Shown piece by piece: positions 1 through 64,000 of a stretch of DNA of 64,000 nt. The position numbers and the translations under genes are program-made. Position 1 is the first letter of the stretch, and each line of letters begins with the position of its first letter. The notes beneath the pieces were generated by a model that saw only the letters and a list, made by a program, of their open reading frames with translations, was not told where the DNA came from and made no database searches. Origin of the DNA: Patescibacteria group bacterium (GTDB lineage Bacteria; Patescibacteriota; UBA1384; XYA2-FULL-43-10; 1-14-0-10-43-13); NCBI GenBank assembly GCA_041666325.1, contig JBAYHC010000004.1:929-64928 (forward strand). The letters run 5' to 3'.

Positions 1-774
1 CCACGCCAATGAAACTTAAAGTTCTGAATAAATCCGTGCGACCATCGACGAAGCTGCTTGCTCATAAAAGTATAATTATTTGGCTCTATCGGATAACAAA
101 GTGCGCCAGTTACAAACCTAACCTTATGTCCTGCCTGGTAAAAGCTCCAGGTTAAATCCATATCCTCAGCCATCGTGCGAGTTGACCACCCCCCATTCGC
201 CTGAAGAACGGATGACCTGTAAACAGAAAAGCAACCGGAAGAAATGAGAGGACATTCATAATAATCCTGAACCTGTTTAAAGAAAACGAATGCAAAGAGA
301 TACTCAATATATCTACCCCTTTCCCACAATGTTCTCACATATCTTGGCAGGACAAAACCGCAAGCAGCCGCTACCTTTGGGTCTTGCAGGGCAGGCAAAA
401 GTCTCTCTATCGCGTCTGGAGCAAGAATAGTATCTGCATCTATTGCCATCGTGAACTTAGTCGTAACACTCTTAAGGGCAAAATTTTGTGCTCCCGCCTT
501 TGTCCCAGTGTTTGCCTCAGGGCGCAACACCTCCGCACCAGCTGCACGAGCTATCTCGCCGGTTCCATCGCTAGAAAAATCATCAACGACAATGATCCTG
601 GCTACCTTAACGGTCTGATTCTTTAGACTTTTAACAGTATCGGCAATACTTTTTGCCTCGTTAAAAGCCGGTATGATTATAGTCAGATCAGAAGCCATGT
701 CCCGAACGCTCCAAAGTGGTGGCTTTTGATTATTGTGCAATAAATCTGTAAATAATAATTTTTTGATCTTTGTC
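1..774 (-). CDS. Glycosyltransferase family 2 protein. The start codon is at 774 and the C-terminus runs off the left edge of the window.
   Basis: Reverse-strand translation from the ATG at 772-774 gives MTKIKKLLFTDLLHNNQKPPLWSVRDMASDLTIIIPAFNEAKSIADTVKSLKNQTVKVARIIVVDDFSSDGT..., with the DxD-containing GT2 fold pattern. The ORF is missing from the ORF track only because it is truncated by the window edge. Confidence 0.7.
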
Positions 775-1123
775 ATAATCTCCTAATCATTAACACCACG
801 ATTTTTCACAACAACCTGAACTGCAGCAAGTGTCCTCATCCTCATCCTCATCACCAGCACATATTAAGCCAGCCCCAGATCATAGCTCAAGCATGCCAAA
901 AACGCAAAGGAACTATCACCAACCAACAAGTCATGCTTCAACGGCAATCAAACAAATGTGCGGTAACAATACCCGACTCATCAATATGATCAAAAATTAT
1001 TATTTAATAATCGGAATCTTTGTTTTTTTCTGTAGATGAAACAAGCAGATTTCCAAACTTTCCTTCATTGGCTGGCATGATAGAATTGTGTGCTATTCAA
1101 TTAGACAAGGAGAACAAAACAAC

Positions 1124-1648
1124 ATGACCAAATCATCGTCAATAATAAAACTAGCCGCAACCGCCTTTATCGTGCTGACAATTGCCTCCTCGCCAGAGAA
1201 TGCCAGCGCATCTCACAACGGTAAACCATACGAGATGTGGGCGAAGCAATATTTTTCGGCACGCGAGTATTATCACAGAGTTTATAGCCGCTATTTTTCT
1301 CAATATCACGACCGATTTCCCGAACAACACCAGCAATCAGTTCACCTGGTGGTTGCGCCCACTGAGGTTTCCAGCCAGCAAACAACGGCATCCGTTCAAT
1401 TCACATTGAGTAACACAGGATCGACAACCATTAACCTACAAAATAGTGCCCCATGGAGGATAACCAACGATCAGGGACAGACTGTTTTTAGTCCAATTTC
1501 GGCCCAGGTCATTACACCCCTTGCACCGGGAGAGAGCAAAACATGGCGATGGGATCTGCGCAACAATCAGGGCGCAAGAGTCCCTTCCGGTTATTATCGA
1601 GTTGTATTCGATGGCCTAGGCGTATCCACCAGGTTCTTTGTTCAGTAA
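1124..1648 (+). CDS. Secreted protein with a C-terminal BsuPI-like (intracellular proteinase inhibitor-type) beta-sandwich domain
   Basis: AAGGAGAA RBS before the ATG at 1124. Signal peptide MTKSSSIIKLAATAFIVLTIASSPENASA. C-terminal region with LAPGESKTWRWDL resembles the BsuPI domain. Confidence 0.5.
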   Translation: MTKSSSIIKLAATAFIVLTIASSPENASASHNGKPYEMWAKQYFSAREYYHRVYSRYFSQYHDRFPEQHQQSVHLVVAPTEVSSQQTTASVQFTLSNTGSTTINLQNSAPWRITNDQGQTVFSPISAQVITPLAPGESKTWRWDLRNNQGARVPSGYYRVVFDGLGVSTRFFVQ

Positions 1649-1706
1649 CAACAATCAACATTTCATCGAATCCTAAAGAGAGAAGCCAAATAATCACAAG
1701 GAGCAT

Positions 1707-2135
1707 ATGAGTACCGGACTTGATGTTTTTGACACAACAATACAAAAAACCAACCAGATTCTTGGTGGCATCGAGAGAGAACTTGGTTGGGAAGCACGCC
1801 GCAATCAGTCATACCTCTCCCTCCGATCCGTACTGCATGCATTACGCGACCGGCTACCCATCAATGACAGCGTGAATCTCGCCGCACAGTTTCCAATTCT
1901 TCTCAAGGGTATCTACTACGATAACTGGAGCTCCGAATCAGTGCCGCTGCGCATGGACAGAGAGGAATTCCTGGGTCGGATCCAGGCGGAGTTTCCCTTC
2001 GAAGTCGAGAACGGAATTGAAGGAATGACGAGAATCGTGTTGAAAAAGGTCTTCGACGCAGTCGACTCGGGCGAACGGCAGAAGCTAATGCGCATGCTGC
2101 CGCCAGACATCGCCGACCTGCTCAAGCAGGAGTAA
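1707..2135 (+). CDS. DUF2267 domain protein
   Basis: GGAG RBS. Sequence pattern typical of DUF2267: LG..ERELGWEARRNQSYLSLRSVLHALRDRLP... Confidence 0.65.
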   Translation: MSTGLDVFDTTIQKTNQILGGIERELGWEARRNQSYLSLRSVLHALRDRLPINDSVNLAAQFPILLKGIYYDNWSSESVPLRMDREEFLGRIQAEFPFEVENGIEGMTRIVLKKVFDAVDSGERQKLMRMLPPDIADLLKQE

Positions 2136-2194
2136 GAGTCATCCGTGGCGATATCCTAAGCGCAAAACCATCCCAGCGAAACTTTTGCCTGACA

Positions 2195-2977
2195 CTAAAC
2201 TGCTTTGCGGTAGCGATATACCGCCAAGGGGACGAAAATAATGATAATCCCCGCTACCCACAATAATGTTCGCCACACACTGGCGCTGTCCCCGATGCCT
2301 TGCATCAGATAGCGTGTTGCGTTCACCACCTGAGTTACCGGTTGATTTTCAGCAAATTTCCGGAGCCAATCCGGCATTGTTTGGGTTGGAACAAAGACAG
2401 AGCTCGCAAAAACCAGAGGAAATACCCAGACAAAGCCAGAAGTCTGAGCGGTTTCCGGATCACGAACCAGAAGCCCGATTGTGAGCGAGATCCAGGAAAA
2501 GGCAAAACCGAAGAGCAAAGTAACCAAAAGCGCAAGAAGACCATTTCCAATTCCATTATTAAATCTGAACCCAATCAGCTCTCCAACCAGGAGCATTATC
2601 AACAAGACCATTACATTGCGGCTTGCGTCTGCCAACGCCCGCCCAGCTACCACCGCAGATCGGCTCATCGGCAAACTTCGGAAACGGTCGATTACACCCT
2701 TGTTCAGATCGTCTGCCATGCCAATACCGGTTTGGAGCGACCCGAATATCGAAGTCTGAGCCAGAATCCCCGGCAATAAAAAATTAATATATGACTGAGT
2801 GCCAGTACCGGCTTGAGTAACTGCTCCGCCAAAAACGTAATTAAACAGGAGCAAGAACATTATTGGCTGGACACTTGAGAAAAAGAGCAGCTGGGGCGTC
2901 CTGAGCAAGCGAGTAAAATTACGCCTTGTGATCGTTGCAATGTCTCGTAAATTTAGCAATAAACTCATCATATTCAC
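2195..2977 (-). CDS. ABC-2 type transporter permease
   Basis: Six predicted TM helices with an ABC-2 permease pattern. 4-bp overlap with the upstream ATPase gene. Confidence 0.8.
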   Translation of the reverse strand: MNMMSLLLNLRDIATITRRNFTRLLRTPQLLFFSSVQPIMFLLLFNYVFGGAVTQAGTGTQSYINFLLPGILAQTSIFGSLQTGIGMADDLNKGVIDRFRSLPMSRSAVVAGRALADASRNVMVLLIMLLVGELIGFRFNNGIGNGLLALLVTLLFGFAFSWISLTIGLLVRDPETAQTSGFVWVFPLVFASSVFVPTQTMPDWLRKFAENQPVTQVVNATRYLMQGIGDSASVWRTLLWVAGIIIIFVPLAVYRYRKAV

Positions 2978-3930
2978 CTCTTCTCGTCATTTATAGTTTT
3001 GTTTCCCGTCACGGCCAAAAAGACATCATCCAGACTGGGTCGATGCAATGCAATCTCATCAGCCTGAATGTTGCCCTCTTCCAGAGCGCGCGCGACAGAC
3101 AATAGCGTCTTGCTGCCCTCTTTGGCGGGAACGCGGAAGTGGCCGGTGGTTTCATCGAAGACGATCTCTTTGCCAGCGATTTTTGCAAGCAACTTCATGG
3201 CTCCCGACTTATCTTCTGGTCGAATAGCGACCTCAACAATGTCACGGCCCAAACTAGACTTCAATTCTGTTGATGTACCTTTGGCTACCACGCTACCGCG
3301 ATCAATAACAGCAATATATGAAGCTAACGCGTCAGCCTCCTCCAGATATTGCGTGGTGAGCAAGATGGTTGCACCGTTTTTAACCAAATCCTTAATAATA
3401 TCCCAGAGTTCCAGTCGGGTACGCGGGTCAAGACCGGTCGTAGGCTCATCGAGGAATATTACCTTTGGCTCGCCAATCAAGCTCGCGCCCAGATCAAGGC
3501 GGCGGCGCATTCCGCCCGAGTAAGTCCTAACTATTCGATCTGCTGCGTCAGTCAGGCCGAGACGTTCAAGCAGATTGTCCGCCCGCTTACGAGTTTCGTG
3601 GTTTGGCAGATGGTAGAGGGAACCAATCATCTTTAGAGTCTCTCGTCCGGTCAGAAAGTCATCGACTGCCGCATACTGGCCTGCCAGACCGATGATCTTG
3701 CGCACCTTAGCTGGCTCTTTGACCACGTCTAATCCGGAGATTGTTGCCTTACCGCTCGACGGAGGAAGAAGTGTTGCCAAGATACGGATCAGGGTTGTTT
3801 TGCCGGCGCCATTTGGTCCAAGCAAACCAAAGATTGTCCCCTTCTCGACCGCCAAGTTCACACCAGCAAGCGCTGTCGTTTTGCCAAACAGGCGCGATAC
3901 GCCCGAAACTTCAATAATAGGTTTTGTCAT
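2974..3930 (-). CDS. ABC transporter ATP-binding protein (DrrA-like exporter ATPase)
   Basis: Walker A GPNGAGKTT, ABC signature LSGGMRRRL, Walker B ILLTTQ/ILDEPT. Operon with the permease. Confidence 0.9.
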   Translation of the reverse strand: MTKPIIEVSGVSRLFGKTTALAGVNLAVEKGTIFGLLGPNGAGKTTLIRILATLLPPSSGKATISGLDVVKEPAKVRKIIGLAGQYAAVDDFLTGRETLKMIGSLYHLPNHETRKRADNLLERLGLTDAADRIVRTYSGGMRRRLDLGASLIGEPKVIFLDEPTTGLDPRTRLELWDIIKDLVKNGATILLTTQYLEEADALASYIAVIDRGSVVAKGTSTELKSSLGRDIVEVAIRPEDKSGAMKLLAKIAGKEIVFDETTGHFRVPAKEGSKTLLSVARALEEGNIQADEIALHRPSLDDVFLAVTGNKTINDEKR

Positions 3931-4049
3931 AGTCTATTCCTTCACAATCTTTGAATCACTAATTCATAGGTGCTTTAATATGTTACCACCCATGGCAGAT
4001 GAAAGCCATAACTTTGCTTGCAATTAATTAGATAAAAATAATCAAGTCT

Positions 4050-4099
4050 AAAAACAAAAAACCGGCGGCGGCCATATGAGTGGGCTTGCCAACCGGCGG
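4050..4099 (-). terminator. Rho-independent terminator for the 4105..4620 gene
   Basis: Minus-strand hairpin ccgccggttggc...gccgccgg followed by TTTTTTGTTTTT. Confidence 0.5.
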
Positions 4100-4104
4100 A
4101 AGAG

Positions 4105-4620
4105 CTACATCGGCACATCACGAGGCACAAAGTCCCTGAGTGAGTAGGAAAACGAAACCTGATTGTGAAGAATAATCTCGACATTCGCGCCAACTGCGAC
4201 CGCGCGGCCGATGTTCCAGGCAAGTTGATCACCTGCCTCGAGCGGCGACTCGACGACAATTCTCTCCCCCAGGTCCTCATCGAAAATAGTCTGTACCCTA
4301 GGAAAACAAGAATCTTTCGGAAAGAAAATCTCGGCGCCACTCGGCAAGACCATCTCGACATCCATGAAGTCATTCAGGGCACGAGCCAGGGGAAGACTGT
4401 CCTCATAGCTCATGTCGATCGAAGAATAGACTCGCACGTGCATGGTCGAACCAGCTCGCTTGCCTTCGGGTTTCAGCCAGCGCACCTTTGCTGCGTCGGG
4501 ATCAAAGAAAATACAAATCGTTTCATCAGCAAAGCGCGGATCAAGCCTCGTTCTCAGATACCCCTCGATAACATCAATATCATCCCCATTCGAAACGTCG
4601 AAGAATTCGTATCTTGGCAC
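4105..4620 (-). CDS. Hypothetical protein (higher GC than its neighbours)
   Basis: Intact 171-aa ORF with its own terminator. No motif recognised. Confidence 0.45.
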   Translation of the reverse strand: MPRYEFFDVSNGDDIDVIEGYLRTRLDPRFADETICIFFDPDAAKVRWLKPEGKRAGSTMHVRVYSSIDMSYEDSLPLARALNDFMDVEMVLPSGAEIFFPKDSCFPRVQTIFDEDLGERIVVESPLEAGDQLAWNIGRAVAVGANVEIILHNQVSFSYSLRDFVPRDVPM

Positions 4621-4730
4621 TCCATCTCTCCCTTCGCTTCGATGTCGATATTATACACTGTTGCCTGATTTTATCAACACAAAAAGACTGCCGGCGCAGA
4701 CCAGACACCTTCAAATCAGTCATTCTGCTC

Positions 4731-5198
4731 TCAAGAGATCAGGGATTGCATGTCGAGCAATACTTCGTCGGCGTGCTCGGCCGGCTTCACCTTAGGGTAG
4801 ATCTTGGCGATTTTGCCATCAGGATCGATCAAAAACGAGGACCGAATCACGCCCATATATTCGCGACCCATAAACTTTTTCTTTTGCCAAACACTATATG
4901 ACTGAACAGCCTCCTTGTTCTCGTCGGCCAGTAGAGTAAAAGGCAAGCTATACTTCTGTGCAAATTTCCTGTGGCTAGAAACCGAATCAACACTAACCCC
5001 CAGGACGACTGCGCCGAGATTATCAAACCTTGGTAGGTTATCTCTCATGCCGCAAGCTTCTGCCGTACAACCCGGAGTGTCATCCCTGGGATAAAAATAG
5101 AGCAAGACCCACTTGCCAACATAATCCCTCAATGAATGCGCTCCTCCCTCTGAGTCCGGTAGCGAAAAATCTGGAGCGCTATCTCCTGTTTTTAGCAT
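4731..5198 (-). CDS. bcp: Peroxiredoxin Bcp (thiol peroxidase, AhpC/TSA family)
   Basis: GDSAPDFSLPD...YFYPRDDTPGCTAEAC motif with the peroxidatic Cys in the TPGCT context. Confidence 0.85.
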   Translation of the reverse strand: MLKTGDSAPDFSLPDSEGGAHSLRDYVGKWVLLYFYPRDDTPGCTAEACGMRDNLPRFDNLGAVVLGVSVDSVSSHRKFAQKYSLPFTLLADENKEAVQSYSVWQKKKFMGREYMGVIRSSFLIDPDGKIAKIYPKVKPAEHADEVLLDMQSLIS

Positions 5199-5344
5199 GT
5201 CTTCCTTTCACTGTTACCCATCAAACATATAAGTATAGCAAATACAGCACAGAGGCCGGAAGTTCAATCAAAAATCATTGCCTGTATTGAATTTTATTTA
5301 ATTAGTGCTACAATACTTTCAGCAAAAGGAAGGAGAGAACGCTC

Positions 5345-6163
5345 ATGCCAGATTTGAGCAGTCTCATTCGTTACGATGTCCCATCTTTTGTGCGGCTCTC
5401 TGGTGGCCCGAGGTCAATATCGCTGGTCCTACACCCTTGTGCTGACAAGCTTTTTAGGGAAATAGCCCCGGCTTCACGTGATTCATGGCATGCCCAAATC
5501 CAATCGTCCGGACTTTCGCACTTTGGTCTGGATTTGCCCAAATTTAGTTTCAACGGGATGAGTTGGGGCTTTGGCGGTGCTGGCCAGCTTTTCACTAATC
5601 AATCGGGTGAATCCATCACTGCTCAGGGTATTGTGTTCGATCTTCCGCAAGCGGAAGATTGGAGTCCGGCTTCGATGCGCCCCTTCTACAACATCCTTGC
5701 CAGCTTGCATGTGGCAACCCAGTTGCTTGAAAAATATCAGGGCGAGGGTGGATGGAATAGCCATCAGGGCTTGGTTGTAAGTAATGTCAACTTTATCCCC
5801 GGCCACGATCCGGTCTTTCGTTTGATTGTTCCGCCGGCACTTGGTCGAGCACTGAGTCACTGCCGTATCTGCCAAATGGGTTGGAAGGCAGCGGTTGGCA
5901 AAGCCATGTATCAGTCCTTTAGCCACATGGTTGGTAAGTGGTGGCGGTACATGGACCCCTTCTGGCTGACCTGGTTCGGCGCACGGCCGCAATTGATCGG
6001 TCCCGATAGCGCAAGGCTTGTCGCTGCTTACAGCAATCACGGAGAGGGGTGGGAAATGCGAACTTACACTCAAAACAGAAACCCGTTGCTCAACGCCCCA
6101 TTAGCACTAATGTTACTCGTCGGTGCGGCTGAGCTATCGAGACTTGCTCTTGATCACCGCTAG
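5345..6163 (+). CDS. Hypothetical protein
   Basis: AAGGAGAG RBS. 272-aa ORF with no confident family assignment. Confidence 0.45.
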   Translation: MPDLSSLIRYDVPSFVRLSGGPRSISLVLHPCADKLFREIAPASRDSWHAQIQSSGLSHFGLDLPKFSFNGMSWGFGGAGQLFTNQSGESITAQGIVFDLPQAEDWSPASMRPFYNILASLHVATQLLEKYQGEGGWNSHQGLVVSNVNFIPGHDPVFRLIVPPALGRALSHCRICQMGWKAAVGKAMYQSFSHMVGKWWRYMDPFWLTWFGARPQLIGPDSARLVAAYSNHGEGWEMRTYTQNRNPLLNAPLALMLLVGAAELSRLALDHR

Positions 6164-6185
6164 ACCATTTGTGTCTGCAATTTCC

Positions 6186-6216
6186 CGCCAGAGTCCCGCG
6201 ACCTGGCGCTTTTTTA
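6186..6216 (+). terminator. Rho-independent terminator
   Basis: cgccag-agtcccgcgac-ctggcg stem followed by a TTTTTTAT run. Confidence 0.5.
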
Positions 6217-6293
6217 TACACAGACAAAAATGAGAAAAAATTAGACTAGCTAGTAACGACACAGCCAAAATTGAGAACTCTATATCTAATCAA

Positions 6294-7754
6294 CTACCAA
6301 CTGCCAAAGGCAGTAGGAGGTTTCTCGTTGTCATCCTCTACCTTGACCTCTGGGGTAGCAGGAATTGAAGTGGCGGCAACAGGGGTGTCTTGATCCTGCG
6401 GTTGGATATCCTGGGGAGTGTCATTAATCGGCCGTTGGCCCGTCTGGAAAACCGGATCTGCGTTCACCTCGAGCGATTTGTTAGCGCTAGTATCTTTGTT
6501 ATCCAGAGAAACACTGGCAACACTCTCAATGGTCATATTATCATCAGGGACAACTGGCTGACTCGACGCAAAGTTAACGGTTGCTTCCTGCGGTTGATTG
6601 GTCGGAGAAACAACGACTGGATCCCTGACATCTTCCGGTCTTAATAGACCTTGTGACTGACGACGCTTCTTCATAAATACGACAATAACGATCAAAGCCA
6701 ACAAGGACACACCTGCCGCTACTATCAAAAGGCTATTATTCTTGCCAGACGTAGCGGTTGGATCAGCATCTATTAGGGTTGCCACTTCCTCTTGGTCTGC
6801 CACAGACCCTGTGCTAATCGGCGGAGCCTCGCTGACGAGTTTGTTGGCAGCATCAACAGTAAATTTGAATGGGCTAGCTGCTCTTGCCGTCGCACCATCC
6901 TTCGTTGCATACACATAAGCGGTATGCGCTCCCGAGATTAGAGGCTCAGATAGTACAATAGACCAGAGACCCTGATTGTCAGCCGTGGTTGTTTTGGAGA
7001 TCTTTGTACTGAATATCGCGATACCAACAAGAGAATTCTGTGCAGAAACACCACTTAACTTGACACCTGTCAAATTATCGGAAGATAAGTCATTTTGCGC
7101 CGAAGCGTCAATACCAACTTGAACACTTAGCGCAGGATCAACGGAAAATTTACCCCACTCTGCTTCCAGATCTACCTGGTCGTCCGGAAGTGTTGGCGCA
7201 ACAGGAGCGACCACTGCTGACGTACCAGACGCAGCCGGGACTGTCTCGACCGGCTTTGTTGTAGTTGAAGTGCTTGAGCTTGTCGAGGCAGCCTTAATGG
7301 TGTAGCTTCCGCTAACAGCGGAACTAAAGTTTTCGGTCACGCTATATCCATCCGTTGCTTTGACAGAGCCATTGGTGATTGAGATAGATGCGGCACCGGA
7401 CTTCTTGCCCTTCACTTTCATTGTATAGGCAGTGACACTGCTCTTGGAACCGGAAACGCCCCCGAAGAAATTAAGAGAACTAATACTTGGTTCTGTCGTC
7501 CATTTCGCCACATCCGACCCCTTGGTCAAGCTGACAACTGTTAAATTATCAACACTGACAGAGGCGCCAAAGGTAGTGAAATTTTGTCCACCGCCGTTAA
7601 CCACCAAGCTAACATCGAACTGTTGACCGACTGTTTTGGTACCGCTAGCCGGTGAGACAGAGATGCTTGCTGACCCTGCTCTAGCCGGACTGGCATGCGA
7701 AGCGGCAGCCAAAGTGATCAGTAGCGCAAAAATAATTTGTGTAATTTTTTTCAT
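6294..7754 (-). CDS. Cell-surface protein with N-terminal signal peptide, cohesin-like domain, Thr/Ser-rich linker, Ig-like region, single TM anchor and acidic cytoplasmic tail
   Basis: Signal peptide MKKITQIIFALLITLAAASHASPA. GSASISVSPASGTKTVGQQFDVSLVVNGGGQNFTTFGASVSVDNLTVVSLTKGS is cohesin-like. TM LLIVAAGVSLLALIVIVVFM followed by KKRRQ. Confidence 0.6.
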   Translation of the reverse strand: MKKITQIIFALLITLAAASHASPARAGSASISVSPASGTKTVGQQFDVSLVVNGGGQNFTTFGASVSVDNLTVVSLTKGSDVAKWTTEPSISSLNFFGGVSGSKSSVTAYTMKVKGKKSGAASISITNGSVKATDGYSVTENFSSAVSGSYTIKAASTSSSTSTTTKPVETVPAASGTSAVVAPVAPTLPDDQVDLEAEWGKFSVDPALSVQVGIDASAQNDLSSDNLTGVKLSGVSAQNSLVGIAIFSTKISKTTTADNQGLWSIVLSEPLISGAHTAYVYATKDGATARAASPFKFTVDAANKLVSEAPPISTGSVADQEEVATLIDADPTATSGKNNSLLIVAAGVSLLALIVIVVFMKKRRQSQGLLRPEDVRDPVVVSPTNQPQEATVNFASSQPVVPDDNMTIESVASVSLDNKDTSANKSLEVNADPVFQTGQRPINDTPQDIQPQDQDTPVAATSIPATPEVKVEDDNEKPPTAFGSW

Positions 7755-7790
7755 CTTCGTCAGTCCTCTTATTAGTCCCTAAAAAATCGC

Positions 7791-9290
7791 TTAAGACCAC
7801 CAATACATCAGAATTGTGAAGTCATCGTTATCAACTTTACCTGCCAGACCGAAATCGGCCATGGTATTTGTCGGCGCACCCCAATTAAATAGAAGTAGCG
7901 TAAAGTCATCGTTATCAATTTTGCTGTCATTGTTTATGTCGCCTGCCTTATAGACAGTAAATGTCATGTCGCTCGTTGCAGCATTGCCGGCCGCATCGCT
8001 TGCTGTTAGGCGTAAGACATATGTGCCAGCTTCGCTGGCCTTAACGGTTGTATCTTCAGCATCAGCCGAGCCAAATGTTATATCTCCGGAGCCAGACACT
8101 TTGGTCCAAGCATAGGTTGTTGCATCAGAAACAGTCGCGTCTTGAGTGATGGTGCTATTTGGGTATGCTGTCATATTGCTGCCAGCGCTGACAGTCGGAG
8201 GCGTTGTATCGGACGCAGGCACAGACACAGTCTCAATGATTGTAGCCGCCGCAGCGCTCGAAACATTGCCTGCAGCATCAGTAGCAGTCACGCTCAGCGT
8301 GTTAGTAGTATCCTGCGTCAATGTAACGACAATTGAATAAGCGGTCGCACCACCGGTCAACTGTTGGGTCGCAGTGGCTGCGCCGCCCGTAATTGTGACA
8401 AGTGAATTCGCTTCGGCTGTACCGGTAATCGTCTGACTGTCTGCATCAACTGGCGAGGCAACAGTAGAGATAGTCGGTGCAACAGGAACAGTATTATCAA
8501 TAGTAAAGGTAGCGCCGCTAATCGGTGTTTCAACGACATCATTGCTAGATAGATCATTGCCATCGATTGAAATTGTGGCAACATTGACATCGCCGTTAGG
8601 CACGTCCAGATCGTAGTAGTAGTGAGTATCATCGATCCTGGTCATGTCGCCTGCGGCCCATGAAAGAATATTATTATCAATTTGAATTGAAGTAGTGCAG
8701 GCTTCAGTACACATTATCTCAGGGAAAGTCGCTTTTATCCTGAGAGTATTTGTGCTATTTACGACAGCGGTTGAGGCCCAAGTAGTTCCGCCATCAGTTG
8801 AGTACGTCAATGCCGCCACAGGCGCAGCACCATCAGCCTCAGGCATATTCTGGTCAGTAACCACCCTCATCTCGGCGAGGCCAACATCTCTCATGTCGCC
8901 AGAAGAAGAACTGTACGACAAGCCAAGATCCGCACCAGTATCGTAATCACTTTGTTCATTCAACGGCAAAATAAATGTAGCGTTATCCGCCCAGGTGCCG
9001 ACAGCTCCCGGACCGTAAGCAGACAAAACAACAGAGAAACCAGCTGTTGATGTGACAGAGGTGTCCATCGGCTCGCTAAACAAAATTGTGTATTTGTCAA
9101 TCTTGCCATCTTGGTCGGCATCACCAGTAGTAGCGGAAATAATCGTTGGCTCACCTTCTGCTTTTGTGACGGCAAAGTGATTATAGAGAAACTTGGCCGA
9201 TGATATTAAACCCAAAAAAAGCAGACAAAAAACTGCCACCCGCTTGATGACTAGTCTCTGCTCGAATCCCTCTAGATCAATTTTTGTCAT
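7791..9290 (-). CDS. Surface protein with N-terminal signal-anchor, Ig-like repeats and C-terminal dockerin module
   Basis: Start at MTKIDLEG, with a GGTGGAGGGG RBS at 9290. The C-terminus GDINNDSKIDNDDFTLLLFNWG...GLAGKVDNDDFTILMYWW holds two Ca-binding dockerin repeats. Confidence 0.6.
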   Translation of the reverse strand: MTKIDLEGFEQRLVIKRVAVFCLLFLGLISSAKFLYNHFAVTKAEGEPTIISATTGDADQDGKIDKYTILFSEPMDTSVTSTAGFSVVLSAYGPGAVGTWADNATFILPLNEQSDYDTGADLGLSYSSSSGDMRDVGLAEMRVVTDQNMPEADGAAPVAALTYSTDGGTTWASTAVVNSTNTLRIKATFPEIMCTEACTTSIQIDNNILSWAAGDMTRIDDTHYYYDLDVPNGDVNVATISIDGNDLSSNDVVETPISGATFTIDNTVPVAPTISTVASPVDADSQTITGTAEANSLVTITGGAATATQQLTGGATAYSIVVTLTQDTTNTLSVTATDAAGNVSSAAAATIIETVSVPASDTTPPTVSAGSNMTAYPNSTITQDATVSDATTYAWTKVSGSGDITFGSADAEDTTVKASEAGTYVLRLTASDAAGNAATSDMTFTVYKAGDINNDSKIDNDDFTLLLFNWGAPTNTMADFGLAGKVDNDDFTILMYWWS

Positions 9291-9690
9291 ACCCCTCCAC
9301 CTTAGTCTGGATTCTAGCCCCAGGTGACTTCTTCGAACCTGAAAACTTTCACGCAGTTGATCAATGTCAGCGCCCAAGGCCCCTCGCTGCACTCAGGATC
9401 TCGGCTCTGCGCCTTGCTCCAACGATGAAATGTATATTTATTATACATTTCATGTCTAGGATTTATCAATACACCACAATAATCACAAAGGCATGATTAT
9501 CGTGAAAAATAGTTCTGCATGGTGTTTATACAGTCCTGCAAGCGAATAATTGGAAATATAACACTCTTGTCTCCTTGCGCCGCAGTACTATTTTCCAAAC
9601 CTACTCGAAAGTATCGGCAAAGCTCACAACTATTGATTTTCTCCAACCAGACAAGTTTTCGGTGCTACCCTTCTAAAAGCCAGTTCCACC

Positions 9691-9719
9691 TTGACAAAAT
9701 GTCTAGGTTGTTATAGAAT
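9691..9719 (+). promoter_or_regulatory. Sigma70-type promoter TTGACA-N17-TAGAAT driving the high-GC four-gene operon
   Basis: TTGACA at 9691-9696, 17-nt spacer, TAGAAT at 9714-9719. A GGAGGAGG RBS and the ATG at 9776 follow about 55 nt downstream. Confidence 0.5.
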
Positions 9720-9775
9720 ACGCGTGGCTTCTTGAGCAATAGAATAAACAAAGAAGCAGGAGGAGGGGCAGTCAG

Positions 9776-10348
9776 ATGAGTTCTCCGGACTGTGCGTATG
9801 TTGACCAATCGCACGGAGAATTGCGTCTGAGTGTGCTTACGGGCCCGCTCAGCATGACGCAGTTCCATGTGCTCGGCAAAGGGCTTGTCGAGCTTGGGTC
9901 ATTGACAGTTCAGGCAAACATCATCGGCGCCAGCCATGTTGTTTCGGTAAAGCACGGCGGAGCAGAACTTCACGAAGTATTCGCCTGCCTGAATGTTGAT
10001 GGTCAACCCGCTTTCCTGCGACCATCGCCCGAGATTGTGGTACCGGTTACCCTGGACTTGCCGGGCTTCTCGTACCGCTTCACTCGGTCGATCCTGTCGG
10101 CGCCGGAAGCAGGCAATCCGTTCCAAACAGTGGCCAGCATCGAGAAGTCTCTCGAGTGCTTGCCACCAAACCAGATTGGCATCTCGTTCACCTTTCCGAC
10201 CAGCGGAAACGAGGTGAGCCCCAAGACAATCGTGTGCGTTTCGGCAACTCGAAGTCAGGTCATAGTCTCGACCCACCACGCCTATCCCAATGAAGGAGTG
10301 GTCGTCCAGACATTGTCCTGCATCGTTCCGAAGGAGGGAACCACATGA
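9776..10348 (+). CDS. Hypothetical cytosolic protein, first gene of the high-GC operon (possibly the DUF4178-like member of speE-associated clusters)
   Basis: Strong RBS. Stop overlaps the next start (ATGA at 10345). No TM segments. The family assignment is from memory only. Confidence 0.5.
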   Translation: MSSPDCAYVDQSHGELRLSVLTGPLSMTQFHVLGKGLVELGSLTVQANIIGASHVVSVKHGGAELHEVFACLNVDGQPAFLRPSPEIVVPVTLDLPGFSYRFTRSILSAPEAGNPFQTVASIEKSLECLPPNQIGISFTFPTSGNEVSPKTIVCVSATRSQVIVSTHHAYPNEGVVVQTLSCIVPKEGTT

Positions 10349-11979
10349 AAAGGTTAACGGTGTGCATTGCTGCGGCCCTGCTGCTGGCCAGTCTGGCTGG
10401 CTGCAGCGGTCTACCCGAGGACCTGCGCAAGGAGGTCGAAGAAGGCCTCAAGGTCAGGTTCGAGACAGTTACGACTGAGATCCAGACGGAGACTACCAAG
10501 TTTGTCAACCTGAAGCAGAGCCCGGCATCTAAAGCGGCGTGGGCCTTCCTGGCCCCATACGCCGAAAAAGAGCGCTGGGAGGACCACTTCGGCACGGCAC
10601 AGCGAACGCTCGAAGCGGCCAAGAAGGAGTACCAAGAGGCGCTCGATCTGCTCAATAACAACAGAACAGAAGACGAGCAGACCTTGCGCACCAAGGTCAG
10701 GTCCATCACCGATGAGCTCCGGACTGCCGCCGATGAGGCCAGGCATGCCAGCGAACGATCAAGTTTTCTGTCTGAGGCCCGCGACCACGCGGTCGCCAAA
10801 GAAACGCAGGCCAAGGCGGAAGCGACCAAGGTTCGCGTCATGTACGAGTCGCTCGTCGGCGCCATCACCAAGGCCAAGCGGGACTTCACCAACAAGAAGA
10901 CCGACCTGGAGCAGCGACGGCAAGCTGCCGAGAAGGTTTGCCTTGAGTGCGAAAAGGCAAGAGATACAGCACTAGCATCGCTGCATCAGCGGCTGCCCGA
11001 CTACGCACTGTTCGGCGACAGCTGCACCACCGTCTCGGCGAAGCTTGCCCAGTTCACAGACGGCGACCGAGACCTGCGCAAGCGCCTCGGCCAACTCGGC
11101 CGATCGTATGCCAAGATTCTCGTCGATATGCGCGTCGAGTACTACGTCCAGGTAGTGCGCGTCTCCTGGGACGAGAACTCTGACTGGGAAACTGAGCACG
11201 AGCACGTCTACCAGCCCGTCAAAGTGGATCGCGAGGTCTACGAGTACTTCCGGACCAACTACGACGAGCGGCAAGACGACGGCAATGACTCCGATTGGAT
11301 CGCAGACACGACCGATGGCGGCAGTAGCACCAATACGATCCAATGCGACCAGGTGAAGTGGAACGCTCTCAACATCAACCCCGGCGAGAGCTGGGAGAGC
11401 GGTTGGCTTGGCGGCGACAACTATGCCAACTTCTACGTCCACGATATGCCGGTCAAGTGCTTCCACAAGTACACCATCGTGGAGAACGGCAAACGTCATG
11501 AAGTCGAAGAGGAGGTGTCCGAAGAGTTTTTCGATGAGTATGACGATGACCTGGGCATGGAGATCGTCTCCAAACCCTACGGTCTGTACGAAGACGAGAA
11601 GATCACTGAGCCAGCCCCGCCCGGCATGGCCGAAGTCGGCGACTTCCACTACGGCCACTGGCAAGGCACCGGCAATGGCCGCTACTGGACCTGGTACGAC
11701 CGCTGGAACTTCTACTGCGACCTCGTCCAGCCGCGCTACCACTACACCTACGTGGAGTGGGATACGTGGAGTGACGATTACCGCGGCGAGCGAGGCTACT
11801 ATGGCCCGGCCAACGCCAAGGTAGATCGCTACGGGACGCGATCCCAATACGCGCTATCCAACCCGCGGTATGCCAGCTCATACTGGGTCCGCTCGGGTGA
11901 ACACAGGTTCCAGATGTCATCCATTCGCAGCGCAGGCGGCAGCTTCCGCGCCGGCGGTCCTGGCGGCGGCGGAAAGTAG
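10345..11979 (+). CDS. Lipoprotein with coiled-coil N-terminal half and acidic, Trp/Tyr-rich C-terminal half ending in a Gly-rich tail
   Basis: Lipobox MKRLTVCIAAALLLASLAGCSG. Long charged helical region. C-terminus ...GSFRAGGPGGGGK. Confidence 0.65.
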   Translation: MKRLTVCIAAALLLASLAGCSGLPEDLRKEVEEGLKVRFETVTTEIQTETTKFVNLKQSPASKAAWAFLAPYAEKERWEDHFGTAQRTLEAAKKEYQEALDLLNNNRTEDEQTLRTKVRSITDELRTAADEARHASERSSFLSEARDHAVAKETQAKAEATKVRVMYESLVGAITKAKRDFTNKKTDLEQRRQAAEKVCLECEKARDTALASLHQRLPDYALFGDSCTTVSAKLAQFTDGDRDLRKRLGQLGRSYAKILVDMRVEYYVQVVRVSWDENSDWETEHEHVYQPVKVDREVYEYFRTNYDERQDDGNDSDWIADTTDGGSSTNTIQCDQVKWNALNINPGESWESGWLGGDNYANFYVHDMPVKCFHKYTIVENGKRHEVEEEVSEEFFDEYDDDLGMEIVSKPYGLYEDEKITEPAPPGMAEVGDFHYGHWQGTGNGRYWTWYDRWNFYCDLVQPRYHYTYVEWDTWSDDYRGERGYYGPANAKVDRYGTRSQYALSNPRYASSYWVRSGEHRFQMSSIRSAGGSFRAGGPGGGGK

Positions 11980-11989
11980 GAGGAACAAG

Positions 11990-12781
11990 ATGCTTCACGG
12001 CTTAGGTTTCGTGATACCAGCAATCGCGTTAGTCATCGTCCTCAAGGCGATCATCAACTGGCTCACGCCGTACAACGACGAGGAAGAGATCGTCACCAGC
12101 GACAATACGGCGGCGAGCCTGAGTGAGGCGGGACCGATTATCGGCCTGGCCATCGCCCTCGCCGGCGTACTCAACGGTGCCAAGACACCGACATGGCAAG
12201 AGAGCCTGACCACCTTCATCGTCGAAGGTATCGTGGCGCTCCTGCTCATCGTCATCATGCTCTTGGCGACCGGAGCGCGAGCCGAGGCAATGCGGGAACG
12301 CACGGCCTCGATGGCCCTCGTCAACGCTGCCATGTTCATCGCCATCGGGGCGATCATCGCGGCGTCCTTCGCTCACACAGGCGGCGGACTCGCGAGCGCG
12401 ATAACCTTCTCAGTTCTGGGGACGGCTGTCCTCGGCCTCACCTCTGCCCTCCAGACCAGAGTGGCGTACAGCGCAGAAGCAGGGGCTGGCAACATGGCGG
12501 CCGGGGTGATACTGGCAAGCGAGTTGCTTGCCTTCGGGGCAATCATTGCCTCAAGCATCATCGGCCCGTTCGCGGGGTGGTATGAGGACTTCGTTTCCTT
12601 CTTCCGCTCCGCGACGACTGCGTATCTGGTGCTGTTCGTCGTTCGGATCATCGTCCACCGCCTCCTGCTCCCGGGCAGCGATCTATACACGGAGATCGTC
12701 CGGGACAAGAGCGTGGCGTCGGCCATCCGCTACGCCACCGTCGCGACTATCGCGGCCATCATCGCCAGCACGCTGGTCTGA
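11990..12781 (+). CDS. Polytopic membrane protein, DUF350-like
   Basis: AGGAGG RBS 6 nt before the ATG at 11990. About eight hydrophobic helices. The position immediately upstream of a membrane spermidine-synthase-like gene is typical of DUF350 genes. Confidence 0.5.
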   Translation: MLHGLGFVIPAIALVIVLKAIINWLTPYNDEEEIVTSDNTAASLSEAGPIIGLAIALAGVLNGAKTPTWQESLTTFIVEGIVALLLIVIMLLATGARAEAMRERTASMALVNAAMFIAIGAIIAASFAHTGGGLASAITFSVLGTAVLGLTSALQTRVAYSAEAGAGNMAAGVILASELLAFGAIIASSIIGPFAGWYEDFVSFFRSATTAYLVLFVVRIIVHRLLLPGSDLYTEIVRDKSVASAIRYATVATIAAIIASTLV

Positions 12782-12798
12782 TGATGGTATCTCAGAGC

Positions 12799-12822
12799 TC
12801 CCCCGCCCGCGGGCGGGGGAGA
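12799..12822. other. Perfect 24-nt GC palindrome (ctcccccgcccgc/gggcgggggag) between operon genes 3 and 4
   Basis: Perfect inverted repeat with no clear U-run after it. Possible RNA processing or attenuation hairpin. Confidence 0.4.
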
Positions 12823-12930
12823 GATATTTCACCTAAACAGCATTTTGCTCCTGACAAGCACAAACTGTTTCGGTGAAAAGTAGTTCATCGAACAAATTCC
12901 CGCATCGGCGGATGAAACACGGAGGGAATC

Positions 12931-14652
12931 ATGAGCACGAATGTGGCATGCCTGAGCAAAGAGAACTCGTCACGATTCTGGCAGTCGAGGTGGCCAACGG
13001 TTGTACTGGTAGTGACGATGCTGGTGACTGGCGCCTGCGGCCTCGTCTACGAGTACGTGCTGTCGACGGTCAGCACGTACATCCTCGGCAACTCCATTGA
13101 GCAGTTCAGTGTCATCATCGCGTTGATGTTGCTCTCGATGGGCGTCGCCGGCTACCTGCAGAAGTTCAGTGACGATAGCAGACTAGCAGACAAGTTCATC
13201 ATTGCCGAGCTGCTGCTGGCGACCATCGGCGGATTTGCACCGATCGCGGTCTACACCGCCTTCGCACAGCTCTCCGACCACTTCCAGATCATTCTTTACG
13301 CCACGGTCATCGCGGTCGGTGCCCTTATCGGCCTGGAGATACCGCTGGCCGTCCGCATCAACGAGAAATACGTGGCAGCGCTCAAGGGCAACATCGCCTC
13401 CGTCTGGGGTGCCGACTACATCGGCAGCTTCCTGGGAGCAATCATCTGGACGCGTGTGTTGCTCAAATACCTACCGTTGACGAAGATCAGCTTCGTTCTG
13501 GCAGGCTGCAACTTGTTCGTTGCCCTGCTAGTCTTCACTACATTCTGGCGCGCTGGTCTTGTTCATCGGCGCTATGGGATCCTGGTCAGCTTCGTGCTGG
13601 TTGGAGCAGCACTCTCGATCGGGTTCGTCCGAAATGTCGGCTGGTCCCAGAATCTAGAGCAACAGCTCTACGATGAGCCGATTGTCTTCTCGGAGACAAC
13701 GCGCTACCAGCGCTTGGTCGTCACTCACGACGTCGAGCTGGATGACTACAGGCTGTATATCAACGGCAATCTCCAGTTCAGCTCGGTTGACGAGGCGATC
13801 TACCACGAGATGCTCGTACTTCCCGCAATGTCGCTAGTTCACCCCAAGGACGTTCTCATCCTCGGCGGCGGTGACGGCCTGGCCCTGCGCGAGGTTGAGA
13901 AGTTTCGCGATGTGCAGAACATCACTCTGGTCGACCTTGACCCCGAGATGATTAAGCTCGCCAGCACCAATGCGGTATTCCGCCGCCTGAATAAGGACTC
14001 CTTCCACGATGCACGGGTTCACGCTTCAGCTTCGCTTGGTGTTGTACCGGCTGGCATTAAGAAGCCGCTCTATCAGGAGTCTGAGGATGACGAAAGAAAG
14101 TGGCGCCGCGGTCGGATAGAGCCAAAGCTGAACAAGATCGGTTGGGTTGACGTCTACAACGTAGATGCCGACAAGTTCCTCTCGCTCGCACGTGGACACT
14201 GGGACGTTGTCATCGTCGATCTGCCAGACCCAAACGCGATTGAGCTGGCCAAGCTCTACAGCCAGGAGTTCTACGCCAAGATCAGGAAGCGCCTGGCGCC
14301 TGGCGGCATGGTGGTGGTCCAAGCCTCGTCGCCATACCACTCCAAAGAGGCGTTTCTGTGCATGAAGCGCACCATGGAAGCGGCTGGCTTGGCCGTTCTG
14401 CCTTATCACCAGAACGTACCCTCGTTCGGTGACTGGGGCTGGCTTCTTGGCAGAAACAAGGCGGACCACCGCGCACGTACGGTGGGCAACCTCAAGATCA
14501 CTGTCCCAACCACCTACCTCACCCCCGATGTCTGGCGCAGCTCCCTGGCATTCGGCAAGGGTATGCTCGAGACTGAAGAAAGAGACGTGAGCACACTGAT
14601 GCAGCCCGCCATCCTTCGCTGGTACGTCGACGAAGGCTGGAAGATCGAATAG
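12931..14652 (+). CDS. Membrane-anchored polyamine aminopropyltransferase (spermidine synthase-like, long form with N-terminal multi-TM domain)
   Basis: About seven N-terminal TM helices, then a PABS/Rossmann domain with LILGGGDGLALREV, VDLDPEMIKLA and VIVDLPDPN...LYSQEFY motifs. ACGGAGGG RBS. Confidence 0.8.
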   Translation: MSTNVACLSKENSSRFWQSRWPTVVLVVTMLVTGACGLVYEYVLSTVSTYILGNSIEQFSVIIALMLLSMGVAGYLQKFSDDSRLADKFIIAELLLATIGGFAPIAVYTAFAQLSDHFQIILYATVIAVGALIGLEIPLAVRINEKYVAALKGNIASVWGADYIGSFLGAIIWTRVLLKYLPLTKISFVLAGCNLFVALLVFTTFWRAGLVHRRYGILVSFVLVGAALSIGFVRNVGWSQNLEQQLYDEPIVFSETTRYQRLVVTHDVELDDYRLYINGNLQFSSVDEAIYHEMLVLPAMSLVHPKDVLILGGGDGLALREVEKFRDVQNITLVDLDPEMIKLASTNAVFRRLNKDSFHDARVHASASLGVVPAGIKKPLYQESEDDERKWRRGRIEPKLNKIGWVDVYNVDADKFLSLARGHWDVVIVDLPDPNAIELAKLYSQEFYAKIRKRLAPGGMVVVQASSPYHSKEAFLCMKRTMEAAGLAVLPYHQNVPSFGDWGWLLGRNKADHRARTVGNLKITVPTTYLTPDVWRSSLAFGKGMLETEERDVSTLMQPAILRWYVDEGWKIE

Positions 14653-14684
14653 ACGCCCGGATGAAAGGCCAGGCTAGTCTCACC

Positions 14685-14716
14685 CGCCCCAGCGACCGCG
14701 CTGGGGCGTTTTTTTG
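14685..14716 (+). terminator. Strong rho-independent terminator ending the high-GC operon
   Basis: Perfect 8-bp stem cgccccag/ctggggcg followed by TTTTTTT. Confidence 0.65.
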
Positions 14717-14823
14717 TATCCGGAGAATTACGCCCCAGCATCGACACAAACCAATACAATTTCTGTATTTTAGAATAAAAAAGGGCAGCTTGCCTGGTGC
14801 TACCCACGAAGATATACCCGCGA

Positions 14824-15282
14824 TCACTGTATCGGCTCAAGCACCATCGGTGCTTTTCCCGGATCAAAACAGAAGGTAAAGACTGTTATTCCAAGTGCTT
14901 CTGCCAGAAAAACGTACGCGTAAATTTCCATTTCATGTATCAATCTCTGGCCTCTAACACGACCAGGCAGCTCAACGCACTTGTCCCAAAGAGGCGAATA
15001 GATCACGGTTGCATAACGTCTCAAGCACCAGGGCAAGGCATACCCCCACCTTACAGCCTGTTCAGTCAGGGCCGCTATCACGGCTTTATAACTAACGCGA
15101 TCGACAACAACTATATTGTCCTGACCTGGCAAACGATAGCAACTACCGATGGCCTTTAGGCGCTCCAAACGCTCGTGATCCAGTCCCCCATCCTTGAGAA
15201 CGCCATAACAACCGACATCATCAGGCAGAACATTATCGTCGCTCATAGCACATACCCTTCTCGCACAGCGATGTCTTGGCAC
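14824..15282 (-). CDS. Hypothetical protein
   Basis: 152-aa ORF convergent with the operon terminator. The start may be the internal MSDDN. No motif recognised. Confidence 0.35.
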   Translation of the reverse strand: MPRHRCARRVCAMSDDNVLPDDVGCYGVLKDGGLDHERLERLKAIGSCYRLPGQDNIVVVDRVSYKAVIAALTEQAVRWGYALPWCLRRYATVIYSPLWDKCVELPGRVRGQRLIHEMEIYAYVFLAEALGITVFTFCFDPGKAPMVLEPIQ

Positions 15283-15395
15283 AATATACCACTTTTATGA
15301 TTTTTTACAATCTCCAAGGTGATAACTAACTAGCGACGCTTTCAGACTAGCCCATGTTTGTGGAAATTATTGAACCTAACCGATCCTCGCTCATA

Positions 15396-15423
15396 CCAAA
15401 AAGGCCAGTCATTATGACTGGCC
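15396..15423 (-). terminator. Rho-independent terminator after the P-loop kinase gene
   Basis: ggccagtcat/atgactggcc hairpin with a U-run on the minus strand. Confidence 0.45.
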
Positions 15424-15452
15424 CTCCTCTAGCCATGATTTAGGACAACGAA

Positions 15453-16085
15453 TTATCTTCTCAACAATATCGTCGCATTGCCAAGCTGCTCTTCGAAGTC
15501 GCCGGCATATGAGCACTCCCTAATCTTGTGTTGTTTAGCTTCCGATGAGAAAAAATTAGAATATCTCGCTATCATCTCGGCAATTTTATAATGAACATCA
15601 GGATTTTCTGTTTTATGAAGAAACCAATCATTGCCGGCAGTGCTTTCTCGTGCAGTATCAACAATCTGATTAACGTCATGTTTAGTAAGAACAATCTCCT
15701 TAGTGCCACCAATAATCTGACTTTGGATTTTTGCCATCAACTCCGGATGAAGCTGGTGGCCCTCGATAATAATATCGCGACCTGCCTTTGACATAGATTC
15801 GGCCAAGGTTTCGATTGCCTGCCATGACGTCTTGGCCTGTGCCACATATGCCTGAAAAATTTCCTTACCCGAGTAGGTGCCATACATTAGATCATTACTG
15901 TTGCCAGTTCTTTTGCGCATCAAGTCTTTAGGGAACCTGCTATCCTGATCTTCCGATGGGGTATACCGCTTCACGATTGACTCCAACATATCTGCAGACA
16001 CCCAAGAGATGCCAAGCTGTTCCGACAAGCGCTTGGCCAATATAGTTTTACCACACCTAGGCGGTCCTCCGATTAAGTAGATCAT
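15453..16085 (-). CDS. P-loop NTPase / AAA-domain kinase-like protein
   Basis: Walker A in MIYLIGGPPRCGKT. Confidence 0.6.
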   Translation of the reverse strand: MIYLIGGPPRCGKTILAKRLSEQLGISWVSADMLESIVKRYTPSEDQDSRFPKDLMRKRTGNSNDLMYGTYSGKEIFQAYVAQAKTSWQAIETLAESMSKAGRDIIIEGHQLHPELMAKIQSQIIGGTKEIVLTKHDVNQIVDTARESTAGNDWFLHKTENPDVHYKIAEMIARYSNFFSSEAKQHKIRECSYAGDFEEQLGNATILLRR

Positions 16086-16220
16086 GTTTGCCTTACTATT
16101 TGTTACATGGCCCTAAATCATTGCCCACTGGCTCGATCCCAGCCCAGGATCAATAAACTCATTGTCCCCATGACATTTCTGGTACCAGTAATTGTATGAT
16201 TTCGAACTACAAAGTTGAAA

Positions 16221-16424
16221 TTAATCTTGATATTCTAAAATATCTCCTGGCTGACATTCCAGGGTCTTGCATATCGCCTCTAGGGTTGATAGCCGAACCG
16301 CTTTAGCCTTTCCGTTTTTCAGTATAGAAAGGTTGGCCATTGTTATCCCGACTCTTCTCGCAAGTTCCGTCACACTCATTTTTCGCTTAGCCAGCATTAC
16401 ATCGATATTGATAATAATTGCCAT
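16221..16424 (-). CDS. XRE-family helix-turn-helix transcriptional regulator
   Basis: MSVTELARRVGITMANLSILKNGKAKAVRLSTLEAICKTLECQPGDIL is a classic Cro/C1 HTH. Confidence 0.8.
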   Translation of the reverse strand: MAIIINIDVMLAKRKMSVTELARRVGITMANLSILKNGKAKAVRLSTLEAICKTLECQPGDILEYQD

Positions 16425-16433
16425 AAAGTTTCC

Positions 16434-16913
16434 TTAGACTGTTAAATCGTTTTCCGATTTGATGTCGAGAGCGTCTTGCAAGACCTTTTGAAGCACGGCC
16501 GACAGCGTTGCGATCACTATCGAAGCAAAAATGATGACCAATCCGATAGCAAGTATACCCGGGGCATCACCACCGTCTGCAACAATAAACAAAAATGGTG
16601 AGCATGCCATATACAAAAGGCCGACCGCAATCCCGCTACGCTTAATGTTCTTCAAAACTTTGACGGACAACTCCGAGAAAGCCTCATTAATATCGATGTA
16701 ATTTAACAGTTTCCAGGCCTGATAGAGTGCACTATAAAACGGTATCGTCGACGCAGCCAAAACTATCAAAATGGGCAACAATTCATACTGAACGGGCATG
16801 ACATCCACCATCTCTTTGGCAACTGCCGGCAACACGAATACGCACAAAGCGAACACCACCAAGCCGATAAGAATAACCGCCCCCCTTAATAGAATCGTTG
16901 ATCCTCGTTTCAT
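16434..16913 (-). CDS. DUF2975-like membrane protein (frequent partner of small XRE regulators)
   Basis: Four TM helices. Sits immediately upstream of the HTH gene with a 9-nt gap. Confidence 0.55.
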   Translation of the reverse strand: MKRGSTILLRGAVILIGLVVFALCVFVLPAVAKEMVDVMPVQYELLPILIVLAASTIPFYSALYQAWKLLNYIDINEAFSELSVKVLKNIKRSGIAVGLLYMACSPFLFIVADGGDAPGILAIGLVIIFASIVIATLSAVLQKVLQDALDIKSENDLTV

Positions 16914-17171
16914 AGGTGCCTCACCGATTAATTATTTACTCGGTTATATCACATATTTTATTGTAAAACAATAAAATAGTATCGAATTACACTCTGACAC
17001 CCCCTGCCACCCGTCGGGTGAAATAGCTCTGCACCGCTTCAACAACAGCGGCGTGGCGATAAGGTAAGGCACCATTTAGATAGTATTATTTGGCTCTGTC
17101 GTTTATGTTATTATATTGGCATAAGTAGTTTCTCATGATATGAGAGATCGAGCTAATCTAGAAAGGAGCAC

Positions 17172-17390
17172 ATGGCAGAAGGGCGAATATTTAGTGAGAA
17201 CGATGCAGAACAGTTTTTAAATGAACGCTACAAAACAAGAGCTATCTGTAATGTTTGTGGTCGCACATCCTGTGCAGAAGGTGAAGTTGGCGGTTTGTGT
17301 GATATGCCGCAACCAGATGGAAATCGGTGTACCGGTATCATGAAGGCGTCCGATGAAGACGAAAAAATGGATGAACCGGTCACCAATTAA
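17172..17390 (+). CDS. Small Cys-rich (zinc-ribbon-like) protein
   Basis: AAAGGAG RBS. CNVCGRTSCAEGEVGGLC...C motif. Confidence 0.4.
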   Translation: MAEGRIFSENDAEQFLNERYKTRAICNVCGRTSCAEGEVGGLCDMPQPDGNRCTGIMKASDEDEKMDEPVTN

Positions 17391-17487
17391 ATAAGCGTTA
17401 AATTTCTAACTTCTCTAACTGTTGAGAACCATAATAGTTTGAAAATGTGGCATTTGTCAGCTGGTGGAAAGACCTGCCAAAAGGTGC

Positions 17488-17766
17488 TTATTTAAACCAT
17501 TTTTGCGCATTTGGCCGGCGGTGAGGGCAACCGGGCCAGCAACATGGACGATGCTTCCCCTTGGGCAGATCTGCCAATATCCGCTCGATGTGCTCTTTTC
17601 TTGTTTCCGGCTTCTTGACGATCGTCGTCCAACAAATCCACTCGTTACGCGCGAGCGGCGTCAAATTGTTCCACATCTCTAGCACCTCCGGATTGGCAGT
17701 CAGGGCCTCCTTTATGTCCTCTGGCACATCATGCACCACACCGGTGGCGATTGTTTTTTGCTTCAT
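17488..17766 (-). CDS. YdeI/OmpD-associated family protein
   Basis: C-terminal ...LARNEWICWTTIVKKPETRKEHIERILADL and CCWPGCPHR resemble the YdeI family. Confidence 0.5.
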   Translation of the reverse strand: MKQKTIATGVVHDVPEDIKEALTANPEVLEMWNNLTPLARNEWICWTTIVKKPETRKEHIERILADLPKGKHRPCCWPGCPHRRPNAQKWFK

Positions 17767-17826
17767 ATAATCTTTTCCAAATTTTTTTTGAGTCAGGGTG
17801 TCCCCCTCATTGTAGCACAGCAGCGG

Positions 17827-18033
17827 TCAATCAGATTGTTTAGCATAGCTCTCAAGCGCTTGCGTTATCAATGTTGAGGCAATATTAAACGCTTTGATTC
17901 GGCGGATGAGCAGGGTGTGCTGCGACGTGCCTGGTTTTAGCTTTGGCAAGACTTTCTCGCACTTGCTTATGGTTGAGGCTATTGCCCGAAGCGCTTCTTC
18001 CAATTCTTCTTGTGTAAAATTATTCATAATCAT
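17827..18033 (-). CDS. Small hypothetical protein
   Basis: 68-aa ORF only. Confidence 0.3.
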   Translation of the reverse strand: MIMNNFTQEELEEALRAIASTISKCEKVLPKLKPGTSQHTLLIRRIKAFNIASTLITQALESYAKQSD

Positions 18034-18168
18034 ATCCGCGCCTAGCTATTTTCTTACCATTACACAATTCTAATGAAATGGGCAAACTTTGCAAGACCTT
18101 CTAACTCAGCTAGATAACCTCATTATGCGCCAGAGGATTCGTTCCGTTTTCTTGGACGACCGAGTAAA

Positions 18169-18531
18169 ATGATTACTATGACAACACCTCGTATCTATAC
18201 AATGAGCTTTGCAAGCGTCTATCCGCTTTATGTCGCTAAAGCAGCGAAAGGGGGACGGACAAAATCAGAAGTCGATGAAATCATCTGTTGGTTGACGGGA
18301 TACAGCCAAGAGGAACTAGGGACTCAATTGGAAAAACAGACGGACTTTGAAACTTTCATTGCGGAAGCTCCTAAGCCCAATCCCTTAAGAGCTTTGATTA
18401 AAGGGGTAATTTGTGGTGTCCGAGTGGAAGAGATCAAAGAACCAGTTATGCGGGAAATTCGCTGCCTCGATATACTAATCGACGAGCTGGCAAGGGGAAA
18501 AGCAATGGAGAAAATTTTGCGGGAAAGCTAG
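18169..18531 (+). CDS. DUF2200 domain protein
   Basis: [37 protein letters not shown] is a DUF2200-like pattern. Confidence 0.55.
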
Positions 18532-18699
18532 ATTTTCTTCCAGGGCGGCGGAGTTTCTGCGCGTATAGGTTAAGGGCCTTAGGATATTTACAAGCAAAAG
18601 TTTCTAGCCGCCCTAACCGTTGAGGGCCAAGAAACGCTTATCACTCAGCAGGTAGTCAAATGGGGAGCATTCCTTAGTTTTTTCTAGGGGTGCATCTCT

Positions 18700-19206
18700 T
18701 TATGTACCACAAGCGTTTAAATACCTTTTAAGGGCTTTTTTCATGCCATCAAACGCAAGATTTTCCCATGGTATTGAATCTTTTGCAAACCATTTATAAC
18801 CAGTTGATTCTTCATTTAATATCAAAATTTCGGTTTCCATCTTTGCCCCAAAGACAGGCACGACTACTCCGTAATTAATCCCTTCATATCTATATTCGTC
18901 AGAAAAGGAAAAAAGATATTCTAAATCAGCAAACTTTGCTCCCAGTTCTTCTTCTAGTTCTCGTAGTGTCGATTCCTCTAAGTTTTCACCAGGGTCAATA
19001 AATCCACCAGGCATATCCCAAAGTCCCATACTGGGATCGTGCGCGCGTTTAACCAACAAGATCTCATCCCTTTTATTCAGAAGCAAAACGGAAGTTGCAG
19101 GCTTAGGGTTTTGCCAGAACTTGTACTTGCATTTTGTGCAAAGAAGCAGTTTATTGCTTTTTTCTTCGAGCTCACTTGAGCACATAGGACAAAATTTATA
19201 AATCAT
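18700..19206 (-). CDS. NUDIX hydrolase with N-terminal zinc ribbon
   Basis: CPMCSSEL...CTKCKYK, then the NUDIX box GGFIDPGENLEESTLRELEEELG. Confidence 0.8.
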   Translation of the reverse strand: MIYKFCPMCSSELEEKSNKLLLCTKCKYKFWQNPKPATSVLLLNKRDEILLVKRAHDPSMGLWDMPGGFIDPGENLEESTLRELEEELGAKFADLEYLFSFSDEYRYEGINYGVVVPVFGAKMETEILILNEESTGYKWFAKDSIPWENLAFDGMKKALKRYLNACGT

Positions 19207-19412
19207 AGCATGAGTTTACTGTTTTCGACTCAGTGGGTCAAATACACTGTTGTGGCCAAAAATATAAGTGTAATCATCGAGAAAAAAGAGGACAGCTTGG
19301 GGGACGCTCCCTAAATAGCTACGAGTTTAGCGATAAGGGCATCTTTACCTGAACCCTCCTCCGCTAAAGCTACGGGAGGGCACAGCAAGACTGGAGCCTT
19401 CTCGTACTAACC

Positions 19413-19450
19413 AAAAGAAAAACGACCACGCATTGGTGGTCATTTTTCTT
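19413..19450. terminator. Bidirectional terminator hairpin immediately 3' of tRNA-Asn
   Basis: gaccac-gcattg-gtggtc flanked by an A-run and a T-run. Confidence 0.45.
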
Positions 19451-19526
19451 TGGCTCCCCGAGCAAGACTCGAACTTGCAACATCCTCGTTAACAGCGAGG
19501 CGCTCTGCCATTGAGCTATCGGGGAA
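19451..19526 (-). tRNA. tRNA-Asn (anticodon GTT), CCA encoded
   Basis: Reverse complement: TTCCCCG-A-TAGCTCAATGGCAGAGCG-CCTCG-CTGTTAA-CGAGG-ATGTT-GCAAGTTCGAGTCTTGC-TCGGGGA-G-CCA. Cloverleaf is consistent. Confidence 0.9.
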
Positions 19527-19776
19527 TACGTATTTGCTGGGAGGGCACACTCTGCCTCCGCCAGCTGGCGGAGAACTATCGGGAAATATCTTCTTCTTAA
19601 CACCGGAATTGTATCAAAATCTAGCCCCTAAGTAAATACGTACATATAATCGTAGCATCAGTGCTGCACCACGATAAATACCAGGGTGCTGCGAGGGCTC
19701 GGGCGTTATACCCTTTATCTCTTCAGAGCAGTAGGTCATTTGCAATTCAAAGAACGGTTAGTTCAAGTTCAAAAAA

Positions 19777-20229
19777 CTATTTGATATCGCCCATGTAGTA
19801 ATCTGGTAGCAGCGAATCGGCATAGCTGGAGTGTGGCGATGCCCGACGCTGGTCCTTGGTGCTATAGCCAGTTGTGCCGTCAGCACCGCAGTAGGGCAAG
19901 ATTGCACTAGCGCTTCCGGGATGACTGTAGAGATAATTTGTTAAATTATAGACTTTGCCACTAATAATTAACCAGCAATCGTTGGCGCTATTGTGCTGGG
20001 CTACTTCACTTGCTGCATAGGTTTTGGTTACCGTCGTGGCGGCCGAGCTGTCATTTTGTGCTGGCGAAGTTGTTGGACTTGGTGTTGCCCGACTTGTTGT
20101 GGTGGGTGAATTAGCCTGGTTGCTCAGTGATTGGTTCGGCTGACTGCGACCAAGAAAGTAGGCGGCGGCGTAGCTAACTGCAAAAACTATTAGGCAAATC
20201 AGAACAATATTTTTTACAACTTTGTTCAT
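19777..20229 (-). CDS. Membrane-anchored or exported cytochrome b5-like heme-binding domain protein
   Basis: N-terminal TM, S/T/P-rich linker, then the Cyt-b5 core VAQHNSANDCWLIISGKVYNLTNYLYSHPGSASAILPYCGADGT. Confidence 0.7.
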   Translation of the reverse strand: MNKVVKNIVLICLIVFAVSYAAAYFLGRSQPNQSLSNQANSPTTTSRATPSPTTSPAQNDSSAATTVTKTYAASEVAQHNSANDCWLIISGKVYNLTNYLYSHPGSASAILPYCGADGTTGYSTKDQRRASPHSSYADSLLPDYYMGDIK

Positions 20230-20236
20230 CGTTCTC

Positions 20237-21535
20237 CTAAAAATTAAATTCCTCAGTGTGAATAGCGTAATTTTTCACATTGGTCCCGATGAGCTGGGAG
20301 CGCAAACTTTGCGTCATAGCACCAGGGCCGCAGATAAAGAAATCACACTCGGAGAGATTGCCGCTTGTTTTCTTGATTGACTTGACATCGATCCGACCCA
20401 GGCTCTCGCTATAGTACGGAATTATCCGAAGGTTTGGACTACGCCTAGAGTTTATAATCAGGTCATCAAGATAGATGGCTTCGGCTTGATTCTTGACACA
20501 GTAGTAACAATCGACCTGATACTTGTCCTCCAGGTTTTTTGCCATGCTCAAAAAAGGTGTAATCCCAATTCCGGCGCCAACCCATACTTGCCGATCAAAT
20601 TTGCCAAGCAAATGGCAGAAACGACCGTACGGACCCTCGACTATAAATTGATCTCCGGGATTGAGGACATTAATCAACGACCCGGTGAAATCCCCAAGAT
20701 TTTTGATAGAGAAAGTGACTGTTTTCTCACTGGGAGCGGAGGAGAAAGAAAAAGGGTGCTGCTCGGTTGAAAGCCGACTATTTTGAACTGAAATAAAGGC
20801 AAACTGGCCGGATATGAATTTTAAATTTTGTGTTTCAGGTTTTAATGTTATGTCGATGATGTTCGAGCCGCGTTTTGTAACTTCGACCAGACTATATCGA
20901 TGCTTTTTGATTAGGTATCTACCGAAAATTGTTTTGTAATCAAAAGCGGCCAGGCCAATAACCAAAACAAAGATCATATAGCCGCGCAGGATTGGATCTC
21001 TGGCAACATCGCTCGAGATCAGTAGCGTGTGTAGGGTTGCGAACAAAAAAGCGAGACCGAGGAACTGGTGGCTGATTTTCCAGATATGATAGGGTAATTT
21101 GATAAAAAGAGTTACGATCAAGAGAAGAGACATCGTAAAAATTGCAAGTTGGCCAAAAATAACCGGTAAATTGGAAAAATCAAAGAGCAGCTTCAGGGCG
21201 CTACCATAAGAGAAGTACATGTATCGAATTATCAGGATGGTAGGATGCAGCAATAGAAGGGAGAAAGAGAGACCACCGAGTATGTGGTGAATGACATAGG
21301 CTCGATTGACGCCGCCAAAAAAGTTTTCAACCAGCTTTTGTCTCGAACTTAAGACGAGACTGGCAGCAAAGAGCGCCAAACCGACTAACCCTGCTACTTG
21401 GCCAAGGCTAGTTAAAACAGTCGTTACGCCACGGGTTCTGTCAGTAAGCGGCATTATGCTTAGCCAGAGAAACAACGGGGCAAGAGTAAAAACAACAACG
21501 ATGGGAATGCCGAGATTCGACTTCTGTATTTTCAT
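20237..21535 (-). CDS. NOX-type oxidoreductase: ferric-reductase bis-heme TM domain + FAD-binding + NAD(P)-binding domains
   Basis: His pairs in TM helices (HHILGG, HQFLG...HTLL). FAD motif HPFSFSS. NAD motifs GAGIGITP and FFICGPGAM. 8-nt gap to the cyt b5 gene. Confidence 0.8.
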   Translation of the reverse strand: MKIQKSNLGIPIVVVFTLAPLFLWLSIMPLTDRTRGVTTVLTSLGQVAGLVGLALFAASLVLSSRQKLVENFFGGVNRAYVIHHILGGLSFSLLLLHPTILIIRYMYFSYGSALKLLFDFSNLPVIFGQLAIFTMSLLLIVTLFIKLPYHIWKISHQFLGLAFLFATLHTLLISSDVARDPILRGYMIFVLVIGLAAFDYKTIFGRYLIKKHRYSLVEVTKRGSNIIDITLKPETQNLKFISGQFAFISVQNSRLSTEQHPFSFSSAPSEKTVTFSIKNLGDFTGSLINVLNPGDQFIVEGPYGRFCHLLGKFDRQVWVGAGIGITPFLSMAKNLEDKYQVDCYYCVKNQAEAIYLDDLIINSRRSPNLRIIPYYSESLGRIDVKSIKKTSGNLSECDFFICGPGAMTQSLRSQLIGTNVKNYAIHTEEFNF

Positions 21536-21677
21536 ATTTTGCCTAATTCACTATTCTGGTACTGATAATATTATATCATTACATGCCAGGATATTCTATA
21601 TGTCGACTTTGGAAAATACTTGGGTTCGTATCAGGTAAAAATAGTGTATAGTAATGTAAGGATTAATCAGGAGGAGT

Positions 21678-22259
21678 ATGAAAAACCCACTAGAAACTAT
21701 TGAGTCGCTCGTCGAGAGCGTTTTCGGAGCCATAACCCCGGATCAGCACAAAAGAGTAATCAAACATTCAGAGGCATATCGCAGCTTTCGCGCCAAGGCC
21801 CTATCCCAAAGAAGTCTCATCGAGCGGCTGGCTGATTCTATCACAAGCGTTTTCGGCAATATCGGCTTTGCCATTTTCCACGTAATTTGGTTTGGCACTT
21901 GGCTTGCCGTCAACCTGGGACTCATACCCCAAATTCCCGCATTCGACCCATTCCCCTTTGGTCTCCTCACCATGATCGTCTCGCTCGAAGCAATATTCCT
22001 TTCCGTCTTCGTCTTGATTAGTCAAAATAGAGAATCCCAGGTAAGCGACCTTCGCGATGAGGTTGATTTTCAGATCACCATGCAGGCAGAACAGGAAATT
22101 ACAAAATTGCTCTCGCTTGTAACCGAGATACACGACCACCTAGGCATCATCGGAAAACACGATCCAGAGCTAGAAAAAATGATGCAGAAACTTGATCCGA
22201 ACAAATTAGAGAAAGAGATCGTGGCTGAGGTTGATGGCAGTGATCACAAAATACTCTAG
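21678..22259 (+). CDS. DUF1003 domain membrane protein
   Basis: AGGAGG RBS. FGNIGFAIFHVIWFGTWLAVNLG and a conserved C-terminal helix. Confidence 0.65.
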   Translation: MKNPLETIESLVESVFGAITPDQHKRVIKHSEAYRSFRAKALSQRSLIERLADSITSVFGNIGFAIFHVIWFGTWLAVNLGLIPQIPAFDPFPFGLLTMIVSLEAIFLSVFVLISQNRESQVSDLRDEVDFQITMQAEQEITKLLSLVTEIHDHLGIIGKHDPELEKMMQKLDPNKLEKEIVAEVDGSDHKIL

Positions 22260-22261
22260 CT

Positions 22262-22291
22262 AAAAACACCCCGATGAATCGGGGTGTTTTT
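22262..22291. terminator. Bidirectional rho-independent terminator between the DUF1003 gene and rpoD
   Basis: AAAAA-caccccgat-gaa-tcggggtg-TTTTT. Confidence 0.6.
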
Positions 22292-22293
22292 GT

Positions 22294-23415
22294 TTAACCG
22301 TGCAAGTACTCTTCAAGTATATTTGACCTCTCCAGTTTTCGCAGTTTCTGCAGCGCCTTGGCTTCGATCTGTCGGATTCGTTCGCGTGTAACCCCGAACT
22401 CCTGTCCGACTTCTTCCAACGTGTGAGTCCGACCGGTATCAAGTCCGAATCGCATCTTCAGGATCTTCTGCTCGCGCGGCGAAAGCTCGCCAAGAAATTC
22501 CTTGATCCTGTCTTTGAGGAGCTGCCTCACCGTTGACTCCTCTGGGGAGAGATTCTTCTCGTCCTCGATGAAATCACCGAGCTTAGAGTCTTCCTCCTCA
22601 CCAACTGGTGCCTCGAGGGACACAGTATCCTGTGAAATTTTGATGATATGTTCCACCTTGTCGACATCCAGGCCCATCTCCTGAGCAATTTCTTCCGGGG
22701 TGGGTTCGCGACCGAGATCCTGGACAAGCTGGCGCTGAACCCGAATAAGTTTGTTGATGGTTTCTATCATGTGAACTGGAATACGGATAGTACGAGCTTG
22801 GTCGGCGATAGCGCGTGTGATAGCTTGACGAATCCACCATGTGGCATAGGTAGAGAATTTAAAACCTTTTTTGTAGTCAAATTTCTCAACTGCACGCATC
22901 AAGCCGGTGTTGCCTTCCTGGATTAGATCAAGGAAAGACAGGCCGCGGCCAATATACTTCTTGGCCAGAGAAACAACTAATCTCAGGTTGGCTTCAGCCA
23001 AACGCCTCTTGGCCAAGACATCACCCTTCTCAATTCTTTTGGCGAGCTTGATCTCCTCTTCAGTCGTAAGCAGAGGAATTTTTCCAATTTCGCGCAAGTA
23101 CATGCGCACGGAGTCATCGGTTAGCTCAGAAATCTCACCCTCACCCTTCTTCTTCTGACCCCGCGACTGCTCGATCGTACGAGCCAAGATGCCACCGGTC
23201 TTTTCGTCCTCTTCCTTGAACTCGATACCCCGGTCAAACATACAATTGAATATTTCATCCAATTCGATGACATCGGCCTCCGGTTCGGGAACTGATTGGA
23301 GCAACTCTCGGGCAGAGATGTACCCGTGAATACGGCCCTTGGCCAGCAACTCGTTAACCTCAGGAGAAAAAGGCAATGGTTCTTCTTTTTTGGGAACAAA
23401 AACTTTTTTAGCCAT
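22294..23415 (-). CDS. rpoD: RNA polymerase sigma factor RpoD (sigma-70)
   Basis: Regions 1.2-4 present: [25 protein letters not shown] and the 4.2 [26 protein letters not shown]. Confidence 0.9.
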
Positions 23416-23596
23416 AATACTCCTGTAAATATAATAAAATTAAGAATGGCTCATTTTTGGACACAATGAGGGATTATATGTCGCAAGAGTACATAGTCGA
23501 AAAATCTTTTTCTTTTGGCATTAAAACCGAATTCATTCATCCAAGACTGCTTAGTAATTCCCCGCTTCGAGCCTCTTTAATTATAGCATCTTTCAA

Positions 23597-25318
23597 TTAT
23601 TTAATCAACCTGGCGTATTCGGCAAGGAGCTCCTTGATTTTTTCCTTATTTCCATCCTCCTCAGCCTGGCGAATCCTAGAGGCAAACTGATTTTTGAGAT
23701 CCTCTCGCTCTTCTTGAGAGATCCTCTTAATGAGATAGTCGGTCTCGCTCTGCAGTGCCTCCGGGTTATCAAATTCTAAGTTCTCGCTCAATGCCAAAAC
23801 CAACTGATCAAGACGAGATTTCTCCTCTTGGGGAGCGAGCTCCTTGTTAACAAACCCGTCTGCGACCATAGCACCGAACTCCTTCAGATCAGTAAACTCG
23901 ATATTTTTATGACCCTCCGGGATTCTCTTTATCAATTTTGAATCGTGCCACAATAATGCGGCCAACCGATCTGATAACGAGAGCTCATGTTTAGCGATCT
24001 CTTCAATTTCCTTGGTTGCCCTTTTGTCGGCCTTGGTCTTGCCAAGAGCATCGAGCAGGGATTGCTCGGACACGGATAATCGCTTGGAGAGGTATTTTAG
24101 ATAAGATTCCTTCTCAATGTCCGAGTAAGTCAGCTTAATCACTGGCAATATTTCCTTGGCAATTTTCTTCTTGGCAATAACAGAAAGATCTGGGTTTTTG
24201 CGGACCAAGAGATCAATCCAAAACTCAAGGGCGGGCTTGGCCTGCTCCACCGCACGCGTCCAGTTTTTCGGATCGGCCTTGATTGCCTCATCTGGATCCT
24301 TGTACGGTCCGGACAAGGAAACAATCTTGCAGCTCACATCATTTTGGAGCGCCAAAGTAATAGCACGCTTCATTGCTGTCTCTCCTGCCTCATCTCGATC
24401 AAAGCTGAAGCCAACAACTGAAGCGTAACGGGACAGGGTTCGAAGCTGCTGCTCTGTCACTGCTGTTCCCGAAGAAGCAACAACATTTTTGAATCCGGAC
24501 TGATGGCAAGCAATTACATCCATTTGTCCCTCAACGAATACCGCCAGGTCTGCTTCCTTGATTGCCATTTTGGCCTTATCGAGGCCATAGAGAACCTCTC
24601 CCTTGTGATATATGGCTGATTCAGATGAGTTTAGATACTTCGCTTCCTTGGGATTATCCTCCAGTACTCGCGAGGTAAAGCCAACAACATGGCCCATAAC
24701 ATTGCTGATCGGAAACATGATACGACCGCGAAAACGGTCATAATAGCCGCCACGGTCGTTCCTGACAACTACTCCGGCTTGGAAAAGCTCATCCTCCTTG
24801 TAACCCTTACTCTTCAAGAATCGAAGCAGAAAATCCCAGGAAACAGGAGCGTAACCAATCTCAAAATTTTTGATCGCTTCTTCGCTTAAGCCCCTTTTCT
24901 TCAGATACTTTCTAGCCGGCTGGGCTTTCTCGTGATCAGACAAGAGCTTAACAAAGACCTTCTTGGCCCAATCATTAATCTCAAAGAGCCTTGTCTTTTT
25001 GTCTGCTTTGTATTCGCTATTACCATAGCTAACCTTGTCCTGCTTGAGCTGAACACCGGCTCGATCAGCCAATATCTTCAAGGCATTGAAAAAATCCAGC
25101 CCCTCCATCTTTTCGATGAAAGTGAATATGTCTCCACCCTCGCCACAACCAAAGCACTTGAAGGTTTGGCGCTCAGCAGAAACCAAAAACGAGGGACTCT
25201 TCTCCTGGTGGAATGGACAGAGACCCTTATAATTAACTCCGGCCTTCTTCAGAGTTAGGTAGCTTCCGATAATCTCGACGATATCGAGTCGATGCTTAAT
25301 GTCTTCGATTTCATCCAT
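23597..25318 (-). CDS. dnaG: DNA primase DnaG
   Basis: Zinc ribbon CPFHQEKSPSF...CFGCG, TOPRIM domain EGQMDV. Classic dnaG-rpoD linkage. Confidence 0.9.
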   Translation of the reverse strand: MDEIEDIKHRLDIVEIIGSYLTLKKAGVNYKGLCPFHQEKSPSFLVSAERQTFKCFGCGEGGDIFTFIEKMEGLDFFNALKILADRAGVQLKQDKVSYGNSEYKADKKTRLFEINDWAKKVFVKLLSDHEKAQPARKYLKKRGLSEEAIKNFEIGYAPVSWDFLLRFLKSKGYKEDELFQAGVVVRNDRGGYYDRFRGRIMFPISNVMGHVVGFTSRVLEDNPKEAKYLNSSESAIYHKGEVLYGLDKAKMAIKEADLAVFVEGQMDVIACHQSGFKNVVASSGTAVTEQQLRTLSRYASVVGFSFDRDEAGETAMKRAITLALQNDVSCKIVSLSGPYKDPDEAIKADPKNWTRAVEQAKPALEFWIDLLVRKNPDLSVIAKKKIAKEILPVIKLTYSDIEKESYLKYLSKRLSVSEQSLLDALGKTKADKRATKEIEEIAKHELSLSDRLAALLWHDSKLIKRIPEGHKNIEFTDLKEFGAMVADGFVNKELAPQEEKSRLDQLVLALSENLEFDNPEALQSETDYLIKRISQEEREDLKNQFASRIRQAEEDGNKEKIKELLAEYARLIK

Positions 25319-25390
25319 TTGGTTAGGATCAAGAATTATGATTTAATATTACTGCCACACCGGCCCAACCGCTTTTGGTTCTGCACTATT

Positions 25391-26698
25391 TTAAATTAGT
25401 ACCTGCTGAGCCTCACCCTCACTTATAGCGCCTGCATCATCCTCAATCGCACTTTCTACCATCTGGGCAACCTTCTCCTCAATAGTATCAGATTCTTCCG
25501 CTGTTACTGCCGCGTCAGTTTGATCCAGCTCATCCTCGCCATCTGATAGCTCCAAACTTTTAATTTGAGGCAAAGAATTGCCGGCGATGCCCTTAATGTC
25601 GCCATAGAGTCCGGCCATGCTTGTTTCAATCCGGTCAATCAACTTTTCACGCTCCGCCCAGATTTTAACATAGGCGCGCTTCTCTCGCTCGAGAGAACTT
25701 TTCATCGCAATAGCAGATTCAATGAAGCTCTCAATGCGACCTCGGAATTCGGGACCCAGGAGATAGTTGAAGACCACATCTTTCTTCTCTGACTTGCCCT
25801 CCTCAAGCGAGAGCACGCCGGCAACTTCGATGATCTGCCGACGCAAAATATGGGCGATAGAGACAGCCATCTTGGGCGTTGCAACATAGATGCCATTATA
25901 AAAACCGGCTTCGACCAGGCCCGCAGGCAAAACGGAGGAAATCAGAATTGAAACCTCGGCTTTGACCTTACGCTGATCGTCTTTCAACTTCTGAACCCAA
26001 CCCTCAGTCCAAGCCTTCGTTTGCTTTAGCTCCCAAGCAATGGAGCCGCACGCTCTCCCCCTCTGATCATGAACATGTTGGATAATATCAGCGCCGTTAA
26101 TACCCTTGGGTACTGGCGCAATTTCATCAATTGGAAACTCCGCCTTAAGCGACTCCTCTAATTCAAGCTCAAGTACCTCGCCTTGCGTCTGTTGGGATCC
26201 CTGCTCAGCCTTGCGTCTTGCTTCCTCGAGTGACTTCATCAGATCATTAATTTTTTTATCCTTCTCCGCATCTTTCATGCGATGTTCATCGAGAACCGCC
26301 CTAGCCGCCTCTTCCTTGATCTTGCTGCGCTCAGCATCAATTTGGCGTTGCTGTTCGATCTTCCAAGCCCGCTGCTCATCCTCAAACTGAACTCTCTCCT
26401 GTCGAAGCTTTATCTCCGTCTCTTCGGCCTCAGCGCGCTTCTTCTTCTGAATTTCGAGTTCTTGCTCGAGCTCTTTTGCCTTACGCCGCTCGCCGTCCAG
26501 GTCGTCCTTTGCTTTCTCTGCGGCTTTCTCGAGAGCAATTACCCACATCTTTTTCTTCTCGGCTTCAAGTTGGCCCCGATACTCTTCTTTTGCCTTCTGT
26601 CTTTCGCCTTCAGCAATCTGATGCGTCAGCGCGTCATCAATCGAAATTTCCTTTTGGCAGCCGGGACAAACGATTACAATTTTGGATGAATCCGACAT
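25391..26698 (-). CDS. DUF2130-like protein: N-terminal zinc ribbon, long coiled coil, conserved C-terminal domain
   Basis: CPGCQKEIS, an extended E/K/R-rich heptad region, and a C-terminal globular part. Confidence 0.6.
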   Translation of the reverse strand: MSDSSKIVIVCPGCQKEISIDDALTHQIAEGERQKAKEEYRGQLEAEKKKMWVIALEKAAEKAKDDLDGERRKAKELEQELEIQKKKRAEAEETEIKLRQERVQFEDEQRAWKIEQQRQIDAERSKIKEEAARAVLDEHRMKDAEKDKKINDLMKSLEEARRKAEQGSQQTQGEVLELELEESLKAEFPIDEIAPVPKGINGADIIQHVHDQRGRACGSIAWELKQTKAWTEGWVQKLKDDQRKVKAEVSILISSVLPAGLVEAGFYNGIYVATPKMAVSIAHILRRQIIEVAGVLSLEEGKSEKKDVVFNYLLGPEFRGRIESFIESAIAMKSSLEREKRAYVKIWAEREKLIDRIETSMAGLYGDIKGIAGNSLPQIKSLELSDGEDELDQTDAAVTAEESDTIEEKVAQMVESAIEDDAGAISEGEAQQVLI

Positions 26699-26908
26699 GA
26701 TAACTCCAAGAATTAAGCGAGTAAGTGGATAAGCTAGTAGGCATATAGATTGGTAAGCAATGAAGCAAATGTCGATACAAATTGCGGCTTAGCTTACATA
26801 CTCCTTACCGCTTACTAGCTTACTGCTATTTCATGCATCTGCCAATCAGTCGCCGAGCGAGGTAACCTCCTGCCTACAGCGCTTGTTTGTTGGTATTTCT
26901 GCGACAAT

Positions 26909-27415
26909 ATGATACGTAAAAGAAGGACCCGGAATCCGGAGGAAAGATACGTGAACACTAGGTTCGGAGAAATGGATCATCCCATCCCCCCGCGAACACT
27001 TCGGCCGAGGGGTTACAATTCATCTCAGCTCGGAATCGTTGTCCTGGGACTGGTTGTGATCGGCGCCACCTGGCTGCTGATAGCTCGACCCTGGCAACCC
27101 AAGGTCGCTGTCAGCACTGACTATCTCTTGCTCTCGTTCCGCGATGTCGATGCGGACACGAGCAAGGGCACGACGATGCCAGTCACCATCATCACCCTTG
27201 CCAACAAAAGCACCGGCAAGGTAGCTGCACTGTTCAGGGGTCGAGAAGAGCGAACGATCCGTGTCCCGACCGAGGTCGTCAAGCGAGACGACTCCCTTCC
27301 CCTGGGAACCGTGCGCTGGGAAGAGAGCAAGATTGAGGGACACACATACACTGTCGTCAGGTGGAGGCCAGACGCAGTAGTGCCGACACAACAGCGCCCA
27401 AGTATGGAGCGCTGA
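26909..27415 (+). CDS. Hypothetical membrane-anchored protein (higher GC)
   Basis: One TM helix (LGIVVLGLVVIGATWLLIA). No motif recognised. The start is uncertain (26909 or 26972). Confidence 0.4.
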   Translation: MIRKRRTRNPEERYVNTRFGEMDHPIPPRTLRPRGYNSSQLGIVVLGLVVIGATWLLIARPWQPKVAVSTDYLLLSFRDVDADTSKGTTMPVTIITLANKSTGKVAALFRGREERTIRVPTEVVKRDDSLPLGTVRWEESKIEGHTYTVVRWRPDAVVPTQQRPSMER

Positions 27416-27607
27416 GCAAGACATATCACCGACGGGTGGCGTTAGCCGTACGAGGCATAACCGCCACCCTCATTTTAATTCCGGCAAGTCCTTTAAATCG
27501 AAGCTGCTTTCTGGTAGAATATTTTAGTAAATCGTCTTATTGTGCCTCATAATTGCAAATATTAGCCCTGGTCATAACCAGCTAGTTCTGGCCTAGCACG
27601 AAATACC

Positions 27608-27880
27608 ATGGATTACTTTGTCTACTTCTTGGAAAATGATCGGGGTCGGCACTATGTCGGTATCACGATAGACACAGCAAGACGATTGAATGAGCACAAC
27701 GAGGGAAATACCAAGTCGACCAGACCGTTTCGCCCCTGGAAGATCATCTACACGGAGAGCTTCTCCTCGCGAAGCGAGGCCTGCAAAAGAGAGTGGCACC
27801 TAAAGCACTCAATTGGCCGTAAAGAAAAAATTGAGATAATCAATAGTTACGGCAAAGCGGGGTTCCTCATCGTAAAATAA
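27608..27880 (+). CDS. GIY-YIG nuclease family protein (small stand-alone)
   Basis: YFVYFLENDRGRHYVGIT...RLNEHN is the GIY-YIG motif. Confidence 0.8.
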   Translation: MDYFVYFLENDRGRHYVGITIDTARRLNEHNEGNTKSTRPFRPWKIIYTESFSSRSEACKREWHLKHSIGRKEKIEIINSYGKAGFLIVK

Positions 27881-27930
27881 CACTGGAGAGGTCGCCCTCT
27901 AAAGTAGGGCTTCGTTTCTTAAAAAACGCT

Positions 27931-28020
27931 GGAGAGGTCGCATAGTGGCCTAGTGCGCGCGCTTGGAAAGCGCGTATACCCGCAAGGGTATCGAGGGTTC
28001 AAATCCCTCCCTCTCCGCCA
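27931..28020 (+). tRNA. tRNA-Ser (anticodon GGA), class II with long variable arm, CCA encoded
   Basis: GGAGAGG acceptor, anticodon stem CGCGC/GCGCG with loop TTGGAAA, long variable arm, T-arm GAGGGTTCAAATCCCTC, CCTCTCC-G-CCA. Confidence 0.9.
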
Positions 28021-28022
28021 AG

Positions 28023-28053
28023 AAAAAGCCAGTAATTTATTGCTGGCTTTTTC
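28023..28053. terminator. Bidirectional terminator hairpin after tRNA-Ser
   Basis: AAAAA-gccagtaatttattgctggc-TTTTT. Confidence 0.55.
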
Positions 28054-28147
28054 TTGGCTACTACACCAAATTTGTTTGACCGAAAAATCTTTTTCAGTTA
28101 TGATACTTGCTGTAAATTATGTTGACCTAGATTAAAAAAGGAATGAG

Positions 28148-28729
28148 ATGGCACTCACTATCGCTATCGAGGGCTTGCCTGGATGCGGCAAGACTACCGC
28201 AATAGATCTTCTGGTAGAGCACCTCAAGCAAAACGGCCTACAAATTGAAGTGATAAATATTGACACAGCTGGCTGCGCAACCGAGCTGAAAGCAATCGCC
28301 GAAAGATACCCTCTCGGGCATCCTGCCAGAGTGCTTCTGTTTTGGGTGCTTCGTATTCAGCAGCACGAGGCCATGAGGGAGGTGGCCAAGAGTGCCGACA
28401 TCGTAATCGCAGACAGATTCTGGGGATCCACGATTGCCTTCGACGTCTTCGGTAGCGGCGTACCAATGAAAGCGATCGAATGGTTTAGTCATTTCATCAA
28501 CCCTAAACCAGATGTAGTCCTCTATTTCGATGCACCGCTCGAGGTTACGCAGAAACGGAAGCAAGCCAAGACCATGCATGACGCCGACTTCGCCTCCAGA
28601 ATAGAAAAAGGCTATATTCATCTCGCCAAAACAGAACGATGGACTAAAATCGACGCAACAAAAAACCCTGAAGAAATCATGAAACAGTGTCTAAATATAA
28701 TAACCGCACACATCCCGCGCACCAAATGA
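28148..28729 (+). CDS. Thymidylate kinase-like / deoxynucleotide kinase family protein
   Basis: P-loop IAIEGLPGCGKTT and a DRF/DRY-type lid region. Confidence 0.65.
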   Translation: MALTIAIEGLPGCGKTTAIDLLVEHLKQNGLQIEVINIDTAGCATELKAIAERYPLGHPARVLLFWVLRIQQHEAMREVAKSADIVIADRFWGSTIAFDVFGSGVPMKAIEWFSHFINPKPDVVLYFDAPLEVTQKRKQAKTMHDADFASRIEKGYIHLAKTERWTKIDATKNPEEIMKQCLNIITAHIPRTK

Positions 28730-29211
28730 ACAAACTGCTCTCTGACCTAAAAAGCAACCTCGACAAAGCCGAGCTCGGATATAAAATTATCGAATTATCG
28801 GCACCAGCCATGACAGTACCAGATGTGATTAAATTTGCCAAAGAACCGATCAACGAGAATGAGATCTGCAAAACATTAATAGTAAAAGCCGGCACTGGAT
28901 TCATAGCAATCTTCTTGAGGGGCGAAAATAAAGTCAATTTTAAAGCTCTCAAATCATTGTTTGGCCCCAAGGTTCGCTTTGCCACCGCCGAGGAGGTCAA
29001 GGCATCGGCTAACGTTGACCCGGGTGCGGTTTGCCCGCTTATTCTCAATGTGCCGCTCTATATTGACGAAAGCGCCATCGTACTAAGCAACGCCCACTTT
29101 GGCTCCGGTGACCATATGTTTGGGCTAGAAATGAACCCTGCTGATATACTGGAAATAACAGGTGCTAAAATAGTTAATATTAGCAAGGAGCAATCAAATG
29201 AAAATTGCTAA
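28726..29211 (+). CDS. YbaK/ProX-type aminoacyl-tRNA deacylase domain protein
   Basis: ATGA overlap with the upstream gene. CKTLIVKAG...FIAIFLRGENKVNFKAL...VDPGAVCPL pattern. Confidence 0.65.
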   Translation: MNKLLSDLKSNLDKAELGYKIIELSAPAMTVPDVIKFAKEPINENEICKTLIVKAGTGFIAIFLRGENKVNFKALKSLFGPKVRFATAEEVKASANVDPGAVCPLILNVPLYIDESAIVLSNAHFGSGDHMFGLEMNPADILEITGAKIVNISKEQSNENC

Positions 29212-29833
29212 ATTCGGTCATAGCTGCCTATTGGTTGAGGAAAATAAATTGCGCATTTTGATCGATCCTGGAGTTTATTCAAGTGGTCTCGACAAAATCG
29301 AGAACATTAACATCATTCTCATCACTCACGAGCATCCTGACCACTGTGACTTAGAGACACTGGCAAAAGTCATCCGCAACAATCCAAATACAAGAATTAT
29401 TACAAACGATGGAGTCGGCAGGATTTTGGTAGATAACGGCATTCCCTACGAGTTAACCCAAAATAACACGATGATCACTCAAGACAGTGTCACCATTGAA
29501 TCTTTTGATGACACTCATGCGATTATTTATCCAACACTACCTTCAGTCAAAAATAGCAGTTTCCTGATTGGCAAAAAGTTGTTTCACCCCGGAGACCAGT
29601 TTGTTATTCCTGTCAGGCCGGTCGCAGTGCTCGCTCTCCCGGTGGCTGGCCCGTGGTTAAAGATCTCCGAATCTATCGATTACGCCAGAACAATTCAACC
29701 CAAGACATGCATTCCGATTCATGACGGCTTTCTGAAGCAACAAGGCTTAGTTCACCGAGCGCCGAAGTCAGTACTTGAACCTCTCGGCATTGATTTTCTT
29801 ATTCCAGAAAATAATCAATCGATTGTAGTCTAG
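29198..29833 (+). CDS. MBL-fold metallo-hydrolase
   Basis: ILITHEHPDHCD (HxHxDH). Confidence 0.75.
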   Translation: MKIAKFGHSCLLVEENKLRILIDPGVYSSGLDKIENINIILITHEHPDHCDLETLAKVIRNNPNTRIITNDGVGRILVDNGIPYELTQNNTMITQDSVTIESFDDTHAIIYPTLPSVKNSSFLIGKKLFHPGDQFVIPVRPVAVLALPVAGPWLKISESIDYARTIQPKTCIPIHDGFLKQQGLVHRAPKSVLEPLGIDFLIPENNQSIVV

Positions 29834-30264
29834 TGGACCATGTTGCCATAATGAAAAAATCGCATGGTTTTTTGCCCAAGATCCTCTTGGGCAAAAAGAC
29901 AATCGAGTCACGCTGGTACACCTCAAAAAGAGCCCCATGGGAGATGATCAAGCCAGGAGAAACTGTTTACTTCAAAGACTCGGGATCGCCCGTAACAGTC
30001 AAGGCAAAAGTTAGAAAAGTCCTCCAGTTTGCTGACCTCAACCCAAGAGAGATCTCTGAGATTGTCGCAAAGCATGGCCAAGAAATCGGTATTTCAGCCA
30101 ATGAAGCAGCACTATTTTGCCAGGCAAGACGAGATAAGAAATATTGCATTCTCATCTTTCTAGATAACGTTGGGCGAATAGAACCATTTGAGATTGATAA
30201 AACAGGATTTGGCAATATGACGGCATGGATAAGCGTGCCTGATATCAATATGATCAAACACTGA
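29833..30264 (+). CDS. ASCH domain protein
   Basis: KTIESRWY...GETVYFKDSG is an ASCH-like beta-barrel pattern. Confidence 0.55.
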   Translation: MDHVAIMKKSHGFLPKILLGKKTIESRWYTSKRAPWEMIKPGETVYFKDSGSPVTVKAKVRKVLQFADLNPREISEIVAKHGQEIGISANEAALFCQARRDKKYCILIFLDNVGRIEPFEIDKTGFGNMTAWISVPDINMIKH

Positions 30265-30279
30265 TTGTAAGGAGAAAAT

Positions 30280-30990
30280 ATGAAAAAAGTTGTTATCGAA
30301 CAATCCATCTTTGGCAAATATCCCTCGGCCAAAGTTGGGGTAATCGTGGCGAAGAATATTAATAATGTCAGCTCCAGCGAGGAGATAACAGCCCGACTCC
30401 GAGAAGAGGAAAAGAGAATCAGGGAAGGATTCGTTACTGAGACCCTCTCCCAGCACCCAAAAATAAACTGTTGGCGAAAGGCCTACTCTGCCTTCGGTTC
30501 CAAAGGCGGCGAATACAAATCTTCAGTTGAAGCACTTTACCGCCGCGTAATAAAAGGCGGGAAACTGAGGCCGATCAATCCTTTGGTGGATATCTATAAC
30601 TATATCTCGCTCAAGCATATGATGCCGGTTGGGGGCGAAGACCTGGACAATATTGAGGGAGATATTTATCTGACTTTCGCTGGAAGCAATGAAGTACCAG
30701 TACTCCTTCTCGGAGACGAAGAAGCCAAGACCCCAACCGCAGGCGAGGTAATTTACAAGGACAACATCTCCGCCATCTGCCGACGTTGGAACTGGCGAGA
30801 AGCTGATCGAACAAAATTAACCGAAAACACTAAGAGCGCAATTTTAGTCATAGACGGGATCGACCCCCTGAGCAACGAAGAAATTGCCTCTGCCTTAGAT
30901 GAATTTGAAACACTAATTAGACGACACTGCGGCTGCATCACGCAAAAGACTATTCTCGACAAATCAAATCCGGAGCTAGTCTTTGAATAG
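30280..30990 (+). CDS. B3/B4 tRNA-binding domain protein
   Basis: GGAG RBS. CWRKAYSAFGSKGG...PINPLVDIYNYISLKHMMPVGGEDLD resembles the B3/4 domain. Confidence 0.6.
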   Translation: MKKVVIEQSIFGKYPSAKVGVIVAKNINNVSSSEEITARLREEEKRIREGFVTETLSQHPKINCWRKAYSAFGSKGGEYKSSVEALYRRVIKGGKLRPINPLVDIYNYISLKHMMPVGGEDLDNIEGDIYLTFAGSNEVPVLLLGDEEAKTPTAGEVIYKDNISAICRRWNWREADRTKLTENTKSAILVIDGIDPLSNEEIASALDEFETLIRRHCGCITQKTILDKSNPELVFE

Positions 30991-31034
30991 AAAAAGGGCC
31001 GCCAATACGACGGTCCCAACAGAAATGTCTGCGC

Positions 31035-31844
31035 TCAACACGTAGGAAACAAAACTTGGAAGGTTGAGCCCTTGCCGGGCTCGCTTTGAACAAAGATTGC
31101 TCCATGGTGGCCCCGGACAATGCCAAGCACAACAGGTAGCCCCATACCACGACCGATAAACTTGGTGGTGAAGAAGGGGTCGAAGGCTTTGGCCATAACC
31201 TCATTGGTCATACCAGCGCCTGTATCCGACACCTCGATGAAAACATACTCGCCCGGAATCAGCGTGCTGCCCGGAACCGCCAAGGCGAGTTGGTCCTGAG
31301 TGAATTTGGCCCGACCGACACGGACAGTTACCATGCTGGTGCGCCTTTTATCCTGAATCGCCTCAAAAGCATTGGCAATAAGATGGTCGACCAGTCTCTT
31401 TATCTGCTCAAGATCAGCACAGAGCTTGAAAGATTCGTCCCCTATTGGTACGAACAGGGCAAGATCATCGAATCTGTATATACCCCAATCAGGCATTCGA
31501 GCAAGGTCAATCTCCCGAAGGACAAAGCAGCCTCCCCCGGAGTAGTCATTCAGCTGAACTGACAGCTGCCTGATCTTCTCGACTGCCACTCTTATTGGCT
31601 CCAAATGGGCCAAGACTGGAGAGTCGGCCGGAAGTTTCGTCTCCAGCAAATCAACATTGCCAAGAATTGCCATCAGGGCATTGTTGTTAAGATGAGCGAC
31701 AGCACCAGCAAGAACATGGCTCTTTTCCAAAAACCGCTCCCGCTCCTCACGGATCAGGACTTCCGGCTCCGTGATTTGGCGGCGGACAAGAGCGAGTGCT
31801 CTTCTGGCGTCATCCAAAAATCCCATCATTGGTCTCCCCCCCAT
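31035..31844 (-). CDS. Soluble sensor histidine kinase (HisKA + HATPase_c) with no adjacent response regulator
   Basis: H-box AVAHLNNNALMAILGNVDLL. N, G1 and G2 boxes: IEVSDTGAGM...GRGMGL...GKGSTF. Confidence 0.75.
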   Translation of the reverse strand: MGGRPMMGFLDDARRALALVRRQITEPEVLIREERERFLEKSHVLAGAVAHLNNNALMAILGNVDLLETKLPADSPVLAHLEPIRVAVEKIRQLSVQLNDYSGGGCFVLREIDLARMPDWGIYRFDDLALFVPIGDESFKLCADLEQIKRLVDHLIANAFEAIQDKRRTSMVTVRVGRAKFTQDQLALAVPGSTLIPGEYVFIEVSDTGAGMTNEVMAKAFDPFFTTKFIGRGMGLPVVLGIVRGHHGAIFVQSEPGKGSTFQVLFPTC

Positions 31845-31961
31845 CCAGCACTCTTCAAGTGCGAATGTAATTATACACGAATTTTGAAAATTGTAAACTC
31901 ATTCTGATACCAGCTAGAACTATTTCCATCTTTTGTTAAGATAGATAGTAACTATGAAACA

Positions 31962-32249
31962 ATGACAAGGAGGATTATGGATTTAGGGGAAATAGAAAAA
32001 GCACTCGAAGAAATCAAGGAACGCAACCTCAAAGTCGAGGCCGACAAGGCCTGGGAAACGAGTTGGACCAGGAGATTGCTGCTCATCGCATTCACCTATT
32101 TGGCTATCGGCCTATACCTCAACGCCATCGCAATCGACCGGCCCTGGCTCAATGCCATTGTCCCGGCTGTCGGCTTCATGCTCTCAACACTCACCCTTCC
32201 CTTCTTCAAAAAGTTATGGTTAAATAAGTTTCAGCACAGCAGAGGATAA
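31962..32249 (+). CDS. Small membrane protein
   Basis: AGGAGG RBS. Two TM helices. Confidence 0.4.
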   Translation: MTRRIMDLGEIEKALEEIKERNLKVEADKAWETSWTRRLLLIAFTYLAIGLYLNAIAIDRPWLNAIVPAVGFMLSTLTLPFFKKLWLNKFQHSRG

Positions 32250-32277
32250 TTATCCCTGCGAAATCGGGAGGGAAAGC

Positions 32278-32697
32278 GTGGCTCCACACACCACTGCTAT
32301 ACATACCACTTCTATTCTGGCTGTTGACGAAGAGGCTCATCCTGGCAGGTTTTTGGCTCTCAAACGACACCCCGACAAGCGTCATGGCGGAAAGTGGAAC
32401 ATTGTTTCTGGCAAATTAGAACCCAAAGAAAATGTTGAGAAGTGCGTTTGCCGTGAAATCAGAGAAGAGCTCGGGCCGAATGTCGTTTGCACGCTGATAG
32501 AAGCAAAAAGGGTGCGTTCTTATAGAGAAGACGATGGCCAGGTCTGGATTGTCAATCCGACTATGTGTCGAATCAGCGGCGATATCGTGCTCAATGACGA
32601 GAACACCGAATACCGTTGGGTAACACTGGAAGAGTTCCTGGCACTTGATATCGTTCCACCAGTTATTCCCGACCTGCATGATTTCTTCCCCTTCTAG
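32278..32697 (+). CDS. NUDIX hydrolase (GTG start)
   Basis: GGGAGGG RBS before the GTG. NUDIX box GKLEPKENVEKCVCREIREELG. Confidence 0.8.
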   Translation: MAPHTTAIHTTSILAVDEEAHPGRFLALKRHPDKRHGGKWNIVSGKLEPKENVEKCVCREIREELGPNVVCTLIEAKRVRSYREDDGQVWIVNPTMCRISGDIVLNDENTEYRWVTLEEFLALDIVPPVIPDLHDFFPF

Positions 32698-32778
32698 CCC
32701 GCCCCTGGCGGGCTTTTTGATAAAAACGCCCGCTCCGCGGCTGCGGAACGGGCTGATGTGCGAACAACGGTCCGAGGC

Positions 32779-33519
32779 CTACTGGCCGGCAGGCTGCGGG
32801 AAATCGCTGCCCCAAACGCGGCCGCGGACCTTGCTCTGCAAACGACGCAGCGGGAATTGCCGCCAGAAGAACCATGCGTAAGACGGAAACTCCTGGGGCG
32901 GAAGATGCGTCACCTGCAGTTCCTTGAACATCTCGGCCAGCACCGGCCTGATCGACCAGACGATGCCGTTGATGCAGGCGGCAACTGCAAGCGGACTGAT
33001 CCGGTCTTTACCCAACCGCCAACCATCCTCAGCGATAGCATACCGCCGGTTGATATTGAACTCACCGCACTCACCACCGTACTCGCGCATGACGCTCTTG
33101 TTGGGCGAGCCCGCCTGAGAGTAGAAGCTGTGTGTATCGAGGTCCCAGCTCCGGTCGCTCATCTTGATCCCGAACTCATCTTTCAACCACCTGGTATAGA
33201 GCACCGGATCGGCAGCGGCGTCAACGGAAACACTCCACCAGTGCTCATAACAACTAATTGGGCTCAGAATTTCGACAAACTCGGCCTTGATAATCAGAGC
33301 CCGCCCGGCCTCCTGAAAGAAGAGTGAGGTCGCCCTGCATGCCCGACATGGTGTCTTGCACCAGCCAGGAAATGCGACCTCGCAGCGAGCCAGCTTGTCC
33401 ATGCCGTTGGCCCGAAGCAGACCTATCAGCTCAGCAAAGTACTCCTCGGGCGCAAACACTTCCGAAATCTCTGTCGTGGTCATTGGAGACCCCTTTCTGC
33501 GCCTCGCGGCGCGCAGCAA
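32779..33519 (-). CDS. Hypothetical protein (higher GC)
   Basis: 246-aa ORF. The probable start is the internal MTTTEISEV. No motif recognised. Confidence 0.4.
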   Translation of the reverse strand: MLRAARRRKGSPMTTTEISEVFAPEEYFAELIGLLRANGMDKLARCEVAFPGWCKTPCRACRATSLFFQEAGRALIIKAEFVEILSPISCYEHWWSVSVDAAADPVLYTRWLKDEFGIKMSDRSWDLDTHSFYSQAGSPNKSVMREYGGECGEFNINRRYAIAEDGWRLGKDRISPLAVAACINGIVWSIRPVLAEMFKELQVTHLPPQEFPSYAWFFWRQFPLRRLQSKVRGRVWGSDFPQPAGQ

Positions 33520-33589
33520 CCAAGCTGCTCTCCACCCACATCACGCACATGATTATATCACAATATTCAGTATTAGTCAATACAGGCAA

Positions 33590-33616
33590 AGAAAAAGCCT
33601 ACCCCGAAGGGTAGGC
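33590..33616 (-). terminator. Rho-independent terminator
   Basis: gcctaccc-cgaa-gggtaggc with a U-run on the minus strand. Confidence 0.5.
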
Positions 33617-33638
33617 ACAATAGAGCAAGAACCGGCAC

Positions 33639-33977
33639 TCACTGCTTCATGGATGCTCTTGTGAAGCAAGCCATGGCAATGCTGTAGAAAACAACGAATC
33701 CGATCGCATGCAGGAAAAGGAGGTTCTCCGTGTCAGCAGCACCCTCCAGTGACTGCAGCGAAACAGTCAACACAACGAACCGAATCAAGGCCCTGAGACC
33801 TAGCAAGTTAATCAAAGTGGCCACCAGGAGTGAAATCACCCCGCCAGCGACAAAAAAGTTCTGCCTGCTCGCCACTGTCTTGCCGCCAGAGCTACATTCA
33901 TAGCGGCCTCTTGGCTTGGTTACCATGAGCCAATGAAATACCCATCCCGCCACGAGGGGCGCTGATGCAGATCCCAC
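33639..33977 (-). CDS. Small membrane protein downstream of paralog A
   Basis: Hydrophobic helices. The start is probably the internal MVTKPRG, which would overlap paralog A by only a few nt. Confidence 0.35.
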   Translation of the reverse strand: MGSASAPLVAGWVFHWLMVTKPRGRYECSSGGKTVASRQNFFVAGGVISLLVATLINLLGLRALIRFVVLTVSLQSLEGAADTENLLFLHAIGFVVFYSIAMACFTRASMKQ

Positions 33978-34717
33978 TCCCGGCGCTTCGAGGCTAATTC
34001 AGGGAAAGCATAGGTGTCAAACAAACTCAGCAAAATGCGATCGGCCGTGATACTAGTCTGGCTAAACTGAACGATAGCGGTCGAACCCAAACTAAAGGTC
34101 GGCTCGTCTCCATATGTGTTCACCGCTCCAACCAAATGAGGCATCTGTTTGTACTGCTCCGCCTCCTCCGGCCTAATTTTGTACGAATTGCCTCTGATTC
34201 GAGGACCCACCATCACGATTGTCGAATCAGGGCTCTCGCCTTGACCAAACCACTGCTGGCAAAACTCCGCAATCACGCCATCAACCGCCTCGGGGCGGCC
34301 AAAGTGAATCAGCCCGATGTGATTTTTGCCGTAAACGGCAACTGGCGCACAGTCGGCGACGAAAACCGATGAAACTATGCCGCTTCCGCGCCGGAAGATC
34401 ACGCCGTCACACACCAGATCGACATCGCCCATCAAATCAGCAATGGTAACAATTTTGTCATGCTTGCTTCCACCAAGGTTCAAGCTGGCCATGAAAGCTC
34501 CGGGGTAAATCTCCTCCGCCACCTTCCTTGCCACAGTGAGGGCACTTTTGCGGCTGCCTTCCTCACCGATAAAGCCAAGATCACCATTGGCACCAGAAAT
34601 TCCATAAAGAAACGGCTGGTAATCAAACTTAATAGGTTCGTAAGGAGTATAGGCCCGTAACAGTGGACCAGCCACCGTCTCGATCGCCCTTCCACATGTC
34701 ACCGCGTTGTCTAGCAC
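33920..34717 (-). CDS. Paralog A of a duplicated about 260-aa conserved hypothetical protein (GTG start). Conserved Cys in VADCAPV and His in HFGRPE; possible hydrolase.
   Basis: GAGAGGAGGA RBS. Shares D(G)xIFRRGSGIV...ADC..IAVYGK.HIG..H.GRPE.VD.I..EF and the C-terminal SWRD.YF with 35603..36391. Confidence 0.6.
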   Translation of the reverse strand: MLDNAVTCGRAIETVAGPLLRAYTPYEPIKFDYQPFLYGISGANGDLGFIGEEGSRKSALTVARKVAEEIYPGAFMASLNLGGSKHDKIVTIADLMGDVDLVCDGVIFRRGSGIVSSVFVADCAPVAVYGKNHIGLIHFGRPEAVDGVIAEFCQQWFGQGESPDSTIVMVGPRIRGNSYKIRPEEAEQYKQMPHLVGAVNTYGDEPTFSLGSTAIVQFSQTSITADRILLSLFDTYAFPELASKRREWDLHQRPSWRDGYFIGSW

Positions 34718-34761
34718 TTGCGGGTCCTCCTCTCACTGTCGTTCCACCGAAGTGCAGCGTA

Positions 34762-34790
34762 ATTTTAGCATTATTTACACAGTAGGTCAA
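34762..34790 (-). promoter_or_regulatory. Sigma70 promoter TTGACC-N17-TAAAAT for paralog A
   Basis: On the minus strand: TTGACC (34785-34790), 17-nt spacer, TAAAAT (34762-34767). Confidence 0.5.
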
Positions 34791-34869
34791 CTAATTTTCG
34801 TTGACAGTTTTTCTTTTTCGTGGTATATATCAGGCGGTGCTACTCAGCACTAGAGGAGGGAACGATCTC

Positions 34870-35499
34870 ATGGCAGATCAAACCTTGGCGAGGCCGGAGG
34901 GCCTGCCAGACTCCGCCGAGCGCTTCTGTCCTGTCTGTATGGCAGGGCTGGATCAGCATGACCTTCCGTTTCACACCAATTGTCCTGGGAAAGTCAGACT
35001 GCCGCCAGACTGGACATACGGCGGACGGTTGTGGCGCTGTGACCACAACCATATCTACTACACTTACCCCAAGCTTCGAGAGGCAACAAGAGTAGATAAC
35101 TTCAGGGAATTTGGCGGACTTCTTCCTGCGCTGATTGTCATCGCCAATGGTTGTGTCGCCAAGCCAGATCACAAGGACCCGGATCGTTCGGTGTATGCCC
35201 TTGGGGGAACATGCGCCTGGTTTGGAGAGTACTATTTTCCCAGGTTGTGGCCATCAGGTGCAGACTATGAGAAAGACACATACACCGAGTTGATGGCAGT
35301 GTTTGCCACTGAGCTCACAACGATTGCATCTGAATTGCCGGACCTGAAGGCCGACTGCGCGCGCAAAGAGCTAAGGGAGAGAACACGGGATGTTCTGGCT
35401 CGAGATCTCAGGATAAAGCAGGCCAGGGCACTTGATTTGTGCAAAATGTTGCCACCAGTAATGGCTGCTTGCATCCTGCAACCGGCCATTACGCTTTGA
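34870..35499 (+). CDS. Cys-rich (zinc-ribbon N-terminus) hypothetical protein flanked by the two paralogs
   Basis: GAGGAGGG RBS. CPVCMAGL...HTNCPGK...WRCDHNH. Confidence 0.5.
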   Translation: MADQTLARPEGLPDSAERFCPVCMAGLDQHDLPFHTNCPGKVRLPPDWTYGGRLWRCDHNHIYYTYPKLREATRVDNFREFGGLLPALIVIANGCVAKPDHKDPDRSVYALGGTCAWFGEYYFPRLWPSGADYEKDTYTELMAVFATELTTIASELPDLKADCARKELRERTRDVLARDLRIKQARALDLCKMLPPVMAACILQPAITL

Positions 35500-35523
35500 C
35501 TTGGGTCTTTTGCTTTTTCCGGC

Positions 35524-35580
35524 GGCGGTGCACGGGCACCGCCGTTGTTTTTTTAAAAAAGCCATCCAGCGACGGATGGC
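35524..35580. terminator. Pair of back-to-back terminator hairpins between convergent genes
   Basis: ggcggtgc-acgg-gcaccgcc followed by TTGTTTTTTT (plus strand). AAAAAA then gccatcc-agcgac-ggatggc (minus strand). Confidence 0.55.
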
Positions 35581-35602
35581 AACAAAGACAACATGATACA
35601 AT

Positions 35603-36391
35603 TCACGAACAGACAAAGTAGCAATCCCGCCAGGAATGGCGGTTGTTGAGCTTCCGCTCCCGGCGGTCGGAAGCAAAATCCCGACAACCGTAAGTGTCAA
35701 TATCACTGTACCAGATAGCCCCATCCGGTATTCCAGCACGACCCAGGTCGTCACAGTTAGCACCGGTTACATTAAATCCCCAACTTCTCCAAACCGTCTT
35801 ATCAATCTGGGGCACAAGTTCCGGAACGTGACGGATCTGTTCAAGCACATCCTCGCCTAACTCATAATGATACAAACCGATGCCTGGACCAACTATTGCT
35901 GTGGCATTTGCAGAGTCTTCTTTGAGTTCTCGCCACAGCTTTGCAAATTCCGGCACAATCCGATCTACTGTCTCTGGTCGACCGGCATGCATAAAACCAA
36001 TGTGCTCCTTGCCGTAGACCGCAATGACATTGCAATCAGCCACACATGTCTCAACCACGATACCGCTTCCACGTCTAAAGATGGCACCATCGGCGGCGAT
36101 AACCATGCGACTCCCGACAAAATCGAGCACTGGAACAACAATATTGTGCCGAGTATGATAGCGCAAGAAAAGATGAAGATGAAGCGCATCAGGATAGATC
36201 TCCTCAACGTGCCTCTCGATGATCGGAATGGCACTCTTCTGGCTTTCAACATCACCGATGTAACCGAGGCTACCATCCTTACCAATAACCCTGCGCAAAC
36301 TGAATTCGGAACCAGCTCCCGGGACATAGAATATATCGCCAGATAAACCGCTCTTATACGCAAGAGGATCACCATGACTCAGTTCTAGCAC
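35603..36391 (-). CDS. Paralog B of the duplicated about 260-aa conserved hypothetical protein (GTG start)
   Basis: See paralog A. Same start context ctaGCACttgcgg and same conserved core. Confidence 0.6.
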   Translation of the reverse strand: MLELSHGDPLAYKSGLSGDIFYVPGAGSEFSLRRVIGKDGSLGYIGDVESQKSAIPIIERHVEEIYPDALHLHLFLRYHTRHNIVVPVLDFVGSRMVIAADGAIFRRGSGIVVETCVADCNVIAVYGKEHIGFMHAGRPETVDRIVPEFAKLWRELKEDSANATAIVGPGIGLYHYELGEDVLEQIRHVPELVPQIDKTVWRSWGFNVTGANCDDLGRAGIPDGAIWYSDIDTYGCRDFASDRRERKLNNRHSWRDCYFVCS

Positions 36392-36436
36392 TTGCGGCCC
36401 CTCCTTCCGTTCGTCGTTCTACCGAAGTGCAGCGTA

Positions 36437-36465
36437 ATTTTAGCATGAGCAACCGCAATCGTCAA
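36437..36465 (-). promoter_or_regulatory. Sigma70 promoter TTGACG-N17-TAAAAT for paralog B
   Basis: On the minus strand: TTGACG (36460-36465), 17-nt spacer, TAAAAT (36437-36442). Confidence 0.5.
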
Positions 36466-36525
36466 GTTTCCAAGATTATTTCGACTGTGCTATCCTAGTG
36501 AAAGTTAGCTAGACAAGGAGGCACA

Positions 36526-37302
36526 ATGCCACCAGAAGGACTTTCGATAGCTCAAGACGAGACACTTGTCCCGGTTGAGGCATCACTCGATAAAACTCAT
36601 TACTTCCAATATTTTGCCATGCACTACCTCATGCCCGAAATGAGAATTTTGCGTCGTGGCAGAGCGTTAGTTAGGCCCGAAGCCGATGGTTGGCGGCAGA
36701 TCTCAGAGCACTGTCTCTCGGAAGCAGTTGGGGCCGATATTTTAGCCGAGGCACTGGGAGCAAACCGTGAGATGGTTCGACGTGCCGCTCTGCTTCACGA
36801 CTGGTACAAGCGTCGCGAGCTTGAATTGAAGAAAGAGCATGGCATGATCGAGGGCTACCGAATATCCAATACTGAGGATTTGCAGCTACTTCGAGGCTAT
36901 GGCGTTCCGGAAGAGCTAATTAGACTTTCACACTCTAACACCCTAGAAAACGCCGATCCGGACTACCTTGCCAGCCGAACTCTTGAAGAGAAAATCGTTC
37001 ATTTTATGGATCTCATCACAGATTACTCAAATTGGGTCTCATATCTGGAACGGAGAAAGCGTCCCCAGAACAATCCCAAAGCAATCGAGTGGTCAGAGTC
37101 ATTTCGAGAGCAGTACGATGGCGCGAGCCTATTTGAGATGAATCAGCGATTGGAAGCGCTAGAGAGAGGTGAATTTGAGGAAGCACTGGGCTTAGAGCCT
37201 GGAACCCTGGTAAACTTTATGCGCCAAAGATTAAACGAGCGAATCAAACAACTAAAAAGAGAACAGGAAAGTGCCAAACAAGATGAAAAAGATCGATCAT
37301 AG
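36526..37302 (+). CDS. HD-domain phosphohydrolase
   Basis: AAGGAGG RBS. H...HD motif in ISEHCLSEAVGA...AALLHDWYK. Confidence 0.65.
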   Translation: MPPEGLSIAQDETLVPVEASLDKTHYFQYFAMHYLMPEMRILRRGRALVRPEADGWRQISEHCLSEAVGADILAEALGANREMVRRAALLHDWYKRRELELKKEHGMIEGYRISNTEDLQLLRGYGVPEELIRLSHSNTLENADPDYLASRTLEEKIVHFMDLITDYSNWVSYLERRKRPQNNPKAIEWSESFREQYDGASLFEMNQRLEALERGEFEEALGLEPGTLVNFMRQRLNERIKQLKREQESAKQDEKDRS

Positions 37303-38404
37303 GGGTGTTCGCACCTGGATTGAGGTTGACACCAAAGCGCTGGAAAATAATTATAATATTTTCCGCAACCTTATTCATGACAAATGCAAGCTCATGGCTA
37401 TTGCCAAATCAAATGCTTATGGCCATGGCATTTTTGACTATGCCAAGGCAGTTGAAAAATTGGGTGCAGATTTTATTGGCGTTGACTCGATCACCGAAGC
37501 GATTGCGCTTCAGAAGGACGGCATCACTACTCCGCTCTTTATCTTGGGCTACACGCTTCCAGAACGATTAAAGGATGTCATCGAACGCAATATCTCCCTC
37601 ACTGTTTCAACAATCGAGCTTTTGGATGCAATGAACAAGTATCATTACAGCAAGAAGAAATTCAAAGTTCACCTTAAGATCGATACCGGCATGCACCGCC
37701 AGGGCTTTTTTGTCGAAGACCTTCCCCAGGTAATAGAGAAGCTAAAGAACTTGCCTCAGGTTGAGGTTGAGGGTATCTATACCCATCTTGCCACCCCCGG
37801 TGATGTAGAGCACGGAAAGTTTACGAAGCTACAATTTGCTGAGTTCGAAAAGGCGGTAAAAATTTTTAATGATAACGGCCTCAACCCCATTAGGCACGCT
37901 GCCGCTACTGCAGGCACGATGCACCACCCCGAATCGCATTTCGACATGGTCAGGATTGGTATGGGCTTGATGGGAGTACAGAGTGAAACTACAATCACAA
38001 ATTTGCAACAAATCCTTGCCTGGCGGACAATCATTTCAGAGATAAAATCATTGCCAAAAGGAAGTAAAATCGGCTACGGCCTAACGGAGACACTAACACG
38101 GAATTCAAAAATCGCCGTTTTGCCGATCGGCTACTGGCATGGCTATCCCCGCTCGCTCTCAAGTAAGGGACAAATCTTGGTGCGGGGTAAGCGCTGCAAG
38201 GTTTTGGGCCGAATCGCCATGGACATGACGGTAATCGATATCACGGATGTTCCCACTGCCAAAGTCGGCGATATTGCTACGATTATTGGCAAGGATGGCG
38301 ATGATGAAATATCAGCCATAGAAATATCTGGGATCTCTGGTGTCTACCACTATGAATTTCTCACTCGCCTCAATCCATTAATTAAAAAATTCTATCTTAA
38401 CTAA
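37283..38404 (+). CDS. alr: Alanine racemase. The start is uncertain: the ATG at 37283, or an upstream in-frame GTG at 37271 (where the listed ORF begins).
   Basis: PLP-Lys motif IAKSNAYGHG. Full two-domain length. Confidence 0.85.
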   Translation: MKKIDHRGVRTWIEVDTKALENNYNIFRNLIHDKCKLMAIAKSNAYGHGIFDYAKAVEKLGADFIGVDSITEAIALQKDGITTPLFILGYTLPERLKDVIERNISLTVSTIELLDAMNKYHYSKKKFKVHLKIDTGMHRQGFFVEDLPQVIEKLKNLPQVEVEGIYTHLATPGDVEHGKFTKLQFAEFEKAVKIFNDNGLNPIRHAAATAGTMHHPESHFDMVRIGMGLMGVQSETTITNLQQILAWRTIISEIKSLPKGSKIGYGLTETLTRNSKIAVLPIGYWHGYPRSLSSKGQILVRGKRCKVLGRIAMDMTVIDITDVPTAKVGDIATIIGKDGDDEISAIEISGISGVYHYEFLTRLNPLIKKFYLN

Positions 38405-38425
38405 AAAAGGCCGGTGGTTCCGGCC
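38403..38425 (-). terminator. Rho-independent terminator for the 38459..39550 gene
   Basis: ggccgg-tggtt-ccggcc with a U-run on the minus strand. Confidence 0.5.
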
Positions 38426-38458
38426 AAACGGTTCTCGGGCAACAGGGCAACAATCCAA

Positions 38459-39550
38459 TCAGCGAGCCTGCATCCTAGCAAGCTCGGCCGCACCGGCGGC
38501 AATCTGCGCCTCAAGCTTCGGCTTGAGCGCCGGATCGCACTCCGCAAGCATCTTGTCATAAAGATCAGGACAATGCCAGCCAAAGATCGTCATCCCTGAT
38601 ACGGCGATAAGACGATAGAGCGCAAGCCTCATTGGCAGGATGTTCGTATTTCCTGTATTCAATAGTTTAGGGAAATTAGCCAGATAATTGGAGCAGATTG
38701 GATTAAAATCGCCCGCGCGTATCCTGGATAACAATTCTACGGCCCGATCAACTTGGCCGATGTAGAACTGACGCTGAGAAAGTAAATCGTGTGATTTCTC
38801 CCTGCGCATAGCGTCAAGATAAGAGAAATACAAACCAGCGTATTCCTGGGCTGCTTTCTTGCGTTCATCGCCCCGTTTCGCCCTGACACTCTCGTACCAC
38901 TTTAGGTCAATCTCTGCCTTGAGATTGAGCGATAGCGAATGAACACGCATTAGCATACCAAAACGCCAAGGATAGTAGCTGTAGGGCCCATAAAGAACCC
39001 GACAAAGCGCTCGTTGGGTCTCTGCTTGAGCATAAGGCAAAACTCTGACTGGTTCCTCGAGATACGTGTAGTCTGGCTCAGGACTACCAGTGCGACGCCT
39101 ATATTCATCTCCCCAGATCAAACAGTAGAAGTCAGCGGCCAACTCGCACAACTCAGGCTCAAGACACTTGTATTCGATCCCTCGCACCACCCGACTGAAT
39201 CGTTCGGGCCACCAGACCACATCGGAGAGCAATTCCGAATCGCCGGCGAGAGCAAGGAAGAGCAAGCGAGCCCTGACGTGCACAGAAAGACGTGTATTGA
39301 ACAGAGAGTCAGGAATCCAGGCAGTTCTCTGCAACTGCAATTCCCCAACATCTGCCTGCCACTTCTCGGGATCATAATAAAGAACTGGATGTGCGTCAAA
39401 GAATCCTTTCAATATCTCCTCAGCTGTCCGCTGCCTAGGTATTACCTTTTCAACTCCGGCCAAAGGACTTTTCCCTCGGCGCAACCAACGTTGCAACAGT
39501 CTCATTCTCTCCTCCATCTGCCCGCTAGGGCCGTCGACATAATACCACAC
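38459..39550 (-). CDS. Hypothetical protein (higher GC)
   Basis: 363-aa ORF with its own terminator. No motif recognised. Confidence 0.45.
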   Translation of the reverse strand: MWYYVDGPSGQMEERMRLLQRWLRRGKSPLAGVEKVIPRQRTAEEILKGFFDAHPVLYYDPEKWQADVGELQLQRTAWIPDSLFNTRLSVHVRARLLFLALAGDSELLSDVVWWPERFSRVVRGIEYKCLEPELCELAADFYCLIWGDEYRRRTGSPEPDYTYLEEPVRVLPYAQAETQRALCRVLYGPYSYYPWRFGMLMRVHSLSLNLKAEIDLKWYESVRAKRGDERKKAAQEYAGLYFSYLDAMRREKSHDLLSQRQFYIGQVDRAVELLSRIRAGDFNPICSNYLANFPKLLNTGNTNILPMRLALYRLIAVSGMTIFGWHCPDLYDKMLAECDPALKPKLEAQIAAGAAELARMQAR

Positions 39551-39698
39551 TGCCTGATATTTTCAAGTCCCTGATTTAATTTTACTATTTCTGCTGGTGC
39601 GATCCACCCAGAGATTTTTGCGTCTCCGCTAACAAGATTTTGTTTGCCTTAAATACTAATAAGGAATAACATTGGACTAGAAGTAACAAAGGAGAACA

Positions 39699-40304
39699 AT
39701 GGGTCAAGAAGATGAGAAGAAAAATGAACCGGGGATCATTCCCGCGCCACCAACTCCTACAGATGCGAGCAACGCTGCAGAGCAGTCAGATACGGCCCAA
39801 GCAGAGATGCAGCAAGTCGCCGCTCCGCCTATTAGTCCAACCGGCGCCCCTGCCCCAGCTGACCGCCAATACGCGGGATTCTGGATCCGCTTTCTTGCAC
39901 TCATTATTGATGGGATAATTTTGGGCATTGCCTTCATCCCGATTTTTGCCGTTTTGTCCGTCTTGAACATCGGCTCCTCACCGAGCATGTACTCTGTTGA
40001 TCCAGATTCCGGCGCCGGCTCAGCCTTCTCTCTGCCCAATCTGATTAAAACAGTCCTTGGCTGGATCTACTATGTTGTACTAAACGTTAAATTCGGCGGT
40101 AGTCTAGGCAAGATGGCATTAGGACTAAAGGTTATCGACGAGGCTGGTAACAGTGTCACTTACGCCACCGCTGCTATCAGAGAGATCGTCGGCAAAATTA
40201 TCTCCGCAATGGCCATTATGCTTGGTTACCTCTGGGTTGCCTTCGATCCCAAAAAACAGGCTTGGCATGACAAAATTGCCAAGACTTACGTCGTGCGCAA
40301 ATAG
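39699..40304 (+). CDS. RDD family membrane protein with Pro/Ala-rich N-terminal tail
   Basis: AAGGAG RBS. RFLALIIDGIILGI...WHDKIAKTYVVRK. Confidence 0.75.
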   Translation: MGQEDEKKNEPGIIPAPPTPTDASNAAEQSDTAQAEMQQVAAPPISPTGAPAPADRQYAGFWIRFLALIIDGIILGIAFIPIFAVLSVLNIGSSPSMYSVDPDSGAGSAFSLPNLIKTVLGWIYYVVLNVKFGGSLGKMALGLKVIDEAGNSVTYATAAIREIVGKIISAMAIMLGYLWVAFDPKKQAWHDKIAKTYVVRK

Positions 40305-40324
40305 TATGAAAGAGCTTAGTACTC

Positions 40325-40356
40325 AAAAATGGCTGGAGAAACTCCAGCCATTTTTG
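40325..40356. terminator. Bidirectional terminator between the RDD gene and ppsA
   Basis: AAAAA-tggctggag-aaa-ctccagcca-TTTTT. Confidence 0.55.
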
Positions 40357-40359
40357 CTT

Positions 40360-42699
40360 TTACCGATCAATTATATTGGAAAGTAAGAGGCGCTTTTCAA
40401 CTGAGGCAATGAGTTTTCGCGTAGAGAGAATCATATCTGGAGTGACTGAAACTGAGGTTGTGCCGGCCCGGACCATCATCTCTGTAATCTCGGGATAAAC
40501 CGATGGCGCCTGACCGCAAATCGAGCAGGTTACATTGTGCTTGCGGCAAGTCTTGATAACATATTCGATCGACAGTGCCACCGACTCATCGCGCTCATCA
40601 AAGAGCTTAGCCAAAACCTGATTGTCACGATCAACGCCAAGCGTAAGTTGTGTCAGGTCATTAGAGCCGATCGAAATACCATCTATCCCAAGGGCGAGGA
40701 ACTTCTCGAGAAGGATGACATTAGAAGGAATCTCACACATCATCCACAACTTAAAGTCGGGAGATTGGCGCAACCCGCTATCCTCGACCATCTTTTTGAC
40801 CTGGCGCATCTCCTCAATGGTTCGGACAAAGGGGATCATCAACCAAAGATTTTTGAGATCAAAGCTATCTCTAACCTGCTTGATGGCTTCAAGCTCAAGA
40901 GCAAACATCTCTGGCTCGGCAATATAGCGAGAGGCGCCGCGATAACCAATCATTGGATTATCTTCGGCCGGCTCAAACTTTTCTCCACCCTTCAAACCCC
41001 TGTATTCGTTTGTTTTGAAATCGGTTGCTCTGTAAACTACCGGTCGGGGTGAAAACGCCTGAGCGATTGTTTTGATACCTTCAGAGAGTTTCTTAACATA
41101 CTCATCGCCCCGGCCGTCTTCAACCATGGCGCGTGGATGTTCGCCTATCTCAGCAATCATAAATTCCGCCCGCAGAAGTCCGACACCGTCAACCGGAAGT
41201 TTGGCCACCTCGACTGCCAAATGGGGCTCACCTAAATTGACGTAAACCTTGGTGCCGGTAACCGGCGCTTCTTCGACATGTGCAGATCCGCTCAGACCTC
41301 CTGCCGCAGCACTTGTGGCAGCCGGTTGCACTGTTTCAATCCTACCCTTGTAGACCATACCGCCACCGCCATCAACTGAAATTATCTGGCCGTTCTTTAG
41401 CACACTAGTCGCCGTGCCAGTTCCAACTACACATGGAATACCAAGCTCTCTAGAAACAATAGCCGCATGGCAGGTCCGCCCCCCGGTATCAGTTACGATC
41501 GCTGCTGCGCGACGCATTGCCGGAACAAAATCAGGAGTTGTCATTTCTGTTACCAGGACATCACCCTCGGAAATTTTATCGATCTCGGTTGGCTTGTGAA
41601 TGATTTTAACTGGACCTGACGCCATACCCATTGAAGCAGCCGCACCTCTCAGCATTACTTCGGCTTGCGAAGAGGGAATACCAGGGGACTCTTTTGTGGC
41701 TGCAGTGCTCTCCTGATTCCTCTCAACCTTTGCCTTGCCCAGGGTTGTTATTGGCCTCGATTGAACAAAATAAATCTTACCCTTCTCAATTGCCCATTCT
41801 GTATCTTGAGGTTTATCGTAGTGCTTTTCGATCAATAGGCCGACCTTCGCCAATTCGGTAATCTCATCGTCAGTCAGTTTCTGGCTCTCCTGCAGCTTGG
41901 CAGGAATATTGACGTGTTTGTCTCCACCTTTGAAATTTTGGACGATCTGCCAAGTTTGCTTGTGTATTTCCTTGTTCACTATCTTTAAGTCGTTTTTATC
42001 CACCAGATAGCGATCGGGAGTAACAGATCCCGAAACAATGGCCTCGCCAAGTCCAAACCCAGCCTCAATAACAATATGGCTCGCATTTTCAGTGACAGGA
42101 TCAACGGTGAAGAGGATGCCCGACTTCTCGGATTCGATCATATTTTGCACAGGCACAGATATGCCCACCTTCATATGATCGAAGTTGTTAATAGCACGGT
42201 AGTAAATTGCTCTTGCCTCGAACAGCGAGGCATAACACTTTTTAACCGCGGCAACGACTTCTTCTTTCCCTTTAATATTGAGATAGGTCGCCTGCTGCCC
42301 AGCGAAAGAAGCGTCGGGTAAATCTTCAGCGGTCGCAGACGATCGGACAGCCACGGCCAGTCCGCCCAATCGGTGATAGGCCTCAGTGATAGACGACGCC
42401 AGATCTTTGGGTATATCTGCGTCCATAATTTGTTTTTTGATATCTCTCGAAATCTTGTTCAGAGCTTTTGTGTCTTCCGGCTTAATCTTGCTCAGGCTTT
42501 TTTCGATTGCCTTCTTCAACCCTGACCGCTCAAGAAAATAGTAATACGCCTGTGCGGTAACACAAAAACCATTCGGAACAGGTATGCCCGCCTTCACGAG
42601 TTCGCCCAAATTCGCGCCCTTGCCCCCGGCCTTATCGATATCGTTTCGATTTATCTCCGAAAACCAAAGAACATGGGGTACCTTCTTGCCTAATTTCAT
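40360..42699 (-). CDS. ppsA: Phosphoenolpyruvate synthase / pyruvate, water dikinase
   Basis: ATP-grasp N-terminus, phosphohistidine domain GGRTCHAAIVSRELGIPCVVG, PEP-utilising C-terminus. Confidence 0.9.
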   Translation of the reverse strand: MKLGKKVPHVLWFSEINRNDIDKAGGKGANLGELVKAGIPVPNGFCVTAQAYYYFLERSGLKKAIEKSLSKIKPEDTKALNKISRDIKKQIMDADIPKDLASSITEAYHRLGGLAVAVRSSATAEDLPDASFAGQQATYLNIKGKEEVVAAVKKCYASLFEARAIYYRAINNFDHMKVGISVPVQNMIESEKSGILFTVDPVTENASHIVIEAGFGLGEAIVSGSVTPDRYLVDKNDLKIVNKEIHKQTWQIVQNFKGGDKHVNIPAKLQESQKLTDDEITELAKVGLLIEKHYDKPQDTEWAIEKGKIYFVQSRPITTLGKAKVERNQESTAATKESPGIPSSQAEVMLRGAAASMGMASGPVKIIHKPTEIDKISEGDVLVTEMTTPDFVPAMRRAAAIVTDTGGRTCHAAIVSRELGIPCVVGTGTATSVLKNGQIISVDGGGGMVYKGRIETVQPAATSAAAGGLSGSAHVEEAPVTGTKVYVNLGEPHLAVEVAKLPVDGVGLLRAEFMIAEIGEHPRAMVEDGRGDEYVKKLSEGIKTIAQAFSPRPVVYRATDFKTNEYRGLKGGEKFEPAEDNPMIGYRGASRYIAEPEMFALELEAIKQVRDSFDLKNLWLMIPFVRTIEEMRQVKKMVEDSGLRQSPDFKLWMMCEIPSNVILLEKFLALGIDGISIGSNDLTQLTLGVDRDNQVLAKLFDERDESVALSIEYVIKTCRKHNVTCSICGQAPSVYPEITEMMVRAGTTSVSVTPDMILSTRKLIASVEKRLLLSNIIDR

Positions 42700-42847
42700 C
42701 GCACTCCCTCCATAATATCCAAGTTACACAGCTCATAAGCAGGTAGGCCAGTAAGCATGTAAGCTAACCCGCAACCTATATCGATAGCTGCTTCATTATT
42801 CATTAACCTATCAGCCTGTATGTTTACTCGCCTACTTGCTTACCAGC

Positions 42848-43312
42848 TTACTTGCTCCCTAAAACTTCATCCAAAACACTCTTTGTGATATCCCAACCAA
42901 AGCCTCTGGAGGTCAAATATCGTCCGAGCTTCTCGAAGGCTTCTGCTGGATCAATCTTTTTTCGTTCCATCCATTTGCTGGCTGCTTCCCTCGCCAGCCC
43001 TCTTTCAGTAGAAGCTGATAGACTGGAAAGAGCTTCATCCACCAGGTCGTCGGCAACATGCAGCTTCTTCAGCCGCATCCTCAAGCTAAATTTGCCCTGT
43101 GGTTTAAAGGCTAGCTGATTTTTGATATATTGGGCAACAAATTTCTTGTCATCAAGAAAACTGCGCTCATTTAACCATGAAACAACAGACTCTATCTCGT
43201 CGTCGCAAAAACCTTTTTGGCGCATCTTGGCACGTATCTCGCCCGTCGACCGATCTCTGATTTTGATCAATCGAAGAGCGTACTCTTTTGGTTTGTTGTT
43301 TGTGTTCTCCAT
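42848..43312 (-). CDS. recX: Regulatory protein RecX
   Basis: Three-helix repeats YALRLIKIRDRSTGEIRAKMRQKGF. Downstream of recA. Confidence 0.75.
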   Translation of the reverse strand: MENTNNKPKEYALRLIKIRDRSTGEIRAKMRQKGFCDDEIESVVSWLNERSFLDDKKFVAQYIKNQLAFKPQGKFSLRMRLKKLHVADDLVDEALSSLSASTERGLAREAASKWMERKKIDPAEAFEKLGRYLTSRGFGWDITKSVLDEVLGSK

Positions 43313-43325
43313 CTTAACGCTTGGC

Positions 43326-43565
43326 CTATCTTGACGTGGCCAGAGCAAAGAGAAAAATCATCAAACCAAAGATCATAAAAAGTGCGCCCATGACTGCTAT
43401 AACTATAACTGTCGGCGACACGCCATCCCCAGCGCTACCCATGTCGGCGTTCACAAAACCACGCAATGCAACAGTCAAGAGTCCTGCGCCAACGACAAAG
43501 GTTGTAACACTATAGCGAATCTTATGCTGTCGGTTCTTCATCCTTCCCTCCCTGATGAACTGCAT
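43326..43565 (-). CDS. Possible small membrane protein between recA and recX (doubtful)
   Basis: 79-aa ORF with two hydrophobic helices. It overlaps both neighbouring genes. Confidence 0.25.
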
Positions 43566-44589
43566 TCAATATTTCTTCCCTCAATTGCGTAATGACTTCT
43601 GGATTGTTTGCCAGGAAAACTCGCGCACTGTCCTTGCCCTGGCCAAGTTTTTCTCCCTTGTATGACACCCATGACCCGGCACGTTCAATGACGCCGTGTC
43701 GGATACCAAGGTCAACCAATTCGCCTGTTCGGTCTATGCCTTCATTAAAGAGAATGTCAAATTCCGCTGTTTTAAAGGGCGGAGCCACCTTGTTTTTGAC
43801 GACTTTAACAGCAACATGGTTTCCGATGTCATCCTCACCACGCTTGAGTGCTGCCTTCCTTCTAATATCAAGACGTACCGAAGAGTAAAATTTCAGAGCA
43901 TTACCACCGGTTGTTGTTTCTGGATTACCAAACATGACGCCAATCTTCATTCTGATCTGGTTGATGAACACAAGGATAGTCTTTGACTTAGAGACAGCGC
44001 CTGTAAGCTTTCGAAGTGCTTGGCTCATCAATCTGGCCTGGACACCCATCATTGCCTCGCCCATCTCACCCTCGATCTCAGCGCGGGGAACAAGTGCAGC
44101 CACAGAGTCAATAACAATGATATCGAGCGCATTAGAGCGAACTAGTGTTTCGGTAATCTCTAGAGCTTGCTCACCTGTGTCCGGCTGAGAAATAAGTAGA
44201 TTGTTTAGATCAACTCCAAGCTTGCCCGCGTACTCCGGGTCAAAGGCGTGTTCTGCATCGATGAACGCTGCATTGCCGCCTAGCTTTTGAGCTTCAGCAA
44301 CAGCACTCAGTGCGAGGGTTGTTTTACCAGAAGACTCAGGTCCGTAAATTTCAATAACACGACCCCTTGGCAGGCCACCAACTCCCAGGGCCAGATCAAG
44401 CGAGAAGGAGCCAGTTGGAACAACATCAACTTTGAGTTTGGCACTTTCGCCCATACTCATGATTGACCCCTTGCCAAACTGCTTTTCAATCGAAGCCAAA
44501 GCAGCCCTTAATGCATCATCACGGCCTGAAACAGGTTTGTCCTCAATCGCCTCTTCTGATCCCTCCTGAATTGCGCTCCGTTTGGACAT
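43522..44589 (-). CDS. recA: Recombinase RecA
   Basis: Start at MSKRSAIQ with an AAAGGAG RBS. Walker [11 protein letters not shown]1/L2 loop motifs. Confidence 0.95.
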
Positions 44590-44693
44590 AAAACTCCTTT
44601 TTAAAGTAGAGAGTAGAGGGCAGAAGGCGGAGAGGACACAAATCATCAGCTTGAGTTTGTGCTCCCTTTCTACCTTCTACTTTCTACCTTCTA

Positions 44694-45404
44694 CTACTTG
44701 ATACTCTGATCACTCGAAATTGAGGCGGTCTGAGGACGGTATTCGACTGTGTAGACGCGCGAACTTTCCTTCTTGGCCTTGTTGACAGCCCGAACATTGA
44801 TGACATTGACACCTCGATGAAGTCGCAGATTTAGGCTGAATCGACCATCGCTCGTAACAGGAACGCTCTCGTCATTCACCAGCACAACGGCATCACTGTT
44901 AGTAATTCCGGTGATATCCAAACTGTCGTCAGGTATAACAGTGTTGTCTTTTGGCGTAACAATTTTGAGATCAGGGGTTCCGGCAAAACCAGCAACCTGA
45001 TAGACGATATAGGAAAACATCGAGACAACAAATAGACAGAGGGCAGAGTAAGCCAGCAACCGCGGCGTGATAAGCACCCTCGCCTCCCTGATCGTTTTGC
45101 TGTACGACAATCCACCCGAATGATGCTTGCCATAAACCGACAGTTCTCGCTCAAAACAACGCAACACCTGAGACAGGTCTTGCTCTAAATAGCGAGCATA
45201 GGCAAGAACGAATCCTCGCGCGTATACAGCCTGGGGTAAAATCCGCCAGTTTCCACTCTCAAGAGCAGCCAAATACTTTGCCCGGACCTTTGTTGCGCTC
45301 TCTGCTTCGAGAAGAGAGACGCCCTTTTCAAGTCTTCTGGACTTAAGGCGCTCAGCAAGAGTAGCTTCGTGGCTAATTTTTTTCTTGGAAAAACCACTTA
45401 TCAT
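44694..45404 (-). CDS. RodZ-like protein (N-terminal HTH_25, TM, C-terminal DUF4115-like)
   Basis: LAERLKSRRLEKGVSLLEAESATKVRAKYLAALESGNW, one TM, and a conserved C-terminal beta domain. Confidence 0.6.
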   Translation of the reverse strand: MISGFSKKKISHEATLAERLKSRRLEKGVSLLEAESATKVRAKYLAALESGNWRILPQAVYARGFVLAYARYLEQDLSQVLRCFERELSVYGKHHSGGLSYSKTIREARVLITPRLLAYSALCLFVVSMFSYIVYQVAGFAGTPDLKIVTPKDNTVIPDDSLDITGITNSDAVVLVNDESVPVTSDGRFSLNLRLHRGVNVINVRAVNKAKKESSRVYTVEYRPQTASISSDQSIK

Positions 45405-45561
45405 TACTAAAATTATTCTAAACCAAGCTAGTTAATTTGTCCAATCTGGCAGAGAACAGCGAGTATTGAGTAGAGTGAAAACAGCAGAGCAAGAGCCAGG
45501 AACACGTCGAGGGTTACGCCATGTTTTTACTCCCTGCTTTCCCTGTTCTGTCTCTGACTTT

Positions 45562-47811
45562 TTAGAAAAGATTACGCTCGTCATTACCACCGTAATCGTC
45601 ATTACTGCCACCTTGCTCCGAACGAAACATTCCAGAATCATTGCCAGCAACCAAAATATCTCTCGGTTTGGCTCCATCGGCCGGTCCGATAACACCGGCC
45701 TCCTCGAGAAGATCGAGCAAACGCGCTGCCCTGGCATAACCAACTCTCAAACGCCGCTGCAGCAGAGAGGCTGAGGCTTTTCCTGCCCGAACAACCGTTT
45801 CAACTGCTTCGTCATACAAATCATCTTCGCCCGAAGATTCTCCCCCAACCACACCGGATGTTCGGGCAGCACGAAAATTCATAATCGACTCATCATATTG
45901 AGCAGGGCTCTTGCCCTTCAGGAATTCATTAACAGACTCAATTTCTTGATCGGAGACAAAACAGCCCTGAATGCGACGCGGCTTATCGACACCGTTACCG
46001 ACAAAGAGCATGTCTCCTCGGCCAAGCAACTTCTCTGCACCAGACATATCCAAGATCGTCCTTGAGTCGACTTGGGAGGCTGTAGCAAAGGCGACACGGC
46101 ACGGGATATTCGCCTTGATCAGACCTGTTAGAACATCAACAGACGGACGCTGTGTTGCCACAATAAGGTGAATGCCCGTCGCTCTAGCCATCTGGGCCAA
46201 TCGGACGATCGAGCCCTCAACCTCTTTGGCTGAGGTTGCCATCAAGTCAGCCAATTCATCAATTACGATAACGATGTACGGCATCTTGCCACCTTCGCCA
46301 GGAGCAGCATTGTAAGCAGTAATATTGCGCTTACCAAGCTTGGCAAATAGCTCATAACGGCGTTCCATCTCATAGACTGCCCACTTAAGGGTAGAAACTG
46401 TTTTGTCGACTTCAGTCACAACTGGCGTAAGAAGGTGGGGAATGCCGTTAAAGCCGGTCAGCTCGACGCGCTTAGGGTCAACCAATATCAGACGAAGATC
46501 TGCCGGAGAATTATTGTAAAGAAGCGTGATAATAACGGCGTTGATACAGATAGATTTGCCAGAACCAGTCGCACCGGCAATAAGCATGTGCGGCATCTTC
46601 TCCAGATCGATCGCAACTGGCTCACCTGCAACATCGCGCCCCATCGCTAGCGCAAGTTTGCTTTTTACCGCGTGAATCTCCTTAGACACCAAAACTTCCC
46701 GCAAGGTTACCTTGGCAGGGATCTTGTTAGGGATCTCCAGACCGACTAGATTTTTACCCGGAATCGGAGCCTCTACGCGCAGGCTCTGAGCGGACAAAGC
46801 TAACGCAAGATCATTTTGCCGAGCTACAATTTGGTTTAGCTTTACACCCTCACTGGGCTTCAACGTATATTGAGTAACGGTCGGGCCGATATTTACATCT
46901 CCCAGCGTAACCTCAATATTGAAATTCTTGAGCGTCTTTTGAATTATCTCAGCATTCTTATTTATATTGCCAGAACTGGCGACCTCGTCGCTATCCTTCA
47001 AGATATCAACGGGCGGATACTCCCAAGCGGTATCCTTCTTTAATGATGCAGATAAATTCATTGGAGCGGCTTCGATCACTGGAGCAGCATTGTGGCCATC
47101 CCTGGTTTTCTTGATCGTGCCAAGACGACGACGAACTGATTCGAAAACTGAAACCTTCGTTGACCCAGTATTAACATTGACTTTGCCACTCTTGGCATCA
47201 TTTTCCTCCTCATCATCCCCGGATGAGAGCCAAGGCAAAGAGTAATGCGTAATCATTAGGATAGAGATGAATGTCAGAGCAACGGAGACCAAAAAAGTCG
47301 GGAACAGACCAATGCCCTGGCGCAACGGAGTCGAGACCAAGTAGCCAACATATCCGCCGCCTCGGCTTGTCTGTACTGCCTCCAGCGCCTCTTCTTCAGG
47401 AATGAAAAGATGGATAAAAACCATGACGGAGATCAAAAACAGGCCGATGCCGATAAATCGTGAGATCTTGTATCCGCTCTTGGGCGGAACAAGCAGGATA
47501 GCCCCCAGATAAAGGATGGAAACGGCGAACAAAAAAGCGCCTACAGTTCCAAATAGTCGCTTACTAACAAGAACGAAAGCAGCTCCGACCTGTCCGGCCG
47601 AACCGAAAAATCCCATCAGGACAATCGTAGCCACAATTATGATAAACAGTGCAAAAATTATGCGCCAAACTTCTCCGGGAAGACCAAGCGACCAATCGAA
47701 GACAAAATCGCCCCATTCGTTTTCCTTCTGATACCACTTCGGCTTTTTTTGCTTGTGCTTGGGGTATTTTCTTTTTCGACCCACTGCGCCCTCCCATTTA
47801 TGAATGCCCAT
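45562..47811 (-). CDS. ftsK: DNA translocase FtsK/SpoIIIE
   Basis: Start at MGIHKWEG. N-terminal TM helices. Motor domain with LIAGATGSGKS and VIVIDELADL. C-terminal gamma winged helix. Confidence 0.9.
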   Translation of the reverse strand: MGIHKWEGAVGRKRKYPKHKQKKPKWYQKENEWGDFVFDWSLGLPGEVWRIIFALFIIIVATIVLMGFFGSAGQVGAAFVLVSKRLFGTVGAFLFAVSILYLGAILLVPPKSGYKISRFIGIGLFLISVMVFIHLFIPEEEALEAVQTSRGGGYVGYLVSTPLRQGIGLFPTFLVSVALTFISILMITHYSLPWLSSGDDEEENDAKSGKVNVNTGSTKVSVFESVRRRLGTIKKTRDGHNAAPVIEAAPMNLSASLKKDTAWEYPPVDILKDSDEVASSGNINKNAEIIQKTLKNFNIEVTLGDVNIGPTVTQYTLKPSEGVKLNQIVARQNDLALALSAQSLRVEAPIPGKNLVGLEIPNKIPAKVTLREVLVSKEIHAVKSKLALAMGRDVAGEPVAIDLEKMPHMLIAGATGSGKSICINAVIITLLYNNSPADLRLILVDPKRVELTGFNGIPHLLTPVVTEVDKTVSTLKWAVYEMERRYELFAKLGKRNITAYNAAPGEGGKMPYIVIVIDELADLMATSAKEVEGSIVRLAQMARATGIHLIVATQRPSVDVLTGLIKANIPCRVAFATASQVDSRTILDMSGAEKLLGRGDMLFVGNGVDKPRRIQGCFVSDQEIESVNEFLKGKSPAQYDESIMNFRAARTSGVVGGESSGEDDLYDEAVETVVRAGKASASLLQRRLRVGYARAARLLDLLEEAGVIGPADGAKPRDILVAGNDSGMFRSEQGGSNDDYGGNDERNLF

Positions 47812-47892
47812 AACAAAATTGCTTTTTCTCCAATCTATTATATAGCAAATTGACTCAAATCTCAAAACAAAATGCTCAACGAAGCCACGAAG

Positions 47893-47924
47893 TGAATACC
47901 GCCGGCTCACGCCGGCGGTATTCA
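47893..47924. repeat. Perfect 14-bp-arm palindrome (gtgaataccgccgg-ctca-ccggcggtattcac); not followed by a U-run
   Basis: Perfect inverted repeat next to the RPE-like element. Possible protein-binding site or RNA hairpin. Confidence 0.45.
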
Positions 47925-47970
47925 CCGCTCTCAATAGTGGCTACGCCACCTCCGCCCAACTACACCCGTT

Positions 47971-48058
47971 GTCATCCTGAGTGGAACGAAGGATCTAGGT
48001 CGCCGCGGCGACCGCATGCGGCTTGCGCCTAGATTCTTCGCCTTCGGCTCGGAATGAC
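47971..48058. repeat. RPE/MITE-like palindromic repeat element, intergenic copy
   Basis: Imperfect about 30-bp terminal inverted repeats (gtcatcctgagtggaacgaaggatctagg / cctagattcttcgccttcggctcggaatgac) flank an internal core with the perfect palindromes gtcgccgcggcgac and ccgcatgcgg. A related copy lies at 62873-62968. Confidence 0.5.
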
Positions 48059-48157
48059 TTAAAAAATAGGATCGAATTTCTGGGTTCATGGCCCAACGGC
48101 TTGTGCCTAGATTCGAATTATGTTATAAGTATGCCAGTGTCGAAGGGAGAAGCGTGG

Positions 48158-49000
48158 ATGCAAAGAAAACCGGAAGGACACCCTCGCAACGAGGGTACGC
48201 CGAATCTTGTTGAGTTCCTCAACGCTCAACGTTATGTTAACGGCATTATGACCGGCGTCCACAACAGACGCTTGAATCAATGGCAGCATCACATCAACCC
48301 GGACCGGGCAGATGCCTTGTGCCAGGCGCTCAATGTTGGACCAATCGTCCTTACGCGATTGATGGCCGAATATAGCCAGAGCAGAGGGCTTCTGGCTGAT
48401 GCCATGGAGTTTAAGTCCGGCCTCTTGGCTCATGACCGCCGCACAACTCAGGCACGATTCATGACCATGCCTAAAGGGGCTACTGGTTGGCATGATGCCA
48501 ATGCGCAACTCGACGATTATCTGGAAGCACTTCACGAGCTTGAATTGATCGACCTTGAGCACTCGTTGTGGAATATCGAAGTCCCCGATCTGAATGCGAT
48601 CAATATTTACCATCCGCTCCGTCGCAACGGACCCAATTTCCCGCCTGTTCTATGGGACAGGAAAGGGCCAAGGCCAGAACTCGAGTCGGCACGCTTGATT
48701 GACCTCCTCGATCTCATCCTGGACGCAGCCTGCGTCGCCGTGATGAAGGGTTGGAAAAGACGCTATGGCAGCGATAAGCGCAATTTTCTACCCTTCCCGC
48801 ACAACCATACGACCGGATGGACATCGCTTTGGATTAATAGCGACGAGGATGCTGCCAAAGACAAGGCTATCCTTCATGTGATGACTTCCCCTTGCTTCCA
48901 AGACGATCCTTGTATCATTCGTCTGATGAAGGGCGGAGCGAATCATCCCGCTGCCATTCCGTTCCTCGGATCTGGCGCGACTGACGACACCGCGGATTAA
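48158..49000 (+). CDS. Hypothetical protein (higher GC; start at MQRKPEG)
   Basis: GAAGGGAGAAG RBS. No motif recognised. Own terminator. Confidence 0.45.
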   Translation: MQRKPEGHPRNEGTPNLVEFLNAQRYVNGIMTGVHNRRLNQWQHHINPDRADALCQALNVGPIVLTRLMAEYSQSRGLLADAMEFKSGLLAHDRRTTQARFMTMPKGATGWHDANAQLDDYLEALHELELIDLEHSLWNIEVPDLNAINIYHPLRRNGPNFPPVLWDRKGPRPELESARLIDLLDLILDAACVAVMKGWKRRYGSDKRNFLPFPHNHTTGWTSLWINSDEDAAKDKAILHVMTSPCFQDDPCIIRLMKGGANHPAAIPFLGSGATDDTAD

Positions 49001-49068
49001 TACTTCTTATACGAGAGAAGGTGTCGCTTCGTTTGCGGCGCGCAGTCATAAATCTATCTTACATTCCG

Positions 49069-49093
49069 CCAGCGGGCCTCGCCCGCTTTTTTG
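49069..49093 (+). terminator. Rho-independent terminator (agcgggc-ctc-gcccgct + TTTTTT)
   Basis: GC hairpin plus U-run. Near-identical to the terminator at 49714-49737. Confidence 0.6.
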
Positions 49094-49147
49094 TTCGATG
49101 GAAATTGAATTTTGAAATGTACTGTGGTATAAGTAGTCTCAATCGCG

Positions 49148-49684
49148 ATGAAAGGACGAGCATCGATGCAAGCAGTGATCATGGCGATCAGCCTGAGCCG
49201 TTCAATTTGCGACAGACTTGGTACCCCTTTTCTTTCCGACGACGAGACAGACAAGATCAACACCTTGGATCAACTTGTCGCAGCACTCAATGAGCTAATG
49301 CGGCGAGAAGAACATCTGCTGCAACATCCTCTTGATGCCGGTCAATTGACCTGGCGTTACTCGCGGCCGACCAGGGGACGCGAAGTCTTGGGTCCAACTT
49401 TCGACCTCGATATGACCGAGGCAGCACACTACGCCAGTATCTATTACCTGCCCAACCGGTATGTCGTCGGCGTACTACTGGCCCCAGACAGTTGGCAGGG
49501 CCCCATCTGGCTGCGCATTCTCTACAATCTTCAGAAGGAGCAGCTCGACGACCACATCCATTATGATAGCCGCTATAACGACCTGGGCCCGGCCCAAAGA
49601 AGCATGCTTCGTCTCTTTCTCGGGCTTTACCCAAAGCTTTCTCATTTGTTCGAAATAAGCACAATCCAGATGCTAGCCGTTTGA
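49148..49684 (+). CDS. Hypothetical protein (higher GC)
   Basis: TATAAGTA -10-like box upstream. 178-aa ORF. Own terminator. Confidence 0.45.
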   Translation: MKGRASMQAVIMAISLSRSICDRLGTPFLSDDETDKINTLDQLVAALNELMRREEHLLQHPLDAGQLTWRYSRPTRGREVLGPTFDLDMTEAAHYASIYYLPNRYVVGVLLAPDSWQGPIWLRILYNLQKEQLDDHIHYDSRYNDLGPAQRSMLRLFLGLYPKLSHLFEISTIQMLAV

Positions 49685-49713
49685 CCACTCAGGCGTAACA
49701 ACATCACTCCATC

Positions 49714-49737
49714 CCGCGGGCTTCGCCCGCTTTTTTG
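49714..49737 (+). terminator. Rho-independent terminator (gcgggc-ttc-gcccgc + TTTTTT)
   Basis: Twin of the terminator at 49069-49093. Confidence 0.6.
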
Positions 49738-49740
49738 TAC

Positions 49741-49782
49741 ACAAAAAGCCCCTTGTCTGCTTCTGCAAACTTGGGGCTTTCT
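49741..49782 (-). terminator. Terminator hairpin downstream of RNase J
   Basis: aagcccc...ggggctt stem with a U-run on the minus strand. Confidence 0.45.
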
Positions 49783-49825
49783 TCTGCCTTAGCGCCTTAC
49801 TGCTCTATTGCCTACTGCCTTGCTT

Positions 49826-51760
49826 TTAAACTTCAATAACTACCGGTATGACCATAGGTCTTCGTTCGGTCTCGCTGTAGAGAAACTCCCCGATTTCATC
49901 GCGAAGTTTCTGCTTGACCAACCCCCAATCAGCCTTGGGCTGGACTTCACCCGGAACAGGAGAATGCTTCGCAAAGATTTTTTTGATCTCAGCACGAGCA
50001 TTATGCACCAACTCTTCATTCTCGCGCATATAGATAAAGCCACGAGAAATGATATCTGGAGAAGTCACAACCTCACCGGAATCATGATCAACGGTAACGA
50101 TGATAACGAAGATACCGTCCTGAGCCATTGCCTTGCGATCACGTAGAACAATGTTGCCAACGTCACCAACGCCTAAGCCGTCAACAAGGACGTATGAGGC
50201 TGGAACACGCTTGTTCGTCACCTCGCCCTTGCCGCTAGAAAACTCAATAACCTGGCCGTCATCGCAAACAAGACAATGCTGTTCGTCGACGATACCCATA
50301 TCCTGAGCAATCTGACTATGAAGCATGAGTCTGTGACGTTCGCCGTGAATCGGAATAAAATACTTGGGTTTGACTAATGCCAACATTAACTTTAGATCTT
50401 CTTGATTGGCGTGGCCAGATGTATGTACGTCCATCAACTTCTGATAAACAACCTTGGCGCCCTCGCGGTAAAGATTATCCATCAACCCGGAGACGCTTCG
50501 TTCATTTCCAGGGATAGGTGACGAAGAGAGAATAACAAGATCACCATGCTTGATTTTGATCTGACGGTGCTCGCCAGCAGCGATTCGTGTTAGGGCAGCT
50601 TTATCCTCACCCTGCGAACCAGTACAGACGATTACCACCTGGTCATCACGATATCGGTTCAAATCTTTGACATCAATAATAGTGTCCGACGGGACAATAA
50701 GCGCTTCGAGTGAAATCGCAATCTCTGCAGTCGTGGTCATACTTCTGCCAACAAAACAAACCTTGCGGTGATTTTTCTTGGCCACATTAAGAACTTGCTG
50801 AATGCGTGATATCAGAGTCGAAAAAGTCGAAACGATCACACGACCGTGCGCGAACTCGATCAACTTGTGCAAAGAATCTTCAATTTCTTTCTCAGAGATT
50901 GAAACACCGGGCTTCTCAACGTTAGTTGATTCAGAAAACAAGACCAATGGTTTTTGCGCTCCCAGCATTGCCAGAGCAGAAAAATCAGCTGGACGGCCAT
51001 CTGCTGGAGTGTGGTCGAATTTCCAGTCGGTAGCGTAAACAATCAAGCCCTCAGGTGTTTCGATGGCAAAGCCCATCGCCTGCGGAATACTGTGAGTTAA
51101 ATGAAATGTCGAAACACGGAAGGCCCCAAGCTGCAATACGTCCTCTCCGACCTTGAGTGTCTGCATCCGGGCATTCATGATACCAACTTCCTCGAGCTTG
51201 CTTTTGATCAAGCCGAGAGAAAGCGGTGCAGAGTAGATAATCGGGGATCCGATTCGCTCATAGACATACGGGATTCCACCGATGTGATCGAGGTGCCCGT
51301 GTGTTACAAGTAAGCCTCGAATTTTGTGCTTGTTTTGCTCCAAATAAGTCACATCAGGAATAATATAATCGATACCAGGCATTGTTTCGTCAGGAAACAT
51401 GAAGCCCATATCTATGACAAGTATATCGTTCTTATACTCAATAACCGTGGTATTCTTACCACCAGTCTCCTCAACGCCGCCGAGCGGGATGATTCGCAAT
51501 TTTGGCTCAAAAAAACTTTTCGCCTTGTCTGGCGTAACTGTCTGAGCGGTATAGCGAGGCTCTCTGTCCTCGGTTTTTGGACGTCTTTCGATGGCATCCA
51601 CTTTGCCCCTGGCGTCGTGTCGGGGTGCATCAGTGCGGACTCTGCTGCCTCTTTTGGCAGCTGGATCATTTCGCTGCACTGAGTAAGATTTACTTCGAGA
51701 ATCGGCCGACGGCCTCCTGGGGCTTGATGTCTGACTTGATTCCTTAGTTCTCGTATCCAT
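49826..51760 (-). CDS. rnj: Ribonuclease J (MBL/beta-CASP) with Lys/Arg/Ser-rich N-terminal extension
   Basis: HGHLDHIGG motif, beta-CASP region and C-terminal domain. About 90-aa basic low-complexity N-terminus. Confidence 0.9.
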   Translation of the reverse strand: MDTRTKESSQTSSPRRPSADSRSKSYSVQRNDPAAKRGSRVRTDAPRHDARGKVDAIERRPKTEDREPRYTAQTVTPDKAKSFFEPKLRIIPLGGVEETGGKNTTVIEYKNDILVIDMGFMFPDETMPGIDYIIPDVTYLEQNKHKIRGLLVTHGHLDHIGGIPYVYERIGSPIIYSAPLSLGLIKSKLEEVGIMNARMQTLKVGEDVLQLGAFRVSTFHLTHSIPQAMGFAIETPEGLIVYATDWKFDHTPADGRPADFSALAMLGAQKPLVLFSESTNVEKPGVSISEKEIEDSLHKLIEFAHGRVIVSTFSTLISRIQQVLNVAKKNHRKVCFVGRSMTTTAEIAISLEALIVPSDTIIDVKDLNRYRDDQVVIVCTGSQGEDKAALTRIAAGEHRQIKIKHGDLVILSSSPIPGNERSVSGLMDNLYREGAKVVYQKLMDVHTSGHANQEDLKLMLALVKPKYFIPIHGERHRLMLHSQIAQDMGIVDEQHCLVCDDGQVIEFSSGKGEVTNKRVPASYVLVDGLGVGDVGNIVLRDRKAMAQDGIFVIIVTVDHDSGEVVTSPDIISRGFIYMRENEELVHNARAEIKKIFAKHSPVPGEVQPKADWGLVKQKLRDEIGEFLYSETERRPMVIPVVIEV

Positions 51761-52098
51761 AACTTATCCTTTCTTCCAGTTAGTCCCTCGTGGCCCCGGT
51801 TTAATGGGACGAAGGGGGCCTGTCACTGTAACAGAAAAACTGGTTAGAGTTCAATTCTTTAGTTCTAATAATATATCTGCAGACGATAAAAATAGATAAT
51901 AACTGCTTACGCCCTATGATTTTTGAGAATGCTATAGTTCACCCTTGGGAACCCCTACAATAAATCGAGTTCTATTTTGCTACTGCAAATTTAATTAAAG
52001 GATATCAGAAAGAAACAAGAATGTCAAGAAGAGTGGAAAGTAGAAAGGCAGCAACAAGAACAAACTGCCCCCCCCCTCCATCTTCTACTTTCTTCCCT

Positions 52099-54219
52099 CT
52101 ACTTTTTCAGCGTCAAGCTAATTCTGCCCTTGACTGGGTCGACTTCGACGACCTTAGCAGTAACAACTTCACCGATCTTTAGTACATCTGACACCTTCTC
52201 AATTCTCTTTTCGGAGATTTGAGAGATATGAATCATTCCATCCACTCGTGGCGTGATGCGCATGATGGCACCGATTTCTTTGCCGGACATTCTATCTTTT
52301 TTGATTTCGATAATTTCGCCCGTAATCGTCTCTCCGGGAATAATTTCGCGCATCATGGACTTGATGATTGAAATTGCTTTCTCGCCCATGGCTGGATCAG
52401 TTGACGAGACCATGACAGTACCGTCGTCTTCTATGTCGATCGATGTAATCTCTTTGCCGCCAGCTTCGTCGACAATTTTCTTAATTGTCTTACCGCCTGG
52501 CCCGATCAACTCGCCGATTTTATCTGGGTTAATCTTGATTGCTTCGATTCTTGGCGCATATTTAGAGAGCTCTTTTCGTGGTTCCGGAATAACCTTAAGA
52601 ATGGCCTCTAGGATTTCAAGCCGGCCCTTCTTGGCCTGGGCGAATGTATCCTTGACAATATCCATGGTCAAACCTGAAATCTTCGTGTCCATCTGGACAG
52701 CGGTCACGCCATCGGCAGTACCGGCTACCTTGAAATCCATGTCGCCGGCAAAGTCCTCAAGACCCTGAAGATCGGACAGGATTTTATATTCAGAAGCATC
52801 TTCGTTGGCAACCAAGCCCATGGCAATACCCGTAACCGGCTTCTCAATTTGAATGCCGGCATCCATCAGAGCCAGAGTCGAACCGCAAGTAGCTGCCATT
52901 GAGCTAGAACCATTTGAACTCAAAATTTCTGAGACGAGTCTGATCGTATAGGGAAAATCTTCCTGATTTGGGATAACCGGCTTCAGTGCCTTCTCGGCTA
53001 GGTAACCATGACCGATTTCGCGCCGACCAGCACCTCTCAGGGGCTTGACCTCGCCGGTTGAATATGGCGGGAAATTATAGTGATGCATAAAACGCTTGGT
53101 TGACTCTCCCTCCATAGTGTCGATCAACTGTTCCATCCCCGGCGATGCCAAGGTGGCCACAGTTAGAGCCTGGGTTTGACCGCGAGTAAAAAGAGCTGAT
53201 CCGTGAGCTCGAGGCAAAAAGCCGACCTCAACTGAAATGGGACGAATCTCCTCAACCTTGCGACCGTCAGGACGGACACCATCTTCAAGAATCCTCTTTC
53301 TTACTTCTTTTTCAACGATCTTGGCAAAGGCACCCTTGATCTCTGATTGTTTGTATGTGCCCTCGAGAGATTCCATAACTTCGGACTCGTAGGAAGCGAG
53401 TTTTGACTCTCTGTCAGCCTTATCCATTGCCTGAAGTGCCTCCTTGATCTTACCGCTGGCGATAGCCGAAACATCGACATGAAGCGCAGAAACCTCATCG
53501 GATTCAGCCGCAACTTCACGGGCATGATCCTCGGCAATTTTGTGTTGAATTTCAATAATTGGCTTAGCGAGCTTGATCGCCTGCTCGATAGCCTCGTAGA
53601 TAATCTCTTCTGAAACCTCTTTTGATTCAGCTTCGAGCATCATGACCCGGTCCTTCGTCATGGCAACAGAGAGATTAAGCACAGACTGTTCAATCTCTTC
53701 TTCGGATGGGTTATAAATAAGCTTGCCGTCAATCATGCCGACCTGCAAAGCTGCAATTGGCCCCTTGAATGGAGCGCTAGTCTGCATGAGAGCAGCAGAA
53801 GCCGCAACAATTGACATCATGTCGGGATCGACAGTGCCATCATAAGACAATACGGTGATAATGATTTGAATGTCATTACGGAAACTCTTAGGGAACAATG
53901 GGCGTATTGGGCGGTCTATCTTTCTGGCAGCTAATACAGCAGCATCAGACGGCCGGCCTTCACGTTTAATAAAACGGCTGCCCGAAATCTTGCCGGCAGC
54001 ATAAAAACGTTCCTCAAAATCAACCATAAGAGGGAAGAAATCGACACCCTCTCTCGGTTCCTTGCCAACCACAACCGTAGCCAGAATAACCGTATCGTTG
54101 CAAGTGGCAACAATCGAGCCGTCAGCAAACTCTGCCAACTTGCCGGTCTCAAGATGCAATTTCTTGCCGGCAAAGTCGACTTCATACTTTTTGATATCGA
54201 ATTCTCGCTCTTTTATCAT
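52099..54219 (-). CDS. pnp: Polynucleotide phosphorylase
   Basis: Two RNase PH domains, KH (GPGGKTIKKI) and S1 domains. Downstream of rpsO. Confidence 0.95.
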   Translation of the reverse strand: MIKEREFDIKKYEVDFAGKKLHLETGKLAEFADGSIVATCNDTVILATVVVGKEPREGVDFFPLMVDFEERFYAAGKISGSRFIKREGRPSDAAVLAARKIDRPIRPLFPKSFRNDIQIIITVLSYDGTVDPDMMSIVAASAALMQTSAPFKGPIAALQVGMIDGKLIYNPSEEEIEQSVLNLSVAMTKDRVMMLEAESKEVSEEIIYEAIEQAIKLAKPIIEIQHKIAEDHAREVAAESDEVSALHVDVSAIASGKIKEALQAMDKADRESKLASYESEVMESLEGTYKQSEIKGAFAKIVEKEVRKRILEDGVRPDGRKVEEIRPISVEVGFLPRAHGSALFTRGQTQALTVATLASPGMEQLIDTMEGESTKRFMHHYNFPPYSTGEVKPLRGAGRREIGHGYLAEKALKPVIPNQEDFPYTIRLVSEILSSNGSSSMAATCGSTLALMDAGIQIEKPVTGIAMGLVANEDASEYKILSDLQGLEDFAGDMDFKVAGTADGVTAVQMDTKISGLTMDIVKDTFAQAKKGRLEILEAILKVIPEPRKELSKYAPRIEAIKINPDKIGELIGPGGKTIKKIVDEAGGKEITSIDIEDDGTVMVSSTDPAMGEKAISIIKSMMREIIPGETITGEIIEIKKDRMSGKEIGAIMRITPRVDGMIHISQISEKRIEKVSDVLKIGEVVTAKVVEVDPVKGRISLTLKK

Positions 54220-54351
54220 ATTCTTGTCAGCAATTAAGCTATTAAGCTGCTAAGCCCCACTAAGGGGCCCCTGGTGGGGCAAGTAAGCAATCCTTCCCTG
54301 GCCGTACTTACCTGCTTACATGCCTAAAAGCTTATCCGCTCCTTGTGTTAG

Positions 54352-54645
54352 TTATTTCCTTAAGCCTAGATCGGAGATCAATTTTGTGTATCCCTCTTCG
54401 CTTGTTTTCTTGAGATAGTTCAAGAGTCTGCGACGCTTACCAACCATCATGAGTAAACCTCTTCGGGAATCAAAATCTTTTTTGTGTTCCTTCAGGTGCT
54501 TTGTTAGATCAGAAACTTTTTTTGTAAGAATAGCGATTTGCACTTCAGTTGAGCCCGTGTCTCCCTCATGTCCCTGGTACTTCTTGATTAGATCAACCTT
54601 CTCCCCCTTAACTTTCTTTGCATCCTCCGTTGCTTTCCTTGCCAT
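54352..54645 (-). CDS. rpsO: 30S ribosomal protein S15
   Basis: [41 protein letters not shown]... Confidence 0.9.
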
Positions 54646-54922
54646 TACACATCCTTTCGGCCAGCAAGCCAAGAGATACCTAGTTCGTAAAGTTTATAAG
54701 GTTTATAAAGTAATATTCCATCGAAATTTAAGAACTTTATGAGCTTTATGAACTTTTCACTTTATGAACTGGTTTCCTGAAACTGGTCTCTAAATTAATT
54801 AGTTCGTAGCATGGCTACGTTGAAATAATACAACATTCGCCTCAAAAAAACAAGAGGTGTTCAAAGCATTAGTAACAGCGAAATATTGGCTGCCAAGAGT
54901 TCAACAAAGCGGTCGATAGTGT

Positions 54923-56146
54923 CTACTCCACCTTCATGATCGGTGCAGTGCCATCCGGTGGTCGAACTTGAGAGCTCTTGTTGCGCTCTTTATAAAATTC
55001 CCGAATACGCTGAATTATCATATTCGAGCTCTCTAATAATGTCGTGCGGTTAACCTGAAAAGCTGCCGCCATTGGGTGGCCGCCGCCATCAAATACTTTT
55101 GCTATCTCCAAAACATCAGTCGAGGAGTCGACCGACCGGAGAGAACCATAAACGTCGCCATTTCTTTCTGTGAGCAGAAGCGCAAAATCAACTCCAGAAG
55201 CGGTCTTTAGAAGTTCATCAATAACACCACTGGACTCACTTTCAGTCGCACCCACCTCCAGATAGTCCTTTTTGTAGAGCTCGGACCAAACAAAATGATT
55301 TTCCTTCTCGTCGTGGAGATTGGACAGTGCCCGGCCCCAAAGCCGCAAGGTTGAAAGAGGCTTGGTCTTGTATACATTCTTAATAATATCTTGCTGGTGT
55401 GCCCCAGCCGCAACCAATTGGGCTGCAACTGTCAGGGATTTGGGTGTCGTGTTCGCGTTCTGGAAGGAGTTTGTATCGGCGATAATTCCAGTCAACAACG
55501 CTGTTGCAATCTGTTCATCAATAAACTTGGGATCTCCTGCCAAAGCCTCCAAAACTGAGACCAATATCTCCGAAGTCGAGGTAGCTGTAATATCAACCAG
55601 ATTAATCTTGCCATAGTGGCTATTGGCAGAATGGTGGTCAATATTCACTACTGGTAACTCATAAAAGGCCTCGGCATTCTTCTCGTAAATCGAACCCAAT
55701 CGCTCCAGGTCAGTCGCATCAAGGACAATAATTGCTTCATATTGAAAATTTCCCGAGGGGAAGCTGACCATGCCTTGATCAAACTGACCGTTCTCGGGCG
55801 TGATAATGATATCGATAAAATTGTCTCGCGTCTTATACAGAAGCTTGTCGGCTTTTATCTTGGAGGTATCGACAGAAATGACAAAATCGCGCGACCCGTT
55901 GAACTCCTGCTTGATTACACCGACATCAGAGAGATAACTAAAAATTGTTGGCGCGGCATCGTTACAGATAGCCATCGCCTCTTTGTTGAGTTTTTTTAAA
56001 GAAAGGAAAAGTGCCAGAAGGCTACCGACGGCGTCACCGTCAGGGCTCTTGTGGGTATAGAGAAGAAATTTTTGCTTACTGCGCAAAATATTAACGACTT
56101 GTTGTTTCGGCGTTAATTCCATCATGCTCAATCCTTTATCATTCAA
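54923..56146 (-). CDS. DHH-family phosphoesterase (NrnA-like oligoribonuclease/pAp phosphatase) with DHHA1 domain
   Basis: HKSPDGDAVGS, DHH motif IDHH, and C-terminal GGGH (DHHA1). Confidence 0.8.
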   Translation of the reverse strand: MNDKGLSMMELTPKQQVVNILRSKQKFLLYTHKSPDGDAVGSLLALFLSLKKLNKEAMAICNDAAPTIFSYLSDVGVIKQEFNGSRDFVISVDTSKIKADKLLYKTRDNFIDIIITPENGQFDQGMVSFPSGNFQYEAIIVLDATDLERLGSIYEKNAEAFYELPVVNIDHHSANSHYGKINLVDITATSTSEILVSVLEALAGDPKFIDEQIATALLTGIIADTNSFQNANTTPKSLTVAAQLVAAGAHQQDIIKNVYKTKPLSTLRLWGRALSNLHDEKENHFVWSELYKKDYLEVGATESESSGVIDELLKTASGVDFALLLTERNGDVYGSLRSVDSSTDVLEIAKVFDGGGHPMAAAFQVNRTTLLESSNMIIQRIREFYKERNKSSQVRPPDGTAPIMKVE

Positions 56147-56337
56147 AGTACTTCAATATAGCTAAGGCGAGCCTGGTTGTCAAATAACGACAATTTTTCT
56201 CTTGCTGTGACTGTATTATTGGCCAAGCAGCGTCTTGACGTTAGCGACGATTGGGTGTAGAATTACGCACGTAAATTGCCCTCGCTGTCTACGCACACAG
56301 AGTAGTCCAGCAGAGTGCAGTTTTGGAGGAAACAAAA

Positions 56338-57371
56338 TGCTGAGAAGACGTCCATGGGACTGGGACGGCTTGATCCGGTCCGAAGACAACAAGGCTTGGA
56401 AAGAGTGGGTTGATGCAATTCACCCCGAGCCGAGAGATTTGCAAACATTGCTCAACACCCCGTCAATACGACCGGGCTTTAAGGCACGAGCGCTAAGCGT
56501 TGCCCTTGCCCCAACGACAAAGGACATACCTGTTTATTGGCACGAGCGCAGAGTAGCCGGTCTTCATCCCGTCTCGAGTGCGCTTAACATCAGGGGAGTT
56601 GATCATGCCGTTGTGGCAACATTGATTAAGGCAGTCAACAACATGTCGAAGGGCAAAGCCACCCTGGACGACGATACTGCGGGCATTCATCAAGGTTATG
56701 TGCTGCAGGCTCTCAAGTACCTTCCGGTTGACCATGCAGCCGCTCAGGCAGCATTTGGCATGTTCTGTCTGAGAGAAATCTCCTGTTTCTACAATATGGA
56801 TGACGCCAGCGGTTATCGGCCGTTCAGGCACCTTCTCTTTGACACAGACATTCCGCACAAATGGAAAATCAGTGCCGATGTCAAAATGCGCCAGATCATT
56901 GATGATGAAATAGCCGGCAAGCTACGACCGAGAGCTGAGCACGAGGCGGCCCTGCCTTGTTATGCTAACATTGTAATGGCAGACTCGTTTTTATGGGACA
57001 AAGTCGAACCACCTTACCCCACTGACCTATTGGCGAGTCAGATTGATTTTATCTGCCAAAGGCACGCCGGTGTCGATCGAATCATGCTTGTTGACAAAAG
57101 CATCATCTCCCTCATAACGTGTTTGAAGGACCCGAACTATCTGCAAACGTGCCGCGCTTTCGTCAATTTCGTGCTTGAGAAAAACTTCTTCTCACCCGGG
57201 GACTCGATTGAGTACTTGTACGCCGTTCTTCACGCCTGTGGCGAACAGGAAAGGGCCAACCATGTCCTTGCTGCTCGAGATGCGCGTGACCAAGCCAGGG
57301 CAAGAGAAGAACAAGATCGGAGCTTGACGCGTTCGCGACGAGATACCGCCTGGGCAGCACTGCGAGCTTGA
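56338..57371 (+). CDS. Hypothetical protein (higher GC)
   Basis: GGAGG RBS before the ATG at 56338. Own terminator. No motif recognised. Confidence 0.45.
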
Positions 57372-57398
57372 TGTTTGGGCGTTTCGCCCATTTCCACG

Positions 57399-57426
57399 GC
57401 TGGCCGGAATAGGCCAGCTTTTTTTA
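57399..57426 (+). terminator. Rho-independent terminator
   Basis: gctggcc-ggaata-ggccagc followed by TTTTTTTT. Confidence 0.55.
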
Positions 57427-57515
57427 TTATAAATCGCTGCAACACAGTCTTTACTTATTTCCCATTTCCTGCTATTGTAAGGAGGTAAATTTAATCTAAC
57501 TGAGGAATTCTTTCA

Positions 57516-57815
57516 ATGCCAGTTACAAAATCAGCCAAAAAGGCCCTTCTTGTTTCGATTCGCCGCAAAGAAGAAAACGATCAAGTCCGAGCCAAGGTCA
57601 AAAGTGCTGTCAAGAAGACAAAGATCAGCATCAAGAACTCAAGCAACGAGATTGCAAAAGATTTGTCTGCTGCTTTTCGCGAAGTCGATTTGGCCGCCAA
57701 GAAGCATGTCATGCATCCAAACAAAGCTGCTCGTATCAAATCAAGACTTGCTTTGCAGTCTGTAAAAATTGACACTGCTCCCCCAGCTCCAAAGGCAAGC
57801 AAGGCCAAGAAATAA
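57516..57815 (+). CDS. rpsT: 30S ribosomal protein S20
   Basis: MPVTKSAKKALLVSIRRKEENDQVRAKVKSAVKK... Confidence 0.85.
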   Translation: MPVTKSAKKALLVSIRRKEENDQVRAKVKSAVKKTKISIKNSSNEIAKDLSAAFREVDLAAKKHVMHPNKAARIKSRLALQSVKIDTAPPAPKASKAKK

Positions 57816-57846
57816 ATACATCACGACAACTCGCTCTGCTCATACA

Positions 57847-57877
57847 CAAAAAGAGCCCCTCAACAGGGCTCTTTTTG
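57847..57877. terminator. Bidirectional terminator between rpsT and lepB
   Basis: AAAAA-agagccc-ctcaaca-gggctct-TTTT. Confidence 0.55.
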
Positions 57878-57888
57878 TGATCAGAGAA

Positions 57889-58431
57889 CTATTTTGTTTC
57901 GATTGTGCTTGTCCGCGGGAACATGATAGCCAGAGCCTTACCCACCAAGAATCTTTTTTCCACCGGCCCGAAGTAACGTGAATCATTGGAGTTGGGCCGA
58001 TTATCTCCCATTAGAAAATATTGGCCAGTTCCAATCTGCCACTCTCCTTCAGGCTCAGTAATAACAGTCGCCGGAATATAGAGCTCCTTAAGCTTCGTGC
58101 CATTAATATAGACCCGGCCATCAGAGATCTTAACTTTCTCTCCCGGCATCCCGACCACTCTTTTTACATAACGCTTGTGCTCTGGATCACCCGGATACCG
58201 CACCACTGCGACTTCTCCCCGTTGAGGCAAGCCATCGCCCCGGTAAGCGCTTTTCTGCAGCAGGACCAACTCCCTATTGTGCAGATTTGGCTCCATCGAC
58301 AAACCATCAACGATGAAGAAGGTAAGCCAGAACGTATTAACAACAACAATCAAGACAGATGCAAAGACCACCCAGCGCGTTAAATCCAATACGATTCCAC
58401 CGCCATACAAAATTCGATTAACAAAGGTCAT
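57889..58431 (-). CDS. lepB: Signal peptidase I
   Basis: Start at MTFVNRIL with a GGAGAG RBS. Catalytic Ser (GLSMEPNL) and Lys region. GDNRPNSNDSRYFG. Confidence 0.85.
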   Translation of the reverse strand: MTFVNRILYGGGIVLDLTRWVVFASVLIVVVNTFWLTFFIVDGLSMEPNLHNRELVLLQKSAYRGDGLPQRGEVAVVRYPGDPEHKRYVKRVVGMPGEKVKISDGRVYINGTKLKELYIPATVITEPEGEWQIGTGQYFLMGDNRPNSNDSRYFGPVEKRFLVGKALAIMFPRTSTIETK

Positions 58432-58502
58432 GTCATGCTCTCCATTAGTCATAAGACACAAGAAAAATTTCCCGCCACTCGCAGTAGATGCTCCTAAAGA
58501 CT

Positions 58503-60017
58503 TTACTCAAATCCAGGCTCACGTAAAGCAATTAGGCTCCTGCTAACATACGAAATTATCGGAAAGAGGGAGAGACAAAAGTCCTCCAAATCCAAGCCAT
58601 CTTTGTCAGTCGTATACCAACCGGGGATCGTAAAGTTATGATCATAGAATCTTCTTGCCCAAGCCGCTTCGCAATCGAAGACAATAGCGTACGGCAAATA
58701 TTCCTCGAACGTTCTCCAAACATCTGGAGTATAAGGGATCGGAGCCGGGTTCGAAAGAAACTTTTTAAATGCCAGCCAATTAGTGAGCACCTCCTGGCCA
58801 AGAGGAGTACGAATTGGAATGTGAGAGGCAACAGTGATTACAAGCAGAGAGGTAACCATCATACCGAGCCAGAAAAAGGCGATAAACGGCGGATCTTTGA
58901 AAAAGAGCAAACTAAGAGCAAAGCCAGCAAGACCAACAAAGAAGGACAAGATACCAAAAAGCTTATACTTGGCATGGATACTCTGGGGATTCGTCTTGAA
59001 GTATCCTAGCCTGGTGGCTAAAATATACATTCCAGCCGAAACAACTGAGATCTTGCGACTATAGAAATGACTGTTGATTCTCTTCTCTATCTCCGCCCGG
59101 TTGGAGCTAATACTTTTATTGAAAATCTTGGACAAAAGCACTTTCTCGTACCCAAGAAGCCTCTGGTCGAATTTGTGCTTACCAAAGGCGAATCCACGCT
59201 CGCGATCGAGAATAATAATATCCCTGCGAACCGCAAGGTCGACAAGCGTAGCAGCAATCTCTCGAGGCCTAACCGTTTGATGTACGAGAACACCGACTAT
59301 CGCCGGAGGAAGAGCCATGGGCAGTGCGGTAATCTCCCTATCTGGTTGGTCTATTCTCTGCTTTCTTCTTTGATAAAAAACTAACAAAATTGAAATGACT
59401 ATGGTGGCAGTCGGCAGAACAACCCCCAGACCAACCCAAACATTCACGTCTATACCAGAAATATTGTTGACTAGAGTCTGCTTCAAGCTTGGCTTGACTG
59501 TTCCCTTGGGCAATTTAGCGACTATCGAAATAGTCGCCTTGCTGCCAACATCTACAACCCGATAACTAATCGTTCTGGCATCGATGACAGTTGCAGTACC
59601 AGCACCGGTCCCATGAATTGGCAAGACTTCATATTCGCTCTCGTAAGCAACTGTTTTTGGTAAACTCAGAGTTATTTCAACAAGATCATAGCTTCGGCCA
59701 GGTTCATCGACTATGGGCAAACGAACTTCATCGGCATCAGGGAGCAGATCAACCCTTTTCTTGGCAGCATGACCATCAATAAGGATAAGACCACCGTCAG
59801 TGACTGCAACCGGAATCTCCAGTTTTGCACCCTCCTGCCCAAGAAGGCCGACTGCCTCATCAGCCTTGTAGTCCGGCGCGGATAACCACCAAATAATGCC
59901 TGCAACAGCAAAAACAAGCGAGAAGAAAAGGAACTTTCGCTTGTAAAAACTAAAGTAGCCACCATTTTGCGAGCGGGTTACTATTCCCCCGAGCAAGTTC
60001 CCTCCTATACAAGACAT
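58503..60017 (-). CDS. DUF2207-like polytopic membrane protein
   Basis: N-terminal TM, about 170-aa extracytoplasmic domain, TM, cytoplasmic domain, two C-terminal TMs. Confidence 0.5.
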   Translation of the reverse strand: MSCIGGNLLGGIVTRSQNGGYFSFYKRKFLFFSLVFAVAGIIWWLSAPDYKADEAVGLLGQEGAKLEIPVAVTDGGLILIDGHAAKKRVDLLPDADEVRLPIVDEPGRSYDLVEITLSLPKTVAYESEYEVLPIHGTGAGTATVIDARTISYRVVDVGSKATISIVAKLPKGTVKPSLKQTLVNNISGIDVNVWVGLGVVLPTATIVISILLVFYQRRKQRIDQPDREITALPMALPPAIVGVLVHQTVRPREIAATLVDLAVRRDIIILDRERGFAFGKHKFDQRLLGYEKVLLSKIFNKSISSNRAEIEKRINSHFYSRKISVVSAGMYILATRLGYFKTNPQSIHAKYKLFGILSFFVGLAGFALSLLFFKDPPFIAFFWLGMMVTSLLVITVASHIPIRTPLGQEVLTNWLAFKKFLSNPAPIPYTPDVWRTFEEYLPYAIVFDCEAAWARRFYDHNFTIPGWYTTDKDGLDLEDFCLSLFPIISYVSRSLIALREPGFE

Positions 60018-60130
60018 CTAGCAAATCTGGCAATAAAGCACTAAAGCGGTAGAGCGGTATAATTTATAGTCCCTTACTGCATTACCAGCCTTGCTGCTCT
60101 ACTGCTTGCTAGTCCGCTATCCTTGTGCAC

Positions 60131-61111
60131 TTAATTCTTATCAATTATAGCAGAACTTTTACCAATAGTTGCCAATAATAAATCCAGAGCCGTCGCCGGA
60201 TCAACCGCGCCTGTTTTTATGCTCAAATCCGTTCTAGCCAAAGAATGATAAATGTAGCACAGCCTTTCCGGGGCCATCAATCGCAATGAAACAAGTGCCT
60301 TCTTTACCACATAAGGATGGACAGCAGCAGATGAAGGAATCTCTCTTTCGGTCATACCTTTCTTTGATAAGTCGGAGACTATTAGGAGCGTTCGAAAGTG
60401 CGACACGATGAGAGAGAAGACTTTTATCTCGTCCTCCCCTTGAGTGGTCAGGGTTTTTAGGGCAGCAAATGCCCGCTTAATATTACCCGCGCCAAGAGCG
60501 TCAGTCAGCTCGAATACGGACAGAGTGGTCTCTGGATGCACGAGCTCATCAACGTCCTCCGACTTGATTATCAAGTTCTCCCTGGCCCGGCAGTAGAGAA
60601 CAAGTTTCTGGATTTCACTGTTAAGGCGCCAAAAATCAAAGCCGAGAAATTGCTCCAACCTAGCAACTGCCCGCGGATCAATCTGTCCCCCAAGCGACTC
60701 AACCCTTCCCTTGATCCAGTGCCTGAGCGCCACCCCCTCGGGCAAAGGAAACCTTTGGCTTCGCTTAGGTTGATTTAATAGCTTATACAGAGCGCCCCGC
60801 TTATCGGGTTCGCCATCCTCGATAAAGATTACTACTACGGAGTCAGATATTTTGGGCAGTGTTTCAGAGATAAATTTTTTGAGATTCTGATCGGAAGAGT
60901 CAGCCAAAGCACCTTTGATCTCGACTAATTTCTTGTCGCTAAAAAATCCAAGGCCAAAGATCGCCTCGGAATATTGAGATTGGGTTAGCGTTGCTCCCTG
61001 AAGACGAATTAAGCTGTATTCAGTGCCAGACCCAGAGAGAAAGCGTTGTTCTATCTCTCTTACCTTCTCGTTGATCGCAAATGTATTTTGTCCGTAGAAA
61101 AAATAAAACAT
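60131..61111 (-). CDS. holA: DNA polymerase III delta subunit
   Basis: N-terminus MFYFFYGQNTFAINEKV is HolA-like, with matching domain III helices. Confidence 0.7.
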   Translation of the reverse strand: MFYFFYGQNTFAINEKVREIEQRFLSGSGTEYSLIRLQGATLTQSQYSEAIFGLGFFSDKKLVEIKGALADSSDQNLKKFISETLPKISDSVVVIFIEDGEPDKRGALYKLLNQPKRSQRFPLPEGVALRHWIKGRVESLGGQIDPRAVARLEQFLGFDFWRLNSEIQKLVLYCRARENLIIKSEDVDELVHPETTLSVFELTDALGAGNIKRAFAALKTLTTQGEDEIKVFSLIVSHFRTLLIVSDLSKKGMTEREIPSSAAVHPYVVKKALVSLRLMAPERLCYIYHSLARTDLSIKTGAVDPATALDLLLATIGKSSAIIDKN

Positions 61112-61200
61112 AATATTCAGGCGTAAGGCGAAAGTTAGCAAGGAGAAAAAATATGTGGCTCTCTTGCACCTCTCACTTGAGCCTTTCACGCTTACGCCTT

Positions 61201-62460
61201 CTAATGCTTCGCATCCGCCCAGTTGTCGCCCGACCCAGCCTCGACCACAAGCGGTACACAGAGATCAACAACATTCTCCATCACCTCTTTGATTTCTTTG
61301 ATGGCCTCGACGACCCCATCTTCCAAAACCTCAAAAATCAACTCGTCGTGCACTGTCAGAACCATCGTCCACTTCCGTTCTCCGCCCTTAGCCCTTTTCC
61401 CTAACTCAATCATCGCAAGCTTCAAAACTTCTGCTGCGCTGCCCTGGACAGGAGCATTGACCGCCATTCTCTCCTCGGCCTCTGCGGCATTATGGTTAAA
61501 CGAATTGATGTTTGAAAACTCACGACGAAAACCAAAAAGTGTCTCGGTGTAACCTTGGTCTTTGGCCTGCTTGATCATGTCTCCGCAATACTTTTTGATA
61601 CCGATATGAGTCTCAAAATAGCGCCGAATATATTGAATGGCTTTGTCTCGGCTAATTCGGAGAGCCTCAGACAGTCCGTATGGGCTCATGCCGTAGAGCA
61701 CGCCAAAATTTACCGTTTTAGCGATGCGCCTCTGGTCTGAGGTTACTTTATCAATTTGGGTATCAAATATCTCCGCTGCAGTCGCAGCATGGACATCGCG
61801 CCCACCCTCAAAGGCTTGGAGCATAACCGGATCCTGGGCAAGGCAAGCAACAATTCGAAGCTCGATTTGAGAATAATCGGCCGAAATAATCTTTGACCCC
61901 TCTGGCGCGATGAAGGCCTTTCTGATCTCTGCTCCCCAATCCCCCTTGATAGGGATGTTTTGCAAATTTGGGTTTGCCGAAGTCAGTCGTCCCGTCGATG
62001 TTTCCTGTCCGTAGGTCGTATGCAGCCTACCGTCCTTCCCCACCATCTCAGGCAATGGCTTGAGATAAGTCGAAAGAAGCTTGGCCAGCTCTCGATATCC
62101 CAGGAGCGGCTCGACGATTGGATGCTGATCAATTAGCTTCATGAGCTCAGAGGCGCCAGTCGACACACCGGACTTAGTTCGTTTCAAATCCTTAGTTGGA
62201 AGATTAAGTTTTTCAAACAAAATAATTGATAATTGCTGCGGCGAATTGATATTGAACTCCTCGCCGGCAAAGTGGTGAATGGCAGAAACCAATCCCTCAA
62301 TTTTCCCCTCGATATTTTCCTCCAATTGGCGCAAAACATCGCAATCTATCAAAACACCGACCTTCTCCATTTCACGCAAAACAGGCTCAACTTGTTTGTT
62401 GATTTCTGCCGATGTTATCTTGGGCAGTATAACGCCCTTTTCAGTTAAGTGTTTCCACAT
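61201..62460 (-). CDS. polA: DNA polymerase I, polymerase (palm/fingers/thumb) domain only, as a separate ORF
   Basis: Motif A DYSQIELRIVA, motif B RRIAKTVNFGVLYGMS, motif C VHDELIFEV. No 3'-5' exonuclease domain upstream. Confidence 0.85.
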   Translation of the reverse strand: MWKHLTEKGVILPKITSAEINKQVEPVLREMEKVGVLIDCDVLRQLEENIEGKIEGLVSAIHHFAGEEFNINSPQQLSIILFEKLNLPTKDLKRTKSGVSTGASELMKLIDQHPIVEPLLGYRELAKLLSTYLKPLPEMVGKDGRLHTTYGQETSTGRLTSANPNLQNIPIKGDWGAEIRKAFIAPEGSKIISADYSQIELRIVACLAQDPVMLQAFEGGRDVHAATAAEIFDTQIDKVTSDQRRIAKTVNFGVLYGMSPYGLSEALRISRDKAIQYIRRYFETHIGIKKYCGDMIKQAKDQGYTETLFGFRREFSNINSFNHNAAEAEERMAVNAPVQGSAAEVLKLAMIELGKRAKGGERKWTMVLTVHDELIFEVLEDGVVEAIKEIKEVMENVVDLCVPLVVEAGSGDNWADAKH

Positions 62461-62534
62461 AGATTTGAAATACTAGGCCCTAGGGTCCCAGACCCCAAAT
62501 TTTAGGTTCTAGTCTTTGGAGTTTAGATTCTCGA

Positions 62535-63701
62535 TTAAAGTTCCAATCTTAGTTGATCATCTTTCTTCCCCTGTTCTTCCGTTCTTTGGTTTTTTGGTTC
62601 TTTGGTTTCTGCCCAACCCTTCGAGAAACGCATCAGCAATGATCTGAATTCTAGCTCCTCAAAGAGCTGGCGCAACTTGTCCTTATCATACTGCCCCCAA
62701 CGCGCGCCTTCAAGGTCAAACCCTATTGGCACATCGCGCCGGATAGTTGCGAGGTGCTGCGACATAAAAGCCTGATCCTTGTATTCGATGAGAAGTCTAA
62801 GAATGCGTTCCTTAATGCCAAGCTCTTTTGCCTTTACTTTTAGAATGTCATCCCTTATTCCTTCTTTATTATCCTGAACGTCGTCCCCTTTGTCATCCTG
62901 AACGTCAGTGAAGGATCTAGGCGAAGCCGCATGCGATCGCCGCGACGACCCAGATTCTTCGCGGAGTTTACCCTGAGCTTGTCGAGTGAGCTCAGAATGA
63001 TGTCCAGAAAGAGATTTCTCAATTTCTTGGTATATTTTCTCCAGCGTATCAAACCTCAAAAGCAATTCAGTCGCAGTCTTAGGTCCTATTCCAGGAATTC
63101 CGGGAATGTTATCTGATGCGTCCCCCATGAGGGCCTTCAAATCGATAAAATCTTTGGGTTCAAGATTGTAGACTTCCTTGAGATGACTGGTGTCAAAAAC
63201 TTCAGCCTCGCTAAAGCCATGCTTTAGCATCAAGACCCTGACATGGCCATTTAGAAGTTGGTAAACATCACGATCGCCCGAAGCAATGTACACGACTAAG
63301 TCGTCCCCTGGAACCTGACACTTTTTATTGTGGCCGTTACAAAACTCAACAATTGTTCCAATTACATCATCTGCCTCGAAGCCCTCGACGGCATAGATCG
63401 GAATGCCAAAAGCGGCAAGCATCTCGCGTACCCGAGGAATCTGATCATAGAGTTCCTGATCAGCCTTAACTCGAGTCGCTTTGTATTCCTTGTATTCGAT
63501 ATGACGAAAAGTCGGTGCTGCCAAATCAAAAGAAGCAGCGAGATAGTCTGGTTTGATTTCCTCAAGGATTTTGATCAGGGCCAGAGCAAAGCCATAGGTT
63601 ACGTTGGTCAACTCGCCCTTCTTGTTTGAGAGGTTCTTGGGCAAGGCATGGTACGCCCGATGAACGATGGCGTTAGAGTCTATCAAAACTAATGTTTTCA
63701 T
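62535..63701 (-). CDS. polA: DNA polymerase I 5'-3' exonuclease (FEN) domain ORF, carrying an in-frame insertion derived from the palindromic repeat
   Basis: MKTLVLIDSNAIVHRAYHAL, an acidic metal cluster and the H3TH motif. The Ser/Arg/Asp-rich segment ESGSSRRSHAASPRSFTDVQDDKGDDVQDNKEGIRDD sits where the repeat lies. Confidence 0.85.
   Translation of the reverse strand: MKTLVLIDSNAIVHRAYHALPKNLSNKKGELTNVTYGFALALIKILEEIKPDYLAASFDLAAPTFRHIEYKEYKATRVKADQELYDQIPRVREMLAAFGIPIYAVEGFEADDVIGTIVEFCNGHNKKCQVPGDDLVVYIASGDRDVYQLLNGHVRVLMLKHGFSEAEVFDTSHLKEVYNLEPKDFIDLKALMGDASDNIPGIPGIGPKTATELLLRFDTLEKIYQEIEKSLSGHHSELTRQAQGKLREESGSSRRSHAASPRSFTDVQDDKGDDVQDNKEGIRDDILKVKAKELGIKERILRLLIEYKDQAFMSQHLATIRRDVPIGFDLEGARWGQYDKDKLRQLFEELEFRSLLMRFSKGWAETKEPKNQRTEEQGKKDDQLRLEL
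62873..62968. repeat. Second, degenerate copy of the RPE/MITE-like repeat, lying in-frame inside the polA 5'-3' exonuclease ORF
   Basis: Shares gtcatcctgaacg...gaaggatctagg...gccgcatgcg...cgccgcg...agattcttcgc with 47971-48058. It also carries a short internal duplication (atcctgaacgtc twice). Confidence 0.45.
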
Positions 63702-63711
63702 TGAGGAGCAT

Positions 63712-64000
63712 TCATTTAATTAAATTTGCAACAATCTTTACCATAGTCTCTTTCTCGCTCGGACCAGAAACAGCCACAAGCAAGGCCAGTGAAACCAGAG
63801 CACGCTGATCGATATTAACTATACCATTTTGGTTCAAATAGTACACAAAGAGCATCGAAGCAATCCGCTTGTTGCCGTCATAGAAGGGATGGTCCTTGAT
63901 GACGAAATAAAGCAAGTGAGCCGCTTTCTCCTCAACGCTTTTGTAAAGATCCTCACCACCGAATGACTGATACAGATTGCCCAAAATACCGACAAATTTG
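63712..64000 (-). CDS. Doc/Fic-family toxin (death-on-curing type); the N-terminus lies beyond the right window edge
   Basis: HPFYDGNKRIASMLFVYYL matches the Doc motif HxFx(D/N)(A/G)NKR. Confidence 0.6.
   Translation of the reverse strand, partial: KFVGILGNLYQSFGGEDLYKSVEEKAAHLLYFVIKDHPFYDGNKRIASMLFVYYLNQNGIVNIDQRALVSLALLVAVSGPSEKETMVKIVANLIK

Follow-up and report, generated by a model that had tools for sequence, protein, structure and literature searches.

A probable cross-phylum family of REPIN-like palindromic repeats and its in-frame copy in a Patescibacteria exonuclease gene

Analysis of a stretch of Patescibacteria DNA (64,000 nt; hereafter the window) revealed two related palindromic elements, one of them (copy A) located between genes and the other (copy B) inside a gene for a 5'-3' exonuclease (FEN). 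Our preferred reading, to which we assign a probability of roughly 0.8, is that both copies are non-autonomous REPIN-like doublets of one cross-phylum family, and that copy B is translated within a tolerant loop of the FEN protein. To judge from their sequences, the two copies belong to a very large family that extends across phyla. This family, its REPIN-like arms with two covarying base pairs, and the recurrent use of the FEN loop as a landing site go beyond the preliminary description of this DNA; a search of the literature found no published description of the elements.

Copy A is a complete 88-nt element on the plus strand (pos. 47971–48058), located in a divergent intergenic region with ftsK (minus strand) on one side and an ORFan gene on the other. 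Its left arm is 29 nt long (47971–47999) and its right arm 31 nt (48028–48058); the 28-nt spacer that separates them (48000–48027) holds GTCGCCGCGGCGAC and CCGCATGCGG, two small perfect palindromes, and both arms match the arm profile of the cross-phylum family. Folded as RNA, it forms one long hairpin (MFE -50.9 kcal/mol, z = -6.3), and none of 200 shuffled sequences folded as well. The preliminary description of this DNA had given the same coordinates, arms and two core palindromes for this copy, and we find it just as described there. A fragment of a further copy, comprising the end of a spacer and an inner arm (GGCTTGTGCCTAGATTCG), follows copy A on the plus strand at a distance of 40 nt (48097–48114; 18 nt, 94% identical to positions 49–66 of copy A, E = 0.015), and a weak match to positions 4–19 of the arm profile on the minus strand (9384–9399, TCGCTGCACTCAGGAT; E = 0.047) is a possible degenerate arm relic. 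An inverted pair at 39872–40014 was considered as another element and rejected; it lies inside a membrane-protein gene and was judged a chance occurrence. Copy A had also been proposed as the edge of a foreign insert of higher GC content. The rise in GC is small (0.53–0.545 versus 0.46–0.51) and the two ORFs of the supposed insert gave no match in Pfam, PHROG or PADLOC, so that nothing ties these ORFs to the element, and we dropped this interpretation.

The host gene of copy B (62535–63701, minus strand) encodes a stand-alone 5'-3' exonuclease/FEN of 388 aa with the Pfam domains 5_3_exonuc_N and 5_3_exonuc. An insertion in the polA 5'-3' exonuclease gene had been claimed before, and it is confirmed with the specification that polA is split here and that this gene forms its first half; a separate gene for the DNA polymerase A domain (PF00476; 61201–62460, minus strand), which is context and not part of the element, follows directly downstream. 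Copy B extends over 62892–63001 on the minus strand (110 nt), and not over 62873–62968 as previously delimited. It comprises a short arm (62892–62921), a spacer (62922–62948) and a long arm (62949–63001), the last being composed of an inner part (62949–62962), a 27-nt internal piece (62963–62989) and a terminal GCTCAGAATGAT (62990–63001). Within the window, A and B share a 53-nt core with 88.7% identity (blastn-short, E = 4e-9). The second copy proposed earlier is real and related to copy A, but its orientation is inverted: copy B must be read on the coding strand, which is the minus strand, to be colinear with copy A read on the plus strand, and the blocks seen before in direct orientation appear only because the element is palindromic. 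Adjacent to the short arm is a partial in-frame duplication of the arm terminus (62871–62891, minus strand), with ATCCTGAACGTC occurring exactly twice, 24 nt apart; similar partial arm duplications are located beside elements of other phyla (L029, L051 and L097). Copy B encodes residues 234–270 of the FEN protein (HHSELTRQAQGKLREESGSSRRSHAASPRSFTDVQDD) and the duplication residues 271–277 (KGDDVQD), and the reading frame is kept through both, in agreement with the in-frame insertion originally reported.

A profile of the arms, for which elements from other phyla alone were used, matched the window at 62892–62921 (E = 1e-7), 47971–47999 (E = 4e-7) and 48058–48028 (E = 7e-4), as well as both halves of the split arm of copy B; aside from the weak relic at 9384–9399 (E = 0.05), nothing else in the 64-kb window was significant. 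An ENA contig and a JGI/NCBI contig, which come from separate assemblies, have the same FEN sequence, which makes an assembly artefact unlikely. The similarity between A and B is not due to chance. The variable and hydrophilic character of FEN linkers in all orthologs would suit a reading in which the peptide is simply a low-complexity linker native to the protein, the similarity being accidental or the product of a chimeric assembly, but this reading is refuted by the E-value of the A/B match, the profile from other phyla and the identity of the gene in the two assemblies, and we give it practically no weight.

The description of the repeats as active or recently active was not borne out, since A and B are about 89% identical in the core only, with differing arms, and the ~81 kb of this genome that were covered contained no near-identical copies. 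The copies seen were these two plus fragments in the 64 kb, and two more, divergent family members in the 10 kb that follow the right end of the window. A metagenome scan with a spacer-specific pattern yielded five matches, none from the genome of the window, and this genome was also absent among the matches listed in a scan of a genome collection. The organism itself is a tiny groundwater-type CPR bacterium.

In the FEN protein, the insert site follows the H3TH region and precedes the C-terminal helices. An AlphaFold2 model of the window protein had pLDDT values below 50 for residues 252–281 and above 90 on both sides, and solved Pol I structures align only to residues 3–228 and 311–359. The insert is predicted to occupy a disordered surface loop, which accords with its earlier placement between the FEN core and the C-terminal helices. 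Alignment with FEN domains of relatives, which had been suggested as a check, showed that P0002 and P0003, the closest orthologs, have no such insert; their linkers measure 32 and 26 aa, respectively, versus 71 aa in the window protein. On the grounds of conservation, we assume that the protein with the insert remains functional.

A more distant ortholog, P0007, agrees with the window protein in the site, orientation, frame and long-arm variant of the insert. This agreement is what one would expect if the FEN segment were an ancient vertical linker, that is, a single insertion in the ancestor of the window and P0007 that was lost or overwritten elsewhere and is now decaying, with no ongoing mobility or conversion; the divergence of the window copies, with their duplication and fragments, also suits such a history. 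However, the long arm common to the two is 89.8% identical over 49 nt, whereas the host genes show 70.8% nucleotide identity and only 43.7% at third codon positions. A neighbour-joining tree without support values separates the two hosts by lineages that lack the element, and P0004, like P0002 and P0003, is a nearer relative than P0007 and has no element. Moreover, the spacer of copy B resembles that of intergenic copy A in the same genome and not that of P0007, while its long arm, a variant found also in P0007, L054 and small metagenomic ORFs, resembles that of P0007; copy B is thus a mosaic. We consider purely vertical descent of the segment unlikely.

The FEN loop is a recurrent landing site for palindromic repeats. 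Among 119 Patescibacteria orthologs, in which the linker ranges from 7 to 72 aa, at least 59 carry palindromic-repeat peptides in this loop; in at least 30 of them, the window protein and 29 found by pattern, the peptide is of the TGTCAT...ATGACA type, and in at least 29 it is of other palindrome types. At least four different palindromic families occupy the loop in about half of the orthologs, and DNA hairpins were confirmed there in P0007, P0053, P0043, P0026 and P0045. This hot spot could reflect targeting instead of survivorship. A related element was also found in frame in an RsmI-like methyltransferase gene of another Patescibacteria genome (L054), and related elements read in the same frame yield the conserved peptide CHSE..QGKLREES..ASPRSF..QDD in the P0007 FEN and this RsmI-like protein.

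The inner-stem pattern of the family was detected at a minimum of 120 genomic loci in Acidobacteriota, Chloroflexota, Planctomycetota, Bacteroidota, Proteobacteria, Patescibacteria, Saccharibacteria and others, and nearly all of these loci share the same outer arms. Members of the family have two inverted arms of ~29 nt (consensus YGTCATCCTGAGCGAAGCGAAGGATCTGGG; family consensus arm GTCATCCTGAGCGAAGCGAAGGATCT) that enclose a variable GC-rich spacer, with the termini YGTCAT...ATGACR, and the arrangement of two inverted units around a short spacer is found in both window copies and at most of the 120 loci listed. The arms are also conserved in many IMG/VR viral contigs, and a single Thermoanaerobaculia MAG contains dozens of elements. 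A search of the whole window against Rfam at gathering score returned no family, and both copies at E ≤ 10 gave chance-level matches only (E ≥ 0.2). BLAST of the consensus element against PLSDB plasmids and INPHARED phages gave no match, and a profile of the encoded peptide, run against a set of 5.8 billion proteins, recovered only 14 tiny repeat-derived ORFs and missed even the FEN proteins.

Each arm is a stem-loop of its own, in which ATYCT is paired with AGRAT, followed by an internal loop and a GCGNAGC mini-hairpin at the tip. Covariation within arms was evident at pair 1 (position 6 with 22: C-G 100, T-A 77, C-A 1, T-G 0; Fisher p = 2e-50), where it was replicated on IMG/VR contigs (T-A 85, C-G 56, T-G 1), and at pair 2 (position 11 with 17: G-C 120, A-T 18, others 4; p = 9e-19), with all of these counts representing sequences and not independent events, so that shared descent inflates them. 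Pair 2 assorts independently of pair 1, and the two arms of one element were discordant at pair 1 in 24 of 79 cases (30%); both observations argue against pure descent as the source of the covariation. The middle base of the triloop is free, all four bases being seen (in one set, A 50, C 51, G 24 and T 17); in the IMG/VR set the search pattern itself prescribed the G and A of the loop, and their conservation is indicated, informally, by the genome set alone. The arms of the window obey pairs 1 and 2 and fold into the same shape.

Examination of the ends revealed no target-site duplication at the window copies or across 91 family members (flanking direct repeats: 2 at k = 4, 0 at k ≥ 5; no enrichment). 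Self-folding arms and the lack of target-site duplications together make the architecture REPIN-like, with two inverted REP units, and not that of a classical MITE. The label "MITE-like" in the preliminary description was accordingly abandoned, as the arms are not simple terminal inverted repeats. A classical MITE would be a deletion derivative of a DDE-transposase IS, with double-stranded terminal inverted repeats, pasted with a target-site duplication. The elements do resemble MITEs in being small and non-coding, with inverted-repeat ends and many copies in some genomes, such as the Thermoanaerobaculia MAG; prokaryotic MITEs are small, non-autonomous and capable of forming hairpins from their inverted-repeat ends, and their in-frame insertions, or fusions, are known occasionally (PMC10969869). 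Correia, Nezha, Chunjie, ERIC, BOX and others are such MITEs, and the elements here likewise have terminal inverted repeats, formed by the arms of A and by the short and long arms of B. However, no parent IS with the same ends and no recurrent IS or transposase was found within 3 kb of the elements in the 120 loci listed, and neither the compensatory changes within the self-complementary arms nor the discordance between arms is predicted by recognition of double-stranded inverted repeats. With no duplication in any of the 91 elements, we judge a MITE origin improbable.

REPINs were reportedly defined by Bertels and Rainey in 2011 and by Nunvar et al. in 2010. As in REPs and REPINs, the unit described here is a short, imperfectly palindromic sequence whose 5' head is conserved, forms inverted doublets around a variable spacer with a hairpin of ~60–110 nt and no target-site duplications, and occurs in tandem, nested and partial copies beside each other. 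The differences are that the head is YGTCAT here and GTAG in known REPs, that no RAYT gene was found near the elements, and that, whereas REPs are extragenic by definition, copy B and many of its relatives are inside FEN and an RsmI-like gene and translated with them. We know of no description of REP/RAYT systems in some of the phyla harbouring this family, including CPR with their roughly 1-Mb genomes.

Rickettsia palindromic elements (RPEs) are palindromic repeats of ~100–150 bp without a transposase of their own in a small gene-dense genome, and are found repeatedly in frame in housekeeping genes; the peptide that they contribute is conserved, and they are presumed to be tolerable at surface positions (PMC10969869). 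The analogy to RPEs drawn earlier holds as far as behaviour goes: palindromic repeats lie in frame in FEN (window, P0007, P0053, P0043 and others) and in the RsmI-like gene of L054, the insertion is in a fold-compatible loop, and elements in the same frame yield the peptide CHSE..QGKLREES..QDD, shared by the window FEN, the P0007 FEN and the RsmI-like gene of L054. RPE families are defined within Rickettsia, whereas the present family is hosted by Patescibacteria and spans many phyla. Its REP-like covarying stem-loop arms are absent from the RPE definition, and here several unrelated palindromic families share one hot-spot loop.

Clustering of 2812 ORFs within 3 kb of elements revealed neither a recurrent partner gene nor a recurrent transposase in the 120 loci listed; the recurrent neighbours in these loci belonged to ordinary abundant families (histidine kinases, Ser/Thr kinases, peptidases and similar ones). 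Neighbour clustering and a crude motif scan found no RAYT gene in the window, its ~17-kb flanks or 240 loci, and a scan with the regular expression HUH...Y..NP, a weak and crude test, gave no match. Since no transposase was found, we infer how the elements move. Tentatively, and at somewhat worse than even odds, we suggest that an HUH/RAYT-like or similar enzyme may move or copy them in trans in the form of single-stranded DNA hairpins, or that they may spread by hairpin-driven recombination or gene conversion. The GCGNAGC tip of the arms, which we take to be the sequence of a very stable GNA-triloop DNA mini-hairpin, favours single-stranded DNA as the active form. Hirao et al. are said to have described d(GCGNAGC) in the early 1990s as an extraordinarily stable DNA mini-hairpin; unlike the elements, it is a structural motif and not a mobile-element family.

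The sequence and structure of the arms are conserved across phyla far past neutral expectation, the same linker is filled in at least half of the 119 orthologs, and copy A is just upstream of a promoter-like site for ftsK. These features raise the question of whether the hairpins are functional for the host and were recruited repeatedly, as a translation-pausing mRNA or ssDNA structure between the FEN subdomains, a protein-binding site, or a regulatory or terminator element. However, the families in the FEN linker show no sequence relationship to one another, and in many orthologs the linker measures 7–16 aa and holds no insert. There is no Rfam match, the RNA fold of copy B is only modestly better than shuffles (z = -2.5), and elsewhere most of the elements lie between genes and cluster or nest in the manner of selfish repeats. 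A host function is, in our estimation, a poor explanation for the repeats.

Under the preferred reading, that of REPIN-like doublets with copy B translated in FEN, copy B would have been inserted into, or converted into, the FEN gene at the surface loop that separates the H3TH region from the C-terminal helices. With no stop codon in that frame and a net length that preserves it, the element would be translated as an extra segment of ~44 residues, hydrophilic and largely predicted disordered, which the enzyme would tolerate. In gene-dense CPR genomes, permissive loops may be among the few places where a repeat can survive, so that the same FEN loop would have gathered different palindromic repeats in many lineages. 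A bolder and rather doubtful reading is that the YGTCAT...ATGACR doublets constitute an undescribed cross-phylum REPIN-like mobile system, working through ssDNA stem-loops with GCGNAGC tips, that actively prefers sites such as the FEN/Pol I linker. Resident hairpins could then attract new ones; alternatively, FEN flap or Okazaki-fragment processing could be mechanistically tied to propagation of the element. If such an active preference were true, the element would, on a major scale and to this day, supply essential genes of CPR with new sequence for protein loops.

To our knowledge, in-frame selfish palindromes in essential genes have been a textbook oddity known almost only from Rickettsia; Patescibacteria (CPR), whose genomes are likewise small and gene-dense, now show the same behaviour. 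On the practical side, such repeats yield many spurious small ORFs and inflate apparent protein diversity in metagenome catalogues. REP/RAYT systems are known in Proteobacteria, and the present family is a pointer to a REP-like single-strand hairpin mechanism far outside that phylum. It also provides a concrete, countable model for repeats that create new loop sequence in essential proteins.

The window, taken from a Patescibacteria (CPR) metagenome-assembled genome, contains a stand-alone 5′-3′ exonuclease gene (FEN; 62535–63701, minus strand, 388 aa) followed by a separate gene for the polymerase domain (61201–62460), so polA is split. The two genes are adjacent here, unlike in the genome of the Patescibacteria FEN ortholog P0007, where a RelB/ParE toxin–antitoxin pair lies between them (L126:4579–5126); directly upstream of the window FEN is a Fic/DOC (RhuM-Fic) gene (63712–63984, minus strand) that runs beyond the window. 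A palindromic repeat of 110 nt inside FEN (copy B; 62892–63001) encodes residues 234–270, and residues 271–277 are encoded by a partial duplication of its arm end (62871–62891; ATCCTGAACGTC occurs twice, 24 nt apart and in frame). An ENA assembly and a separate JGI and NCBI assembly encode the identical protein. Alignment with FEN of relatives, as suggested in the preliminary description, gave a linker of 71 aa in the window versus 32 and 26 aa in P0002 and P0003, the nearest orthologs (71% identity, BLASTP). FEN residues 3–228 aligned to the solved Pol I structures of M. smegmatis (6vde) and Taq (1taq), and a second block in 6vde paired residues 311–359 with chain residues 255–303, so that only about 16 chain residues bridge the two blocks. 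The insertion site is therefore the loop after the H3TH region, in agreement with its earlier placement between the FEN core and the C-terminal helices. In an AlphaFold2 model (mean pLDDT 79.9), residues 252–281 had pLDDT below 50 and no secondary structure, residues 235–250 formed a helix at modest confidence, and pLDDT exceeded 90 on both sides.

The other copy, copy A, is an intergenic 88-nt element (47971–48058) made up of a left arm (29 nt), a 28-nt spacer containing the perfect palindromes GTCGCCGCGGCGAC and CCGCATGCGG, and a right arm (31 nt); its RNA folded as a single long hairpin (−50.9 kcal/mol, z = −6.3). The in-frame palindromic repeat with an intergenic second copy, as first described, is real, but the orientation and boundaries given for copy B had to be revised. 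In a search of the window, copy B aligned best with copy A when inverted (88.7% identity over 53 nt, E = 4e-9); the direct-orientation blocks noted earlier exist because the element is palindromic. When species, each represented by a single genome, were scanned with a pattern limited to the inner stem (GAAGRATCTRGG, 10–40 nt, CCYAGATYCTTC), at least 120 loci were recovered, and outer arms (consensus GTCATCCTGAGCGAAGCGAAGGATCTGGG) were common to almost all of these listed loci, though absent from the search pattern. A profile built from 82 such arms, none of them from the window, matched the left arm (47971–47999, plus strand, E = 4e-7) and right arm (48058–48028, minus strand, E = 7e-4) of copy A, the short arm of copy B (62892–62921, plus strand, E = 1e-7), two further parts of copy B on the minus strand (profile positions 16–29 at 62962–62949, E = 0.016; positions 2–12 at 63000–62990, E = 1), and a weak relic (9399–9384, minus strand, E = 0.05), with no window matches beyond these six places. 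Copy B therefore spans 62892–63001, and in its second arm, a long variant, 27 nt (62963–62989) lie between the inner and terminal parts. Because the long arm, as the peptide ..HSE..QGKLREES.., was also found in the P0007 FEN, at locus L054 of another Patescibacteria genome and in small metagenomic ORFs, it is a family variant and not a unique accident.

Near copy A lie a fragment of another copy (18 nt; 48097–48114) and the perfect palindrome reported previously, which is corrected to a hairpin with 15-bp arms (47892–47925; GTGAATACCGCCGGC tcac GCCGGCGGTATTCAC); it lacks a T-run, occurs once in the window and is positioned between copy A and a promoter-like site for ftsK (47865–47837). The neighboring pair of ORFs (48158–49000 and 49148–49684) had been called a higher-GC insert; the GC rise is small, and neither ORF had a match in Pfam, PHROGs or PADLOC. 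Each of these ORFan genes is followed by a terminator-like hairpin (49069–49094 and 49713–49738; CCNGCGGGCYTCGCCCGCTTTTTTGT, 92% identical). Elsewhere in the window, a 34-nt direct repeat (34738–34771 and 36413–36446; 97% identity at a distance of 1.7 kb) and an inverted pair of 89 nt (26714–26802 and 42754–42842; 71% at 16 kb) may represent paralogous genes.

The inner-stem loci came from Acidobacteriota, Chloroflexota, Planctomycetota, Bacteroidota, Proteobacteria, Nitrospinota, Gemmatimonadota, Bacillota, Patescibacteria and Saccharibacteria among those listed. The window's own contig carries two more divergent, intergenic TGTCAT...ATGACA members in the 10 kb beyond the window's right end, at distances of about 3 and 8 kb (L130:6481–6577 and L130:about 1195–1350); in one of them an arm is chimeric, of the GGAATCCAGG type. 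The arm was also present in at least 120 IMG/VR contigs; either phages carry the repeats or many such contigs are host DNA. In one 9.8-kb ‘viral’ contig (3300045118_000738), the arm matched seven times, always on the same strand. A metagenome scan with a spacer-specific pattern yielded five unrelated loci, none from the window's genome. Fourteen catalogue ‘hypothetical proteins’ of 41–76 aa (P0121–P0134) are translated repeat arms (e.g., CHSEPFGYAQGKLREES), and so spurious gene calls. The element was absent from Rfam and from BLAST searches of plasmid and phage collections, and no paper on this family was found by sequence, peptide or topic. As far as could be found, the YGTCAT...ATGACR-type family is very widespread and apparently undescribed.

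Counted in arms whose two positions were not fixed together by the search, arm positions 6 and 22 (ATYCT...AGRAT) covaried in the genome set (C-G 100, T-A 77, C-A 1, T-G 0; p = 2e-50) and in an independent IMG/VR set (T-A 85, C-G 56, T-G 1). Positions 11 and 17 formed a second covarying pair (G-C 120, A-T 18, 4 others; p = 9e-19). The second pair assorts independently of the first: all four combinations were seen (72, 47, 11 and 7), evidence against a pair of linked haplotypes. The first pair was discordant between the two arms of one element in 24 of 79 elements; what is conserved is therefore the arm's own stem-loop, not the long inter-arm hairpin. The window arms satisfy both pairs and fold to the same shape. 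The arm tip reads GCGNAGC with a free middle base, the sequence of the unusually stable GNA-triloop DNA mini-hairpin. The flanks of 91 elements contained no target-site duplication and had a conserved Y at −1 and R at +1; partial arms occurred beside full elements at copy B and at four other loci (L029, L051, L067 and L097). Judged by the generally known features of REPs, REPINs and RAYTs, the plan of two inverted REP-like stem-loops is that of a REPIN and differs from that of a DDE-type MITE. The MITE label first applied is not supported; the description that fits the element best is a REPIN-like hairpin doublet that is translated inside a disordered FEN loop. Neither a transposase nor any other partner gene was found; the architecture and the lack of target-site duplications suggest that the element would move as an ssDNA hairpin, in a HUH/RAYT-like manner. 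The earlier likening to Rickettsia palindromic elements is right with regard to behavior; a MITE review (PMC10969869) is the basis for the comparison made here.

The window and P0007 contain related long-arm elements that share site, orientation and frame. For this arrangement, passive decay of a single old insertion is the less simple reading: identity in the shared long arm is 89.8% across 49 nt, against 70.8% nucleotide identity in host genes and 43.7% at third codon positions; P0002, P0003 and P0004, all without the element, separate the window from P0007 in an NJ tree that carries no support values; and the spacer of copy B is similar to the one in copy A of the window's genome, unlike that of P0007. 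These observations argue against simple vertical inheritance, and independent acquisition, gene conversion between elements or strong constraint on the arm sequence is the simplest reading. The family had also been proposed to be active or recently active; recent activity is not supported, and nothing suggests very recent bursts in the window's genome, about 81 kb of which contained no near-identical copies.

A close relative of copy B, sharing its long arm and reading frame (CHSEPFGLTQGKLREES..ASPRSFANAQDD), lies in frame at L054:4465–4524 within a gene (4009–4902, plus strand) for a 297-aa protein, which from the look of its sequence we take to be an RsmI-like methyltransferase. Among 119 aligned Patescibacteria FEN orthologs, the linker (the part aligned to window residues 225–296) ranged from 7 to 72 aa (median 35) and was at most 16 aa in 23. 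The TGTCAT...ATGACA-type peptide signature (start VI.. or.HSE..; end ..QDD/RND/RDD/AMT) was present in at least 30 of the 119 (29 by pattern plus the window's own protein), and in at least 29 the peptides were characteristic of three further palindromic families (LLNCSIADLTIEQFNN, ISKSEFLISNQIPNPND and NFQFSIFNFQ), making at least four palindromic-repeat peptide types in one loop. The DNA of P0007, P0053, P0043, P0026 and P0045 had a hairpin with (T)GTCAT...ATGAC(A) ends exactly at the linker in all five cases. Other arm families at the linker follow the same plan with other stems (ATTGC/GCAAT in P0045, ATTTC/GAAAT in P0026); judging from the peptides, the VIPAKAGIQ-type stem is presumably ATTCCCGC/GCGGGAAT. 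A second variable FEN loop, between GTIVE and YIASGD (alignment columns 240–290, window residues about 120–135), contains repeat-like peptides in some orthologs, e.g., P0005 and P0015, and may be a second permissive site. The disordered loop of FEN is a recurrent habitat for repeats in CPR bacteria.
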